Positions 1-64,000 of a stretch of DNA of 64,000 nucleotides are shown in pieces. Made by a program: the position numbers and the translations under genes. The first letter of the stretch is position 1. Each line of letters starts with the position of its first letter. Under the pieces are notes generated by a model. That model was not told the DNA's origin. It made no database searches and saw only the letters and a program-made list of their open reading frames with translations. This DNA comes from Hydrolagus affinis (Eukaryota): assembly GCA_012026655.1 (NCBI GenBank), contig JAAILG010000217.1, forward strand, positions 1-64,000, given 5' to 3'.

Positions 1-43
1 TTTTTTTTAACCAAAAAAACATACCTAAGTATGCGTCTGGGAT

Positions 44-90
44 GGTGTGTGTGTGTGTGTGTGTGGAGGGGGGGGAGGTGGGGGGTGGGG
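44..90 (+). repeat. (GT)n microsatellite followed by G-runs (G-quadruplex-capable)
   Basis: gtgtgt... then gggggggg-aggt-gggggg-t-gggg seen directly. Confidence 0.85.
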
Positions 91-165
91 TTCAATCAAT
101 AATTTAATTTTGTGAAATGTGTTCTTTCTGGGCTCGGGTGAAGTCGCACTGGAGCGGACACTGTT

Positions 166-1447
166 ACACTCACTCACTCCACCACACACACTCAATCACT
201 CACTCTACACACACTCACTCACTCCACCACACACACTCAATCACTCACTATATACACCACCACAGTCACTCTCTACACCACACACACTCACTCACTCTAC
301 ACTCACTCACTACACCACACACACTCACTACATACACCACACTCACTAACTCTCTACACACACACTCACTCTCTACATCGCACTCATTAACTATACCATA
401 CCACACTCACTCACTCACTCACTCACTCCACACTCACTCACACCACACTCACTAACTCTCTACATCGCACTCACTCACCACACCACACACACTCACTACA
501 CCACACTCACTCACTCTACATTGCACTCACTCACTACACCACACAGTCACTCACTCACTCGACACTCACTCACTCACTCTACACCACACTCACTAACTAC
601 ATCGCACTCACTCACTAACTACATACACCACACTCACTCACTACACCACACTCACTTATTCACTCTACACTCACTCCACCACACTCACTACATACACCAC
701 ACACACTCACTACACCACACTCACCAACTCTCTACATTGCACTCACTCACTACACCACACACACTCACTCACTCTACACTCACTCATTCACTCACTCCAC
801 CACACTCACTCACTGCATACAACATACTCACTCTACACTCACTCCACCACATTCACTCACTACACCACACACACTCACTACATACACCACACTTTCTCAA
901 CCCACCACACTCACTTCACCTCACTCTACACCAGCCTCACTCATTCACTCTACACCACACACACTCACTCTCTACACCACACTCACTCATTACACCACAC
1001 TCACTCCACCACACTCACTCTCTACAGCACACCCACTCACTCACTCTACACCACTCACTCTCTACACCTCACTCACTCCACCACACTCACTCAGTACACT
1101 CACCACCACACTCACCTCACTCACTCACTCCACCACACTCACTCACTACACTCACTACACTCACTCACTCACTCACTCACTCACTCACTCACTCCACTCA
1201 CTCCACTCACTCACTCTATACCAGCCTCACTCATTCACTCACTACACCACACTCACTCATTCACTCACTACACCACACTCACTCATTCACTCACTACACC
1301 ACACTCACTCACTCTCTACGCTGTACTCACTCATTACACCACACTCATTCACTCCACCAGCCTCACTCATTCACTCCACAAGCCTCACTCACTTCACCAG
1401 CCTCACTCACTCACTCCACCAGCCTCACCCACTCACTCGCTCACTCT
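166..1447. repeat. Degenerate compound microsatellite (CACT/CAC/CA)n, ~1.3 kb
   Basis: Continuous cactcactcact/acaccacacac units; explains the His/Ser/Leu/Thr ORFs 117-455 and 521-1678. Confidence 0.95.
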
Positions 1448-1458
1448 ATTAGTGTATG

Positions 1459-1943
1459 TATTGCACTAAGTTTCAATCACGATGAAATGATTAATCTCCC
1501 AGATGAACAATTATTGAACCGAGTCATTTACAGCCCAGTAAATCATGAAGGTCCTGTAAACCATGGATGGGTATTGTGGGAATTCCAAGTACCATTAATT
1601 CTACAGTTCAGATATCAAACACATTGGCTGTTGATCCCATCATTAATAAACCCTTTTTATTGGTTGTTATTTAAATAATTAACACAGCCTGTAATCCTCT
1701 CTGTGCACATAATAATAATAATAATAATAATAATCCTTGCATTTGATATAGCGCTTTCCACATCTTATCAACGTCCCAAAGCGCTTCACAGAATATACTG
1801 TAAAGTGAATTGACTGTATATATTTGTGGGCTCCTTCATGCTTACACGAAGCCTATAATAGTGGCCAGAATGTGTTAGTGGACATTTATTATGACCCCAG
1901 TCTCTGGTACTAAATCTAAGGATTTTATTCCATTCCATACATG
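1459..1943 (+). repeat. Copy A of a ~300-bp AT-rich duplicated element, interrupted at 1698-1868 by an insertion containing a SINE 3' end
   Basis: 1459-1697 plus 1869-1943 align colinearly with 29391-29705 (tattgcactaagtttcaatcac...tcatttacagcccagtaaatcatg...ccatacatg). Confidence 0.9.
1711..1830 (-). mobile_element. 3' fragment of tRNA-derived Deu-type SINE
   Basis: (aat)n ccttgcatttgatatagcgc...gtaaagtgaattgactgtata is the reverse complement of the tail of full-length copies (e.g. 57650-57957). Confidence 0.85.
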
Positions 1944-1944
1944 C

Positions 1945-2160
1945 AAATAATAAAATTGGACATTTCAATCCATGACAGTTTGTGGGACAGTGCTCTGCGC
2001 AATTGGCTGCCACATTTCACCCACAAATATTCACATTTCGCCCACAAATTGAATTCAGTCAATTCACTTTACAGTGTATTCTGCGAAGCGCTTTGAGACG
2101 TCTAGAAGACGTGAAAAGCGTTATAAATGCAAGGATTATTATTTATTATTATTATTATTA
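1945..2160 (+). mobile_element. 5'-truncated tRNA-derived Deu-type SINE
   Basis: tgtgggacagtgctctgcgcaattggctgcc...aaatgcaagg(att)n tail. Confidence 0.85.
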
Positions 2161-2257
2161 CCTCCCACCCCACCCACCTTCTCCACCATACTCAGTCACT
2201 GCACCAGTTTCATTCTTGCTCCACTTTCTGTCTGACAGGGATCCTATATATAACCGT

Positions 2258-2481
2258 CTCTCACACACACCCTGTGTATCAGTCTCACACTCTCACAGAC
2301 TGTCTCCCTGCCACACTATCTCTCTCTCACCCAGTCTCTCTCCCACACTGTATCTCTCTCTCTCTCTCTCTCGCCACACTATAGCTCTCAGTCCCTCTCT
2401 GCCACGCTGTTTATCTCTCTAACTTTCTCTGTCTCTCACACTGTCTGTCAGTCCCTCACACACTGTGTGTGTGTGTGTGTG
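2258..2481. repeat. (CT)n/(CA)n/(GT)n simple repeats
   Basis: Direct inspection. Confidence 0.85.
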
Positions 2482-2487
2482 CGTCTC

Positions 2488-2670
2488 TCACATGCATGTG
2501 ACCGGCAGGAATGTAAACAGACCGAGCGGCCAATCAGGCGGAGGCCGGCAGTGTCGACGTCACAATCACAAGCCTTGGAGCCCCACCCACCCAATCATGT
2601 GACTGACAGGCCGTGTGTGATTGACAGCCTGACCAGGCACGGGCAGTGTGTATGTGATTGACTGTGTGAC
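2488..2670 (+). promoter_or_regulatory. Putative BIM promoter motif cluster
   Basis: Locally CpG-rich. Contains palindrome TCACATGCATGTGA 2488-2501, FOXO GTAAACA 2513-2519, CCAAT 2530-2534 and 2591-2595, GGCGGA 2537-2542, CRE-like CGACGTCA 2555-2562 and PBX-PREP decamer TGATTGACAG 2618-2627. Lies ~2.3 kb upstream of the first coding exon. TSS and non-coding exon 1 not located. Confidence 0.6.
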
Positions 2671-2675
2671 TGAAA

Positions 2676-2980
2676 CCTGTAGCTCAGTGGTTAGAGCATT
2701 CGCTTTATAAGCAAGAGACCTGGGTTCGATTCCATGCAGGGCAAAATCTTGGGCGAGTTTCCTTGCTCACATGTCCAATAATAATCCCTCAAAAAAAATC
2801 AACAATCAGTTGGTCATTTCAATCCACGACTGTTTGTGGGACACTGCTGTGCGCAATTGCCTGCTACGTTTCGCCCACAAATATACAGTCAATTCACTTT
2901 ACAGTATATTCTGTGAAACGCTTTGAGGTTTTCTAGAAGACGTGTAAAATGTTATATCAAGTACAAGAATTATTATTATT
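2676..2980 (+). mobile_element. Full-length tRNA-derived SINE (young family)
   Basis: A box TAGCTCAGTGG, B box GGTTCGATTCC, Deu-like body and (att)n tail. Confidence 0.9.
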
Positions 2981-4903
2981 AATATCCAACTGACTAGGAA
3001 CAGGCTGTGTGACCAACTGACTGATCAATTCGGGTCAAGCTGTGATGGACTAAGTGACTGATCAGACTGTGTGACTGACCGACTGCCTGATCGGCGACAA
3101 GCTTTGTGACCACAGCACCAGTGATAAAGAGTGGGGCATGAGGAGCGGGGGTAGAAGGGTAGAGTATATTTTTAATCCTCTGAGGAAAAGGCTGACCAGC
3201 GAAAGGGTCGAATCCACCAGGCAACATCGCAGGAATTACAACAGGGAAACATGGACTATAGCTAAATAAAAAGGAGTTAGTTCTTTTTGAAGTGAACAAT
3301 TTGATTTCTTTTTGACACTGGCAACACATATTTCTATTTATAACCCACAACACATCCCATGTCCTATTTTTAAACGTTTTTTTCTCTCCTTTTAAATTAG
3401 CACACTTTACAGATGTTTCCCATTATAAAAGTGCAGAAGTAGAGGTTTGGAGTTTAATCTGAGCGCTTCAGCAGTTGGGTAGCCCTGTGCGTGTGTGTGT
3501 GTGTTGACAGTGTGTAAGCTGTGTAGTGACGCACTTGTTGAAGATGCTGTTGCTGCCAATACTGGAACTGCTGTGGTCAGCACATTGGAGAGAACAATGG
3601 AACTGTAGTAGGAAAAACGCCAGACTCACATCTCGTCACATCCCTCACAATGCTTGCCTCTAGATTTCATCAGAACGAAACAAAATATTTCTGCACAAAG
3701 AGTGCAGTTCTAGATTTCATACTGGATTGTGGAATTACAATGTCCTTGTCTTGTGCCAAACGGTTTCGGGGGTAGGAGGGGGTGCAGGTCTAGACTTTCC
3801 AATTGATTTGTTTTAATGGGTGCATATATATTGTCTTGAGAAGAACTTTTATCACGTTGGAAAAAGTTAGTAAATTAGTGGAAGGAGAGTGCAGATAAAA
3901 GAGGATGTAGACCCACACAATTTATGACTAATATGTGTAAGAAAACATTGACTCCTTACTCATCTTTGAATGGCATCAAGACTGTCCATTGCTGCTTTAC
4001 TTCAGTTATTTTATCACAAAACCAGCTGCTTTAAGACTAAGATTAGAGGCGGCAGGAGTGTGTAACATTGCCATGGAATCTATCCAACAATGACAGCATC
4101 AGCTTTTATACATTTGAGCTGTAAGCAGGTGGGCTGCTTAGCAGAAAAATCTTCTGTATTAGGATACATTACAGAGTTGATAAAACACAGATGTATCCTC
4201 ATCACACTTTAATGAAATGCCCAGAATTGATCAGAAGTACATTTGCTAAACAGTTTTGAGAGCTGGAAGTCATTTGTGTTATGCTCTGAAGTTGATTATT
4301 AGCCAGAAATATAATTTGGGATAACTCCCTCAGTTGTAAGAATAATCAATATCAGAATTAAAATCCTGCAGTATCTCTGTTGCTACCCAGGCCAACATCA
4401 GATAATTCAACAAACACTAAGATTGAACCAGCAGGAGATCTTCCAGGCCTGTTTGAGTTCAATTCACTGGCAGTATATTCACTCATTGAAACTTCAAGTA
4501 AATGCTCCTTGAACAACTTGAGTGACCACAAAATCTTAAAAGATTTAGTTTTACAGATGTATTACTACTTGCAATTGACAGTTTTACACAAACAATGTGA
4601 AGCACTGGGTGCTAGTCAAAGCCTTGAAGTTAAGCAGATAATGTTAACTAGAAGTATTCAGTGCGTGATTCCTGGTGACATTTTTATTCATCCATAATCA
4701 GTCAGTGATAACAAGGCTAGATTTGTTTAGCTACTTTTTAATTGTTAAATCACAGAGAATTAAGTAATTTAATAAACACCGCTATTATTAAAATATTTTG
4801 CATAATTTATTACCTACAAGTCATCTAATAATAAAATATATGTCCATGTGCTTAATGTAAATGAGACATACATATTAATTGTTTCTTTATTTTTCTCATG
4901 TAG

Positions 4904-4974
4904 GACAACATGCAGTCAGTTTCAGTTCCACACGCTGACTGACAGAAGAGAAGGTTGTGAAGGAGTACCCAGGC
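4904..4974 (+). other. BCL2L11: 5' part (UTR) of first coding exon of BIM-like gene; contains uORF 4910-4942 (MQSVSVPHAD*)
   Basis: Polypyrimidine tract tttctttatttttctcatgtag| ending at 4903; in-frame TGA at 4936-4938 upstream of ATG 4975. Confidence 0.7.
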
Positions 4975-5290
4975 ATGTCACGAGGTGAGCTTCCTGGGCA
5001 AAGCGATTTCCGTATTAACACGACATGCGAGAATATCCAATTGTCACCGACCTTCATTACAACTTGCCCATTATTCAATACGAATTTTTTTCGTACACCA
5101 CATTCCCCTGTTTCCCCATCTTCGAGAACCGGCAGGTTGTCCAGTGGATATTTTACTTTTGATGTGGACATCGGACTGATGGCTAAACCCACGAGTTGCG
5201 ACAAGTCTACACAGACTCCAAGCCCAACCTGCCAAGCCATCTACCTTGCACGTCAAGCTCTGGCACAGACACCGCATTCGCAGACTCATG
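4975..5290 (+). CDS. BCL2L11: BCL2-like 11 (BIM), first coding exon (BimEL-type)
   Basis: Encodes SPTFITTCPLF (cf. BIM SPGPFATRSPLF), LSSGYFTFD (cf. SSSGYFSFD degron) and SCDKSTQTPSPTCQA (LC8-binding KSTQT motif). Donor G|GTAAGA at 5291, phase 1. Confidence 0.92.
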
Positions 5291-8200
5291 GTAAGAATCT
5301 CCTTCTTTGGTGTCTGGCAGAAAGTTAGCCAGAAGTGATGGTCATTCGGTTCAGAAAGTTACCGACATACACATCTGATAAATCTCATAATTTAGCTTAG
5401 ATCTCAATGGTAATGATCTGAACTAACTTTACAAAATAGAATGTAGCCGAGACCTCAATCAAATGTGTTCTTTGTTTTTTTAGATGAATATAGGATATAT
5501 GTAAGTGCTTGTATACCACAACTGCTCTCAACCAGAGGTTTAATTATAGTAATTGGACCGATGAACCTTTGCAGGTGTAAACAGTGAGATTTCCCTCCCT
5601 GGCACCTCCCTGCCTCTCCGACCTCCTCGCCATGCGGCAATTCGGCTCAATTGGCACCAAACTCCTGCTTGTCCCTCACCACTGTTAAGCGTTCTGAGAT
5701 GCTACTCTGAGTGGAGAATGCTATAAGTGTGCAAGTTGCTATTGTTGATAAGGCGGTACCTTGGATTTACATCTATTTTAAAGACACATGGTACACTATC
5801 CGTAACTACAGCAAATGTAGGGTTCTTTTCGATCAATGAGATGTTTTGGACAAAAATTGCTTGGCTTTACATGGGGGAATGTTCAGTGCATTTCTCAAAT
5901 ACTGTATATGAAGATTTAGTTTACACAAAGTGACCCCAAAATGCGGATATACTATGTCAGTTATCTAATTAAAGATTAGATCACACTTTATCTCTAAATC
6001 TGGTGAACGCATTCTAACCTATATTCAACCATTTCTGAAGATCGACAAATAAACAGTTCTTGGAAAAGTGTGTCTTCATTCGTAACCGTGAACATGAAAT
6101 AATGGTCATGAAGTGTAGTAAACAGTGTGTGTGAAAGGAGTACATCTGAAAAGCACACCATTTAACTTTCCAGTTCTTTGAAATCGTTATACTACTCGAT
6201 GACCATTTAGTATTTTTCTTCCATCAATGACTGCATTTAACATTGAATTAGACCCCTGAGGTAAAGGTTTTGTTATTGTATGAATAATAGAAGTAGGAAA
6301 AGATTGTAGTGTAGTCAAAATATAGGTGGGGACTTTTTGTGCTGAGTAGACCAGTCCTATATGATACTCAGACATCACAATAGGCTGTTTTTGTTGGCCA
6401 TTCCTTCACTGTTTTAGCTCTATCAGATTTGATTTGTTAATTCACATTCATAGTCTTTCAGATACAACCATGCACATAAAGAACAATATTTTCTTTCATA
6501 CAGTACTAACCAGCAATTCCAAAGCAATGATGTATATGATAAAATAAGTTGTTATGTTGAGTTAGTGCATGTATTTGGGGAGGGAAGTATCTCTGGTTTA
6601 TTGTTAAATACACAGTACAATAACCAAACATAATTGTGGAAGTTAAGTCACAGATAATGCAATGTATTAACAATGATCCCAAACATATTTCAATAATGAT
6701 TATACATAGAGAAAAGGAGTATATAAATGTGATTTGGTGAGTTATAAGACCTGCCTTTGAAGTCCTGGAGGGTTTTGGTTGAAGCAAAATACTAAAAGGT
6801 CGGCAAAACAAAAATTAAGTACTATATCAGGGGAATTGTAAACGTGGATCAGTTTTCAGTCTTGATTAAGTTTCTAAAAAGAATAGCGGACTAAAACTTG
6901 ATATTGCTGCCAAGATAAACATTTATCTTCACATTTTGCACTATGGTTGAATGCAGCTGTTCCAATAGTTTTGGGTCTTTCTTTGCCCGGAATGAAGAGA
7001 AATCCAAGAACAGTAACCCAGGTATTGATCCTTATTTTCTATTAGATCTTAAAGCCCACCATTTGGTAATCGATCTGGGTTATTAGTCAGGGTCAAGGAT
7101 GGCTGATGGCTTTATTATAGCATGCTAGTGCCTACTATTCCTGGTTATGTTTGCCTTTGCTTTATCCTAGTTGAAAGTGCATGTTTTGGATAATTGCCAG
7201 TTAGAACTTGAGGCTGTTCAAACAGCCATGACAGCAATAAATAAAGCAGGCAGTGTTTTGTTTTCTTCAAATAGAACTAAATCCAAGCAATGAAGTATTT
7301 TTCATTAACATTAATTACTCCTCTCTTTTTTATGATACGCTGACCTCACTTTTCCTATTGTGAAGGAACGATTACAGTTCTACTGAGATTTATGGGTAAC
7401 GTTAATGATAACAAACCTTGTATTTGATTGCAGGTTGCTCTATCGGTGTAAAGCATGCCCTATCTGATAGAACTTTTTACACCTGGGAATGTCAGTAAAG
7501 AAAGACAGATTTCCCCAGGAAGCAATGATGTATAACCAATAATTCTTGGTAGGACAATAACGCTATAATTAGAGATTTAAAATGACAGCTCAGACAAAAA
7601 TAAACACACAACATAAACAAATACCACAAGGACTAGCTTCCCACATGGCTAGGAGAGCTCTGAATATAGCCCATTTCATTCAAACAACATTTCTACAATA
7701 TGACCACTTGTTTCTATTACTAAATGAATTAATAAAGTAATATTAATGGTGGTATCTCATTGAAATAAATGAAAAGGCTTTGGTCCTCCTTTTAAGAAGC
7801 TGTTTTATTCTGCAGCATAGTAAGGTAACATAATGACATTTTTCTTATGTAATTAATCTTTTTTCTTTGGGTTTTCTTTGGCTCTATTAATGTCTGAAAG
7901 TAGTAACGATGACTGAGGTTTTCACACACCACAAGCTGATGCAATATTAAACATCTTTAGGGGCCTATGACACACATATGGGACTGGTTAATGTCAGACT
8001 TCTGTGCAATACAGTATAACTACAGATTAAATGGTGCCTCTTTTCTGCCTTGCTAATTGTATCTTGTGTCTGTCTTTTTTGGTGTTGCCACAGAAAGGCC
8101 TTTCCGAAAGCCCCAGATTAATTTCACTATCAACCACTTAACCACAGTATTAATTTCCTGAATTACCTAGCTTTTATTGGTATGATGTCAGCATGGGGTG

Positions 8201-8649
8201 GAAAACTATGCATCAGAAGTGCATGGATAGAGAGTGCCATGTTTTAATATTGCAATGCAAGCTTGACACTCCTGTTGGATATGCACCTGTAGCTATGTGG
8301 GTTCACTTGACTTTCACTGGATTGCCTCAGAGCTGGCCTGCTGCAAAAGCTGTTCTCTGCTCACCTGAATGTGAAACCTCTGTGTTTGGTTTCATTTGAA
8401 TTGGCTTTCTTACGCAGGTCCAAAGCACACTTAGAGCAAGATTCATATCAAAACAACATTTTAAACTAAAACAGGCTTTATAAGTAGATAAATGAAACTA
8501 TAATCTTTAAAGCAGCTGCCAAATCTCTTTAAACCTCGAAACACTTATATTACTCAACATTATCTACATTAGAAATATTTAATAAACATTTGCAATCATA
8601 TCTGATCATCACAGACCAAAACTAACAACAATAAATTCCATACCATCGT

Positions 8650-8970
8650 ATCTTTATATGATGCTTTTCACATTGGGAGGACATCCCAAGGTATTGCAAC
8701 AGTTCAGGGCTTGCACTCAAGTTGCAGTTGGGGGTGGGGAAAGATGACTGAAGGTTTGGTCCAAGAGGAACATTTTGTGTTGGATGTTGAAGGAGTGAGA
8801 GAATGGTCAATGTAAGGGGCCTCGAAAATGGGGTTCTAGAGAGTGAGGGCAGAAAGGTTGAGGGCCTGGACAATCATGATGGGATAGGCAGGCTGGGGGA
8901 GGTGAAGCAGGCCTGTCAAGCAGATACAGTTGGTAGGGTTTTAGAAGATCACAGAGATAGGGTGGGGCAA
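8650..8970 (-). mobile_element. Degraded L2-type LINE 3' region
   Basis: cttttcacattgggaggacatcccaagg tail motif followed by purine-rich antisense L2-like sequence, similar to 17020-17430. Confidence 0.5.
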
Positions 8971-9839
8971 GACTGTAGTGTATACAACTGCAAGCACCCG
9001 TTTATACACTATGAGCAGGTTCCTTAGTCAAATCTTTTATGTAACAGTTTCATATTTCACTAAGCAATATTCAATAAATTATCCAGTGGCAGTTAACTGC
9101 TGATTCAGTACTGTGGAAAGCAGTTTCTATTGTACTTGATTTTCCTCAGTTACATGCAAATAGAGTGTAATAGGTCTCTGAATATGTACACAGGAAAAAG
9201 CATGTGCATGTTTCAAAAGCTGAAGAACTGGTTAAATAGTCAACAGATTGATTGATGGTATTGTGGAGTTTGTGTATTTATAAATTGGGGATGCATCTTA
9301 TTAGCAATATGCATTTCTTGCTAATATATCAGTTATTGAAAGAAATGAACTTTAATTGCCAAACAAGATTGAAGATCTCCCATACATTCACTCTGCTGCT
9401 TCCTCACTGCATGCTTACAATAATTACTAATGTACATTAATGATGTTATTATCTTAACTTTTTATAACTAACCATATTTTCCACTCCCTTGCCTAATTTC
9501 ATTTGTCACTCAGCAAGCAGTGAAGTAACTGCCAATTATACTTCAGAACTGGAACAAAACTGACAGCTATCCCAATGCCTCAGTAAAACCTCCACATGAC
9601 AAAATGACAATCGCAGAGCCAAGCAAGCAGTGATGGAGAAGGGTTAAAATTGGTGTCAATGACCATGGGTTAGGGAAGCAAAACCAACAATATTTCCCAA
9701 TCCAGTATTCCTGCTAGAAAGGTGGTGTGTAAAAATGAAACAACAAGATCAGGAATTACTTGTGATGCCTCTATAGCTGAACTCTTTCACACTAATTTAT
9801 ACTCATATACTGACATGCACTCACAGTCACTCACAAAAA

Positions 9840-10085
9840 AAGAGATTCAGTCTGTCTGTTCATAATGTGGACATTAAAGATTTCATGACTTTATTTGAAA
9901 AAGAGAAGGGAGTTTCTCCCACTGGTCTGGCCAACATTCCCCCAAATGAAATTGGTCATTCACTTCACATTGATGGACACAAATTGGCTGCCACGTTCAC
10001 CTACAAGTAGACAGTTACTACACTTTTTGGAAAACTGAAGCCCTTTGAAACATTTTGACTTGATGAACACTATCAAAATCAAGGG
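9840..10085 (+). mobile_element. Old Deu-domain SINE (SacSINE1/AmnSINE1-like) fragment
   Basis: ctgtctgttc...gtggacattaaagatttcatg...gaagggagtttctcccc...ctggccaacattcccc. Confidence 0.7.
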
Positions 10086-10812
10086 TTACTATTCTTGCTG
10101 CTTGGGTGAGGTACTGAAGGATAGGTACTGTAACACCAAAGAAACATAGTGACAATGTTTACACCAACATGTGTAAGCAACTTTTAGCAGAGAAGGAAGA
10201 GAGAAGTATGGAAGAAACAAATAGACTATATGTTATTTTGATAATGCATAGTGGTGAACGGTTGTACACTTTTGCAATCTCTTGCCATTGATAATGACCC
10301 CCAAATATTAAAAAGATACATAACTAAAGTGCAGTAAATTGTTCTCCACAATTGTGAAGTGACTTTTGCAGTAAAATCAGTCTCTATGTTGGAATCCTAC
10401 ATGGAGAAGAAGGAAAAACACTTGGGAAGTTCGAACTTAAAATACCAGATTTGGGTGCTGAAAAAACAAAAATATTATTAAAATCCCACCATAGTAGAAT
10501 GATTCTTGATAATTATATCAAAGTTCTTGCATTTAAATATTTAAATATTGCTCTGTTATCCTGCAAATATTGTGAATGTTTTACCCTGTTGTGTGAGTAG
10601 CGTTTAAATTTTTTTAAAAGGAAATGATTTTATATGTATTCACACGAAGGTCAGTGCTGAGTTCATGATGGAGACTTATAATAATAATAAATGTTTACAA
10701 TTGATATAGGACTTTCATGTCAGGGGAACAAAGTGCTTCACAAGATAAATTGTAAAGAGTGTAATGACTATTGTGTAGATGAACACCAAGATGTGGCAAC
10801 TGTCCTATCACC

Positions 10813-10849
10813 AGTTCTGACGAAGGGTTATAGACCCGAAACGTTGACT
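10813..10849 (+). ncRNA. Minimal type I hammerhead ribozyme motif (sense to BIM pre-mRNA)
   Basis: AGUU-CUGACGA-A-GGGU(UAUAG)ACCC-GAAA-CGUU-GACU: intact CUGANGA and GAAA cores, 4-bp stem II, stem I AGUU/GACU, palindromic AACGUU in place of stem III. Confidence 0.72.
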
Positions 10850-10950
10850 CTTTTTCCTTTCTCCATGGATGCTGCTTGACCTGCTGAGTTTCCCCAGCAA
10901 CTTTTGTTTTTGTTTCAGATTCCCAGCATCTGCAGTATTTTGTGTTTTGT
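10813..10950 (+). mobile_element. Penelope-like retroelement terminal-repeat fragment (138 bp) with 8-bp TSD
   Basis: Flanked by ctatcacc at 10805-10812 and 10951-10958. Near-identical copies at 20971-21106 and 23817-24050. Begins with a hammerhead motif as in PLE pseudo-LTRs. Confidence 0.8.
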
Positions 10951-11313
10951 CTATCACCTCTTGTGTTCTTCCATGCCTATAGGCTCTGCATCTTGAAATC
11001 GCATCTTCTTCAAGTGTTTATTTTATATAACCAACAAGTAAATTCAATATAATTACAATATGAATTGTATATTTATATAGAGTCTTTGAAGTCCTAAAGA
11101 GCTTGACATTGCTGGCTGGGCACCTGAGTTGGGGTGGGAAGAACCAAAACAGCCAAAAAAGAAACAAGTTGTCTGCCTTCATACACATTAGCCTGCACCC
11201 AGTCTGGACCATTCATGCAGAAATTACTTTCATATATCTTACACTCACAATTCACACGCTTAGTGCTGCCACTGCAAGAATGTTTGCATTTTATTTTCTG
11301 ATTATTTTTGTAG

Positions 11314-11453
11314 GTGGAAACTCGAACCGACAGGCTACAGGTGTTGAGGAAATGCCTCAACCGATACCCATCAACATGCATGTGGAGCGGTTGATCGGCC
11401 AGGAGCTACGGAGAATCGGTGATGAATTTGATGTTCTCCATCGATTACCAATG
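11314..11453 (+). CDS. BCL2L11: BIM BH3-domain exon
   Basis: Acceptor ttttattttctgattatttttgtag|, phase 1 matches upstream donor. Encodes VERLIGQELRRIGDEFD (BIM BH3 IAQELRRIGDEFN). Donor ATG|GTAAAT, phase 0. Confidence 0.95.
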
Positions 11454-12099
11454 GTAAATCATCATATTTCATATATTATTATAGCTCAGTAATAATCCAG
11501 TGAACCTGGTCCATGGTGGTCAATTTGGGGTCAACTACATAGTGGGGGTGGGGGGTGGGGTGGTGGTGGAGGGGTGGAGAAGGGGTATTCTGCTGTTGAA
11601 TATCATTTGTTCAATTATAGTTAGGGTTGATCTTTCTAAATGTGTGATCAGAGGAAGACACTAGTCTTGCATTAATCAAAGCATTTGGAGTTTCTCATGA
11701 ATTATAATGGTGCACTCTCCCTTTTAATTTACTCTCTTTGAGAAGTCCTGGAACAAAAGATTCAAGAATGAATAAAGCAGATCTTTCCAAAGTCACATGC
11801 ATAATGTGCTCGAGCATAGACTAAGCTAATTTAATTGAACTCAGGAGGCAAATTTCTATTTTATCCTGGAGGTGGGAAAGAGATGTTTTAACACCAAGCC
11901 TAAATCTATCCACACTGCTGAATAGTGTTGAGGAACAGGATCACAGTCATGCCTGATGCTGTCCTCAGCTGAAGTTCTATAGATAAATATTTTCCTGTGA
12001 GTTTCCTGAAAAGCTAATAGGAGCAGGCAGAATTTTTGTTTTCTTTCCTTTAAAGCGGGAAATAGGGGCCAAATGAAATCCTCCTGGCTCAGAACAAGT

Positions 12100-12210
12100 A
12101 ATAATAATCCTTGCATTTGATATAGAGCATTATCACGTTGTTGAGACATCTCAAAGTGCTGCACAAAATATACTGTAAAGTGAATTGACTGTGTATTTTG
12201 TGGGTGAAAT
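12100..12210 (-). mobile_element. SINE 3' fragment
   Basis: ataataatccttgcatttgatatag...gtaaagtgaattgactgtg. Confidence 0.8.
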
Positions 12211-12834
12211 ACTAACTCATTGGTAGCTAACTTATCAAGACAAGCAACGGAACTCAGTAACTTTCAGGTCTGGTTTGGCTCAGCACACCACATGGTGCAA
12301 TCCCTAGATTCAACCAATCAGAGAGCGAATCATTTATTCAACTAATAAATTGGCTTTATTTTTAAAAACACACACAGACAAATGGGGAATAGTGTCAAGA
12401 CTTCTAGGGGAGAAGTAGGCTTTCAGTCTCTGTGTCCGTAAACAGCATTTGAGCTTGCTGTTTGAATCAATACTGGTGGTTAGGTTTATTGTGATTAATG
12501 CACACAATCAATCAATCAATCAATCAATCTAAAACTTACATTTATATAGCGTCTTTCACGTCAAGAGGATGTCCCAAAGCGCTGACAGATAGCTCAATTA
12601 AAAGAATGCAAAGAGCTCAGTGAACGCAAGTCACTTTTTTACAATTGTAACATCTGAATTATTTCAGGTTTTCATTCAGTATTTTGTTGTGTGAAATTCT
12701 TTGTTAAAATGTTGTGATCCAGAACAAGATGACGATGCATCTTTTTCAAAATGAAAGAGATTGCTTGATTCTGTTTAATAATGCATCATTGTCTCGTCTA
12801 CACATAGCTATTACCGTTATAAAAAAAGGCTTAA

Positions 12835-13180
12835 ATAACAGGAAAGTTCCAGGTTCTTGGTATGTGCTGAGTCAGTTGGTATCAGATCGGGCAGCAGCTG
12901 AGATGCTACAATTAGCCTTAGTGACCTTTGAACTAGGGAGAGGAGATGTGTCAGGTTTCCTACTCCCAATTGCTGTCCAGTGACCCCACATCTGCATGTC
13001 AGCGAGAGCAGAATTGAGCTCAGCTGTGAGGCCGCTGTTCCCCATTGTCACATTGTCTGTGAACATTCCCAGCTTAAACTCGCACACAAAGAAGGGTCAT
13101 GTGGGCAAAGCACCAGAGGGCGCCCATGGAACAGAACCCAGCAGAATTCAGTCAGCACCTCTTGGAAAGCAGGGAAGAGA
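12835..13180 (+). mobile_element. Older SINE-like interspersed repeat (family not firmly named; possibly AmnSINE2-related)
   Basis: ggaaagttccaggttc...tgtgctgagtcagttg...tacaattagcc...gagctcagctgtga...tcagcacct; homologous degraded copy at 21285-21620. Confidence 0.55.
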
Positions 13181-13427
13181 ACACGAGAAAGTAAATGTGT
13201 AAACAAAAATGTCAGATGGTAACAGTTAATACTGCTAAATAACAGGGAGGATATATTCAGAATAGCCTTCATGTAAAAGTTCACGTGAATAAGAACTAAT
13301 GTACAACAACATTGATTTCTTCACATTCACTATTTTGTAATTAAATGTAACAAAACACAAACACAGTAAATGAATAGAGTATTATAGTACTGTATCTACT
13401 ATAGTATCAACAAAACAACAAAAAAGA

Positions 13428-13595
13428 TCATTTCAAGCCACGATTATTTGTGGGACACTGCTGCATGCAATTGGCTGCCGTGTTTCGCCCACAAATATAC
13501 AGTCAATTCACTTTACACTATATTCTGTGAAGTGCTTTGAGACGTCTAAAAGATGTAAAAAACGCTATATCAAAATGCAAGGATTATTATTATTG
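13428..13595 (+). mobile_element. 5'-truncated tRNA-derived Deu-type SINE
   Basis: tgtgggacactgctgcatgcaattggctgccgtgtttcgcccacaaatatacag...aaggattattatt. Confidence 0.85.
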
Positions 13596-15699
13596 TTAGC
13601 TTAGTTTTGTTTCCTATACCCTATTCTCTTAAAACATTAGCTCTCTAGAGTACAGTTGAACAAATGCTAATGTTCCACCTCTAATTTGTCAAAGTGGCTA
13701 TTAGTCACATATAAGCCTAGACATTTGAATAGCAGCAGGGAATTTAGTTTGTGCAATGGGGAGGCAGATATCCCATCTCGTCCTATTCACAACATCATTG
13801 AAGCATGTGCATTTTTCAGCAGAAATAACTTAAGGCAGCAAGTAGCTGATAATATAATGTGTCTAAGTTACCGTTGGTCCTGATAATTCAGCAGTCTAGA
13901 AAGCAAGCCCAAGACCTTCCTACTTGCTCTGAATAGTTTAGCACTAGGTAATTTTTGCACTGATCCAATAAGAAATTTATAGTGTATATTTAATTTCAAA
14001 CTTGGATCAATTGAGTGACATAATGTTAGTATTCTGAGGGTCATTACTTGTTTAAAATGCATGTTGGTTAACCACAGGAGTTGTCCCAATTTTGTAGTAT
14101 TGCAGTTTAGTTGTGAAATGTAAAACCTATTTTCCTCCAGCAGTGTCTGAGATTGTAAATGTCATTGTATATTAATAGTTTAAGATAGGCGTAGATTGTG
14201 TAACCTACCCATCAAATTCCTGGACAGAATCACTGTTCACAAGTTAGGGAAGCACAACAGATATGCTGAATTTAAACCATTATAAACTTTAATGGTTTAT
14301 AGTGGGAGGATGTTTGTGAAAACTTGGTCACCTAAGGCTGTAAATTTCTCATCTTATTATCTTATTAGCTTATTAGCTTTATGAGCATAGTTCATAAAGA
14401 CTACAACTGTGCATAACTGCAAAATTCTCAAATTCAGTATTAAATTGTGAGCCAGTGGATCCCAAATGACTGAATTTAAGAATTTTCACAAATTCTGCAA
14501 ATCTAAACTTTTACATTTTGAGAGAGTTGGAGACCTCGGGCAATGTGTGCATTATGCTAACACTGCTTCCTGTCAACTGCATCTTTTCAACATGAAAGAG
14601 AGATACCAGCTCAGGCTGTCAGAGTATATTCAGATACGTTATGCAGTTCTCCACGGTAGAGAGCCAAGGAATAGAAAGATGGACCTTTTCTCCTTACAAT
14701 ATGAGGCTGATTACAGATCATAAATTATTGGAAAAGTCAGCTGTGTTTTCTTTGCCTCAGTACTTACAGCAGCATACCTCAATTTGGATATTTCCCTCGA
14801 TAGTTCCTCACATAAAGTATCTTTAGATCCCACTGGAAAAGTGCAAACTGTCCATTTAACCTTTGCCACGCACTGGAAAACAAAGCATGTACTTATTAGA
14901 AAGTGCTTAACTTTTATTCCCCACCTCCTTCTCTTCTCCTGAGGCACCAACACAGATATGGGTACAACTCCACGATCATTGATCATTCTCCAGTATATCA
15001 CCCTAGTTTGCGTAGTTCATGTGGAGAGCAGGCAGGCCAGGCAGTTACAGGGGACACTACAAACAAGACTAAACCAACTCTCACATACATGAATTGTGTG
15101 TATGTAAAGTGGGGTGGGGTTGGTGCCACTAGATAGTACTAATCAGAAGCCACAAGCCAGGTTGATTTATTCCCCTATTGTAGGAGGGAGCATGGAGGCC
15201 ACTTGCAGCTCTCCTAATATTGCCTCAGCTGACAACAACAACAAACAAAATTACATTTATAGAGTGCCTTTCACGTCGGGAGGATGTCCCAAGGCGCTAG
15301 GAGTTGGGGGGAATAATAGAAGGAATAGAAAGTTGGGAGGCTCACAAGCCTGTTCTTGTTTACCTCCTAGCTGTTCAAGAACTAACATAGATACAAGTGA
15401 TAGAACAGTCTGTTTGCCAAACATGTAGGTCAGGGAATGGAATACAAAAATATCTTTCAAATTAGGAAGTGAAGTCCAGGAAATTGCAGTCTTCCTTATC
15501 CAGTAGGTTTTGTAAGTTTTCAGCTCAGGCACTGAGCCTGAATATTAAAACTTGTGCAAAATTTTCTTGATTCAGTCTTGGGATGTGGGGTGTGTTGGCA
15601 TTTTACCAGGATTTATCTAGTTAAAAATTGGTGGTGAGCTTTTCTCTTTAATTTCTGTGCATGTGAAAAAAAGTTTGAAGGGCGGCAGTAAAGGGTAGT

Positions 15700-16055
15700 G
15701 ACTGTGTTGAGGGTAATTGTGGCAGCCCATTTGCACATAGCAATGTCCCACAAACAACCATGAAGTGAATGGCCAATTGTATTGGGGGGGGGGAGGGGGA
15801 TTGTTGGCCACAACACCTGGAGAAACTCCTTTCTCTTTTCAGATAGTGCTATGGGATCTTTAACCTTTACCTGAATAGACAGTCGATTTACATCTCATCT
15901 GAAAGACTTCACCAACTACAATCTCACCTACCCCCCTCCAGTACCACAGTGAAGTGTCAACCTGCACTACAAGTTCAAAAGTTCTTGATATGGGGCATCA
16001 GCCAGCAGGCTGCTGACTCAAAAGACGAAAGTGCTACCAACTGAGCCAGGCTAAC
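15700..16055 (-). mobile_element. Old Deu-domain SINE
   Basis: gattgttggcc...aaactcc...ctatgggatctttaac...cctgaatagacag...gtgctaccaactgagcc (antisense head). Confidence 0.7.
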
Positions 16056-17019
16056 ACATATGCTATCAACATATGCTGACAATTAAATCAAAGTGACCTT
16101 ATTTCTCTTTTAACAACTAGCGAAATGTCTCATTTGTACTGAAATTAAATTGCCTATTTTTTTTAAAAAAATCTTTAGAAACAATGCTATATTTTACCTT
16201 TTCTTTTATCATAATTCCTGTTGTTGAAACTTTTTTTCAAAATAAAAAAAAGAAACACCCCACAGGAGACAAATACACATGTTCTTTCACTATTCCAGGC
16301 TTTCCAGAGAATCTGACAAGCAGCACAGAATCGAAGGCTTCATTAGATAAGAACAGAATATGGTGGAAACCCACTGAGGGGTCGGTCAGTCAACATCTCA
16401 ATGAGAAACATATGTCAGACGCTTTATCAGTTGTAGGGATTTACTTGAAATCTCAGATGGACCACAATGGTCTTTTCCTTTCTATGCCATGTAAAAGTAC
16501 AGAACTGTCTGTATACTATTCTGCACACACCAGTAACCACTGAATGACAGCAATGTGACACATAAGCTCAGTAGATGGCAATAAAATAGCCTCATCCTTA
16601 ACTTGACTTCTAACAATTTTGTCATTCATCACATTTTCTAAACCTGTCAAGTTGTTCTCAGGATACCCTCAGGGATCATTCCTTTGTACAATTCAACCAC
16701 ATTCGATGATACTGTTGCTTTGTTAATGTTGATATAATTAGATAATGAGTGGAAACATATTTCTGTGGGATTCAACACATCAGCATTATTATTGGCACAA
16801 ATCGGGAAGCAAAGCAGATGTTGTATTAAGTAGAGAATCACAGCTACTGGGGTGGAGATTATCAAGTTGAAAAAACACAAGTTGTTCTTACCATTTCTTG
16901 TTCTTCCAAGAAAAGTTTATCGACTTTGTAACGGGGTAGACAATTGTGCAGCTTGTTCTGTTCTTGATTTTCGAGCTGATACCCCAACCTGTAGCAGATT
17001 GAACCCAGGATGGAAGCCT

Positions 17020-17430
17020 AGTCTAGGCTGATGCTCCCTGTCTCGGAGCGGATCAATTTCAAGATCCTCATTCTTGTTTTCAAATCCCTCCATTCCTCTG
17101 CAACCCCAACCTCTCTGACCTCCTCTCCCCTCACAACAGTACCCATTGCCTTCGCTCTACCGGGTCTGGCCTCCTTCTTGTCCCCTGAATCCTCTGTTCC
17201 ACTGTCGGCGGCCGTGCCTTCAGCTGCTACGCCACGAGGCTCTGGAACTCCCTTCCTCACTCCCTTCACCTCGCCCCCTCATTTCCTATTTTCAGGTCCT
17301 TTCTTTTCGACCGCACTTTTGGTCACCTTTTTCCCCTTCCCCTTGGCTTGGCCCCGGGATCCGTTATTGTGAAGCGCTCTGAGAGCCGTCTGGCGTGGAG
17401 AGTGCTATATAAATCCCAAGTTGTTGTTAT
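17020..17430 (+). mobile_element. L2 LINE 3' end
   Basis: LPVSERINFKILILVFKSLH L2 ORF2 C-terminal motif, then tail gtgaagcgctctgagagccgtctggcgtggagagtgctatataaat(gtt)n. Confidence 0.85.
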
Positions 17431-17494
17431 GCTCCCAATATAGACCTGGGGGTGCGTATCAGAGGTCAGATGATACACACGTTGAGCTGAAGTG

Positions 17495-17755
17495 ATGCCT
17501 GCCTGTTCAGGTGGATGTTAAAGATCCCATGGCAGTATTCAAAAAGAGTAAGGCAATTCTCCTATTGCCCTGGCCAACAATCCCCCAGATAAAATTGGTC
17601 ACTTGGTTGCTTGAAGGATATTGCTGTGACCAATTAGCTGCTGTGTTTGCCTACAAATCGCAGACCCTACACATGACAATAAATCCAATGAAGCGCTTTG
17701 AGATAATTTGATGTTTTGATAAGACGCTATATCAAATGCAAGGTTTATTATTATA
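17495..17755 (+). mobile_element. Old Deu-domain SINE fragment
   Basis: ctgcctgttcaggtggatgttaaagatcccatggcagtattc...aagcgctttgag...atcaaatgcaagg. Confidence 0.8.
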
Positions 17756-20700
17756 ATTACATCTGTGGGCTGGTAACTGCATAATAAGCATTAATTTATA
17801 AAGGGACATACTGTTTGTCTCAAATTATCAGCTATGCACTACGAAGTATTATAGTGAATACATTCCAAGGTAGAGACAGAAGTAAGATATCACCGATTCT
17901 CTGAAAGTGCTGCCGTCTCCTCCCGACCTGCTGTCCAACCACTTGTCCTCCTCCTGTATGTTTGATCTTTCAGTTGCTGGAGTAATGGCACAGTGCTGTC
18001 CTCTTAAGTATATGATTTTATATACTTTATCCATAAAATACACTTACCAAAAAGAATTTATTTTGCTAAATTGCTCATTAGTGAACTAATAGACAGTCAC
18101 TACACTTAACAGTAATTATTTTTAAGTGTAGTGACTGTATTTGTAGGCACAAATGTTCTTTCCTCCCTGTATCCTAATCCTGTACTACCAATCTTAATAA
18201 TCACTTTGTCTTTACTTTATATTTTTGGATATTACATACATCCCACTTCCTGCTTTGATGTCTAAAGACCGTGGAGTAAGGAAACTTCAGAGGATGAATG
18301 TTTTATAAACAAGAATTAACCATTTTTGATGTGGTCAAAAACATGCCCTTTCTCTCTCGCTCTCTCCCCCCAACCACCTCCCCCCCCCACCCCACCACCC
18401 CGCCTTCAACCCAGTCAAAATGACTAATGTTTGCTGATGTTCCTTATATTTACAATTCCCCTTTTTAATTGTAGAGCCACAATTAGTTGCTCAGCATGTT
18501 ATTTTGATGGTACAATATCTGAGTTGTGTACAGGGTGATGATGGTGTATACAGGTATGGATGATGTTATTACATCATCACTTTGCACTAAATAAAATTAG
18601 ACATTCAACCTGTAACTATTTATAATTTTAAAAGTGAGTCGAATTTTTTACAATAAGATTCAGATAATAATTTGTGTTCCTTTGTTTCCTCTCTCCCGTT
18701 TCCTGTGCTTTTGGCAACATATGTGGTTGCGTTGTGGGTTGCTTAGCCTTTACATATAGCTAAGCTATATGTACCTTTAAGAATCAATTGTTCAGAGGCA
18801 CAAGAGACATTAGTGACTGAAGCTTACAATTACAGAAGTAAACATTTGTTTAGGCTCCACTAGTTGAACTTTTTGAAACTGGGCTTGAGTTTAGGAGACT
18901 CTAGTACAATAACTTAAACTATAATAGTGAATTTCACATAGGATGAATGTCTTGAAGTACTTCAGAACAACACTGGGGATAGGAAAGCAGGGGAATTTGA
19001 GGATGCTGAGCAAACCATGGTGGAAGAGTTAACTTTTTAGAGGGTTTGGAAGGCAAGGAGAGTAGTTTCAAGGCAAAGTTACTTAGGGATCATTTTTCAA
19101 CCTTAAAACAACAATGGTGATGCTAACCAGACCAGTGCTAAATGTGATGTTGTAATTTGAGCTGTGTGGGTCCACTTTTTAATAATAGTTTATCTCTTTT
19201 AAGTAAGTGTGTATGTACTCATGCATGCATGTGCATGGTTATGTGTGTGTGGTTTTAAACTCAACTAAGCCCCTCATTGTTTGAAAGCTGAGGCATTATT
19301 ATATCACCATTACCTTTGTCAAGTTCAGACAGAGTTTCTGTTACATAAGACATCATATTTAATGGTCTCTTCTGCCGACATTGCTGCAATGAAAATTAAG
19401 CGTTAAGTGGCATTAAGTGCTGTAGTGTTACTGCTGTTGAGTTGTGTGCACATCCTTTTCTTGCAGAAAGGTTAAAACAGGAATTGCTCCAATATGTATT
19501 TGAAATCTGGAATAATACTGTTTCCAGGATTAATATCAAATAGCATTGTTGCCAATATTTTTATTTAGGTGCAGATTTTTGATTATTATGTTGGTATAAA
19601 AAGAGATTCTCAAGACTACACAATTCCTGTATAAGCTCAATGATGGGCCTTTCCAACATAAAATTAACTGAATCAATGAAATATTAATGAGCCCAGAATT
19701 ACTGGAGTTAATCACTTTGCTATTTAGACTCACTAATCACCTTATGTTTTAAATGCGTAATTTTACTCCAGACACACTGATGATATGCTGGAAGAATAAT
19801 TATAGATATAAGGGACAGAAAAAGACAAAGGGTGAACTTGGTTTGTTACGGATGGAGACGACTGAAAAGTTTAACCTTGAAGGATTTGAACAATGAGAGT
19901 CATTTATTTTAATTACATGTTTGTGTTAAATCAGGTCTGGAAAAACATCATGTCTCCAGCGACAGGACATGTCTACCCTGGACATGTGTCAGCACGTACA
20001 TGATGGTGAAATATAAAGGAAATCTCTCACGTGATTTTAGCTTAGTTTTTATATTTTGAAAAATAATCAAACTCCTTTTGATTCTCCGATGGCTGCATTC
20101 ATTAATTTGTGTGGCTGTTAAAAGAGTCTGTGATCCCGATAAAATGGCCCAGGTCAAAATAACCATTCAGGATTTGATAAGATCCACCCTGCCACAAACA
20201 TTGTAACCAACACCCTATTCTGCAACCAAAATACAGTTATTTTGTGAATGAATCATTGCAGATTCCCTGCCTCTAGTCTCCAGGGCAAGTGTATGATTGT
20301 TCTGATCTATAGCTTGGGCTGAAGTCATGTTTAAGTCATCAATGACTTTGTAGCTAAAGGCTACATTGGTGCTTGGCTAATTTCAAATTAAAAGTGGAGC
20401 CAAACTGTTAATGTGCATTAAAAGACAACCAGTTGCCAAAGGCTGCTGATGTGTTTGTCCCACTCCAAAAACATTTCTGTATGTGAATTGACACGTGCTA
20501 AGTATCTTGCAGCTTTTGTGGCAATCAGATAGAAATATATGTCCCCACATTCCCGAATGCTTCAATTTACTTCATGAGTTGGCTGGGATGTGTAAGTTTG
20601 CACCAAGGCATCTGTTTACAATCTATTGCACACTTCAATTGTCCAAATGTTGAATATCTGTGCTAAATTGACCAAAGCAGTTTTGGAGTGCAGAGTGGAT

Positions 20701-20970
20701 ACAGTCATGGAAGACATCTCTGGGACTGGACTCTTTACCTACTAATTGTGCAGATATTAATTTTATCACCTAATGAGTCTATATGTTTGGGTATAAACTA
20801 CAATGATCTCTAATTGGATTCCATAACTAAAGAGGGGATTGTTGTGATACGCTTAAGGATTGCTTCCTTAAGGAACTTGGGAATACTATGACTATGTCAC
20901 TATGACTCGTGGGAACTACCCCCAAATCTACCTACTTTCGGAGCAAGGTTCACACAAGTCAATATGATGC

Positions 20971-21106
20971 ACAAAACACAAAATACTACAGATGCTGGGA
21001 ATCTGAAACAAAAACAAAAGTTGCTGGGGAAACTCAGCAGGTCAAGCAGCATCCATGGAGAAAGGAAAAAGAGTCAACGTTTTGGGTCTACAACCCTTCG
21101 TCAGAA
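20971..21106 (-). mobile_element. Penelope-like terminal-repeat fragment; hammerhead core mutated (GAAA to AAAA)
   Basis: Reverse complement of 10815-10950 with 3 substitutions by my count. Confidence 0.8.
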
Positions 21107-21284
21107 GTATTTCATCAGATGTACTTTGGGTATCCATTCCTTAATTAAGGAATCTCATTTAAAATGCTTCATTATTAGCACTAGCAACACTAACTGCACA
21201 CTTGAGTAGCAAATGCACCTGTGTATTATAGCTGTTCATTGTTGTCTGTATAATTTGATGAGAAAATCAAGTGGATTTGAAGCT

Positions 21285-21620
21285 CATCTGATGGCCTTGT
21301 GGGTAAAGGCACTGATTTGGTGCTTTATCAGGGCCACACACATCAGAAAGTCAGTCCCCATTTGTGCCGCATTAGCTGTTGTTCCCAGCCAGGATAGTAT
21401 TTACCGCTCTTTGTGTTTCCAGTCACTGCTTGCGGCTAGAAAGTGCAAGTGTCTGGATGCTGGGTGAGAAATGGGTTATGGCTCAGCTGTGATGCCCTAC
21501 ATTATCGAATAGCCTTCTGATGTTCAATGTCAGGAGTCATGCATAAAAAATAACTTGGGCAATGCAGGGAAACCTGGGAAATTTACCTAACATGATTCAG
21601 TGCCTTCAGGATAGCAGTAA
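21285..21620 (+). mobile_element. Older SINE-like repeat, same family as 12835-13180
   Basis: atggccttgtgggtaaaggcac...ggctcagctgtgatgccc...gaatagcc...tcagtgccttcagg. Confidence 0.55.
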
Positions 21621-23816
21621 ATTGGCCGAAAGTTTAGCCAATTTGCTTGGCTGATACTCTAGGCCAATGCAGTAAACAGACGTCTGGCACAATATTACAA
21701 TGATGTGGAGCCTCACACAACTACTATACTTCAGTTCTACTTCTCAACTGGGGAACAATTCATATTGGATTGGCAGGTTTTATGCTTTGGCACATTCGCC
21801 TACAATATACACAATCACTCCCCTTTTATGGCTAATCCTGTGAAGTGCTTTGAGACATCATCACCCAATGTGAAATGTACCATATAAATGCAAGAATTAT
21901 TCTTAATATTATCTGGGAAAATGCAAGAGGGAAATAGTAAATGAAAAAAACAAGCTGATGGAAAGGACGATCAGTTTATAACTGATGGAACTAATAAGGT
22001 ATTTAGCATTATGTAAATAATAATCCTTACATTTGATATAGCACCTTATCACATCATCGAGAGGTCTCAAAACACTTCACAGCATTTTGCTTGCTGTGCA
22101 ATTGTAGACAAAGACCAAGAAAGGGGAATTTCAACTAGTCTTTTTATAAAGAATCCTCTGCAGTTAAGATAGTGCAGTCAGCTACGCTCTATTTGAGACA
22201 AAGAAACTGAAATTCTAGCAAAATGTTTTTGAGATATTTCGAGAACAATAGTAAAGCCTTTGCTTGAATTTTAAAAAGATAAAAATCTTTTATTGTAAAT
22301 CGGGCTTCAACTGCTTCCCCAGGAATCACGTTCACAAAACACATTTCCTCACCGCCTCTGCAGGGGAAATGCCCACTCGCCATCACAATCCCTTTGTGCC
22401 AAACTAGTTCACTTAAGCCAATACTAGAGGGCCACAAACACCAGCTGCTGTCGCGAGTTTGTGCTGTGGGTCTGCAGCTTTAGCTGACGAAACCTGCTGC
22501 TCCCACCCCCATCCAGACATTGCGTTGGCTGAGTAAGTTGTAATCATGTGAGAATGGCTGGTGTAATTAGAGAAAGGGCTAAATATACAATAGACTGGTG
22601 AATATATTTAGAGACATTTTCTTCTCTCAATAGTGTTTAACTATTGTGTCTTTTCCATATTTATCAATATCGCTCTTTTTTGTTTAAACACAACACACAA
22701 TTTACATTTATACAGCACCGTTCACGTTGGGAGGCTGTCTCAAAGTACATCACACAGCTGACTGCAATTGTTTTCACAATGGATTTGCACGTGGCAAACC
22801 CAGAGTAGTTAGCACTTCAGTCTGGCTGAAGATGGAAGAACTGAGAATAACTCATGAATAAAACACTGTGCAGTTACTGTGAATATAGCCTAAACCAGTG
22901 GTGATTTTGCCCACAAAATACATAGTCAATTCACTGTACAGTATATTCTGTGTAGAGCTTTGAGAAGTCTCAACACATGATAAGGTGCTTTATCTAAAGC
23001 AGGTACTATGATGAGAGTTACCGTGAGAGATAGTGAATAAACTCTTGTTCACTTTTTGCTACTAAAATCCTAGGTGATTCAGAATCCTGTCATGTGCTTA
23101 GAAATAGTAAGGTATTATTTTCACAAGAAGTAGTGTGGTGGTATAGTGGTGAAGATTATTTACAGCTAAGCATCATTAACAGATTACATCAAGGCAGATG
23201 TGTTGTCTTAATTACAACCACTGAAACGTGTGTGTGACCGTCAGATATACCCAGAGTTAGGCTCTCAATAAAATATTTGATTCATTATGAAACAAGAGGG
23301 AAATGCTTTTGAAAAAAGCCTAAGGCAGTGATGGCCAACCTTCAAGGTTGGTCAATAAAATAAATATTCTTGATTAAATACTTCAAATGTATGCAATAAA
23401 TCAAGAAATATTCAATCAAGAAAGAACTGAAAGCACACTACTGATTGAACACAACTTACCTAGACTCATGCAAATGTTTTTTTTGGGGGTGGGTGGGGGG
23501 GTCACTTCCGGCCTGCAAGCAACAGGTTGGCCACCACTGGTCTATACTGACACTCCAGTGCAGTGCTGGGGTGCATTGCGTTTTAGGAGGTGAGGCAATA
23601 AACCAAGGTTCTGTCTGCCTGTCTGATGGATGTTAACAATCTCATAGCACTATTTGATAATGGAAAGGAATTATACCACAGTGTTCTGACCAACAATCCC
23701 CCAGATTAAATTGGTCGTTGACTTCATGGCTGCTGATAGGATATTGGTCTGTGAATATTGACTGCCATATTTGCTTACAAAATACACAGACGCCATACTT
23801 GACATTATCTTCTTTG

Positions 23817-24050
23817 ACAAAACACAAAATACTACAGATGCTGGAAATCTGAAACAAAAACAGAAGTTGCTGGGGAAACTCAACAGGTCAGGCAGCATCC
23901 ATGGAGAAAGGAAAAAGAGTCAACGTTTCAGGTCTACAACCCTTCGTCAGAACATGACGAAGAGTTGTAGACCCGAAACGTTGACTCTTTTTCCTTTCTC
24001 CATGGATGCTGCCTGACCTGCTGAATTTCCCCAGCAACTTCTGTTTTTGT
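23817..24050. mobile_element. Head-to-head inverted pair of Penelope-like repeats with 13-bp TSD (1 mismatch)
   Basis: Left arm 23817-23953 and right arm 23955-24050 are reverse complements; flanks attatcttctttg (23804-23816) / attatattctttg (24051-24063). Confidence 0.85.
23919..23953 (-). ncRNA. Minimal hammerhead ribozyme motif (antisense to BIM)
   Basis: Minus strand GUU-CUGACGA-A-GGGU(UGUAG)ACCU-GAAA-CGUU-GAC; cores intact, stem I only 3 bp. Confidence 0.6.
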
Positions 24051-25291
24051 ATTATATTCTTTGATGCGCTTTGAAATGTCCTCCCTACGTGAAAGGTGCA
24101 TTATCGAATCCAAGGATTGTTTTCCACTATGGAACTGATTTTTGTGTAAGGCTTTTATTAAACTTTTATTCTTTATCACCCTCCCCGAATCCATGTGACT
24201 AGAAATGGGCCACCTATAGTTAGGATTCTTCCTGGATTCTTAAACAAATTCTTAGCCTAGTTTGTGATGTCATATATAAAGGAGTTTGAGTGCAGAGTGT
24301 AGCCTCACAGCAATGGTGTGGCAAAGTCTACATAATATGTCCGAATATGATACAGATATTGTCAATCGCCTGGATGCTCAATTCTTCTAAGTATTGCAAC
24401 CTTGACAGTGAACTCTTGACTAGCAACATGCAGTCTGTATATTGCTGTCCACAATTGGCTACCACGTTTTGCCCACAAATATACAGTCAATTCTCTTTAC
24501 AGTATATTCTTGAAGATGTGAAAAGCGCTATATCAAATGCAAGGATTATTTTACTGATTCATCATTGTTCCTACTGAAAGAACACAACAATGAACGCAAT
24601 TCTCTACTTATAAACTGCTTTAATCTTTCATGCCAGTAATTTTATGTTTCCAAATCAAAATATGGTGTAGCGTGGGTGTAAAAAAAGGATTCCGATAGCA
24701 AGTAGAGTTTTACTTCAGACCCACTGAAATACATCTGAGAGTAACCTGTTCCATACGCTTAGCAGAGGATCAATGTAGTGTTCACTTGACAAGTCCTTAA
24801 CAACTATTACTACAATGACTTTGCCTTTCCCATCCTATTGAGTCTAACATCAACAAATTGTGCATAGAGTAGTTATAAAATTAATCCTGCAATTTATGTG
24901 TATTTATTCCAGAAGATGGTAGAGTACTAATTAGAGCTGTGGTTATATTTGATGGCCAAGCTTGATTTAGAAAAAGTTTCATTTGATCCTCAAGTTTCCC
25001 GCCCCCACTTCTTTAGAGAGTCTCTGACTTTTTTCTTTCTACTGAGGTACAGTTCCATAGTAGTTAGTCATTCTTTGGTTCCTTGCCCGAGCAGCCATTA
25101 TTTATATACCAACCTTGACAGGAAATGTTGGCGAGCTATTTGACCATGAGAAAGAAAATAACATTCTAAGCATCTGTTCAGTTTAATACATATTAATTTT
25201 AATTTTGGGGGGGGACGGGAAAGGAAGGGGAAGAAAGGATTTTTAAGTTTACAAAACCTAACAGAAACATCTAACGTCCTTCCAATTCCAG

Positions 25292-25393
25292 GTCAGGAAC
25301 CACAGAGTGCCCAACAATGAGAACGAACAAGGACATTTCTGGCACTGGGGTATCTGGCTCAACCTCCACAGACGCTGGATTGGTGGCATCTGA
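25292..25393 (+). CDS. BCL2L11: BIM last coding exon (C-terminal membrane-targeting tail)
   Basis: Branch point CTAAC 25271-25275 and acceptor ccttccaattccag|, phase 0. Encodes VRNHRVPNNENEQGHFWHWGIWLNLHRRWIGGI*, a length and amphipathic tail matching the BIM last exon. Followed by a miRNA-site-rich UTR. Confidence 0.8.
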   Translation, partial: VRNHRVPNNENEQGHFWHWGIWLNLHRRWIGGI

Positions 25394-26360
25394 ACCCGTC
25401 TTCAGTTTTGACTCTGCAAGAGAAGCCAGTAGCAGGACTCAAAACTGTCAACCCAGCAGATGTGTAGCATTTCCAGCATTACTTACTGAATTAGATGACA
25501 TTGGCTGGCTGAAGATTCTGCTATTTCGATCCTTGCTTTCCTCCTTGGACTTTTTTTTAAAACGTGTTTGCTCGTTCATTTTTGGCATTAAGCTACATTT
25601 GTCATAAGGAAGAGACGATAATTCAGTAGATAAAAAGTCTAATAATCCATCATTTCATTGAGATTCACTCGAAGCCTATGATCTACACGGACCTTTGGCA
25701 GGCGAAACTATGTAATCTGTTGCAACAGTTTAGCAATGGATCAGCGCTTTTTCCCTTTCAAGCCTTGGATTGTATTTCTCAAATGTTTCCTGCAATGTTT
25801 TGGAACCTGAGCCAGCGAGTATCCAGGGCTGTGACCATTTCCCCAAAATGGAATCAAAATTATTTTCCTAATGCACCCTTATTCAACTGTAATTAATTGG
25901 TGGGGGTGGGGGGTGTGGGGGGTCAAAAGGAAACGGACGTGTGTAAGTTATTTTGGTCATATTTGTTAGACATAGAGCATCTCTTTCTGCGTTTGTGTTC
26001 TTTTATATCATTTCCTCCATTCCATCATCTGAAACCCCACTGAGCCAAAACTCTCTGTGCAATTGTTTATTTCATGGCTTTATTTTCTGCTTCATGTTAT
26101 TTAATTACTGTTCTTGTAGTATCTAGGACCCAGTATATTTGTAGCAAATGTTTAGCAGTTTCCACCACTCCCATCCTATTTTTTTTTACAATTCAAGTTT
26201 TCCTCTTTGCACTGATCACTGTCTATATATCTGAAGGGGAATCAATATGTGCAATATTGCTGTATATACGCTGCAAAACTTTTATATACAAACCATTCTG
26301 TTAAAAACTCTTTCATACCATGTTTGAAAAAAAATCAAATAAACCTTTCTTTGCTATATT
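25394..26360 (+). promoter_or_regulatory. BCL2L11: BIM 3'UTR with miRNA seed sites
   Basis: Repeat-free, U-rich ~1 kb stretch. Sites: CTGAGCCA (miR-24) 25807 and 26040; GTGCAAT(A) (miR-92/25) 26057 and 26249; TTTGCACTGA (miR-19/130/148) 26206; TGTAGCA (miR-221/222) 25463 and 26140. Confidence 0.7.
26338..26343 (+). terminator. Polyadenylation signal AATAAA
   Basis: AATAAA followed by U/GU-rich tract (cctttctttgctatattttgaatgttgggg); SINE debris begins just after. Confidence 0.6.
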
Positions 26361-27924
26361 TTGAATGTTGGGGTGCTTCACTAAACACCAGCTATGATAT
26401 ACACATAATAATAATTGCCTTTGATATAACGTCTTATCACATCATTGGGACATCTCACAGCACTTCACAGAATGCATTGTAAAGTGGATTGTGGGCGAAA
26501 CGCCACAGCCAAATATGCACAGCAATGTCCCACAAGAAGTCATGTACAAATACTGTACAGTATTTTGTTTCTTTCCCCTGCTGATTTGGTTTCCCCTCTA
26601 ATCAATAATTTGTGGTGGTTTACGCTGGAGTTTGTTTTACTCAGTTGACACCTACCTTCCATAATTTGCTGAGGTAGCCCCCAAACTGGCTGCCGAATAT
26701 GCCAACAAATACAGTCGCTACACTTTTTTGTAAATCCTGCGAAGCGTTTTGAGACATTGACGGCATGATAAGGCACCATATCAAATTGCAAAGATTATTA
26801 TTGTTACCTTGTGAACCTAATGTGAACATCTTTTATTTCTTCCGCCTTCAGTTTATTATATGGGGAATGCACCACCCATCAAAACAACTTTGTGATAATA
26901 AAGATCGATTGGTTTCTATGCGGTTCTTTAGGAAAATAAATATCAGTGTTCACTGAATTCATCATATGTTGCACGAGGAGATACTGCTTTAACATCTGGA
27001 CATCATCGGTTCTGCATACAGTGCAGAACCTTGGAATAATTTGCTTTTTTTTGTGCCAATTTTTCCTTCTTTCCTCGATTATACTAACTCATACCGGAGT
27101 ACAGATCCTTGGCCAACCTCATTCCCCACCTCACCCATTATTCATGCTCGACAGCAAGTGTTGGCAGACTTTACAACCATAGGAGCATTACAGCAGAGTC
27201 CAATCCTAACCTTACCTGAGATCTAAAATGAGTGGTCTACAATTGTGGAAAATTCTTAAATTGAATCTTAATTTGAGATGCGACATTTTAAAGAACTACA
27301 GAAAACAGGCCCCCATAAAACCTAATACTTTCAGCGCCTTGGGACGTCCTCCCGACGTGAAAGGCGCTTTATAAGTTTAAGTTGTTGTTGTTAATACTGA
27401 ATTTCTGATTTTTTCAGAATTCTGAGCAATCTTCAATTTAGAGACGCAGTAGTTCTCCAGGTTAATACAAGGTGTTTCAGAATTTCAGACTTCTTCAGAC
27501 ATCGACACATACATTTCAACAAGGGTGACTGCATAACAATAAGAAAAAACTTTCTATTTTTATAGCAGTAATGTGTTGAAACCTTCTGTATAGGTCATTA
27601 CCATTAAGTTGACATGTTTGTGTCACCACAAACAAAAGCCATGTTACAGTGGCTGATTTTCCCCTCCTGACCCATGGGCTTTGAGGCCAATTGAAGCCTC
27701 AACTACTTGTTTGAGATCGGTGAACTCAATACAGCCAGAGCTTAACACCATTGGTGACCTGGCCTTCTGTTTATTGCTAAAACAGCTCTGTCTCTGCCAT
27801 TAGAGTATTGTGGGGATGGCAGTACTTTTTCAGGTTCAGTATTTCAGGGATATCAACATACAGCTTTCAAAGTGTGATTTTACGTTAAGCTTGATCAAGT
27901 AGATTGTGTGTCAATCTGGTGCTG

Positions 27925-28275
27925 CAGTAGCCGCTCGCCTTGGAGTTAGAAGGTTTTGGGTTCAAGCTACACGTCAGGACTTGAACTCACATACTTTAAA
28001 GTGACACTCCAGTGCAGTGCTCTGGATTGCATTTTTGGAAGTGTTGTCCTTCAGGTGATATGTTAAACCGAGATCCCATCTACCTGTTCAGGTGGACGTT
28101 AAAGATCCAATGGCACTATTTGAAAGAACACGGGAGTTTCCTCCCAGTGTCATGGCCAACAATCCCCCATACTCCATATCTGTTTGTGGAACATTGATCA
28201 CCCACAAAATAGACAGTAAATCCACTTTACAGCATATCCTATGAAAGTGCTTTTGAGTTGTTTCAATTGCATGAT
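27925..28275 (+). mobile_element. Near full-length old Deu-domain SINE (SacSINE1/AmnSINE1-like)
   Basis: tRNA-like head (gagttagaaggttttgggttcaag) plus gacactccagtgcagtgct...gttaaaccgagatccc...caggtggacgttaaagatcc...ggccaacaatcccc. Confidence 0.8.
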
Positions 28276-28496
28276 AATAATAGAATCACCCGTGCTCTTG
28301 ATCTAGTGCATTTCACTTCTTCTAGATGTCTCAAAGCGCTCACAGAATGTGGTGTAAAGTGAATTGACTGTATATTTGTGGGAGAAGCAGGGCACTATAA
28401 TAGAAGCAAGAATTCTTATTAGTAACTGTGTGACATGACATGACTTTTTTTTACTGCTGTATTACCAGAATAATGAACAGCAATTGCCTTTCATTT

Positions 28497-28850
28497 ACAA
28501 CAACAACTTGCATTTATATAGTGCCCTCATGCCAAGCGGCATCTCAGAGCACTTCACAATGGTGGAGCCCAAAGCCGAGCCAGAGGGATGGTAAACATGA
28601 GAGTAAGCACGGTCAGAGAGAAAGATCTTAAGGGGCAACCTGAAGATGGGAAAGGAGGGGTTGAGGTGAAGGGGTTGAGGGAGGGAGTTCCAAAGTTTTG
28701 GGGCCTAGTGGCTGGGAGTGAGGATCTTGAAGTTGATTCGCTCTGTGACAGGGAGCCAGTGGAGTTTGGCAAGGACTGGGGTAATCGGGGTACGAAGTTT
28801 GGTGTGGGTGGGAATGTGGGAGGCAGAGTTTTGGATGACCTTCCCTTGTC
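28497..28850 (-). mobile_element. L2 LINE 3' end
   Basis: (caa)n cttgcatttatatagtgccc tail plus antisense L2 3' ORF2/UTR. Confidence 0.7.
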
Positions 28851-29390
28851 ACAGTACGCTTCACACAACGAGTTACTTTAAAATGTAGGGAGCTGCTGTC
28901 ATGTGGGAAATATGACAGACACTCTGTGATGGCAGTGTGATAAATGGGAAAATTTAATCTGTTTTTAGTGAGTTTAGATAATGGATGAATATTGGCCAGG
29001 ACACCAGAAGACACCAGAAGAACTCTGTGTTCTAGAAAGTAGTGAGATCTTTAACATCCACTGCAACCCAGGGAACCTCGGTTCACGTCTCACCAGAAGG
29101 ACATCACCTCCAAAAAGGTACACACTCAACGCCAACCTGAACTGTCAGTTAAATTAAGAGTTCAAGTCTTAATATTGTGCTCAAACCTTCGAGGCAAGAG
29201 TGCATTAATTGAGGCAAACCCATTGATACTTTCTCTGTGGCACTAGTTTTGTTTCAAGATCAATGTTTTTCTTTCCTGGCTGTAGTGGAGGCCAGAGATA
29301 TAAACCTTCTTACCCTACGGCAAGCCTCAGAAATGTGTAAATATGCTACTCAATTAAAGTGATTTAAGAGAAAGTACATGTGTCCAGATA

Positions 29391-29705
29391 TATTGCACTA
29401 AGTTTCAATCACTATGAAATGATAAATCTCCCACATGAACAATTACATTTTGAACCTAATCATTTACAGCCCAGTAAATCATGCAGGTCCTGTAAACCAT
29501 GTGTATAATGGGAATTCAAAATGCCCTCAATTCTATAGTTAAGATATTAAACACATTGGCTATTGATCACATCATTAATAAACCATTTTTATTAGTTGTT
29601 ACTTACATAATTATCAAAGCCTGTAATCCATAATGTGTTAGTGCAAATTTATTATGACTCCAGCTTCTGGAATTAAACCTGAGGATTTATTCCAATCCAT
29701 ACATG
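29391..29705 (+). repeat. Copy B (uninterrupted) of the ~300-bp duplicated element
   Basis: Colinear match to 1459-1697 + 1869-1943. Confidence 0.9.
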
Positions 29706-32544
29706 AGAAAAGTATACCTCCTCCCTTGCTCGCTCAGGATTGCCAGAAGAGGAAAGAGCAAAGCTGGATGCGAAAGGTGCATGGGACGATAACAAAACTT
29801 CTGTGTGGGTGAATGTTCTCAATTTCAAATGAATGTTTTAAACATATCTGAATGTGGTTTTACCAAAACACTAGCTAGGATTTGTTTCAAATGCGCAACT
29901 GATGCCTTTATTGGGCATTACAAAATGCATGCATTACGCCATGCATATACTGTGGACTCCAGTGCTGTAGCGACTATTTATAGATCAGAATTTTTATGCG
30001 AACACAATCCGATTAAACATGTTAATACATTTGAGCACACAGGCTAACTAAACACCAGATTGATACTAGTTTCACCGATAACTTAGCTCAGGTTGAGTTA
30101 GCAGAAGATCACTTAATTAAAAAAGCAGAAAAGACCATTCAGCCCATACATTTTATTTTAATAGTTCTGTAAAGGGTTCCAGACTATTGTATGCCCTACA
30201 TTTGACTATACCTGTATGCTCTGCTTCCTCCCAAGTCATGAATTTCTCCAGTTCCCCATAACTGACCAAAGTGGTTGATTCAGTTGCACCCTTTTATTTC
30301 AGAGATTGTTATCTCCTAGCCAAGCACGTTGCTGTATATCAGATCCCGTTCAGCGCAAGCATCCCAAAGGTTAGTCAAGACCCTGATTGTTTGCTCCTTG
30401 TTTTTCACAAATTATGTTTTTTTCCTTTCATAAATGTAAATGTTTACATCATATTCCCCTGTGCTCTTATTGTAAATGAGTGGAAATAATGAACAATTTG
30501 ACTGAATAAAGATTGCGATCTTTATAATCTTGAAAATTTAGGTTATCCTGAAATTTAGGATATCCTCTTTTGGACACTCCAAACCATCTTGGTCATTCAT
30601 CCCTGTACCTTCCAAACACATTAATATCTTTCATAATCTGTTTTTTGGTGACCAGCACAGTAATAATAATAATCCTGATTGTATAATGCACTTTGCTACA
30701 AAATTATGTGAGTTAATCTCCTTTTTCCATAATGGTTTCCCTTCCTAGGGCGTGCACTTCTTGAATCTTTAAGGGCTGAGTAGCTTTATTTTTTAATGCT
30801 CTCAGATTCCTACCACTCTCACTAGACAGGATGTGCGCCAGAGAAGCCTGGAGAGACACTGGACCAATTTAAATGCAAGTACTGTACCTGCCGTGTTAGG
30901 GCATGATATCACATTGCAACATCGGGGTACAGTTATACAGACAGACTCACGGTTATACTGACACTGGCTCAGGTCAGGTTATGGTTGTAGTTGAATCATT
31001 GACAGCATCTGATGGTGCTAGTGAGTCCTGGTAATATTCTGCTTCAAACACTATGGGTTGTTGCTTCAGGGGGGTTTATTCAGAACACCTTGTGCCAGAG
31101 GAATAGACCATTGTTCTTGCTGTGACTAAACAGCTTAACAGTGTTAAAGAATCAGCAGTGTTGAGTTTGTTATTCTGACCAAGAATCGAGTAGAGTGGAA
31201 GACATGAATGTAAATGCCACAGCTGCACAAGAAATTAAGCTCTCAAATAACTGACTCAACACAAAGTGCTCCCGTACAGTGCTACTCATTTTATCTGATC
31301 CTCCAGCGTAATTGATTTAATCCCTTCACACATACATAGTAGAATGGGATTTAAAAATCTATATTTTGTGGAGGTGGGGGTCGATCTCATTAGTACCCGA
31401 GATGGGAACATTTTCCCATTTTGAGCATTGTAGCATTAGGGAGCACTCAGTCCAGGTACAGTCAGGCTCTCCTCCATTGTCACTGTAGTTTGCAGTAATC
31501 CTAGCTTCAAAAATGGTGCAACAGTGTGACATTTACATTTTCCAGCACCGACTTTCCTTTGTGGCCTCTTTGAGAGAGCTTGCCAATTCAATGCCAAATT
31601 GTGCTGTGAATGCATTCTCACCGGGACTGGATTAAAAAACGCTCTCGTTCCACCTCCCCCCCACCCCCACCCCAATCACCCCCCCTCAGCTCAGAGACTG
31701 GTTCATCTCTTAATTCTGGCAGTAATTTTGATGTTGGTGCCAGAGATGAAAATACGCCCTGTACCACTCAGAACTCCATTACTTATTCCTGAATCAAGGA
31801 TTTACGTGATTATTCAGTTTCTTATTGTATTTGATTCTTCTCAGCCAATGACCTAGTTCACATTCTACTATTTTAAAACTTTTTTTCCCCTCTCTTATTA
31901 GTGCAGTAATTATTTAACAGACTGAACATTCACACAGAATTTTGAGGATAAACTATTTTTGGAAGTCCTGTGAAAATTCACAACAAGTCTTTACTTTAGT
32001 GTCCAATTTATGACATACATGTTCTTAGACATAACACAATATTAACAACGCGCCATTTCATTTCAGGCACCCAATATAATTGTTAATGATTCACTCTCCA
32101 CACACTGGGGTAAAGCTTGTGGTGATTCATAACCCATTCCTTGAGTTAATTAGCACACTGATCATTCTCACTGCTGAGCATCAGTGGTGCGCTCTGAGAC
32201 GCCGTCCGGCGTGGAGGGCGCTATATAAATCGAAGTTGTTGTTGTTACAATTTTAGAGAGTGGGGTCAGGGCTAGGCTGTGCATTGCTCCTCTCCACTCT
32301 TGCTGAGTAGTTTGCCTACAATATACAGTCATTACAGTTACACTAAATCCCGTGAAGTGCTTTAAGATGTCCTCCCAATGTGAAAGGCACTATATCAAAT
32401 GGTAAGGATTGTTTATTTATTCATTGAGACGAATAACCATCCAACTCTCTATCAAGGCTCACACATGAATCGAGGCCACTTGGTTTAACACTGAAGGTTA
32501 CATGTGGAACAGTATCGTCAGTGGAAGAAAAAAAAGGAGTCAAA

Positions 32545-32722
32545 CATAATAATAATCCTTGCATTTGAAATAGCGCCTTATCAGATCTTTGAGACATCTC
32601 AAGATGCTTCACGGAATGTACAATAAAAATGAATTGACTTTTATTTTGCAACCGAAACACAGCGGCAAATTGCACGCAGTGGTATCCCACAAACTTTGTA
32701 GATTGAATGACCAAATTATTAT
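32545..32722 (-). mobile_element. SINE 3' half
   Basis: ataataataatccttgcatttgaaatagcgcc...aaattgcacgcag...cccacaaac. Confidence 0.8.
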
Positions 32723-35120
32723 AATTTTTGTCCAAGATCCCTTCCGAAGTGGAGGGGAGAATAGTATTGGGGAAAGCACCAACAAAATCCTGGCACACAA
32801 ATAGCAACAGAAATAACTCTATTCCAGTGCCAATTAACTATATTGCAATAGGTGATTATACCAGTATCGACAGCCTTTGTTCTTTCTATGAACTCTCTGC
32901 TGATGGAAAATCCACAGTCATTTATTCAGCCAAAACACCTGCTGAAAACTGCAGTTCATCCGTGTTATTTATTTCACTTTGCTTTGTGTTCAACTCTTTC
33001 TAAATGTTTCAAAATATTATTTTCAAGTAACCTGACCTATTCCTTGCACATACGCTGGCAATCAAAGCAAGAAGATAAGGCATCTGTAAACACTTGTACC
33101 TGCAAGAAATACTGGCAGTGACTGTGAGAATTACCATAACATGTAGGAAATACAAAATGTGGTTTCCTTTTCAATACACACGTTATGAATACGAATTGCT
33201 GCACGCATGAAATGTTAGTCTTTGGTAACTGGAACATTCAACCTCTCCCTAACCTTTGGATCCACATTCGCAAACAGTTTATATCCAAATCCAACTCTGG
33301 AGCCAGGGCATAACAAATGTAATAACATTTATACTGTAGTACAGAGATTGTAACCCCCACCCCCCATCGAAGGAACATTTCAATGCATGGCTAAGGCCAG
33401 TTCTCTTAATAGAATCATCTCAACCAAGTAACTAACATCACAGCAACAAAAAAATAAAGCTTAAAACGTAAAGCCACTTACAAGAAACATTTTTAGATTT
33501 TATGCTGGATCACAAATTGGTTTAGATTAAGAAGGTCCTTTGGCCCATCTGATCTGATCTCTCCAGAATACTGCCCTACAGTCCTCCCATCAATCAAGCG
33601 TTTTTTTAATGCAAGCCAGTGAATTTTTTGCATTCAATTATCTCAGAATTCTTACATGGTTAAATGTTTGATTGGATGCTTTTTTAGTTCCTGCTGTCAT
33701 TTTTCTATACACATTATCCATGTAAGCACATGATCACATCAAACAGCATTCCAGATCACCACAGTAAAACGTCACAGTGGAACACATGGGATTAGTTCAT
33801 ACGTACAAATTTGTTTTAAATTATAATATGCAGGAATAACATAACATTTAGAAAGCCACTGCAAGTCTTTGAGTCTTTTTATTTAAAATCACAATTTGCG
33901 TCAAAGAAGTATCAAATGTCACCCAAATTGTGCTGTCCCAAATACTTGTTTACTACAAATGAAGATTCTGGTTTGAAAATATGCTATAATTTTGCAGATG
34001 GTAGAAACAGGACGCAAGATATGATAGACAGGGTGACCTTATGTAAACTTGTTCCATAAGCTGTCATACACAAACTCAAGTAAACAATGCATTAAACAGC
34101 TGAAATGTGCAAACTTTATCTTTCAAACGGGAAATTCCAGTAGTTATATGTGAATACCTTATCTGATTGATATAGACTACTGTAGCAATTATTACTGCTG
34201 TTATTATGGAGATTGTACACAAAATATTTCAAGCAATAATAATCCTTCTATTTGATATAATACCTCATCACATCATTGCGATGCCTTTGCAAAACATATT
34301 GTGAAGTGACTGTATTTTGTGGGCAAAATGTGGCAGCCAATTGCACATAGCAGTAGCTAAGTAAGGTCATAGATCCTAAGACCTCAAGATTGGTTTAAAT
34401 GAAGAAGTCCCTTCAGCCCATTGGATCTCATTCTTCCCAAATCCCTCCCTCGCCACTGTAATTTATTCTGGATTTACTTTTTAAATCCCAAGTAAAATGT
34501 TATATAGCTTTATACAATTCCCCTCTGAGACATTTTCTTGCACAAAACTGAAGAGCCTCAGTTGTCTAACCGTTGTTCATAGTTCATGCTGTATTCTACT
34601 ACTTGTGTGCTCAGCAATCTGAATACATCAATGAATTGGCTGCTGTTGTTATTGTGGGGGATGCGGATTGAAGAATGGTTTTGTGAAGCAGTGCTGCATG
34701 GGGCAGGAGAAAGAATTTCAACTTCACTGGGCTAGCTTATCACTGAAAAAAACCACTCACACATGAGCCATTTCCAACACACAGGGAGACATTGTCGGGG
34801 GAGTCAGAGAGGTGAGTTGGACAATAAAACAAGATTTATTTAGCATCCAGCATAGCAGATATAAGATTTTGGATTGCATTTCTGGTGTTTCTCCAACATA
34901 AGAGTGATAACAGTGGGAATTGACAGAAAAGGATTTTGCATTCTGAATTCCCATTGAACTAATGCCTTGTTTTACTGCTGGAAGTAACATGCAGTCTGCC
35001 CCTTCATAAGCTATAGCTCAATGTACAGTGAGAACTCCAAAATCAGATGGTAGATTGAAGACAACTTATTCTGTCTCTTCCTCTATTATAGAGGTGAAAA
35101 TTTGATCAGGATTCCAAGTA

Positions 35121-35886
35121 CAGGTATCCCCTGATTTATGAAGATTCGATACGTATTTTCGATTTAACTAAAGTAAATTTTTTACAACTTTTTTCGATTT
35201 ACGATATTTTGTTTCATTTTAACGAAATTTTTAAATTGTACTTGATTTTTTCTGTGCAGTATANNNNNNNNNNNNNNNNNNNNNNNNNNNNNNNNNNNNN
35301 NNNNNNNNNNNNNNNNNNNNNNNNNNNNNNNNNNNNNNNNNNNNNNNNNNNNNNNNNNNNNNNACGCAGTATATCTAGTACAAGCTGTTGAACTGGCATG
35401 TTGCTCCGTCATTGTTTACATGACGTCAGGTGGTTGCCGGTTGCCGATTGGATGAGGCCCAGGTGATCCCCAAGGCCTCGGGGCTCACGTTGGGTCCTGT
35501 AGCCATTGAAGTGGAAAACTGCGGCAATGAAGACGCCGGATCTCTGGGTAAGCCTAGCCGGAGATACCACTCCCCTGTGAGCCGCTCTAGACGCTGGATC
35601 TGTTCACGGTACGGGACCCGCTCGACTGCGACCGAGAGCCTCGGGACCCGCTCGATGTGATATTAAACTAATTATTCATTAATTAAATTCTTTAAGTCTC
35701 ATTATTACTAAATGCTTTGTTGCAAAGTGTTATTTTAGTGGGTTTTGGGTCTGAAAATTTTATCAAAAGCACGCACCTCGGATTATATAATGGGACCATA
35801 TGGGAAAACCCGTCCCGAGTTACGTAATTTCGATTACATAACGATTTTTCAGGAACGCAACCCTTTCGTAAATCGAGGTTCACCTG
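35121..35886. mobile_element. Tigger/pogo-like (Tc1-mariner) non-autonomous DNA transposon
   Basis: Imperfect TIRs CAGGTATCCCCTGATTTATGAA / revcomp CAGGTGAACCTCGATTTACGAA (16/22). TA TSD at 35119-35120 and 35887-35888. Spans an N gap, so continuity is inferred. Confidence 0.7.
35264..35363. other. Assembly gap (100 N)
   Basis: N run. Confidence 1.
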
Positions 35887-36036
35887 TACTGAGGAATACT
35901 CCAAGATTTTATTTGTTTGAAAGGTACTATATACATGCAAATGTTGCTGCTGTTGTTGATCTCCACCCAGAGGTTGCCTCCCAACATCCTCAGTGACTCT
36001 CACTGTCAAGGCTCATCCATTAATCACATATTGATC

Positions 36037-36270
36037 AGTTTCCTTACTCCATACGCCTAATAATAATCCCTCCAAAAACTCACAATAATAAAATTGGTCA
36101 TTTCAATCCACGGCTGTTTGTGGGACACTGCTGTGCGCAATTGGCTGCCGCGTTTTGCCCGCAAATGTACAGTCAATTCACTTTACAGTATATTCTGTGA
36201 AGCGCTTTGAGACGTCTAGAAAACATGAAAAGCGCTATATCAAATGCAAGGATTATTACTATTTTTATTA
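36037..36270 (+). mobile_element. 5'-truncated young tRNA-SINE
   Basis: agtttccttactccatacgcctaataataatccc...aaggattattact. Confidence 0.88.
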
Positions 36271-39200
36271 TGATCGCTCATACATGGTATTCTAGCACAC
36301 GCATTGCTCCATTGGAAGAGAAAATTGGGAGAAATTACCTCAGAAGAGGAGGGGAGAAAATTGGTGGAGAAAAATTATTGGGGGATACAGGGTCCCATAA
36401 TTGACTGAGAAACATTAAATGGAGCATTGGGAGGGGAACTGGAATCGATTTGCACCTGTGTTTTTTGCAGTGATTCACGCTGTTGCTGAAACATTTGCTG
36501 AAGATTGTCAGCCGCAAAGCATTTTGCAGCACATAAAAAGTCACAGAAAAATCACAACATTTCACTGCAAAAAATGCAGCGTAAACACAGCACGTGCTAG
36601 AGGTCCAACATGCATCCTTCCCACTTCACACTGACACAGACCGTTCCCATTTCCCATTCAGCCAGGCCCACCAAGAACTGGGGTTCTGACTAGCTGCTCA
36701 TTGATAACCAGCTCAAGCTGCTCTTGGCAACAGCTGCACGATGCAAAACCGATACCAGGCAAATTATAAGCACCATCATGTGCACAGTCTCACACATTTA
36801 GCTTTCAATACCACACTCTGACATTCAGCACAGAAATGGAAATCCCTCACAATATCTGGTTATTTTCACAGGAAGGAAACACCTCCACTTTCCTTCTTTT
36901 AGAAGTCTGTCACATGGTGTAACAAAAACAGCTCCCAACGAATGTGCATTAACACAACGCAAGGGACATGCTAGAAGCGGTGCTTCTAATTTACTAGCGC
37001 TACAGATACCATCACATCTACAGGGACAGTGAACTTTCCAGATCACTTACCAAGGTTCAGAACAGAACAAGCCATTCGTTGTTTTGTTCCAATTCCCTTC
37101 CCCCTTCACTAAATGCATAAACTTTTACTGGTGTACAGCTACATGACAGTTGACGAGTACCTTATTCAAAGGAGCCATTCTTCCAATGTCACTCTAAACA
37201 GTGAGCATCGAATTATTCAACCACGGAGGGTGCCTTGATCCTGTCTGCATACACTTCCCAGCGGAATTGAATGGAACACTAATACTGCCTTGATGGTTGC
37301 CTGAAGAGTTCAGGCCAAGTGAAGCCAATTGCAACATCCCAACTGAGATCAGCTCCCACCAACTCAGGGTTTGATCATCCAGTTTGTGTAGTTTTAATGT
37401 TAATTTTATTGAGGTTCCGAACAACCAAGTGAGCAACCATTTATATCGAGATCTCATCTCCCAAAAGAGGAAACTGGGGTAAATTTTGCTATGTGTTAAT
37501 TAACACACAAGTTGACTAACATATACTTAGCATTTTAGCAATTTGTACGATATTTAACTCATCAACTTGTCCCAGGTATGCTGGAAGCAGATGTAGCCAT
37601 GCCCTTCGCCACCCTGATACTATTTTCAATAATCAAGAAGCTGGCTATGCCACACACCAGACATTCTCCCAACGTCTATTTTAATGGTTTATAGATCACA
37701 GCTCTGGGCTGTGGGTCGGTAGGATACCTGCTTTGTTAAGCTACAGTGGTCTCCCATCAGCTACCAGTTTGTTTCACTTCATTGAGGACCTTCATTGAGG
37801 TGGGTCAATTGATGAGTAATTTGGCTCCATAACGCAACCAATCTAGACCTCTATTAATAACACTGCTTTCATGACGACAATTAGATTTAAACATCTAACC
37901 CTCAAGGGACAGAGATACTTTTGTTTCTTGCAGCAAATCTGTCCTTTGGTATTTCTTGAACAACTATAAATTGTTTGTACAGGGTCTGAAATGATAAATG
38001 TCTCAACGTCATGAAATGGAGACCCAGCAACATACCACTAATGTAAACACAAGAGCATTCGTACACTGTAGTTTTGGGGTGTGACGCAGAGATGTTTGTG
38101 CAGCCTGCATCAGATTTACGTCACACTAACATTGCAGGTTTGGCATAAACAGAAGCTCTCCAGTGAGCTCCCTAACTTTAATTGTGAGCCTGGCTCTATT
38201 GGTCGCACTCTTGCTTCTGAATCAGAGGGTTCCGGTTTGAAGCCTGACATCAGGACTCTGAGCTCATTGTCTGACACTCCAATTCAATCCGGGCGGGAGA
38301 GGGATGGGGCAGGGACTACCTTACCTTACACTTTATTTACTGAGCTAAGGCAGTAGTTATGCTACTAACAAGAGGTTTGTCAACCACAAAGCTGCCATTT
38401 ATATCAACTGCATGTGTTTAAATCACTGCAGAATAAATGCAGCATCAAGTTCACATTCCTTTCCCACGCTGTAGGAAATCACACACACACATATCGGACA
38501 CTCTCCTCTCTGTTGTCATTCAAAGGCTTTGTTGTGTTATTTACAATTTGTTCTTGCTCTGTGCTATCCACAGATCCACAACTGATCTGTGCTAAAAACA
38601 GCCTCAGTCCTCAGAGGGTTAAATACTGAACTCATGATATACCTAATGTAATGCAAGCACAGGACATATTAGCTCACAGAGCACATGAACCAAGCACATT
38701 TTGTTTGCCCTCTTTCTCCTTGCATACATTATCTGATCAGGACTTCAGATTTCCTCTTCAGAATATCACAACCCAACAATCATAAACCTGAAGTGACATC
38801 TAACCCAAAGGCAAATGGTTTGCAAATATCGCGTTTTAGAACCCTTTGCAAACACAATCTATTTTGAAGGAGAGTTAACCTATTTCCCCCACCACAGAGG
38901 CATTTGTACTATCTTGCATTACACAGTACTTCGGGGAGGAGCAAGAAGTTAACTGCATTTTGTCAACACTTTGTAATTGATTACAAGGGATATTCACGAG
39001 AAAAGCCTGGGCTGACTAATGCTCCTCTTATTCTCCGAACCAAGGATTGGGAACTCATTGGGTGGAATTAGAAGCGAAACAACTTCCTGCCATTCCATAG
39101 CTCAATGTACTGGCTCCTAATTATAAAACAAAACGATGACGCCCAAATAATAAGAATAAAAATCCTTGCCATTGTTATAGCGCCTATAAAACTGCAAACG

Positions 39201-39920
39201 TCTCAAAGCACTACAAAGTTTCTGTAATGTGTAGTGACTGGTATTTATCGGCAAAGCTTCCTCAACCTGTGACTTTATTGCTTTATCCTCTAGATCAATT
39301 ACAGATTTTATTCAACGATTAACTCATTGCCCCCAAGGGAAATGGCGGTTAAGTCAACTGACCAGGGAAACCAGTTGGCATTCAAGTCCAGATTGTTTTG
39401 TTTATTCACTTGTTTGCGGTTTTGCTTTTTTTTTCTCGTGTCAGTGGAAAGTACCTAAAGAACCAGCAAGGAGAGGTGCAGAACACATGGTTGGGACTAC
39501 CTTGTAACTGAGTGATGTGACACAATAGTCAGCCACGTATCTCACAGATTAGACCACTTAAAGCACGTTCTCTCATTGTCACAGAACCCAAACTGTCCTG
39601 CTGATGTACAATCTTGTCAGACAATTATAAACAATTAAACAATCATCTGTGGGACTTTCCTAGAACCAGATTTACAGGAACCATCCCAATCATGTTAGTT
39701 GCTAGAACAACGAGAGACTAAACAGTACAATAGATAAAGCACGACTTCACTGTTAACTTATGATATTAGCTCAGCAAGCTGTACCTATGGGTCCTTTATA
39801 AAGGAACTTAAAGCTCTCAGGTCACTTACAAAACTATCCATCTTTAACTACATGCAGGATACACAGTGAGGTCCAATCTGTCGTATTTCTTAACAGAATT
39901 CCTTACATCTTAGGTCATAA

Positions 39921-40268
39921 GTCGTGTAGCTTACTGATGAGAGCTCTTGCCTCTCAAGCGAGAGGACCCGGGTTCAATTCCCAGGCTGAACAAAACGTTA
40001 GGCAAGTTTCCTTACTCCACATGTCTCTTTTCCCAGTACATAGTAGAAACCCAGTTGTTAGTGGATTGGCAGATTTCATTTCCGGAGTTAAAAATCTCTT
40101 AATTTTTTTTAAGATTGGTTGCTCAATTCACGACTGTTTGTTAGACACTGCTTTGCACAATTAGCTGTAGCATTTGGCCCACAAAATATACAATTCAATT
40201 CACAGTATATTTTGTGAAGTGTTTTGAGAAGTCTCAAACACATGATATCAAATGCAAGAATTATTATC
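39921..40268 (+). mobile_element. Full-length tRNA-SINE, longer (older) subfamily
   Basis: gtgtagctta...ggttcaattccc head; extra ~70-bp segment at about 40022-40090 absent from young copies. Confidence 0.8.
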
Positions 40269-41094
40269 ATGTAGTAACCTGTAAAAGAATTGTCTTGAAA
40301 TTCAAGATCAGCACTGAAAACTATTAATTCAGTTTTTAATTTGAAATTCTGGCTTCCACAGTAATGAAAAAGTTATAGCTTTTGAATTACTGTATAACAA
40401 ATTTATTTTCCACAAATTTTCTTCACATTCAAACATTTTATAACAATATTTTTAACGCCGAGCTAAGACGAGGTAGATTTTCAAGGTGCCCACGTGCGCT
40501 TTCCAGTGTTGTTATATCCATGAATAAATTGAATAATCCTTACATTTGGTATTGTGCCTTTCACATCAGGAAGACAGATATCCCAAAGCACTTCACAGGA
40601 TATCCTGTAAGGTGTAGCAGTTATTCTGTGTTTTGTGGGTGAATGCAGCAAAAATTTGCTCAGAGCAATGACCCACACACATACAGTTGTGAAGTGAATG
40701 AGCATATTTATTTGAAGGATGAGATAAAGCAGGGTAGATTTAGTAGATTCGAGGAAAGGGATAGGGGATTGTTGACCAGGAGAATCTCTTCTCTTTTTGA
40801 ATGGGATTGTTAATGTCCACCTGATTGCACAGACAGGCCCTTGGTTTAATGTCTTATTTGAAGTAAAGTACCAACTGAGCCAGCTCATGAGCTCACCTGT
40901 GATGTCCAGTAAGGGTAGTGACTTCTCAAACATACTTAGTGCTCCTGCTCCTTGTTGCTAGTTTTTAATGTTAATTATTGAATTTTATATTGAAAGAAAG
41001 TGAACAAGATCTGCATCAGAAATTATGAAAATAACAATGGTGGAGAGGAGTGCGCTTTCCATTCCAAACAAGGGAATTCCCAAATATTGGTGGG

Positions 41095-41280
41095 ACAGAA
41101 TCATAGAGCATTACCAGCAGAGAAGGAGGCCATTCAGCTTATCATTCCTGTGCTGGATCTCTGGATGAGCTTCCCAATCAGTCCCACTCCAGTGCTCTTT
41201 CCCCATACCCCAGCATATATTTCCTTGTCAAATACCTATCCAATTTCCTTTTGAAAGTAGTTGTTGAACTTGTTTCCACC
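41095..41280 (-). mobile_element. CR1 LINE 3' end fragment
   Basis: acagaatcatagagcatt...gaaggaggccattcagc...ctatccaatttccttttgaaag, typical antisense CR1 3' terminus. Confidence 0.7.
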
Positions 41281-42589
41281 ATATATGGAGCTCTAGGTTT
41301 GGTTTGGAAACAACAAACTTTGAGTTATATAGCGCCCTCCACGCCGTACGGTGTCTCAGAGCGGTTCGATAGGCTTAGCATTGTGATGGGTTTCCACATG
41401 TCTCAGACACCACGAATAAAAATCACACTTCTAAGGTAGCTATGATTTCACAACCTCTCAAAGAGCTTTACTCACGGTCATGGTTAGCAACTAATAAAGA
41501 AGTTACGACTAGGGAGGAAAATCAGGCAGCTGTAGAACATGGCAGAAAGTGACAACAGGAAGGCATGAGAAATCAATACTGCAAAGGCTTCAGCTCATTC
41601 TCCTCTCTACCATTTCAAGTAGATTTTAAGGAATACCGAACACTATTCAAATAAATGTGTAATATCTCTTCAAATCATTTAAAAATAATAATAATAATTT
41701 AGTCACTCAACCCACAACTGTGTGTCAACTGTGTGGACACTACCGTGCAAAATTCCCTGCCGTGCTTCATCCATAAAATACACAGTTACGACACCTTACC
41801 TGTGAAGCGGTTTGAGATGTCTCGAAGATTGTTAAGGCACAGTATCAAATGCAAAGGTTATTATTTTTATTAAGTTCATTTTTAAGCAGCTTGTAGGATA
41901 CAGCAGAATTTACCCTGCATGTTCCATAACAGGTGAGAACAGATAAAAATATTCGACTGATATACCTGGATGAATATATGAATTGCTCTGTTTATTTAGT
42001 GTGTTCCAAGTCTCCGTGCCTTCCTAGCACTATTTGTTTGACATGGTCCTTTTTCGCAGTGTGTTTGTTTTCTTGTCACAAATTTTATGCCTCACATACA
42101 GTATTGTTTGATTGTAACAGTGCACTCCTTGGGTTAATTGTGGCACATGGATGAATAAAAAATGTTGCCCTGGATCTGGCATGCGCCCATTCCCAAACTG
42201 AGTTCAGACACCGTCCTGTTCCCCAGAACTGATATTGTTGGTCTCAGTGAAAAGCTAAACAAATGTAACTAATGGTGACGGAATATGGGGACATATGCAT
42301 ATGTGATTTGCATATTAGCAAGTATAATGTGTACAACTGCAATAAAGTCTTTCAAGATGATGCCCAAACTGGAATCTCATGGTACAAATACTAAATTAAT
42401 CTAATGTTGCAGAGTAAATATTAGTTTTAGATCTCACTTTGGGCTTATAATATCTACCAACCCTGAAGGGAGGATAACAGGACATCATGAAATGTTTCCA
42501 AAGAAATGTGCCTTATCATAGAAATTTATAGCAAAAGAAGGTTATTTAGTACATCATGTCTGTGCTGACTCTTTGGAAGGGCAATTCCA

Positions 42590-44185
42590 ATATAAACCAA
42601 AAGATTTGAATGAAGATGACGGGAGAATTTTTTTCTCTGGTTGAAACCAGTGTCCAGCCATCAACAACAAAAATAACTATTAAGGATAACGGGAAACGCA
42701 GAGTTGAACGAAGAATGAGCAAAGAAGAGGGGAGATGGCTTCTCCCCAAAACACAAGCAACAGCTGCCGAGATTGAGATTACTGATGGATACACTGAGGG
42801 CTTGGCACATTGTGAATACACCTGTCGAGGAGCTGCATCAGCCCTGCGTGAGGGACTGGATGGGAAACTACATCAAGGCAATGAAGAGCTGCCAAAAGCA
42901 GACACCCTCAGGCAAATCTATGTTCCAAAGCTGCGAAAATGGAATGGCAGAGCTTCGCACAGCTGTGCAAGGGAAGGTGTCAGCAGTTGTGAGCAGTAAA
43001 GGACAGATGTAAAAGACTGTTGCATTCTGAAAATGTTTTTGTTTTCGACTGGACAGAGGAGAGGCAGATTTTGCCACCACGACTGAGTTTCCAGCAGTGG
43101 CCTAAGCAATGGTGGCTCAAGCCTATCTGAAGAATGGTTCATAATCACAACGTTGAGATCATGAACATTGTTGCTTTTGTCAACAACTGTGCTCTCTGCA
43201 TGATAAACGTGCTGCGATCAAGCAGCTCTAAAAGCGGGAATGCTGCTTGCTGGTCACTCACTGGAGGAGATGTGTGGCTCAACACCTATTAAGACACTGA
43301 GTGAATGGGTTTCACTGGCAAAATATGAGTTTCCACAACACGCCAAAGCGCAGGTTTCATTATTGGTTCAGGAGATTTGCTAGAAGGAGTTGGTTGCTCT
43401 GCTGCAGTTCTCAGAAGCAGTACGGTACCATTCCACACTTGTCATACTTCTAGCTCTTTCTCATCATCTTGACGTGCAAAACCAGATTACGAACTCCAGT
43501 CGTAGAAGTCCTAGAACTCAGCGTAAGGTCTGTCTGGCAGCTGCGCCGTGTGGATACCCTGACCTCATCAGACACACTTTGAGCTGCTAACTTTCCCAGC
43601 TTTCCTTCAAAATCAAATGTTTGACAGCTCAAAGGGAAATGTGTCTGAAAGGAAAATCAAAGGCTTCACAACAAATTAAAGGAAAAAGTGATAAATCAAA
43701 AGCCCCACTGCTGATCTACCTTAAGGCCATTGCAGAACGATTCTCAGATGCAGTTAGTTTGATTATTGGAGATGAATCACAAAGCTGCTCTGTAATGAAC
43801 CTGGCAAGGTCGTCTTCACAACAATTCTGTTTTCTGCAATAGCCTTAAGGTAATGAGCTGTGACAGGGCCGACCCAACACATTAGTAGGTGCTGGATGTG
43901 TTTGCAAATCATGTGTCCAAACGAGCTTTAGGAAGTGGGCCAGGCTTAAGAATCCACTTTCTGATCCACTACAATAAAAGTTTGGATACCCATGTTCTAA
44001 ACACAACACCATTTTGGCTGCTTGTAGAAATGGAACCTCAAATTGAGAGACCCCTTTCTGGATAGTCCAGCAAAGCAAAAACTTACGCAAGGATACAACA
44101 AGCAGAACAAATAATAACTCATAACTGAATCTCAGGAAAATGCAGAAATTCACACTCTGAGAGAACCACAGCAATGTTTTTCTAA
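42590..44185 (+). pseudogene. Decayed CGGBP1-related hAT DNA-transposase fossil
   Basis: Frameshifted fragments in order: KDLNEDDGRIFF (cf. CGGBP1 ELHEDGGKLFC), NTPVEELHQPCVRDWM, ELPKADTLRQIYVPKL, NVEIMNIVAFVNN, FSEAVRYH, CRNSHSERTTAMFF. Many stops; TIRs not found. Confidence 0.7.
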
Positions 44186-46388
44186 TTGAATTCTGTTCTG
44201 ACATTAATTAGCTCATTAAGTTAACACTTCATTTAAGTTAATATTATTGAAACACCATTAAGAGGCCCCAGAGCTCACATAACAATAAAAAAATATTCCT
44301 TACATAGCACTTTTCATGTCAGGAGAATGTCTCAAAGCACCTCACAGGATTTCCTGAAATGTTTGTAGTGATTGTGTATTTTGTAGGCAAAAAAAAAGCA
44401 TCAAACTAAGAGCACAGATCCTTAATGCCCATCCTTTGATTTTCTTTAGAAAACTCATCAGCCTCTGGTGGCAAACAAATTTGTCACAATATCTGAATGA
44501 GCTTTCATTAAAAATATCAAATTGTAGCATTTAGAAAAATGCTAGTGCTATAAAAGTTCAGAAGAGGTATAATTCATTTGAAATTTGGAGGAAGACTGAA
44601 ATGGCTCCAACTCAAATGAATCTACACATACTACTGTATTTTATACATATATAAAAAGAAAAAGCTGCAAATGTTTTAGATGACAAAAATTATGCATCTG
44701 GATTTTCCCTAGATGGCTTGACAGTAAGTAAACCACAAAACACCCAGAAGGTTTAAGTGACACGAATAATGAACGTTTCTGAAGTCATTTCTGTTTTCCA
44801 AATCTGTAATGAAATCTACTTATCTCATCCTGGTAACCACTTAACTTTTGATCAGAGCATTTAGCTAAAACCATCCAACTTGTGAATTTTCACAATCTCT
44901 CAGTATACGCTTCCTCCCAATGATTGAATGGATAAACGCCTGAAGAGGTGTGTCTGTGCCATTAACTCATCTCTGGGTTCTTGTGACGACTGCCCCAGAC
45001 TAGCCTCTACCAAAGACCTAACAAACACCACCATGAAACAAGACATGGACTATTTAACAGTGCAATTCAACTGACTGAAATAGTCACAGAATATTTCCCC
45101 GTGGAAACAAAACATTTGCTACTAGTGTTTCTCTCCACATAACCCACCTTATTTAATCCCACTTTCCTTCTCACTTCCCAAACCTTTAATATTCTTCTGT
45201 TTCAAGCATCTAGCTAATTTTCCAAGCATTCACCTGCAAAATGCACTATCACAAATACTTACAATAATATCCTATGAAATGCTTTCAAAGGTCCTCCCTC
45301 CATGAAAGGCGTTATGTCAAATGTATTTTATTATTTCTTATTTTATTTGATGTCTAGACTGGCTGTTGGGATCTTGGACTTGGCCATTACTGAGAGCCTG
45401 GTCCACCTCAGTCACTGTAAGAAGAATAAGGTATAAACCACTTTCAGTGATATATCATCTCAGCTCATTGGTTCGTCTTCCCAACTTTAAAGGCACTTTA
45501 CAAATGTAATTTTATAGTGTATTGTATCTCACAATCTTCCTACAATCCCAGGCCAAAACTGCCCGATTCCCTTTTTAAATAATTTATGGATTTGGCTTCA
45601 GTATCTGTTTGCATCACGAGATCCCCACATTCTCTTACTGTGCGCGAAGAGCTTTTGGAGAACACTTTGTTGTTTTACCCCCTGGTCTAGAAGTGTTTCA
45701 ACACCTCTTTCAGTGAAGCAGCCAATATTATTCTAACTCCTATGAAGGCGTTCTTCCCTGCTCATCTGATCTGGAACTACATACCGGTTCAATGCTATTT
45801 GACCTTGTGCTTTGTCAATCTGATAATTTTAGTCAGTCTGAAGGATGAGTCTGAGCCAATGTTATCTCATAATTCGCTATGGGAATTGGGAAATGTAAAT
45901 CTGATAATTTTCCTGCCGCTCCAGCTGACATTCCTTCTGATATTTATGTGAATTTTTTTGATCGCTAGTTCTTAAGAGTTCTGTTGCTTTCTCTCCTAAA
46001 GATATTGCTGACCTCTTTCACTCACTTTCCTCCTCTGATTCTTATTCCAATGAACATTGGCAAAGAACCCCTTTCCCTTGTTCCAATCAGCTCTATAGCT
46101 AGGATAACTGACCAACCTTTAACTCCAGTTTTTCTATCAGAACCTCCACTCCCTAACCTCAAATAAGCTTATTGTTTCCATGTTATCCCTCATATTATCT
46201 TCCAAGAGATCCGATTGCGAACTTGTTTTTCCTTCTGCTGAAATATATTTCAACAAACACTCCAGTCTCTTCCCCAAGTGATCATTATTATGTGTTAGCC
46301 TTCACTGTAAGGGATGGCAGACTGTTTGACTGTAGTTAAGTCACATCCAAATCTAACCTGATACCCATATACATGCATCTTCTCTTTG

Positions 46389-46707
46389 AATAATAATAAT
46401 CCTTGCATTTTGATATCGCGCTTTTCACATCTTCTAGACTTCTCAAAGCGCCTCACAGAATTTACTATAAAGTGAACTGACTGTATATTTGTGGGCGAAC
46501 ACGGCAGCCAATTGCACACAGCAGTGTCCCACAAACAGTCGTGGATTGAAATGACCTATTTATTATAGTTTTTTTTTTGATGGATCATTATTAGGCCTGT
46601 GGAGTAAGGAAACTAGCCCAAGGTTTCGCTCTGACCCATCTGGATTCGAAACACAGGTCTCACACTTGTAAGGCGAGTGCTCTAACCACTGAGCTACAGG
46701 ATTCCAC
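46389..46707 (-). mobile_element. Full-length young tRNA-SINE
   Basis: Antisense head (ctctaaccactgagctacaggattccac), B box ggattcgaaac, (aat)n tail. Confidence 0.92.
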
Positions 46708-46754
46708 AAGCTGAATACTATATTAAGTTCTAAACTCTGTACCTTCATCACACC

Positions 46755-47183
46755 AGTCCAAGCCAGGCTCCCTATCACTAACAGGATCGATTTCCAGATT
46801 CTCACACTTGTTTTCATATCCCTTCATGCCCTGGCATCTCCCTACCTCTCCAACTTGCTTACCCCCCAAACCCACAACCCACTGCTTCTGATCGACTGGC
46901 TTCGGCCTTCTGCATGTCCCTCATGCCTTCCGATCCATCATTGGTGATCATACTTTCAGCCATTACGTCCCAAAACTCTAGAAAAGTCTTCCTCTATCCT
47001 ACCACCTTGCCCCTCTTCCTTCCCCATCTGCAGAGTGTGCCTGAAGCCCTTCCAATTTGAAAGTGCCTACGATCACTCCATCTCCCCTACCCCACTGCTC
47101 GGTATCATGCTCCACCACTGTCAAATGTTCTGGGACACTACCCTGTGTGAGGCACACTATTTAAATGCAAGTAGTTGTTGTTG
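46755..47183 (+). mobile_element. L2 LINE 3' end
   Basis: ggctccctatcactaacaggatcgatttccagattctcacacttgttttc...aaatgcaagtagttgttgtt. Confidence 0.75.
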
Positions 47184-47827
47184 AATGGGAACCCTGCCTT
47201 ATATTTTCCTTGTTAACCTGGAGACCTTAATTGTAATTGAGCTAAATGCTGCTCCAGCTGAGATCAAGTAAGTCTATACAGTTGTGGTTATGAAGTCTGT
47301 GACATGTAGGTCTGTGGGACTTAATATTGTCACTAAGGAAGGAAAGAGGTCTTAACATTTTTAAAAAAACCTCAAGTACTGTAATTAGAAGATCTTTTTG
47401 ATGCTCACGGTATAACAGAGCTGAGCTGAGTGTAGAAGAGGTTGTGTAAGGCAGTCAGACATGCTGCGTGCAAGTCAGCTATAACTCTATAAACACAACA
47501 ATAAGTACTACCACCAAGCACACCTAAGTTACACAGTGCAATACTTGTCCAGCTAGCCAACAACTTGGACATCCAGGTTGTATTGATGAGCCAGACAGAC
47601 GGATGAATCACCAAGGTGTAGGATTACCAGGGGCCTTTGCCAGGTGTGTCTTCTTAGAGCCAGTTCCAGCCCAAGGTTTGATCATACCCTGTAACTTCAA
47701 TATGGATGTTATTTTGAGCCCACCATTGAACGCTGTGTCAGTGAGAGTTAAGTACTGTAATACCTATTAACCACACCCGATTCAGGATGTGCTACTCACC
47801 CAACCAATCTTATCAGTGCCTTCAAGA

Positions 47828-47927
47828 NNNNNNNNNNNNNNNNNNNNNNNNNNNNNNNNNNNNNNNNNNNNNNNNNNNNNNNNNNNNNNNNNNNNNNNNN
47901 NNNNNNNNNNNNNNNNNNNNNNNNNNN
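47828..47927. other. Assembly gap (100 N)
   Basis: N run. Confidence 1.
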
Positions 47928-47995
47928 GGCATTGTGAGGGAGGGAGGGAGGGAGGGAGGGAGGGAGCGAGGTTAATTTATGACATTTCTAAATGT

Positions 47996-48309
47996 ATAAT
48001 AAAAATCCTTGCATTTGATAAACCGCCTTATCATGTCTTCTAGACATCTCAAAGCGCTTCACAGAATATACTGTAAAGTGAATTGACTGTATATTTTTGT
48101 GGGCAAAACACAGTAGCCAATTACTCACAGCAGTGTCCCATAAACAGTGTGGGTTGAAATGACCAGTTTTTTAAATTATTTTTGTTGAGGGATTATTATC
48201 AGGCATGTGGAGTAAGGAAACATGCCTAAGGTTTCACCCTGCCTGGAATCAAACCTAGGTCTCTCACTTGTAAGGCGAGAGCTCTAACCACTGAGCTACA
48301 GGACTCCAC
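47996..48309 (-). mobile_element. Full-length young tRNA-SINE
   Basis: Same structure as 46389-46707. Confidence 0.92.
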
Positions 48310-50124
48310 ATTGTCCTGCAAAATTGATTTGTGAACCGGGAATCCTGCCAATACCCAGATTTAACTGAAGCTAGACCTATGTCGCTCTGTGCAAACACCA
48401 ATCTCCTGCCAGGTGCCAGAAGCTTCCTTTGGCTGAAGTTTTGTAGAAATTAGATAAATAAATGTACTCGGTACCTCCTGAAGGTTTCTGCTTATATCTG
48501 ATTCCTGCATCATAATAAAACGCTGCATCAAATGCAAGAATCATCATCACCTTAGGTATAAAAGTAATGGTACAAAATGGGTACTAACAGTCATTTTTTG
48601 GGCAGATTTATGTGATGGGTCTTTGTATTGATAGCACAGCAGCACTAGATTTTAAAAAAAACCTTGATGTTCGAATCTTTACAAATGCCATAAATTCAAC
48701 CAAGGAAAGCTGTATTGATATTGATATAGATATTTATTAATTTTTGAACACACAACATTAACTTACAATACATGGTGATTTGTATCTTCCATATCAAGAA
48801 GCATATCACATACATCATGCAGACAGATCATTTGTCTTCACTCATTTTTTCCTCTCACCTTCCTCTCCAGAAAGCATTTAACTTGATTTTTCTTTCCATT
48901 GAAGCTGTGGTTCCTTGGTGTCAGTCAATCTTCGTGTATGTCAGTGAGTGTCATTGGGGTGATCCTAAAGTACTACTACACACACATCTCTTGTGTGGAT
49001 TCCTTTACAGTGATCAGGAATGGAAATATGAGCTGATTATCCTCTCCCCAAGCCAGGGTACTGAGGCTAGTTGCAGCATTACTATTCTTGACCTGGCCAG
49101 ACCAAGAGTCTAGGTTTCAGACCTAGGACCTAACTGGTTCATACATAGATTCCCTGAGCTTTTGGACAAACTTTACCAATAGATGGATCCAACAAGAACA
49201 ATAATATAATGATATTTGTATAGCGCATTTCCCATCGGGAGGCAGAAAGTGAAGCAAATGTGTGCACTGCACTGCTTTGAATATTCCTTTTTTTCAGTAA
49301 ATAGCATTTAAATAACAGTGTTATTGCTGTGTTAGCACAGTAAACTGATTGATACATCAATTATTTTAGGGAGATGTGTAATTTCTGTAAGAAAATAGGG
49401 ATAAAAACAATTCGGCCTCTGTTTAAAAAATATAACAAGAGTCTGTTCATTTCGGTGTCTTTGCCATTTTCATTACATGTCACTGCTGGCAATGGCTGAC
49501 CTCGGCAAATCTGACAGTAAACATAAACAAAAGAACAGCAACAACAGCAGCACGCCAACCACCTCCATCATCGGCTTCTGTTCTCACAGTAGACATCTGA
49601 CGTACACCCAGTTCCAGATTAAATATCATGCCGTGCCTGGGCTGCACAGTTTCAAACAACACAACCACTTCCTCACCTCAGCCACTGGCTTTAGATCTCA
49701 TTGTACCCAATCCATTCTGTTTCATTGCACACTCCAGTTCCACGCACCAACACTCAGGTTAAGCACTGTGTCGCATTCAACCTGAGATTAACTCTTCAAA
49801 TTCACTTCTGTTTCACTGACCAAACCCAATCTTGCCATTATTTAACAGACAGGTGGGTGGGGGTTGACAAATGTGGTATGCGATGAACTAATTGTGAGTC
49901 AGGCCTTTATCCCAAGAAAGGAACGTCATTCTCCGCAACTGTCAATGACCCTGGCAGATTCAGGTCAAAGCATTGTGCTGAAGGTGGTGGGGGTTGAAAA
50001 GAGAAGAGGGAGAGCAGAAGGAGCTAGAGGGTGTTCAAATCCGAAACCATTTGGTAACTGAAGTTTGTAGTAATTATCATGGTGATATGTATTGCGTCAC
50101 CTGTGGCATTTTTCACCCCGTTGA

Positions 50125-50660
50125 CAACAAAAACACTTGTAAAGCGCCTTTCATGTCAGGAGGATGTCCCAAGGCATTGGACAGTCAATGTTTCAGACCC
50201 GAACTGGGGTCGGGGATGTTGGAGGAAAACGGAGGAATTTGGGGTGTCTAATGGGGCTGTTGTTTGATGGAATTCTACAAGTTAGGGTAGAGTTGTTGAA
50301 GGCTCGACTGCCAACGGTGGGGAGGGTGGGTTAGGGGAGATGGAGCAGGATGGAGCCCACTGAGCAGAGGGGGTGGGCAGGTTGGTAAGAGGTTAGGAGG
50401 TCGCAGAGGTAGGGTGGGATGAGGCTTTGAAGGTGAGGACCAGGATCTTGAATTGAATCCTTGGGTGATGGGGAGCCAATGGAGTCGGGTGAGGATGAGG
50501 GAGATGGGGTCATGGAGCTTGGAGAAGCAGAGGACACAGGCCGCAGAGTTCCGGATTATCTGCAGACTATGGAGGAGGAATTGGGAAGGCCAACAAGCAG
50601 GGTGTCGGCTCAGTCACGCCTGGATGTCATGTATGCATGAATGAGGGTTTCAGCGGCCCG
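50125..50660 (-). mobile_element. L2 LINE 3' end
   Basis: Antisense ggtgaggaccaggatcttgaattgaatc...ggagccaatggagt matches 63834-63890; tail aaagcgcctttcatgtcaggaggatgtccc. Confidence 0.85.
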
Positions 50661-53600
50661 ATGGGTTAATGCCAGCAAGCCGCTTAATTTTAAAAAATGA
50701 ACAGAGTTCTTTCCTTTCCGCATTCTCAACATGAACACTGTAGAACCTTCACCACCCTGTTTGTTTGAGTGAGCAGAAGTGTTAAGAAAAACCTCAAGGC
50801 TGAATGCACAGTTCCGTGAAAGATGAGAACTTCACCAGAACCTCTCTTATGATCTTATTTTTGTAGGACATTTGCTATTTTGATTGACTCTGTCTTACCT
50901 GCATGTGGCGCACATTCGGCTCTTTAATTCACATCCTGCTCCATTATCTGACAGCCTTGGAATCTGCAAAAGTGGGTTGGAAGAGCATATCAGACTGGTT
51001 ACTGAGAAAGCAATGGGGTGTAACACACAATGATTTCTAAGGGGATTTCCTTAAAAGGAATCTGAGTGAGGATTCTTTCCATGAACTAGAAAACACATTA
51101 TGTTGAAGGTCAGAAAATCTGCTCTGAAACAAGAACATTTGACGATTTTTGGTCACATGCAGCGTCTTAGTATCTCACCCCAAGCTACTTATTCTTCCTG
51201 TGTAAGCAGAGACACTGAGTGCCAATATTGGGAGCCCAAATCTTATCCAATATCCACACACCTATACTTTCTTTGTAAACTCGGACTGCTTTCCCCCTCT
51301 CTCAGAAAGAGACACAGTAATCAATTGCAATATCTTCAACTGCTTGGCTGAGATTAAGTAATTCAGTATAAACTAGGGGCTGAATTAGGGACCTCCACGG
51401 TTATATAGGTCAGTACCATAGTTCAGTTTCTGTGGATTTACTATGCTGGAAAATGTTTAAAGAATAATAACCCTTGCATTTGTTATAGCCATTTATCACA
51501 TCCACAAAATATTCCTCACAAGAATTTCTGTCAAGGGTGCACCCTGTGTATTTTGTAGGCGAACACAAAATTGGACATGGTAAATATCCCATAAATAGCC
51601 ATTAAGTGAATTCATAATTTTTATCTGAAAGGATTATTTGTCAGGATAGAAGGATCTTCTCTAAACTAATATAGAGAAATATGGAACTAAAATTTGTCAT
51701 TCAGTTAGAACGAAGTTCAGTTGCAATGGTTTTATTTTGCACTGAAAATGCCACTTTTCAATAACAACAACAAAAACCTTCACATGCAGTAGCATCTATG
51801 GATGTTAATCATTAACAGATCGCTGTCTGTTTGGAATGGATTTACTAAAACTAAATCTGAAGTCATGTTTTGCTAATGTCTGAGGCTGGACACATATGAG
51901 TATTTAATATAAATACTGTATGTGTACTTCTGCTCTGAAAGTCTTTCTCGGGTGAACAAAGGAACTGAAACACAATAAACATAACATGGAAGCTATGTGT
52001 ATTTTTAGGCCTAAAGTTCAACAGTGTCATATATGACCCATCATTTCATAAGCATTGTATGCTTTTCAGATCATCAAATATGAATAAGTTGCAAAAGCCA
52101 TTTAAAACCCAGGAATATTACTGAGCAAGTTCATATTCAAATTAATTAACAGGTATTTCATACTCAATACCAGCAATGGCCCAAAAGTTATGGGGTGGGT
52201 GGGGGGTGTTGGGATGGGAGTTGAATCACAAAATACTGTACTGTACTACAAAATTCACCATTTCAAATTGCATTTTTATGAAGAATGCCCCAAATAACCT
52301 TAAGGTTTTCTGCACAAATAAACACTTAGGTTTCTAAACATCGATAACAATACTTGTTCTGGATCATCTTTCTGACATTTCTTTGCAATGTAACAACTGT
52401 TGTTATACTGTATACACAAATGCTTATATACAATGAATCTGTGCCAACAACATCCTATCAACTATAATGAGATGGTGTCAATTGGACATAGCCTCTATCA
52501 GGATAGAGCTGCACCTTGCAAACCAGCAGCTTGCTGGTTTCGAATGCCAATCTGTGAACAGTTTGCTGGTGTCCTTTAAGGCTGGAACGGGAATCTAAAT
52601 GGTCTTTTTCATAGTTAGAGAAGGGAAATCAGTCAGGTGTCCAGCTCCTGATTGCTCTTTTAGTTGTGTAGATGAGTGACAGGTAAATGGGGAGAATCAG
52701 GTTTGGCTGTGATGATGGGAGGGGGGGGGGGTGATATCAGTGTATCTGTGGACAGCCAGGTACAATGGAACTGAAGCAAGAGGAGCCAGACCAGGAGCTG
52801 ACAGGTATATATACCTTTGGGGATGAAAATGGGAAAACTCATTAGACATACTTAATCGTTTTAAAAAAGAGAAGGCATCAAATGAATCTGGTGATTTTTG
52901 GTCTCTGCGATGTTCTTTCATATTATAATGTGCTTTGTTGTTGATATGGGAGAGAGAAAACAACAACAACAACAATGCTTGAAAAGTAATGATTGTTACT
53001 TTTGATGCTTTATTGTTCTGTTAACAGTGTCAAGGAAGTTGAAAGGAGCAGCAATTTTAGTTTCACATTTAAAATAAAACAGGCTGCGTTGTAACAGCAA
53101 AGGGACATTTAAGTTAATTTGTTTTTGAGCTGCCTTGTTGAAACAACACTGCTTTTAGACGATGTTTAGTTTTCCAGACATTATGCAAATGTCCAAATCA
53201 ATGGGAGTAACACAAGACCTTGCAAGCTCCTCCTTGGAGACCTAGTTATCTGCCTGCTGAAAGTATGGCACAGTTCCAACATACATTCTTAGGTCAGATG
53301 ATTTTTTTTGCTATGGTGATGGCCTTTGTGACAGACACAAAAGAAGTGTTTGTTTCAGGACTGTTTCACTATTTACATGAGCCTGAGCACTAAAGCCACA
53401 GCTAATAACAAGTCAAACAGGAAAATAAGATACATAAAAACAAAATTGCAAGCAGCAGGAAACTTAGTTACAACAACATCCACATCCATCAAACTTAATA
53501 AACTTTTAAAACATTTTGTTACATAAGCATAAGCCAAAAGACTTGTGCTGCTTTTGAAACACTGTTATGTATCGTATTACAATCCATAAAATTGATTTTC

Positions 53601-53769
53601 TCTCAACATCCAAACACGGTATGATAGAATCAGAGATACACAATGAACCAATGAACCGCACAATGAACCAAGTTGCATTTTGAGCATTATTTGAATGCAT
53701 AAAATGACTGTGGTAAGCAAAGAAGATACCTTTAGCTATCATGTGTTGCATTGCCTGGTTCACCATTTT

Positions 53770-54140
53770 GATGGTTCAGGGTTCAAGACTCGCATCAGGA
53801 CTTGAAGCTCGCAGTCTAGACTGATGCTCCAGAGCACAATTGGAGGCAGTCCTGCATTGTTGGTGCTCGTGGTGCTATCTTTTGGATGAGATATTAAACC
53901 GAGGTCTCATCTGCTTGTTCAGGTGAATGTTAATGATCCCTTGACACTATTCTTAAAGAGAATGGAGTTTCCCCTGGTGTCCTTGACAACAATCCTCCAA
54001 ATAAACTGGTCATAAATTGTCTTTTTATGATGCTATATGTAAATTGACTGCAGTATTTCCTTGCACACACACACTCACTCTACTTAATAAATTCTGATGT
54101 TTTGATGTTGTAGTTGCTATATCAGATACAAAAATTATAA
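53770..54140 (+). mobile_element. Old Deu-domain SINE
   Basis: ggttcagggttcaag...ggatgagatattaaaccgaggtc...caggtgaatgttaatgatccc. Confidence 0.75.
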
Positions 54141-54770
54141 TTATTTATGCTATTGCTCCAACTATAATTATCATGAACAACGGTTTAAGTCCAACACTGC
54201 ATAAAATACTCCAGTGATGTAACACTAATATTATAGTACCAGAGCCCTGCAGAATCATAGTTGCGCACTCTGCAGAATAATACCTCAAACAAAAGACTAA
54301 TAATAATAATTTGGTCGGCACAACTATTTGTGGGACACTGCTGTGCACAATTGGCTGCTGTGTTTTACCCACGAAGTATACAGTCAGTTCACTTTACAGT
54401 ATATTCTGTGAAGTTGTTTGTGACATCATGGATATGTGATAAGACACTAATTCAAATGCAAGGATTATTCTTTTTATAACCTTTGTGAGCACTATATTTT
54501 GGAAAAACACTTTCCTAGACATATGCTGTTTATATTGTAAAGGCTCTATCACTATTTGTGAAAATAAATACTTCCAAGGGTCCATTCTAAAATAGCCCTT
54601 AACAAATCAACATGTGTCCTCTCATCCTCCTAACTTGGAAGTACTGGAAAGTACTGTGTATGTTTACTTTCTCTATGTTATGAACTCTATAAGGTCTTCA
54701 CTGAAGTACCTCTTTTGAAGGCTGAAGGGTCCTAGCTTATTTTTCATTCTACCTCACAATGGCTGGGGAT

Positions 54771-55086
54771 CTCCTGTAGCTCAGTGGTTAGACCACTCAC
54801 CTTACAAGCGTGAGATCTGTGTTCGAATCCAGGCAGGTTGGGGTGAAACCTTGGGCAAGTTTCCTTACTCCACACGCGTAATAATAATCCATCCAAAAAA
54901 AAACACAATAATAAAAATTGGTCATTTCAATCCACGATTGTTTGTGGGACACTGCTGTGCGCAATTGGCTGCCACATTTCATCTACAAATATACAATCAA
55001 TTCACTTTACAGTAAATTCTGTGAACTTTGAGACATCGATAAGATGTGAAAAGCGCTATATCAAATGCAAGGATTATTATTATTAT
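54771..55086 (+). mobile_element. Full-length young tRNA-SINE
   Basis: ctcctgtagctcagtggttag...gttcgaatcc...accttgggcaagtttcc...(att)n. Confidence 0.92.
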
Positions 55087-55574
55087 CTCAACTCAATGGA
55101 GCTTAGCATCTTGTCCAATTGCGTTTTAAAAGCTATTATGGATTAGGATTCACATATTTTTGTCTGTTCAATGAAACTGACAATGATGCAATGTTTATGA
55201 AACTTATCTACAGTCACTATAACTACTGGATGCATCTCAGCTGAACTGAAAATAAGTCAATGGTTGGTGTCTAACCGAAACAGTCGCTGCTTCCATCATA
55301 TTACATTAACTCTGTTTTTATAATTAAAGCTACAGTTTTTTGGAAGATGTTCCAGTTACTATCATTTGTCATACCCGATTGCTAACAGAAAAATTGTTAA
55401 TGTCAGTGAGAAGCTTGTGATAAATTCCCATAATTTCAAATTATAGCAAAAGCCTGTTTATCCGTGACCTGATCAACCGTATAACCGGCACCTCAAAAAA
55501 AGGTCTCCATTTGAATAAGTGGATCTTATCCAGTACAATCGCATTGGCGCATTTAATGAGTCGGGGCACTGTCA

Positions 55575-56000
55575 GTTTTTCCTCTCTCCTTTTTCTCTCT
55601 CCCTCTTTTTCTTTTTCTCTCTCCTCTCCTTCCTCTCTACCTCTCCCTCTCTCTTTGTATCTCTTCCTTCCTTCCTTCCTTCCTTCCTTCCTTCCTTTCC
55701 CTCTCTCTCTCTGATGGATACTACGTATTGCCTGTGCAGCCTGACTGCATGGTGGGTCTATACACTGTTTTGGTAGGGGGTGGGATGGGAGAAGGAGCGA
55801 GAGGCAGGGAGAGAGAGGGTGGGGGGGAAAGAGAGGAGTGGGAGGGGGAGAGAGAGGTGCGGGAGAGGAGGGTGAGTTGATTAATTTAGATGGAAAATGA
55901 AAGTGGAGGGGGATTGGATTTGGAGTCATTGAGATGCCAGACTGACTGAGTGTGTGTGTGAAAGAGAGAGAGGGAAGGAGAGAGAGAAAGAAAAGGATGA
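55575..56000. repeat. Polypyrimidine tract (55575-55711) followed by polypurine/G-rich tract (55776-56000)
   Basis: (ct)n/(cctt)n then (ga)n/gggg runs. Confidence 0.85.
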
Positions 56001-56624
56001 AAAATCGACAGTACCCCTTTAAGAGGAAAAAAACTCTTTCGTCCGCCATTGTAGAAATTTGCTTTGTGATTGTGTGCTGTGTTTATAGACTGTAATCGAT
56101 ATTTATTGCTTTATTGGTAGGTATCCATACAATATTCCGTTATTATTTAGTCTATTATTAATATGGTATGTTTAAAAAAAGTTATTTTTTTTTGTGTTGG
56201 GTTTTCAGCAACTTGCTGGCCGAATATCCAGCATGCCATTTAACCGGCATTGGCCAGGTCCCGAGGGTGCCGGATACACTGGCTTTTACTTTAATAAGTA
56301 CATCTTTGCTGTATTTTGCAAGAAATGGCAAAAAAGTGTTTTGTTAACCACATTTTGGAATATGCAGAAGACCTGAAATACAACACCTTGAATTTATAAA
56401 GCGCCCTTCACATGGGTTGAGTCTTGGAGTTCTTAACAGTGGCTGAGCTAGACGCCAAGCCAGAAAGAGGCAGGAAGTGACTGTAAACATGGTCACTGAG
56501 TGACTGAATGGAAGGAAAGTGGCCATGGTCAGGGACCAGATGTGGAGTAAGAAGGACACTTGGGAATTGAACCTGATGCAGAGACTCTATTTGCTGAAAG
56601 ACAACAATCTAATCATCACAGCTT

Positions 56625-56908
56625 GGTACCACCATCAGTGGTGAGGCTTTTAGCCTCTCTGCCCCCATAGTCTGGAACTTGTCCATCCCATAGTCCCTTC
56701 ACCTCGTTCCCTCCCTTGCCTCTTTCAAAGCACATCTCAAGACTATCCTCTTTGACCACGCCTTCGGTCACCTTCCCTACTCTACCTTCCCTACCGTTCC
56801 CCTCTTCCTGATCTCAACCCCAGCTCCGATCCAAATCCCTGACTGTCCAACATCTTGGGATGTCCTCCCAGTGTGAAAAGCGCAATACCAATGGAATTTG
56901 TTGTTCTT
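56625..56908 (+). mobile_element. L2 LINE 3' end
   Basis: accatcagtggtgaggcttttagcc...tctggaact...tgggatgtcctcccagtgtgaaaagcgc. Confidence 0.7.
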
Positions 56909-57590
56909 GAAAGAAATGTCTGCATTTGACCAAAACAAATCTGTAAATTCAATTGTCTTAATCAGAGACTTTGTTTCAACTGTTACTGATTAAATCAAAA
57001 GGAACATAGGGGAAGTTACTGTGAGGTGATGAGTGAAGTGAATTTAAATTTTTTTTATTAAGTAAACAAACATTAATCTTGCACGATCATGCTCAGCGAA
57101 ACGTTACTTTGTGAAACCTTTAGCTCCACTGATGGGAAGTGGTACCATTTTACTGACCCCTTGCACAAATAATCTCTACTCACATTTCAAGGCAGGTCAC
57201 GTGGCTAGAGGTTCTCATAACTCCTTTATGCCGTTGGAACAATTGACCTTACTTCTAACGGCAGAGCGATTCAGACTGAGAAAAAAATTACAGTGTCCTT
57301 ACTCGCTCTAAAATCTTTGCTCTACCTGGAGCTGAAGGAGCTTTGTACATACATGACCAACCATACAACATACACCAGTTAGGCTTTGAATGTTATTAAA
57401 TAGCCTGGAGTGTGCCTGGCTTTTCAGTTACAATAAAATGCTTCAGGGAGTTCCACAGAACTGTCCAAGAACTTTGAAACTTTTATTTTGTAAAGTTCAA
57501 TGGAGCCAACCACAATATCAGCAGATTCATACTGCAGCCAGAATAACAATTCTATTCAAAACCACCTTCGAGAGAAGAACAATGCCTCTA

Positions 57591-58250
57591 AATAATAATA
57601 ATGCCTGCATCTGATATAGCACCTTATCACATTATTGAGACATCTCAAAGTGGAGTCCTGTAGCTCAGTAGTTAGAGCACTTGCCTTACAAACGTGAGAT
57701 TTGTGTTCGAATCCAGGCAGGTCAGGGCGAATCCTTGGCCAGGTTTCCTTACCCCACATGCCTAACAATAATCCCTCAAAAAAAAATTGGTCATTTTCAA
57801 TCCATGACTGTTTGTGGGGCACTGCTGTGTGCAATTGGCTTCCATGTTTCGCCCACAAATATACAGTCAATTCACTTTACAGTATATTCTGTGAAGCGCT
57901 TTGAGACATCTAGAAGATGTGAAAAACACTATATCAAATGCAAGGATCATTATTATTAAAGTGCTTCACAGAATATACTATAAAATGAATTGACTGCATA
58001 TTTTGTGGACAAAACGCAGCAGCCAATTGCACACAACATAGTCACACAAACAGCTGTGGATTCAGTGAACAAATCATTATTTATTTATTTTTTCAAGGGA
58101 TTATTACCCCCAGAAAGCGATCCAGCAATCGACTAACAATTGGGTCCCTGCTTACTGCTTGGTAAACAGAGTCGTGTGGAATAAGGAAACATGCTGAAGG
58201 TTTTGCCTCATCTGGGAATCGAACCCGCTTGTCAGGAGAGCTCACTAACT
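57591..58250 (-). mobile_element. Longer-subfamily tRNA-SINE interrupted by a young SINE
   Basis: Tail at 57591-57649 continues at 57958 (aaagtgcttcacagaatatac...) through to antisense head gggaatcgaaccc. Confidence 0.85.
57650..57957 (+). mobile_element. Full-length young tRNA-SINE nested in an opposite-strand SINE
   Basis: gtggagtcctgtagctcagtagttagagc...gttcgaatcc...(att)n; aaag(tg) duplicated at both junctions. Confidence 0.92.
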
Positions 58251-58877
58251 CCAATTAAAATATAGAAACTTACATGAAATCAATGCTAAAAGTGGAGTAT
58301 AGATAGGGCATTAAAAGAGTTGATGGACGTTTGGCAAATGCACACAAGGTTACCTTAAAACAAAAATGCATTGACTCCATCCCACAGTGTATTCAAATGA
58401 GTGTTTCTGTAAAAACCACATATTCTCAGTGCTGCAACAGATTAGTACAAAACATATTCAGCTAATGAAAAACTTTCACTTAGTGTCTGCTCAGACCCAC
58501 ACTGTGTGGAGCTAGTCTATACCTCAATAGTCACGAACAGCCAATTAATATTATTAGTCATCTGAACAGATTATGCTTTCGAATATTTAAAACAGACCAG
58601 CACATTCTTAGTAAAATTATCAAGTAGCGTTGAAAAATGTACAGTCTCAGTCAGGCTCAAGTGGATGTGACACCAACTTCTGACACTGGTTTGAAAAGTG
58701 AAGAGAGTTTTACACTGTGTCCTGGCCTGGAATTCTTCACCTAAATTGAACATTCATTTCATGGCTGTTCGTGGGACCTTGCTGTGTGCAAATTGGCAGT
58801 CACATCTGCCTTAAAACTGGTGACAACAATTAACATTTACTTTAATTATTGTGGAGAACTTGAGACATTGGAGCTTT

Positions 58878-59008
58878 ATTGCGCAATTGGCTGCCGCGTT
58901 TTGCCCACAAATATGCAGTCAATTCACTTTACAGTATATTCTGTGAAGTGCTTTGAGACGTCTAGAAGACGTGAAAAGCGCTATATCAAATGCAAGGATT
59001 ATTATTAT
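58878..59008 (+). mobile_element. Young SINE 3' half
   Basis: gcgcaattggctgccgcgttttgcccacaaa...aaggattattatt. Confidence 0.88.
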
Positions 59009-60349
59009 TTATACATCAAAGCAAATGAAATGATTGATATTATAAATATTTATGGCTATACTGTACATTGAAGTGCATAAGTTGTTGGTGTAATATTCCA
59101 TGGTAGAAATAACTTGAGACTGGTCCCTTAATGTCACAAAGACTGTTGGTTCCAACAAGATCCCACAAACAAACAACCATGCCTAATTTATGTGAAGAAT
59201 TTCAGGCCAGGACATCGGGTGAAACTCTCTTCACTTTTCCACTCAGACCTTGCGTTACATTTCTAATTTTGATACGCACAATCGGCAAACAAACATTAAA
59301 GTCCTCTCTTTAATTTGCCAAAATTGTTTTCAGGATAATCGACAAGATCAGAAATATCGCCTACGTAACATTTTGTAAACCTCCACAAGTTGCCAGACAC
59401 AAGTTTTAAGACCATGTGTGAATATTGCATTGGAAACCCAGTAATTGTTAACGATGTATTTGCTTTGATAACAGGCACCAGTTGAGCTGTTTAACGCAAA
59501 TATACCATCCACAGTAAACCACAAAACACAAGACGGTTGAAACTAAAACAACACAATGCAAATGCCTGGGAGATATTATATACCTGTACATTCAGGCAAC
59601 TTCAATATGCAACCACACTTAACTGACTTAATAATCCTTAATGTAACTAATCGTTACGTCTAATATAGCAACTCAAAATGATTCACAGGATTTACTGTAA
59701 AATATAGTGACTGAGTTTTTTTTAAAGGCAAATGCAGCAGCCAATTTGAACACAGCAGTCATCAGATGAAAGACCAATTTTACCTGGGAGATTATTGGCA
59801 AAAACACTCAGAGAATCTCCCTTGGGTTTGGGTTCCTTCAATAGTTTGTATATGAGGGAGTTTCAGAGGTCCAAACCCATCCTGCTCCATGAATACATGA
59901 ACAACCTAGAGTCCCAGACCCAGTGAAAAGTACATACGTTTGCAGATATCACCAATTCTGGGGTAGACCCTGAATTCTGGAATCAATGGTCACAAATAAA
60001 TGGGGTTTGCACACAGGCTGATAACTGGCAAATAACAGTCAGTGTAGATAAATACAAAGTACAACAACAACTTGCATTCATTTTGCTTCATGCATGGTAA
60101 TATCTTGCAAATCCCTCCCTTTCCCTCCCTCCACCCTCCCTGTCCCTACCTCGGGTCTGAAACAATGACTTTCCAGCACCTTGTGACGTCCTCCTGACAT
60201 GAAAGGCGCTATACAAGTGTAATTTTGTTGTTGTTATTGCAATGCTTAACAATGGTGAAGTTTGACACTGAGCTGGGAAGAAAGAGTGGGTGATCTGGTA
60301 TAATCTCAAGAAAAAAAAGGGGCATGGTAGAGAGATTCAGGCAGAAGTT

Positions 60350-61260
60350 CTAGATAGTCAAGGTGTAATGCCTAACAGCACATCCCCCGATGGTGAAGTG
60401 GTTGGGTCAAGGTATGTTGAAAAGGATTGAGCATTGAAGAAATCCATTTGGTAGGTGATAAAATGTGGATGAGGGTTGCAGCAGCATTGGGTGTGAGATA
60501 TAGGCGTAGGCAGGCAGTATGGTGGAAGATTGCAGAGGGAGCCCTGAGTCAATTCAATTTGTAATTTTGACACGGACTGTCTCAGTGATGTGGGCAGTGT
60601 GGAGGAGTTTGAGTGGAGGGAAATATGTGAGCAACAATGCGTTCCAGGAAGGGGGTGAGTACAAAGAAAAATAAGGAAGGAAGAAAACATATTTCAGATA
60701 ATTCTCTAAAATTATGTGATACCGAATGTTTGCCCATTCAAACCCACAGAGAAGAATAAACCAGACCTATTGGTGATTTAGAAGGGTGTTCTTTGGCAGT
60801 AGACAGAAGAGGTATAATCCCGAACACTGAGTTTCTGGGCACTATTTTAGGTTCAAATTCTACAGATTTGAGGGAGATCAAAAAGTTTTTTTTGGAGGGG
60901 GTGATGACAACAGTTTTGTTTGGGTAGAGGTCAGTGCCGGAGGGGAGGGACATTTGTAAATTGGTCCACCAGTAGGGGGCAGAGGAGGATGGTTGGATGG
61001 TTAGCAGCTGGGTGTGGATGGGGTCAAGGTAGCAGTTGGTGAGATTCATGTAAGCGATGATGGATGCAAGGGATGAGTGAAAAATGGGGACAAAGTAATG
61101 TAGAGTAGGGGTGATAAATACGGAGGTTATACAGAGCATATGGAAGCAGGGTTGGGGCACAGTGAAAGAAGAGGATACAGCCAAATGCACATTATCTACT
61201 CTTGATGTGAAGGTCCATAAGCTTTTCAAATTTGCAATCTGAGGTGAGGATGGGAGGGGA
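60350..61260 (-). mobile_element. Degraded L2 LINE ORF2 fragment
   Basis: Minus-strand peptide TNCYLDPIHTQLL...PSGTD...KTVVITPSKK resembles the L2 pre-RT region (cf. CSLDPI at 62650). Confidence 0.65.
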
Positions 61261-62399
61261 AGTTCATGTATGGTGGGTAACAGAAGCTTGCATTGTTTTT
61301 GCCGAGGTACAGTACAGCATTTAGCAAGTACTAGAGAAATATACTCTATGGATGTGTTAGTACTTGTCAAGCTTGAAGCTGAAAGAGATCTCTGTCAGTT
61401 GACGCATCGTTCACTATGTCAGTACAGTGTGAGGCAGCAATAGACAAAGCAAATGGGAAGCTGGGTTAAATTTTGAAATAAATTGAATTTAAATCTCCAG
61501 TACCATCCCCCGCATTTCCTTCCCAGCTCAGCCTTCCAACTCGACACAAAAGTTACTTTATGAGTGCAAATTGGTTTTATTTTCTAATCTTTAAAAGTTT
61601 AGTTGGGATCTGTCCCTCTATTACTCTCCCATACGTTCTTAGCCTTTCTGTAGTTTCCAAAAGAATTTATAGAAAACTGGCTTCAAAATTAAGATTGCAT
61701 TTAAGGATTTGACAAATCCTGAACTCTTTAAAATGTCACATGAGAAAATCTAGGCCCAGGTTTAAATTTACCTAATAAGAGTAAACCTCTTTAAATAGTC
61801 TTTAAAAATTACATCCATCATCTTTTATATTTTTATACTGCTTCTTGCTTAATCCTCTGTAAATTCCCATAGCCTCAAATATTATTCTTTAAAGTTTTGC
61901 CTGCCTCTATTATGGTTTTCAACCATTTATTTAACACAGTATCAAATTAACTCTACAACCCACTTCCAGGTTTGTTTAATTTCTATTGGACCCAGGTCTC
62001 TCTCACCATGTGATGCGTTTTGAAAGTAGATCAGACAAAACAAGAAGGTTAGAAAACGAGGGCCTTGTGGTCAAAGTTTACACAGAAACGTTAGCAATAA
62101 AAGTCTTATCTGACAAAACAGTGCCTTATGTCAAAGGGAACAGCAAGTACCAGGAGTTCTGATGGCCTGTCACTCCCCAGATGATTTACTTGATGTGGTA
62201 AATTTGTGTTATTGAAGTTTTGTTTCTCTCCAAATGGCATTGGCTGTCAATTAGATAAGTGTCACCCAAACAGATGGTTCACTTCAGATCTTAAACCTTT
62301 CTTTATATTAGGGGTGTTGCTAATACTGAGTTGGTAAATTCTTAAATTCTGCGAGTTTCTTTAAAGGACTATAAAAAAACTGTTTCAAAGTTGAGACTG

Positions 62400-64000
62400 A
62401 CCCACCACAAACCATCTCCTCTGTCCGCCCTTTCACACCTCACCCATCCTATCCTTCAACTCCAACTGCAAGGAGATGCTGGACTTCCTCGAATCTAAAA
62501 TTGAGGGGATCCATTCAACTACCTCTACTCCATCCACCACTAAGTCCCCATCACCTCTCCCTCAGGATCCATCAACCTCCCATCCCCCATTACACACCTT
62601 TGACCGAATCTCTCCCTCCACCCTATCTCTCATTCGAAAAATTCAAGCCTGCTCCCTCGACCCCATCCGCACCTCTATCCTCATCTCCCAGCTTCACCTC
62701 CTAGACACCTCCTAACTGACATCATCAACCTTTCCCTAACCATCAGCACTGTTCCCACCCCTCTATAAACAGCTGTCATCATCACCATCCTGGAAAAACG
62801 TTCGCTGGACCCATTCCTACTCTTCAGCTACAGTCCCATCTCCAACCTCCCATTCCTCGCTAAGGCTCTGGAATGAGTCATTGCTTCCCAGCTTTGCTCC
62901 TTTCTCTGTCACCATTCCCTCTTTGAACCCCTACAATCCGGCTTCCACGCTGCCTATATAATGGAGATAGCCCTAGTCAGTCTCGAATGACATTTTAAAC
63001 ATCTGTGATCAGGGTTTTTTCTGCCTCCCTGTCCTCCTTGACCTCTCTGCTGTCTTCGATACTGTCGACCACTCCATCCTCCTACACAACCTCTCCTCCC
63101 AGCTCAATCTTCACAGACCTGCCCTTACTTGGTTGAACTCCTATCTTTCTCACCGTCTCCACTTTGTCGCCAGCAATGGCTTCTCTTTCAGCCCCTGCAC
63201 TGTGGCATTCCCCCAGGGCTCTGTGCTTGGCCCCCTACTTTTGAATATCTACATGCTCCCCCTTGGCAACATCATCCACAGACATGGGGTCAACTTCCAT
63301 ATGTATGCAGATGACACCCAACTCTATCTTTCTGCTTCTACCCTCGACTCCATGACCACTGCTGTCCTGGCAGTCTACTTGTCAGACATCAAGTTCTGGA
63401 TGAGAGCTAACTTTCTACAATTGAACGTCAACAAGCCCGAGGGCCTCCTGATTGGCTCACACAGGCGCCTTCACACATCAGGTTCCGGCAGCATCAACTT
63501 CCATGGTTGCACTTTCAACCTCACCAAGCCAGTCAGGAACCTAGGTGTCTTATCCGATCCTCAATTGCCTTTCCTCCCCTACATCCAAGCCATGACCCGT
63601 TCTGCCTTCTCTCACCTCTGCAACATTGCCCAACTCCGTCATTACCTCACCCCTCAGGGCGCTGAAACCCTCATTCATGCCTTCATCATATCTAGGTTCG
63701 ACTACGCCAATACCCTGCTTGTTGGCCTTCCCAATTCGTCCCTCCATAGGCTACAGATCATCCAGAATTCTGAGGGCCGTGTCCTCTACTGCTCCAAGCT
63801 TGGCGACCCCATCTCCCCCATCCTCGCCCAACTCCATTGGCTCCCCATCACCCAGAGAATTCAATTCAAGATCCTGGTCCTCACCTTCAAAGCTCTCCAT
63901 GGCCTTGCCCCCCACTACTCCTGTGACCTCCTAACCCCCTACCACACTGCCCACCCACTTCGCTCAGCAGGCTCCAGCCTGCTCCATGTCCCCCAACCCA
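62400..64000 (+). mobile_element. L2 (CR1-group) LINE reverse transcriptase, pseudogenised; runs off window end
   Basis: CSLDPI, PISNLPFLAKALE, LQSGF, LDLSAVFDTVDH, QGSVLGP (63214), YADD (63304-63315), WLPITQRIQFKILVLTFK; frameshifts and stops present. Confidence 0.93.

Follow-up and report, generated by a model that had tools for sequence, protein, structure and literature searches.

The window analysed here, a 64,000-nt stretch of Hydrolagus affinis DNA, contains the host gene BIM (BCL2L11), three exons of which were placed with mutually fitting splice phases, and, in its introns, four arms of one family of inserted elements. Three BIM homologues were found, in one shark and two rays (55-66%); a PDB search with the BH3 exon gave 0 matches. 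The features under discussion are as follows.

4975..5290, + strand: BIM coding exon 5' of the insert, containing the DKSTQT motif (tblastn with catshark BIM; splice phase)
10805-10812 and 10951-10958, no strand: 5' and 3' copies of the 8-bp target-site duplication (TSD), CTATCACC (direct reading)
10813..10950, + strand: Penelope-like element (PLE) stub, the pLTR end with hammerhead and tail, element positions 1-138 (sequence comparison with the family)
10813..10849, + strand: minimal type I hammerhead (direct reading and descriptor scan; features as in PMC4209133)
10918..10950, + strand: tail of ~33 nt between the two 3' end points of the family, at element ~105 and ~138 (arm end counts)
11314..11453, + strand: BIM BH3 exon, 140 nt (Pfam Bclx_interact, E=1e-7; tblastn; phase)
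20965..21106, - strand: second copy of the family, in the next BIM intron, 96% identical, core G12 changed (sequence comparison)
23816..24059, both strands: two-armed head-to-head insertion with a 13-bp duplication, one mismatch (sequence comparison)
23816-23953, - strand: antisense arm, with tail, of the head-to-head insertion
23955-24059, + strand: sense arm of the head-to-head insertion, without the tail, the stem I 5' strand and C3
25292..25393, + strand: BIM last coding exon (tblastn E=0.004, 51% over 35 aa; acceptor scan; phase)

Elsewhere in the window, four tRNA-like Rfam matches (2676-2740, 39927-39984, 46632-46703 and 48234-48305) are likely heads of a tRNA-derived SINE, and a 341-codon open frame at 62977-63999 encodes a LINE-type reverse transcriptase (RVT_1 E=4.5e-18). 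A long low-complexity C/A-rich repeat with strong negative GC skew lies upstream of BIM (~140-1900), two 100-N assembly gaps are present (35264-35363 and 47828-47927), and exon-like open frames at 35429-35662 and 42610-42996 have no Pfam match.

The sequence upstream of the BH3 exon had been predicted to be a 138-bp insert with a perfect 8-bp TSD, ending ~360 nt before the BH3 acceptor. Sequence inspection bears this out: the insert occupies 10813-10950 on the + strand between the two direct repeats, and the distance to the acceptor measures 355-363 nt. The 5' junction can be placed only to within 2 nt, because the last two C of the 5' repeat also match element sequence upstream of +1. Among the matches listed from four DNA-type contig sets there was no joint skipping the insert, and contigs cannot show absence of an empty-site allele; the TSD call is therefore based on the repeat and on the pattern seen across the family. 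Within the stub, two acceptor-like AGs follow pyrimidine-rich runs (10907-10918 and 10930-10935) and are candidates for cryptic 3' splice sites of the BIM intron; the one at 10907-10918 falls on the inner of the two 3' end points of the family. The three further arms in the window all lie within the next BIM intron, as one antisense single and one head-to-head pair, so that BIM holds two sense and two antisense arms.

The 5' part of the insert is a complete minimal type I hammerhead, with both cores and stems I and II on the BIM sense strand as originally predicted, by direct reading and descriptor scan alike. Stem I pairs a 5' strand at 10813-16 with a 3' strand at 10846-49; between them lie the core CUGACGA (10817-23), an extra A (10824), stem II (10825-37; 4 bp, or 5 counting a U-G), GAAA (10838-41), a C-G (10842-43) and the triplet GUU (10843-45), which places the predicted cut at 10845/10846. 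The features of the minimal form are all present: a CUGANGA...GAAA core with an NUH triplet, a short stem I, a stem II closed by G10.1-C11.1 and a single extra nucleotide after A9. A descriptor comprising the core, a 4-bp stem II, paired 15.2/16.2, UH and a 4-bp stem I had one match in the window, which is this hammerhead, and 0 in 100 random windows drawn from a dinucleotide model. The Rfam hammerhead search that the original prediction proposed returned no match, either at gathering score over the whole window or at E<=10 over 10500-11300; this null is not evidence against the motif, since the Rfam models miss the minimal form. A palindromic stem III had also been proposed, and one is present, with 15.2/16.2 paired and no loop 3, but its extent was overstated as AACGUU: the flanking A and U are core positions, and the intermolecular stem III of an active dimer would therefore consist of ACGU only (10841-10844; 4 bp). 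GUU is a weaker cleavage triplet than GUC, and it is the majority triplet of the family (H17 is U in 104/106 arms).

The motif closely resembles the minimal hammerheads described from the pLTRs of metazoan PLEs by Cervera and De la Pena in 2014 (PMC4209133), with which it shares the type I core, the 4-bp stem I, the extra nucleotide between 9 and 10.1, G10.1-C11.1, the palindromic 15.2/16.2 without loop 3, the pLTR seat, and the occurrence of thousands of dispersed single copies together with opposite-strand pairs. It differs in its stem II, of 4-5 bp against 7-8 bp in the Schistosoma families, and in its GUU triplet. That account thus already covers the motif class, its location in the pLTR and its dispersal both as single copies and in opposite-strand pairs; the available text does not name cartilaginous fishes, and the supplements may list such families. 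A literature search on Penelope hammerheads in sharks gave, judged by the listing, nothing on the present family. Type I hammerheads on the sense strand of host introns are also known in amniotes, where HH9 and HH10 are single-copy, canonical and deeply conserved. The stub is like these in its type and in its place on the intron sense strand, but is multi-copy and minimal, is the end of a recently spread transposon and has no Rfam match.

The family is abundant. A 29-mer from the 3' half of the stub has 2,976 exact matches in the genome (control 0), the hammerhead with stem II left free has 2,602 (control 0), and the intact 35-nt hammerhead has 767, a lower bound for intact copies. Lengthening stem II by 2 nt gave 0 matches genome-wide; shortening it by 1 nt gave 53, all deletion variants of the stub family, and a further hammerhead family of that form was rejected. 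The genome-wide listings also hold subfamily variants with T for A at +1 or with C at +4, which turns a stem I U-G into C-G, as well as a sister subfamily whose stem II loop differs.

Some copies extend upstream into common sequence encoding the end of a reverse transcriptase (RT), a CX4CxxC linker and a GIY-YIG domain. The ORFs are all broken, and the profile scores lie just below cut-off (RVT_1 E=3e-6, 27.5 bits against 29.6; GIY-YIG E=7.5e-4, 20.2 bits against 22.6), while the YIDD and YIGET motifs are seen directly. In 11 of the 12 loci picked for the ORF end the stub follows directly downstream, and its identity with the ends of the long copies that carry the ORF is 90-99%. One locus, L126, is a partial tandem consisting of element 61-138, the ORF and the full 3' repeat (unit 3,069 bp), a layout that was clear in one of 20 long loci examined; oriented with the ORF, its positions 3621-6767 (G000:C11589) hold a near-full-length, broken parent copy. 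The placement of the stub behind the RT/GIY-YIG ORF and the pLTR layout in L126 uphold the proposed origin from a Penelope pLTR, and by its sequence the parent is an endonuclease-positive PLE. The linker between RT and endonuclease (EN), CQRRRCNTC in loci L010-L122, has the form CX2-5CxxC described as a feature of Neptune and Nematis (PMC8557442); from this linker the parent is likely to belong to the Neptune clade, Nematis being the alternative.

The anatomy of the insertions was taken from 94 of the first 100 listed matches to the 29-mer (two matches in the window and three at the end of the list were among those left out), which represent 80 sites and 126 arms. The sites lie on the largest contigs and were chosen by the 29-mer only, not by their 5' ends; arms that belong to one insertion do not count as independent. 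The 3' ends fall at two points, 58/126 arms ending at element 94-113 and 63/126 at 129-138. Head-to-head insertions with two arms make up 43/80 sites, 40 of them with the tail on one arm only, and a duplication of at least 8 nt flanks 52/80 sites as against 1.9% of 800 mismatched-flank controls. The BIM copy is of the single-arm, tailed type, to which 11/80 sites belong. As side observations, the 8-nt TSD sequence recurs after a T-rich run in the upstream pLTR of the element, ~200 nt upstream of the hammerhead (L008, L015, L021 and L026), and copy L030 is inserted into the pLTR region that holds this TSD-like sequence, by coincidence or by target preference.

The combination of tail, inverted arm and TSD is the footprint described for PLEs (PMC3846280). 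Units of endonuclease-positive PLEs (Arkhipova 2013, PMC3846280; Craig 2021, PMC8557442) have in common with the present family the 30-40-nt tail on one arm, the head-to-head inverted copy, a TSD of 8-15 bp, the partial tandem and solo pLTRs. Here, in contrast, most units are only 105-250 bp long and their 5' ends are piled at the 5' edge of the hammerhead, a pile-up not found described in the available text of these two papers. The non-LTR retrozyme is organized differently, as head-to-tail tandem units each with a hammerhead (bioRxiv 10.64898/2026.07.22.740005), whereas the BIM site holds a single unit. A further close parallel is Poseidon_Ac (PAc) of Anolis (Frangieh 2024, PMC11167929), in which two internal RT start sites bound the tail; by analogy, the two 3' end points of the stub family match these start sites. 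According to the same report, both target strands are cut and extended, the hammerhead is dispensable for insertion and cleaves only with the protein of the element, no RNA reads end at the cut site, and unprocessed RNA is the insertion substrate. PAc belongs to the Penelope/Poseidon clade and has its start codon at stem II, whereas the stub family carries the CX4CxxC linker of Neptune/Nematis.

The 5' ends are sharply distributed. Among the 126 arms, 72 start at -2..+11, the 5' edge of the hammerhead, 4 at 30-38, around the cut, and 23 further upstream; in a second listing of 100 copies, 53 start at -2..+4, 46 run upstream and one is unclear, and the modal start, used by 26 of the 53 edge-starting copies, is the C just before +1. 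The contrast between 72/126 edge starts and 4/126 near the cut implies that the inserts derive from uncut RNA. Copies beginning at the ribozyme cut site were rejected on the latter count. Also rejected was a splice junction at the AG of +1/+2: copies begin most often upstream of the AG, they have no visible upstream exon in common, and the variant with T at +1 starts at the same place. No cap-derived extra G was evident by eye at the 5' junctions of the listed copies.

The simplest reading of the pile-up, tentative and a little short of an even call, is that transcription starts at the 5' edge of the hammerhead and that the stubs would be strong-stop-like run-off cDNAs of ~105 or 138 bp. The evidence from the junctions is indirect, microhomology blurring their exact position, and the position used most often is the C that precedes the initiator A. 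An initiator-like sequence, CCAGTT, is present at +1. PLE promoters are reported to sit in the pLTR (PMC2377424). Against a start site at this place counts that of Drosophila, which is further from the intron end and the hammerhead. A strong-stop or run-off cDNA model for Penelope pLTRs was not found in the literature search.

An insertion such as that in BIM could then arise as follows. The GIY-YIG endonuclease of the element would cut the target with an 8-nt stagger, and RT would start at the outer of two internal start sites (element +138) with the uncut transcript as template. Priming at the 5' copy of the start sites would give a run-off cDNA of 105 or 138 nt, RT stopping at the 5' edge of the hammerhead, most likely because the transcript starts there. 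The landing of the stub in the BIM intron would likely be a matter of chance. In Xenopus, ~42-44% of related non-autonomous PLE derivatives are reported to be intronic (bioRxiv 10.64898/2026.07.22.740005).

Nothing sets the BIM copy apart from its siblings. It departs from the majority sequence of the family at 4/138 positions, one of them in loop II and none in the core or stems, and median arm divergence is 3.3% (112 arms). Non-CpG core positions are changed in 21/840 cases (2.5%), compared with 65/2509 (2.6%) in a downstream control, and the CpG core positions G8, G12, C15.2 and G16.2 in 65/405 (16%). The hammerhead core thus decays at the neutral rate across copies, with selection seen in neither direction. 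Of 80 arms covering the motif, the core is kept in 40, and core, palindrome and stem II together in 22; with neutral decay of this extent, intactness at ~3% divergence is nothing unusual. In the stems every change is one-sided, U-G becoming C-G in 10/72 arms in stem I and in 3/99 at the closing pair of stem II, with no two-sided change; covariation is not expected in a family that is young and decaying neutrally. Contigs X5 and X6, from another sample and a second organism (~2% flank divergence), have the same left junction as BIM, with 30 nt of the element covered, too short a span to judge conservation; the insertion is therefore neither fresh nor transient, which fits neutrality and could also reflect retention. 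That the BIM copy is fully intact and sense-oriented was counted against the neutral reading. On balance it is very probable that the stub is an end-piece of an abundant Penelope-like retroelement, brought into the BIM intron likely by chance, with inactivity and neutrality predicted for it there.

Folding predictions bear on the inactivity. In the monomer the core GACG is predicted to pair with CGUU (p 0.88-0.99), and in a 338-nt context stem I and stem II form with p~0.03 and p~0.19; folding z-scores are unremarkable (motif -1.19, insert -0.95). The strand-swapped active dimer is computed at -9.5 to -11.3 kcal/mol, compared with -18.4 for a pair of folded monomers and -22.7 where the dimer misfolds, and is thus predicted to be 7-13 kcal/mol less stable than misfolded monomers or misfolded dimer; these nearest-neighbour energies omit the tertiary core of the hammerhead and any help from protein. 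In the published PLE minimal hammerheads the monomer did not cleave, and dimers and trimers had low activity, weak even when tethered in cis (PMC4209133); a review that covers the work of Lunse et al. 2017 on dimer cleavage (PMC6765202) agrees. The earlier caveat that a monomer may be inactive is therefore well taken, inactivity being probable where the core is predicted to be self-paired and published monomers remained uncleaved. In the BIM pre-mRNA, stem III would be unable to form in the monomer, the core would pair with itself, no intact sense partner would be available in the same transcript, and the intron would be spliced out uncut.

Whether the stub nevertheless acts on BIM can be weighed along two routes. 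Cutting of the BIM pre-mRNA at 10845 in trans with a transcribed copy, maybe helped by protein, would lower BH3-containing BIM, and the means appear to be at hand in an intact set of core nucleotides, both stems and the ACGU palindrome, in at least 767 intact partner copies in the genome, and in the in vitro cleavage of PLE hammerheads as dimers or with protein. Yet the core is predicted to misfold, the partners would be held by only 4 intermolecular base pairs of stem III (-1.7 kcal/mol) and stems I of 4 bp, the published rates are weak even in tandem constructs, no sign of selection on the core is seen among copies in either direction, and the sole other sense arm in the BIM transcript is without C3 and locked in a hairpin of ~100 bp. 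Cutting within an intron, moreover, often leaves exon-defined splicing working, and trans-cutting is judged highly improbable. A duplex spanning the BH3 exon, between the stub and the antisense copy at 20965-21106, which could lead to exon skipping, back-splicing or A-to-I editing, finds support in the two introns flanking that exon, which share no high-identity inverted repeats other than the stubs: three of four blastn matches between these introns are family copies, two of them inverted (95-96%), and the duplex with 20965-21106 is predicted at -250 kcal/mol, around an exon whose 140 nt are not divisible by three. The partners, however, are 10 and 13 kb away, the second of them is sequestered in a hairpin of its own, and in so abundant a family such pairs must often arise by chance; RNA stretches so far apart seldom pair as a rule, and splicing of the upstream intron may come first. 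Looping of the exon is very unlikely, and taken together the idea that the stub tunes BIM, by trans-cleavage with sibling copies or element protein or by BH3-exon looping, and so couples BIM output to Penelope activity, is very unlikely. The suggestion that the hammerhead matters for BIM is not supported: it is one of many intact copies, its core decays neutrally, the active dimer is predicted to be less stable than the misfolded forms, and published dimers are weak, the Anolis one needing the protein of the element.

A different alternative concerns the family rather than the gene, namely that the short copies form a SINE-like or retrozyme-like family in its own right, with a short RNA of its own as the source of amplification. 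Copies that are short and have nearly fixed ends do dominate (72/126 arms), and non-autonomous PLE derivatives have been described (bioRxiv 10.64898/2026.07.22.740005), but the high identity of the stub to the long-copy ends (90-99%), with the same two 3' end points, ties it to the parent; there is no head-to-tail tandem of short units at the BIM site, and the cut site, where cleaved monomers would begin, is not where the arms start. Independent amplification is most improbable, and origin of the stub as an end-piece of the retroelement is preferred.

The hammerhead in the BIM intron is real and intact but ordinary, another copy of a motif class published in 2014, and as found the stub matters little. 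Were it to tune BIM after all, RNA would be the means by which a mobile element controls an apoptosis trigger, and the intronic copies of this genome would supply candidate regulators by the thousand. As a family the copies are of modest use: their sharp 5' end point and two 3' end points form a large natural data set on PLE replication, pointing to uncut RNA as the template and to a transcript start site that can be tested.
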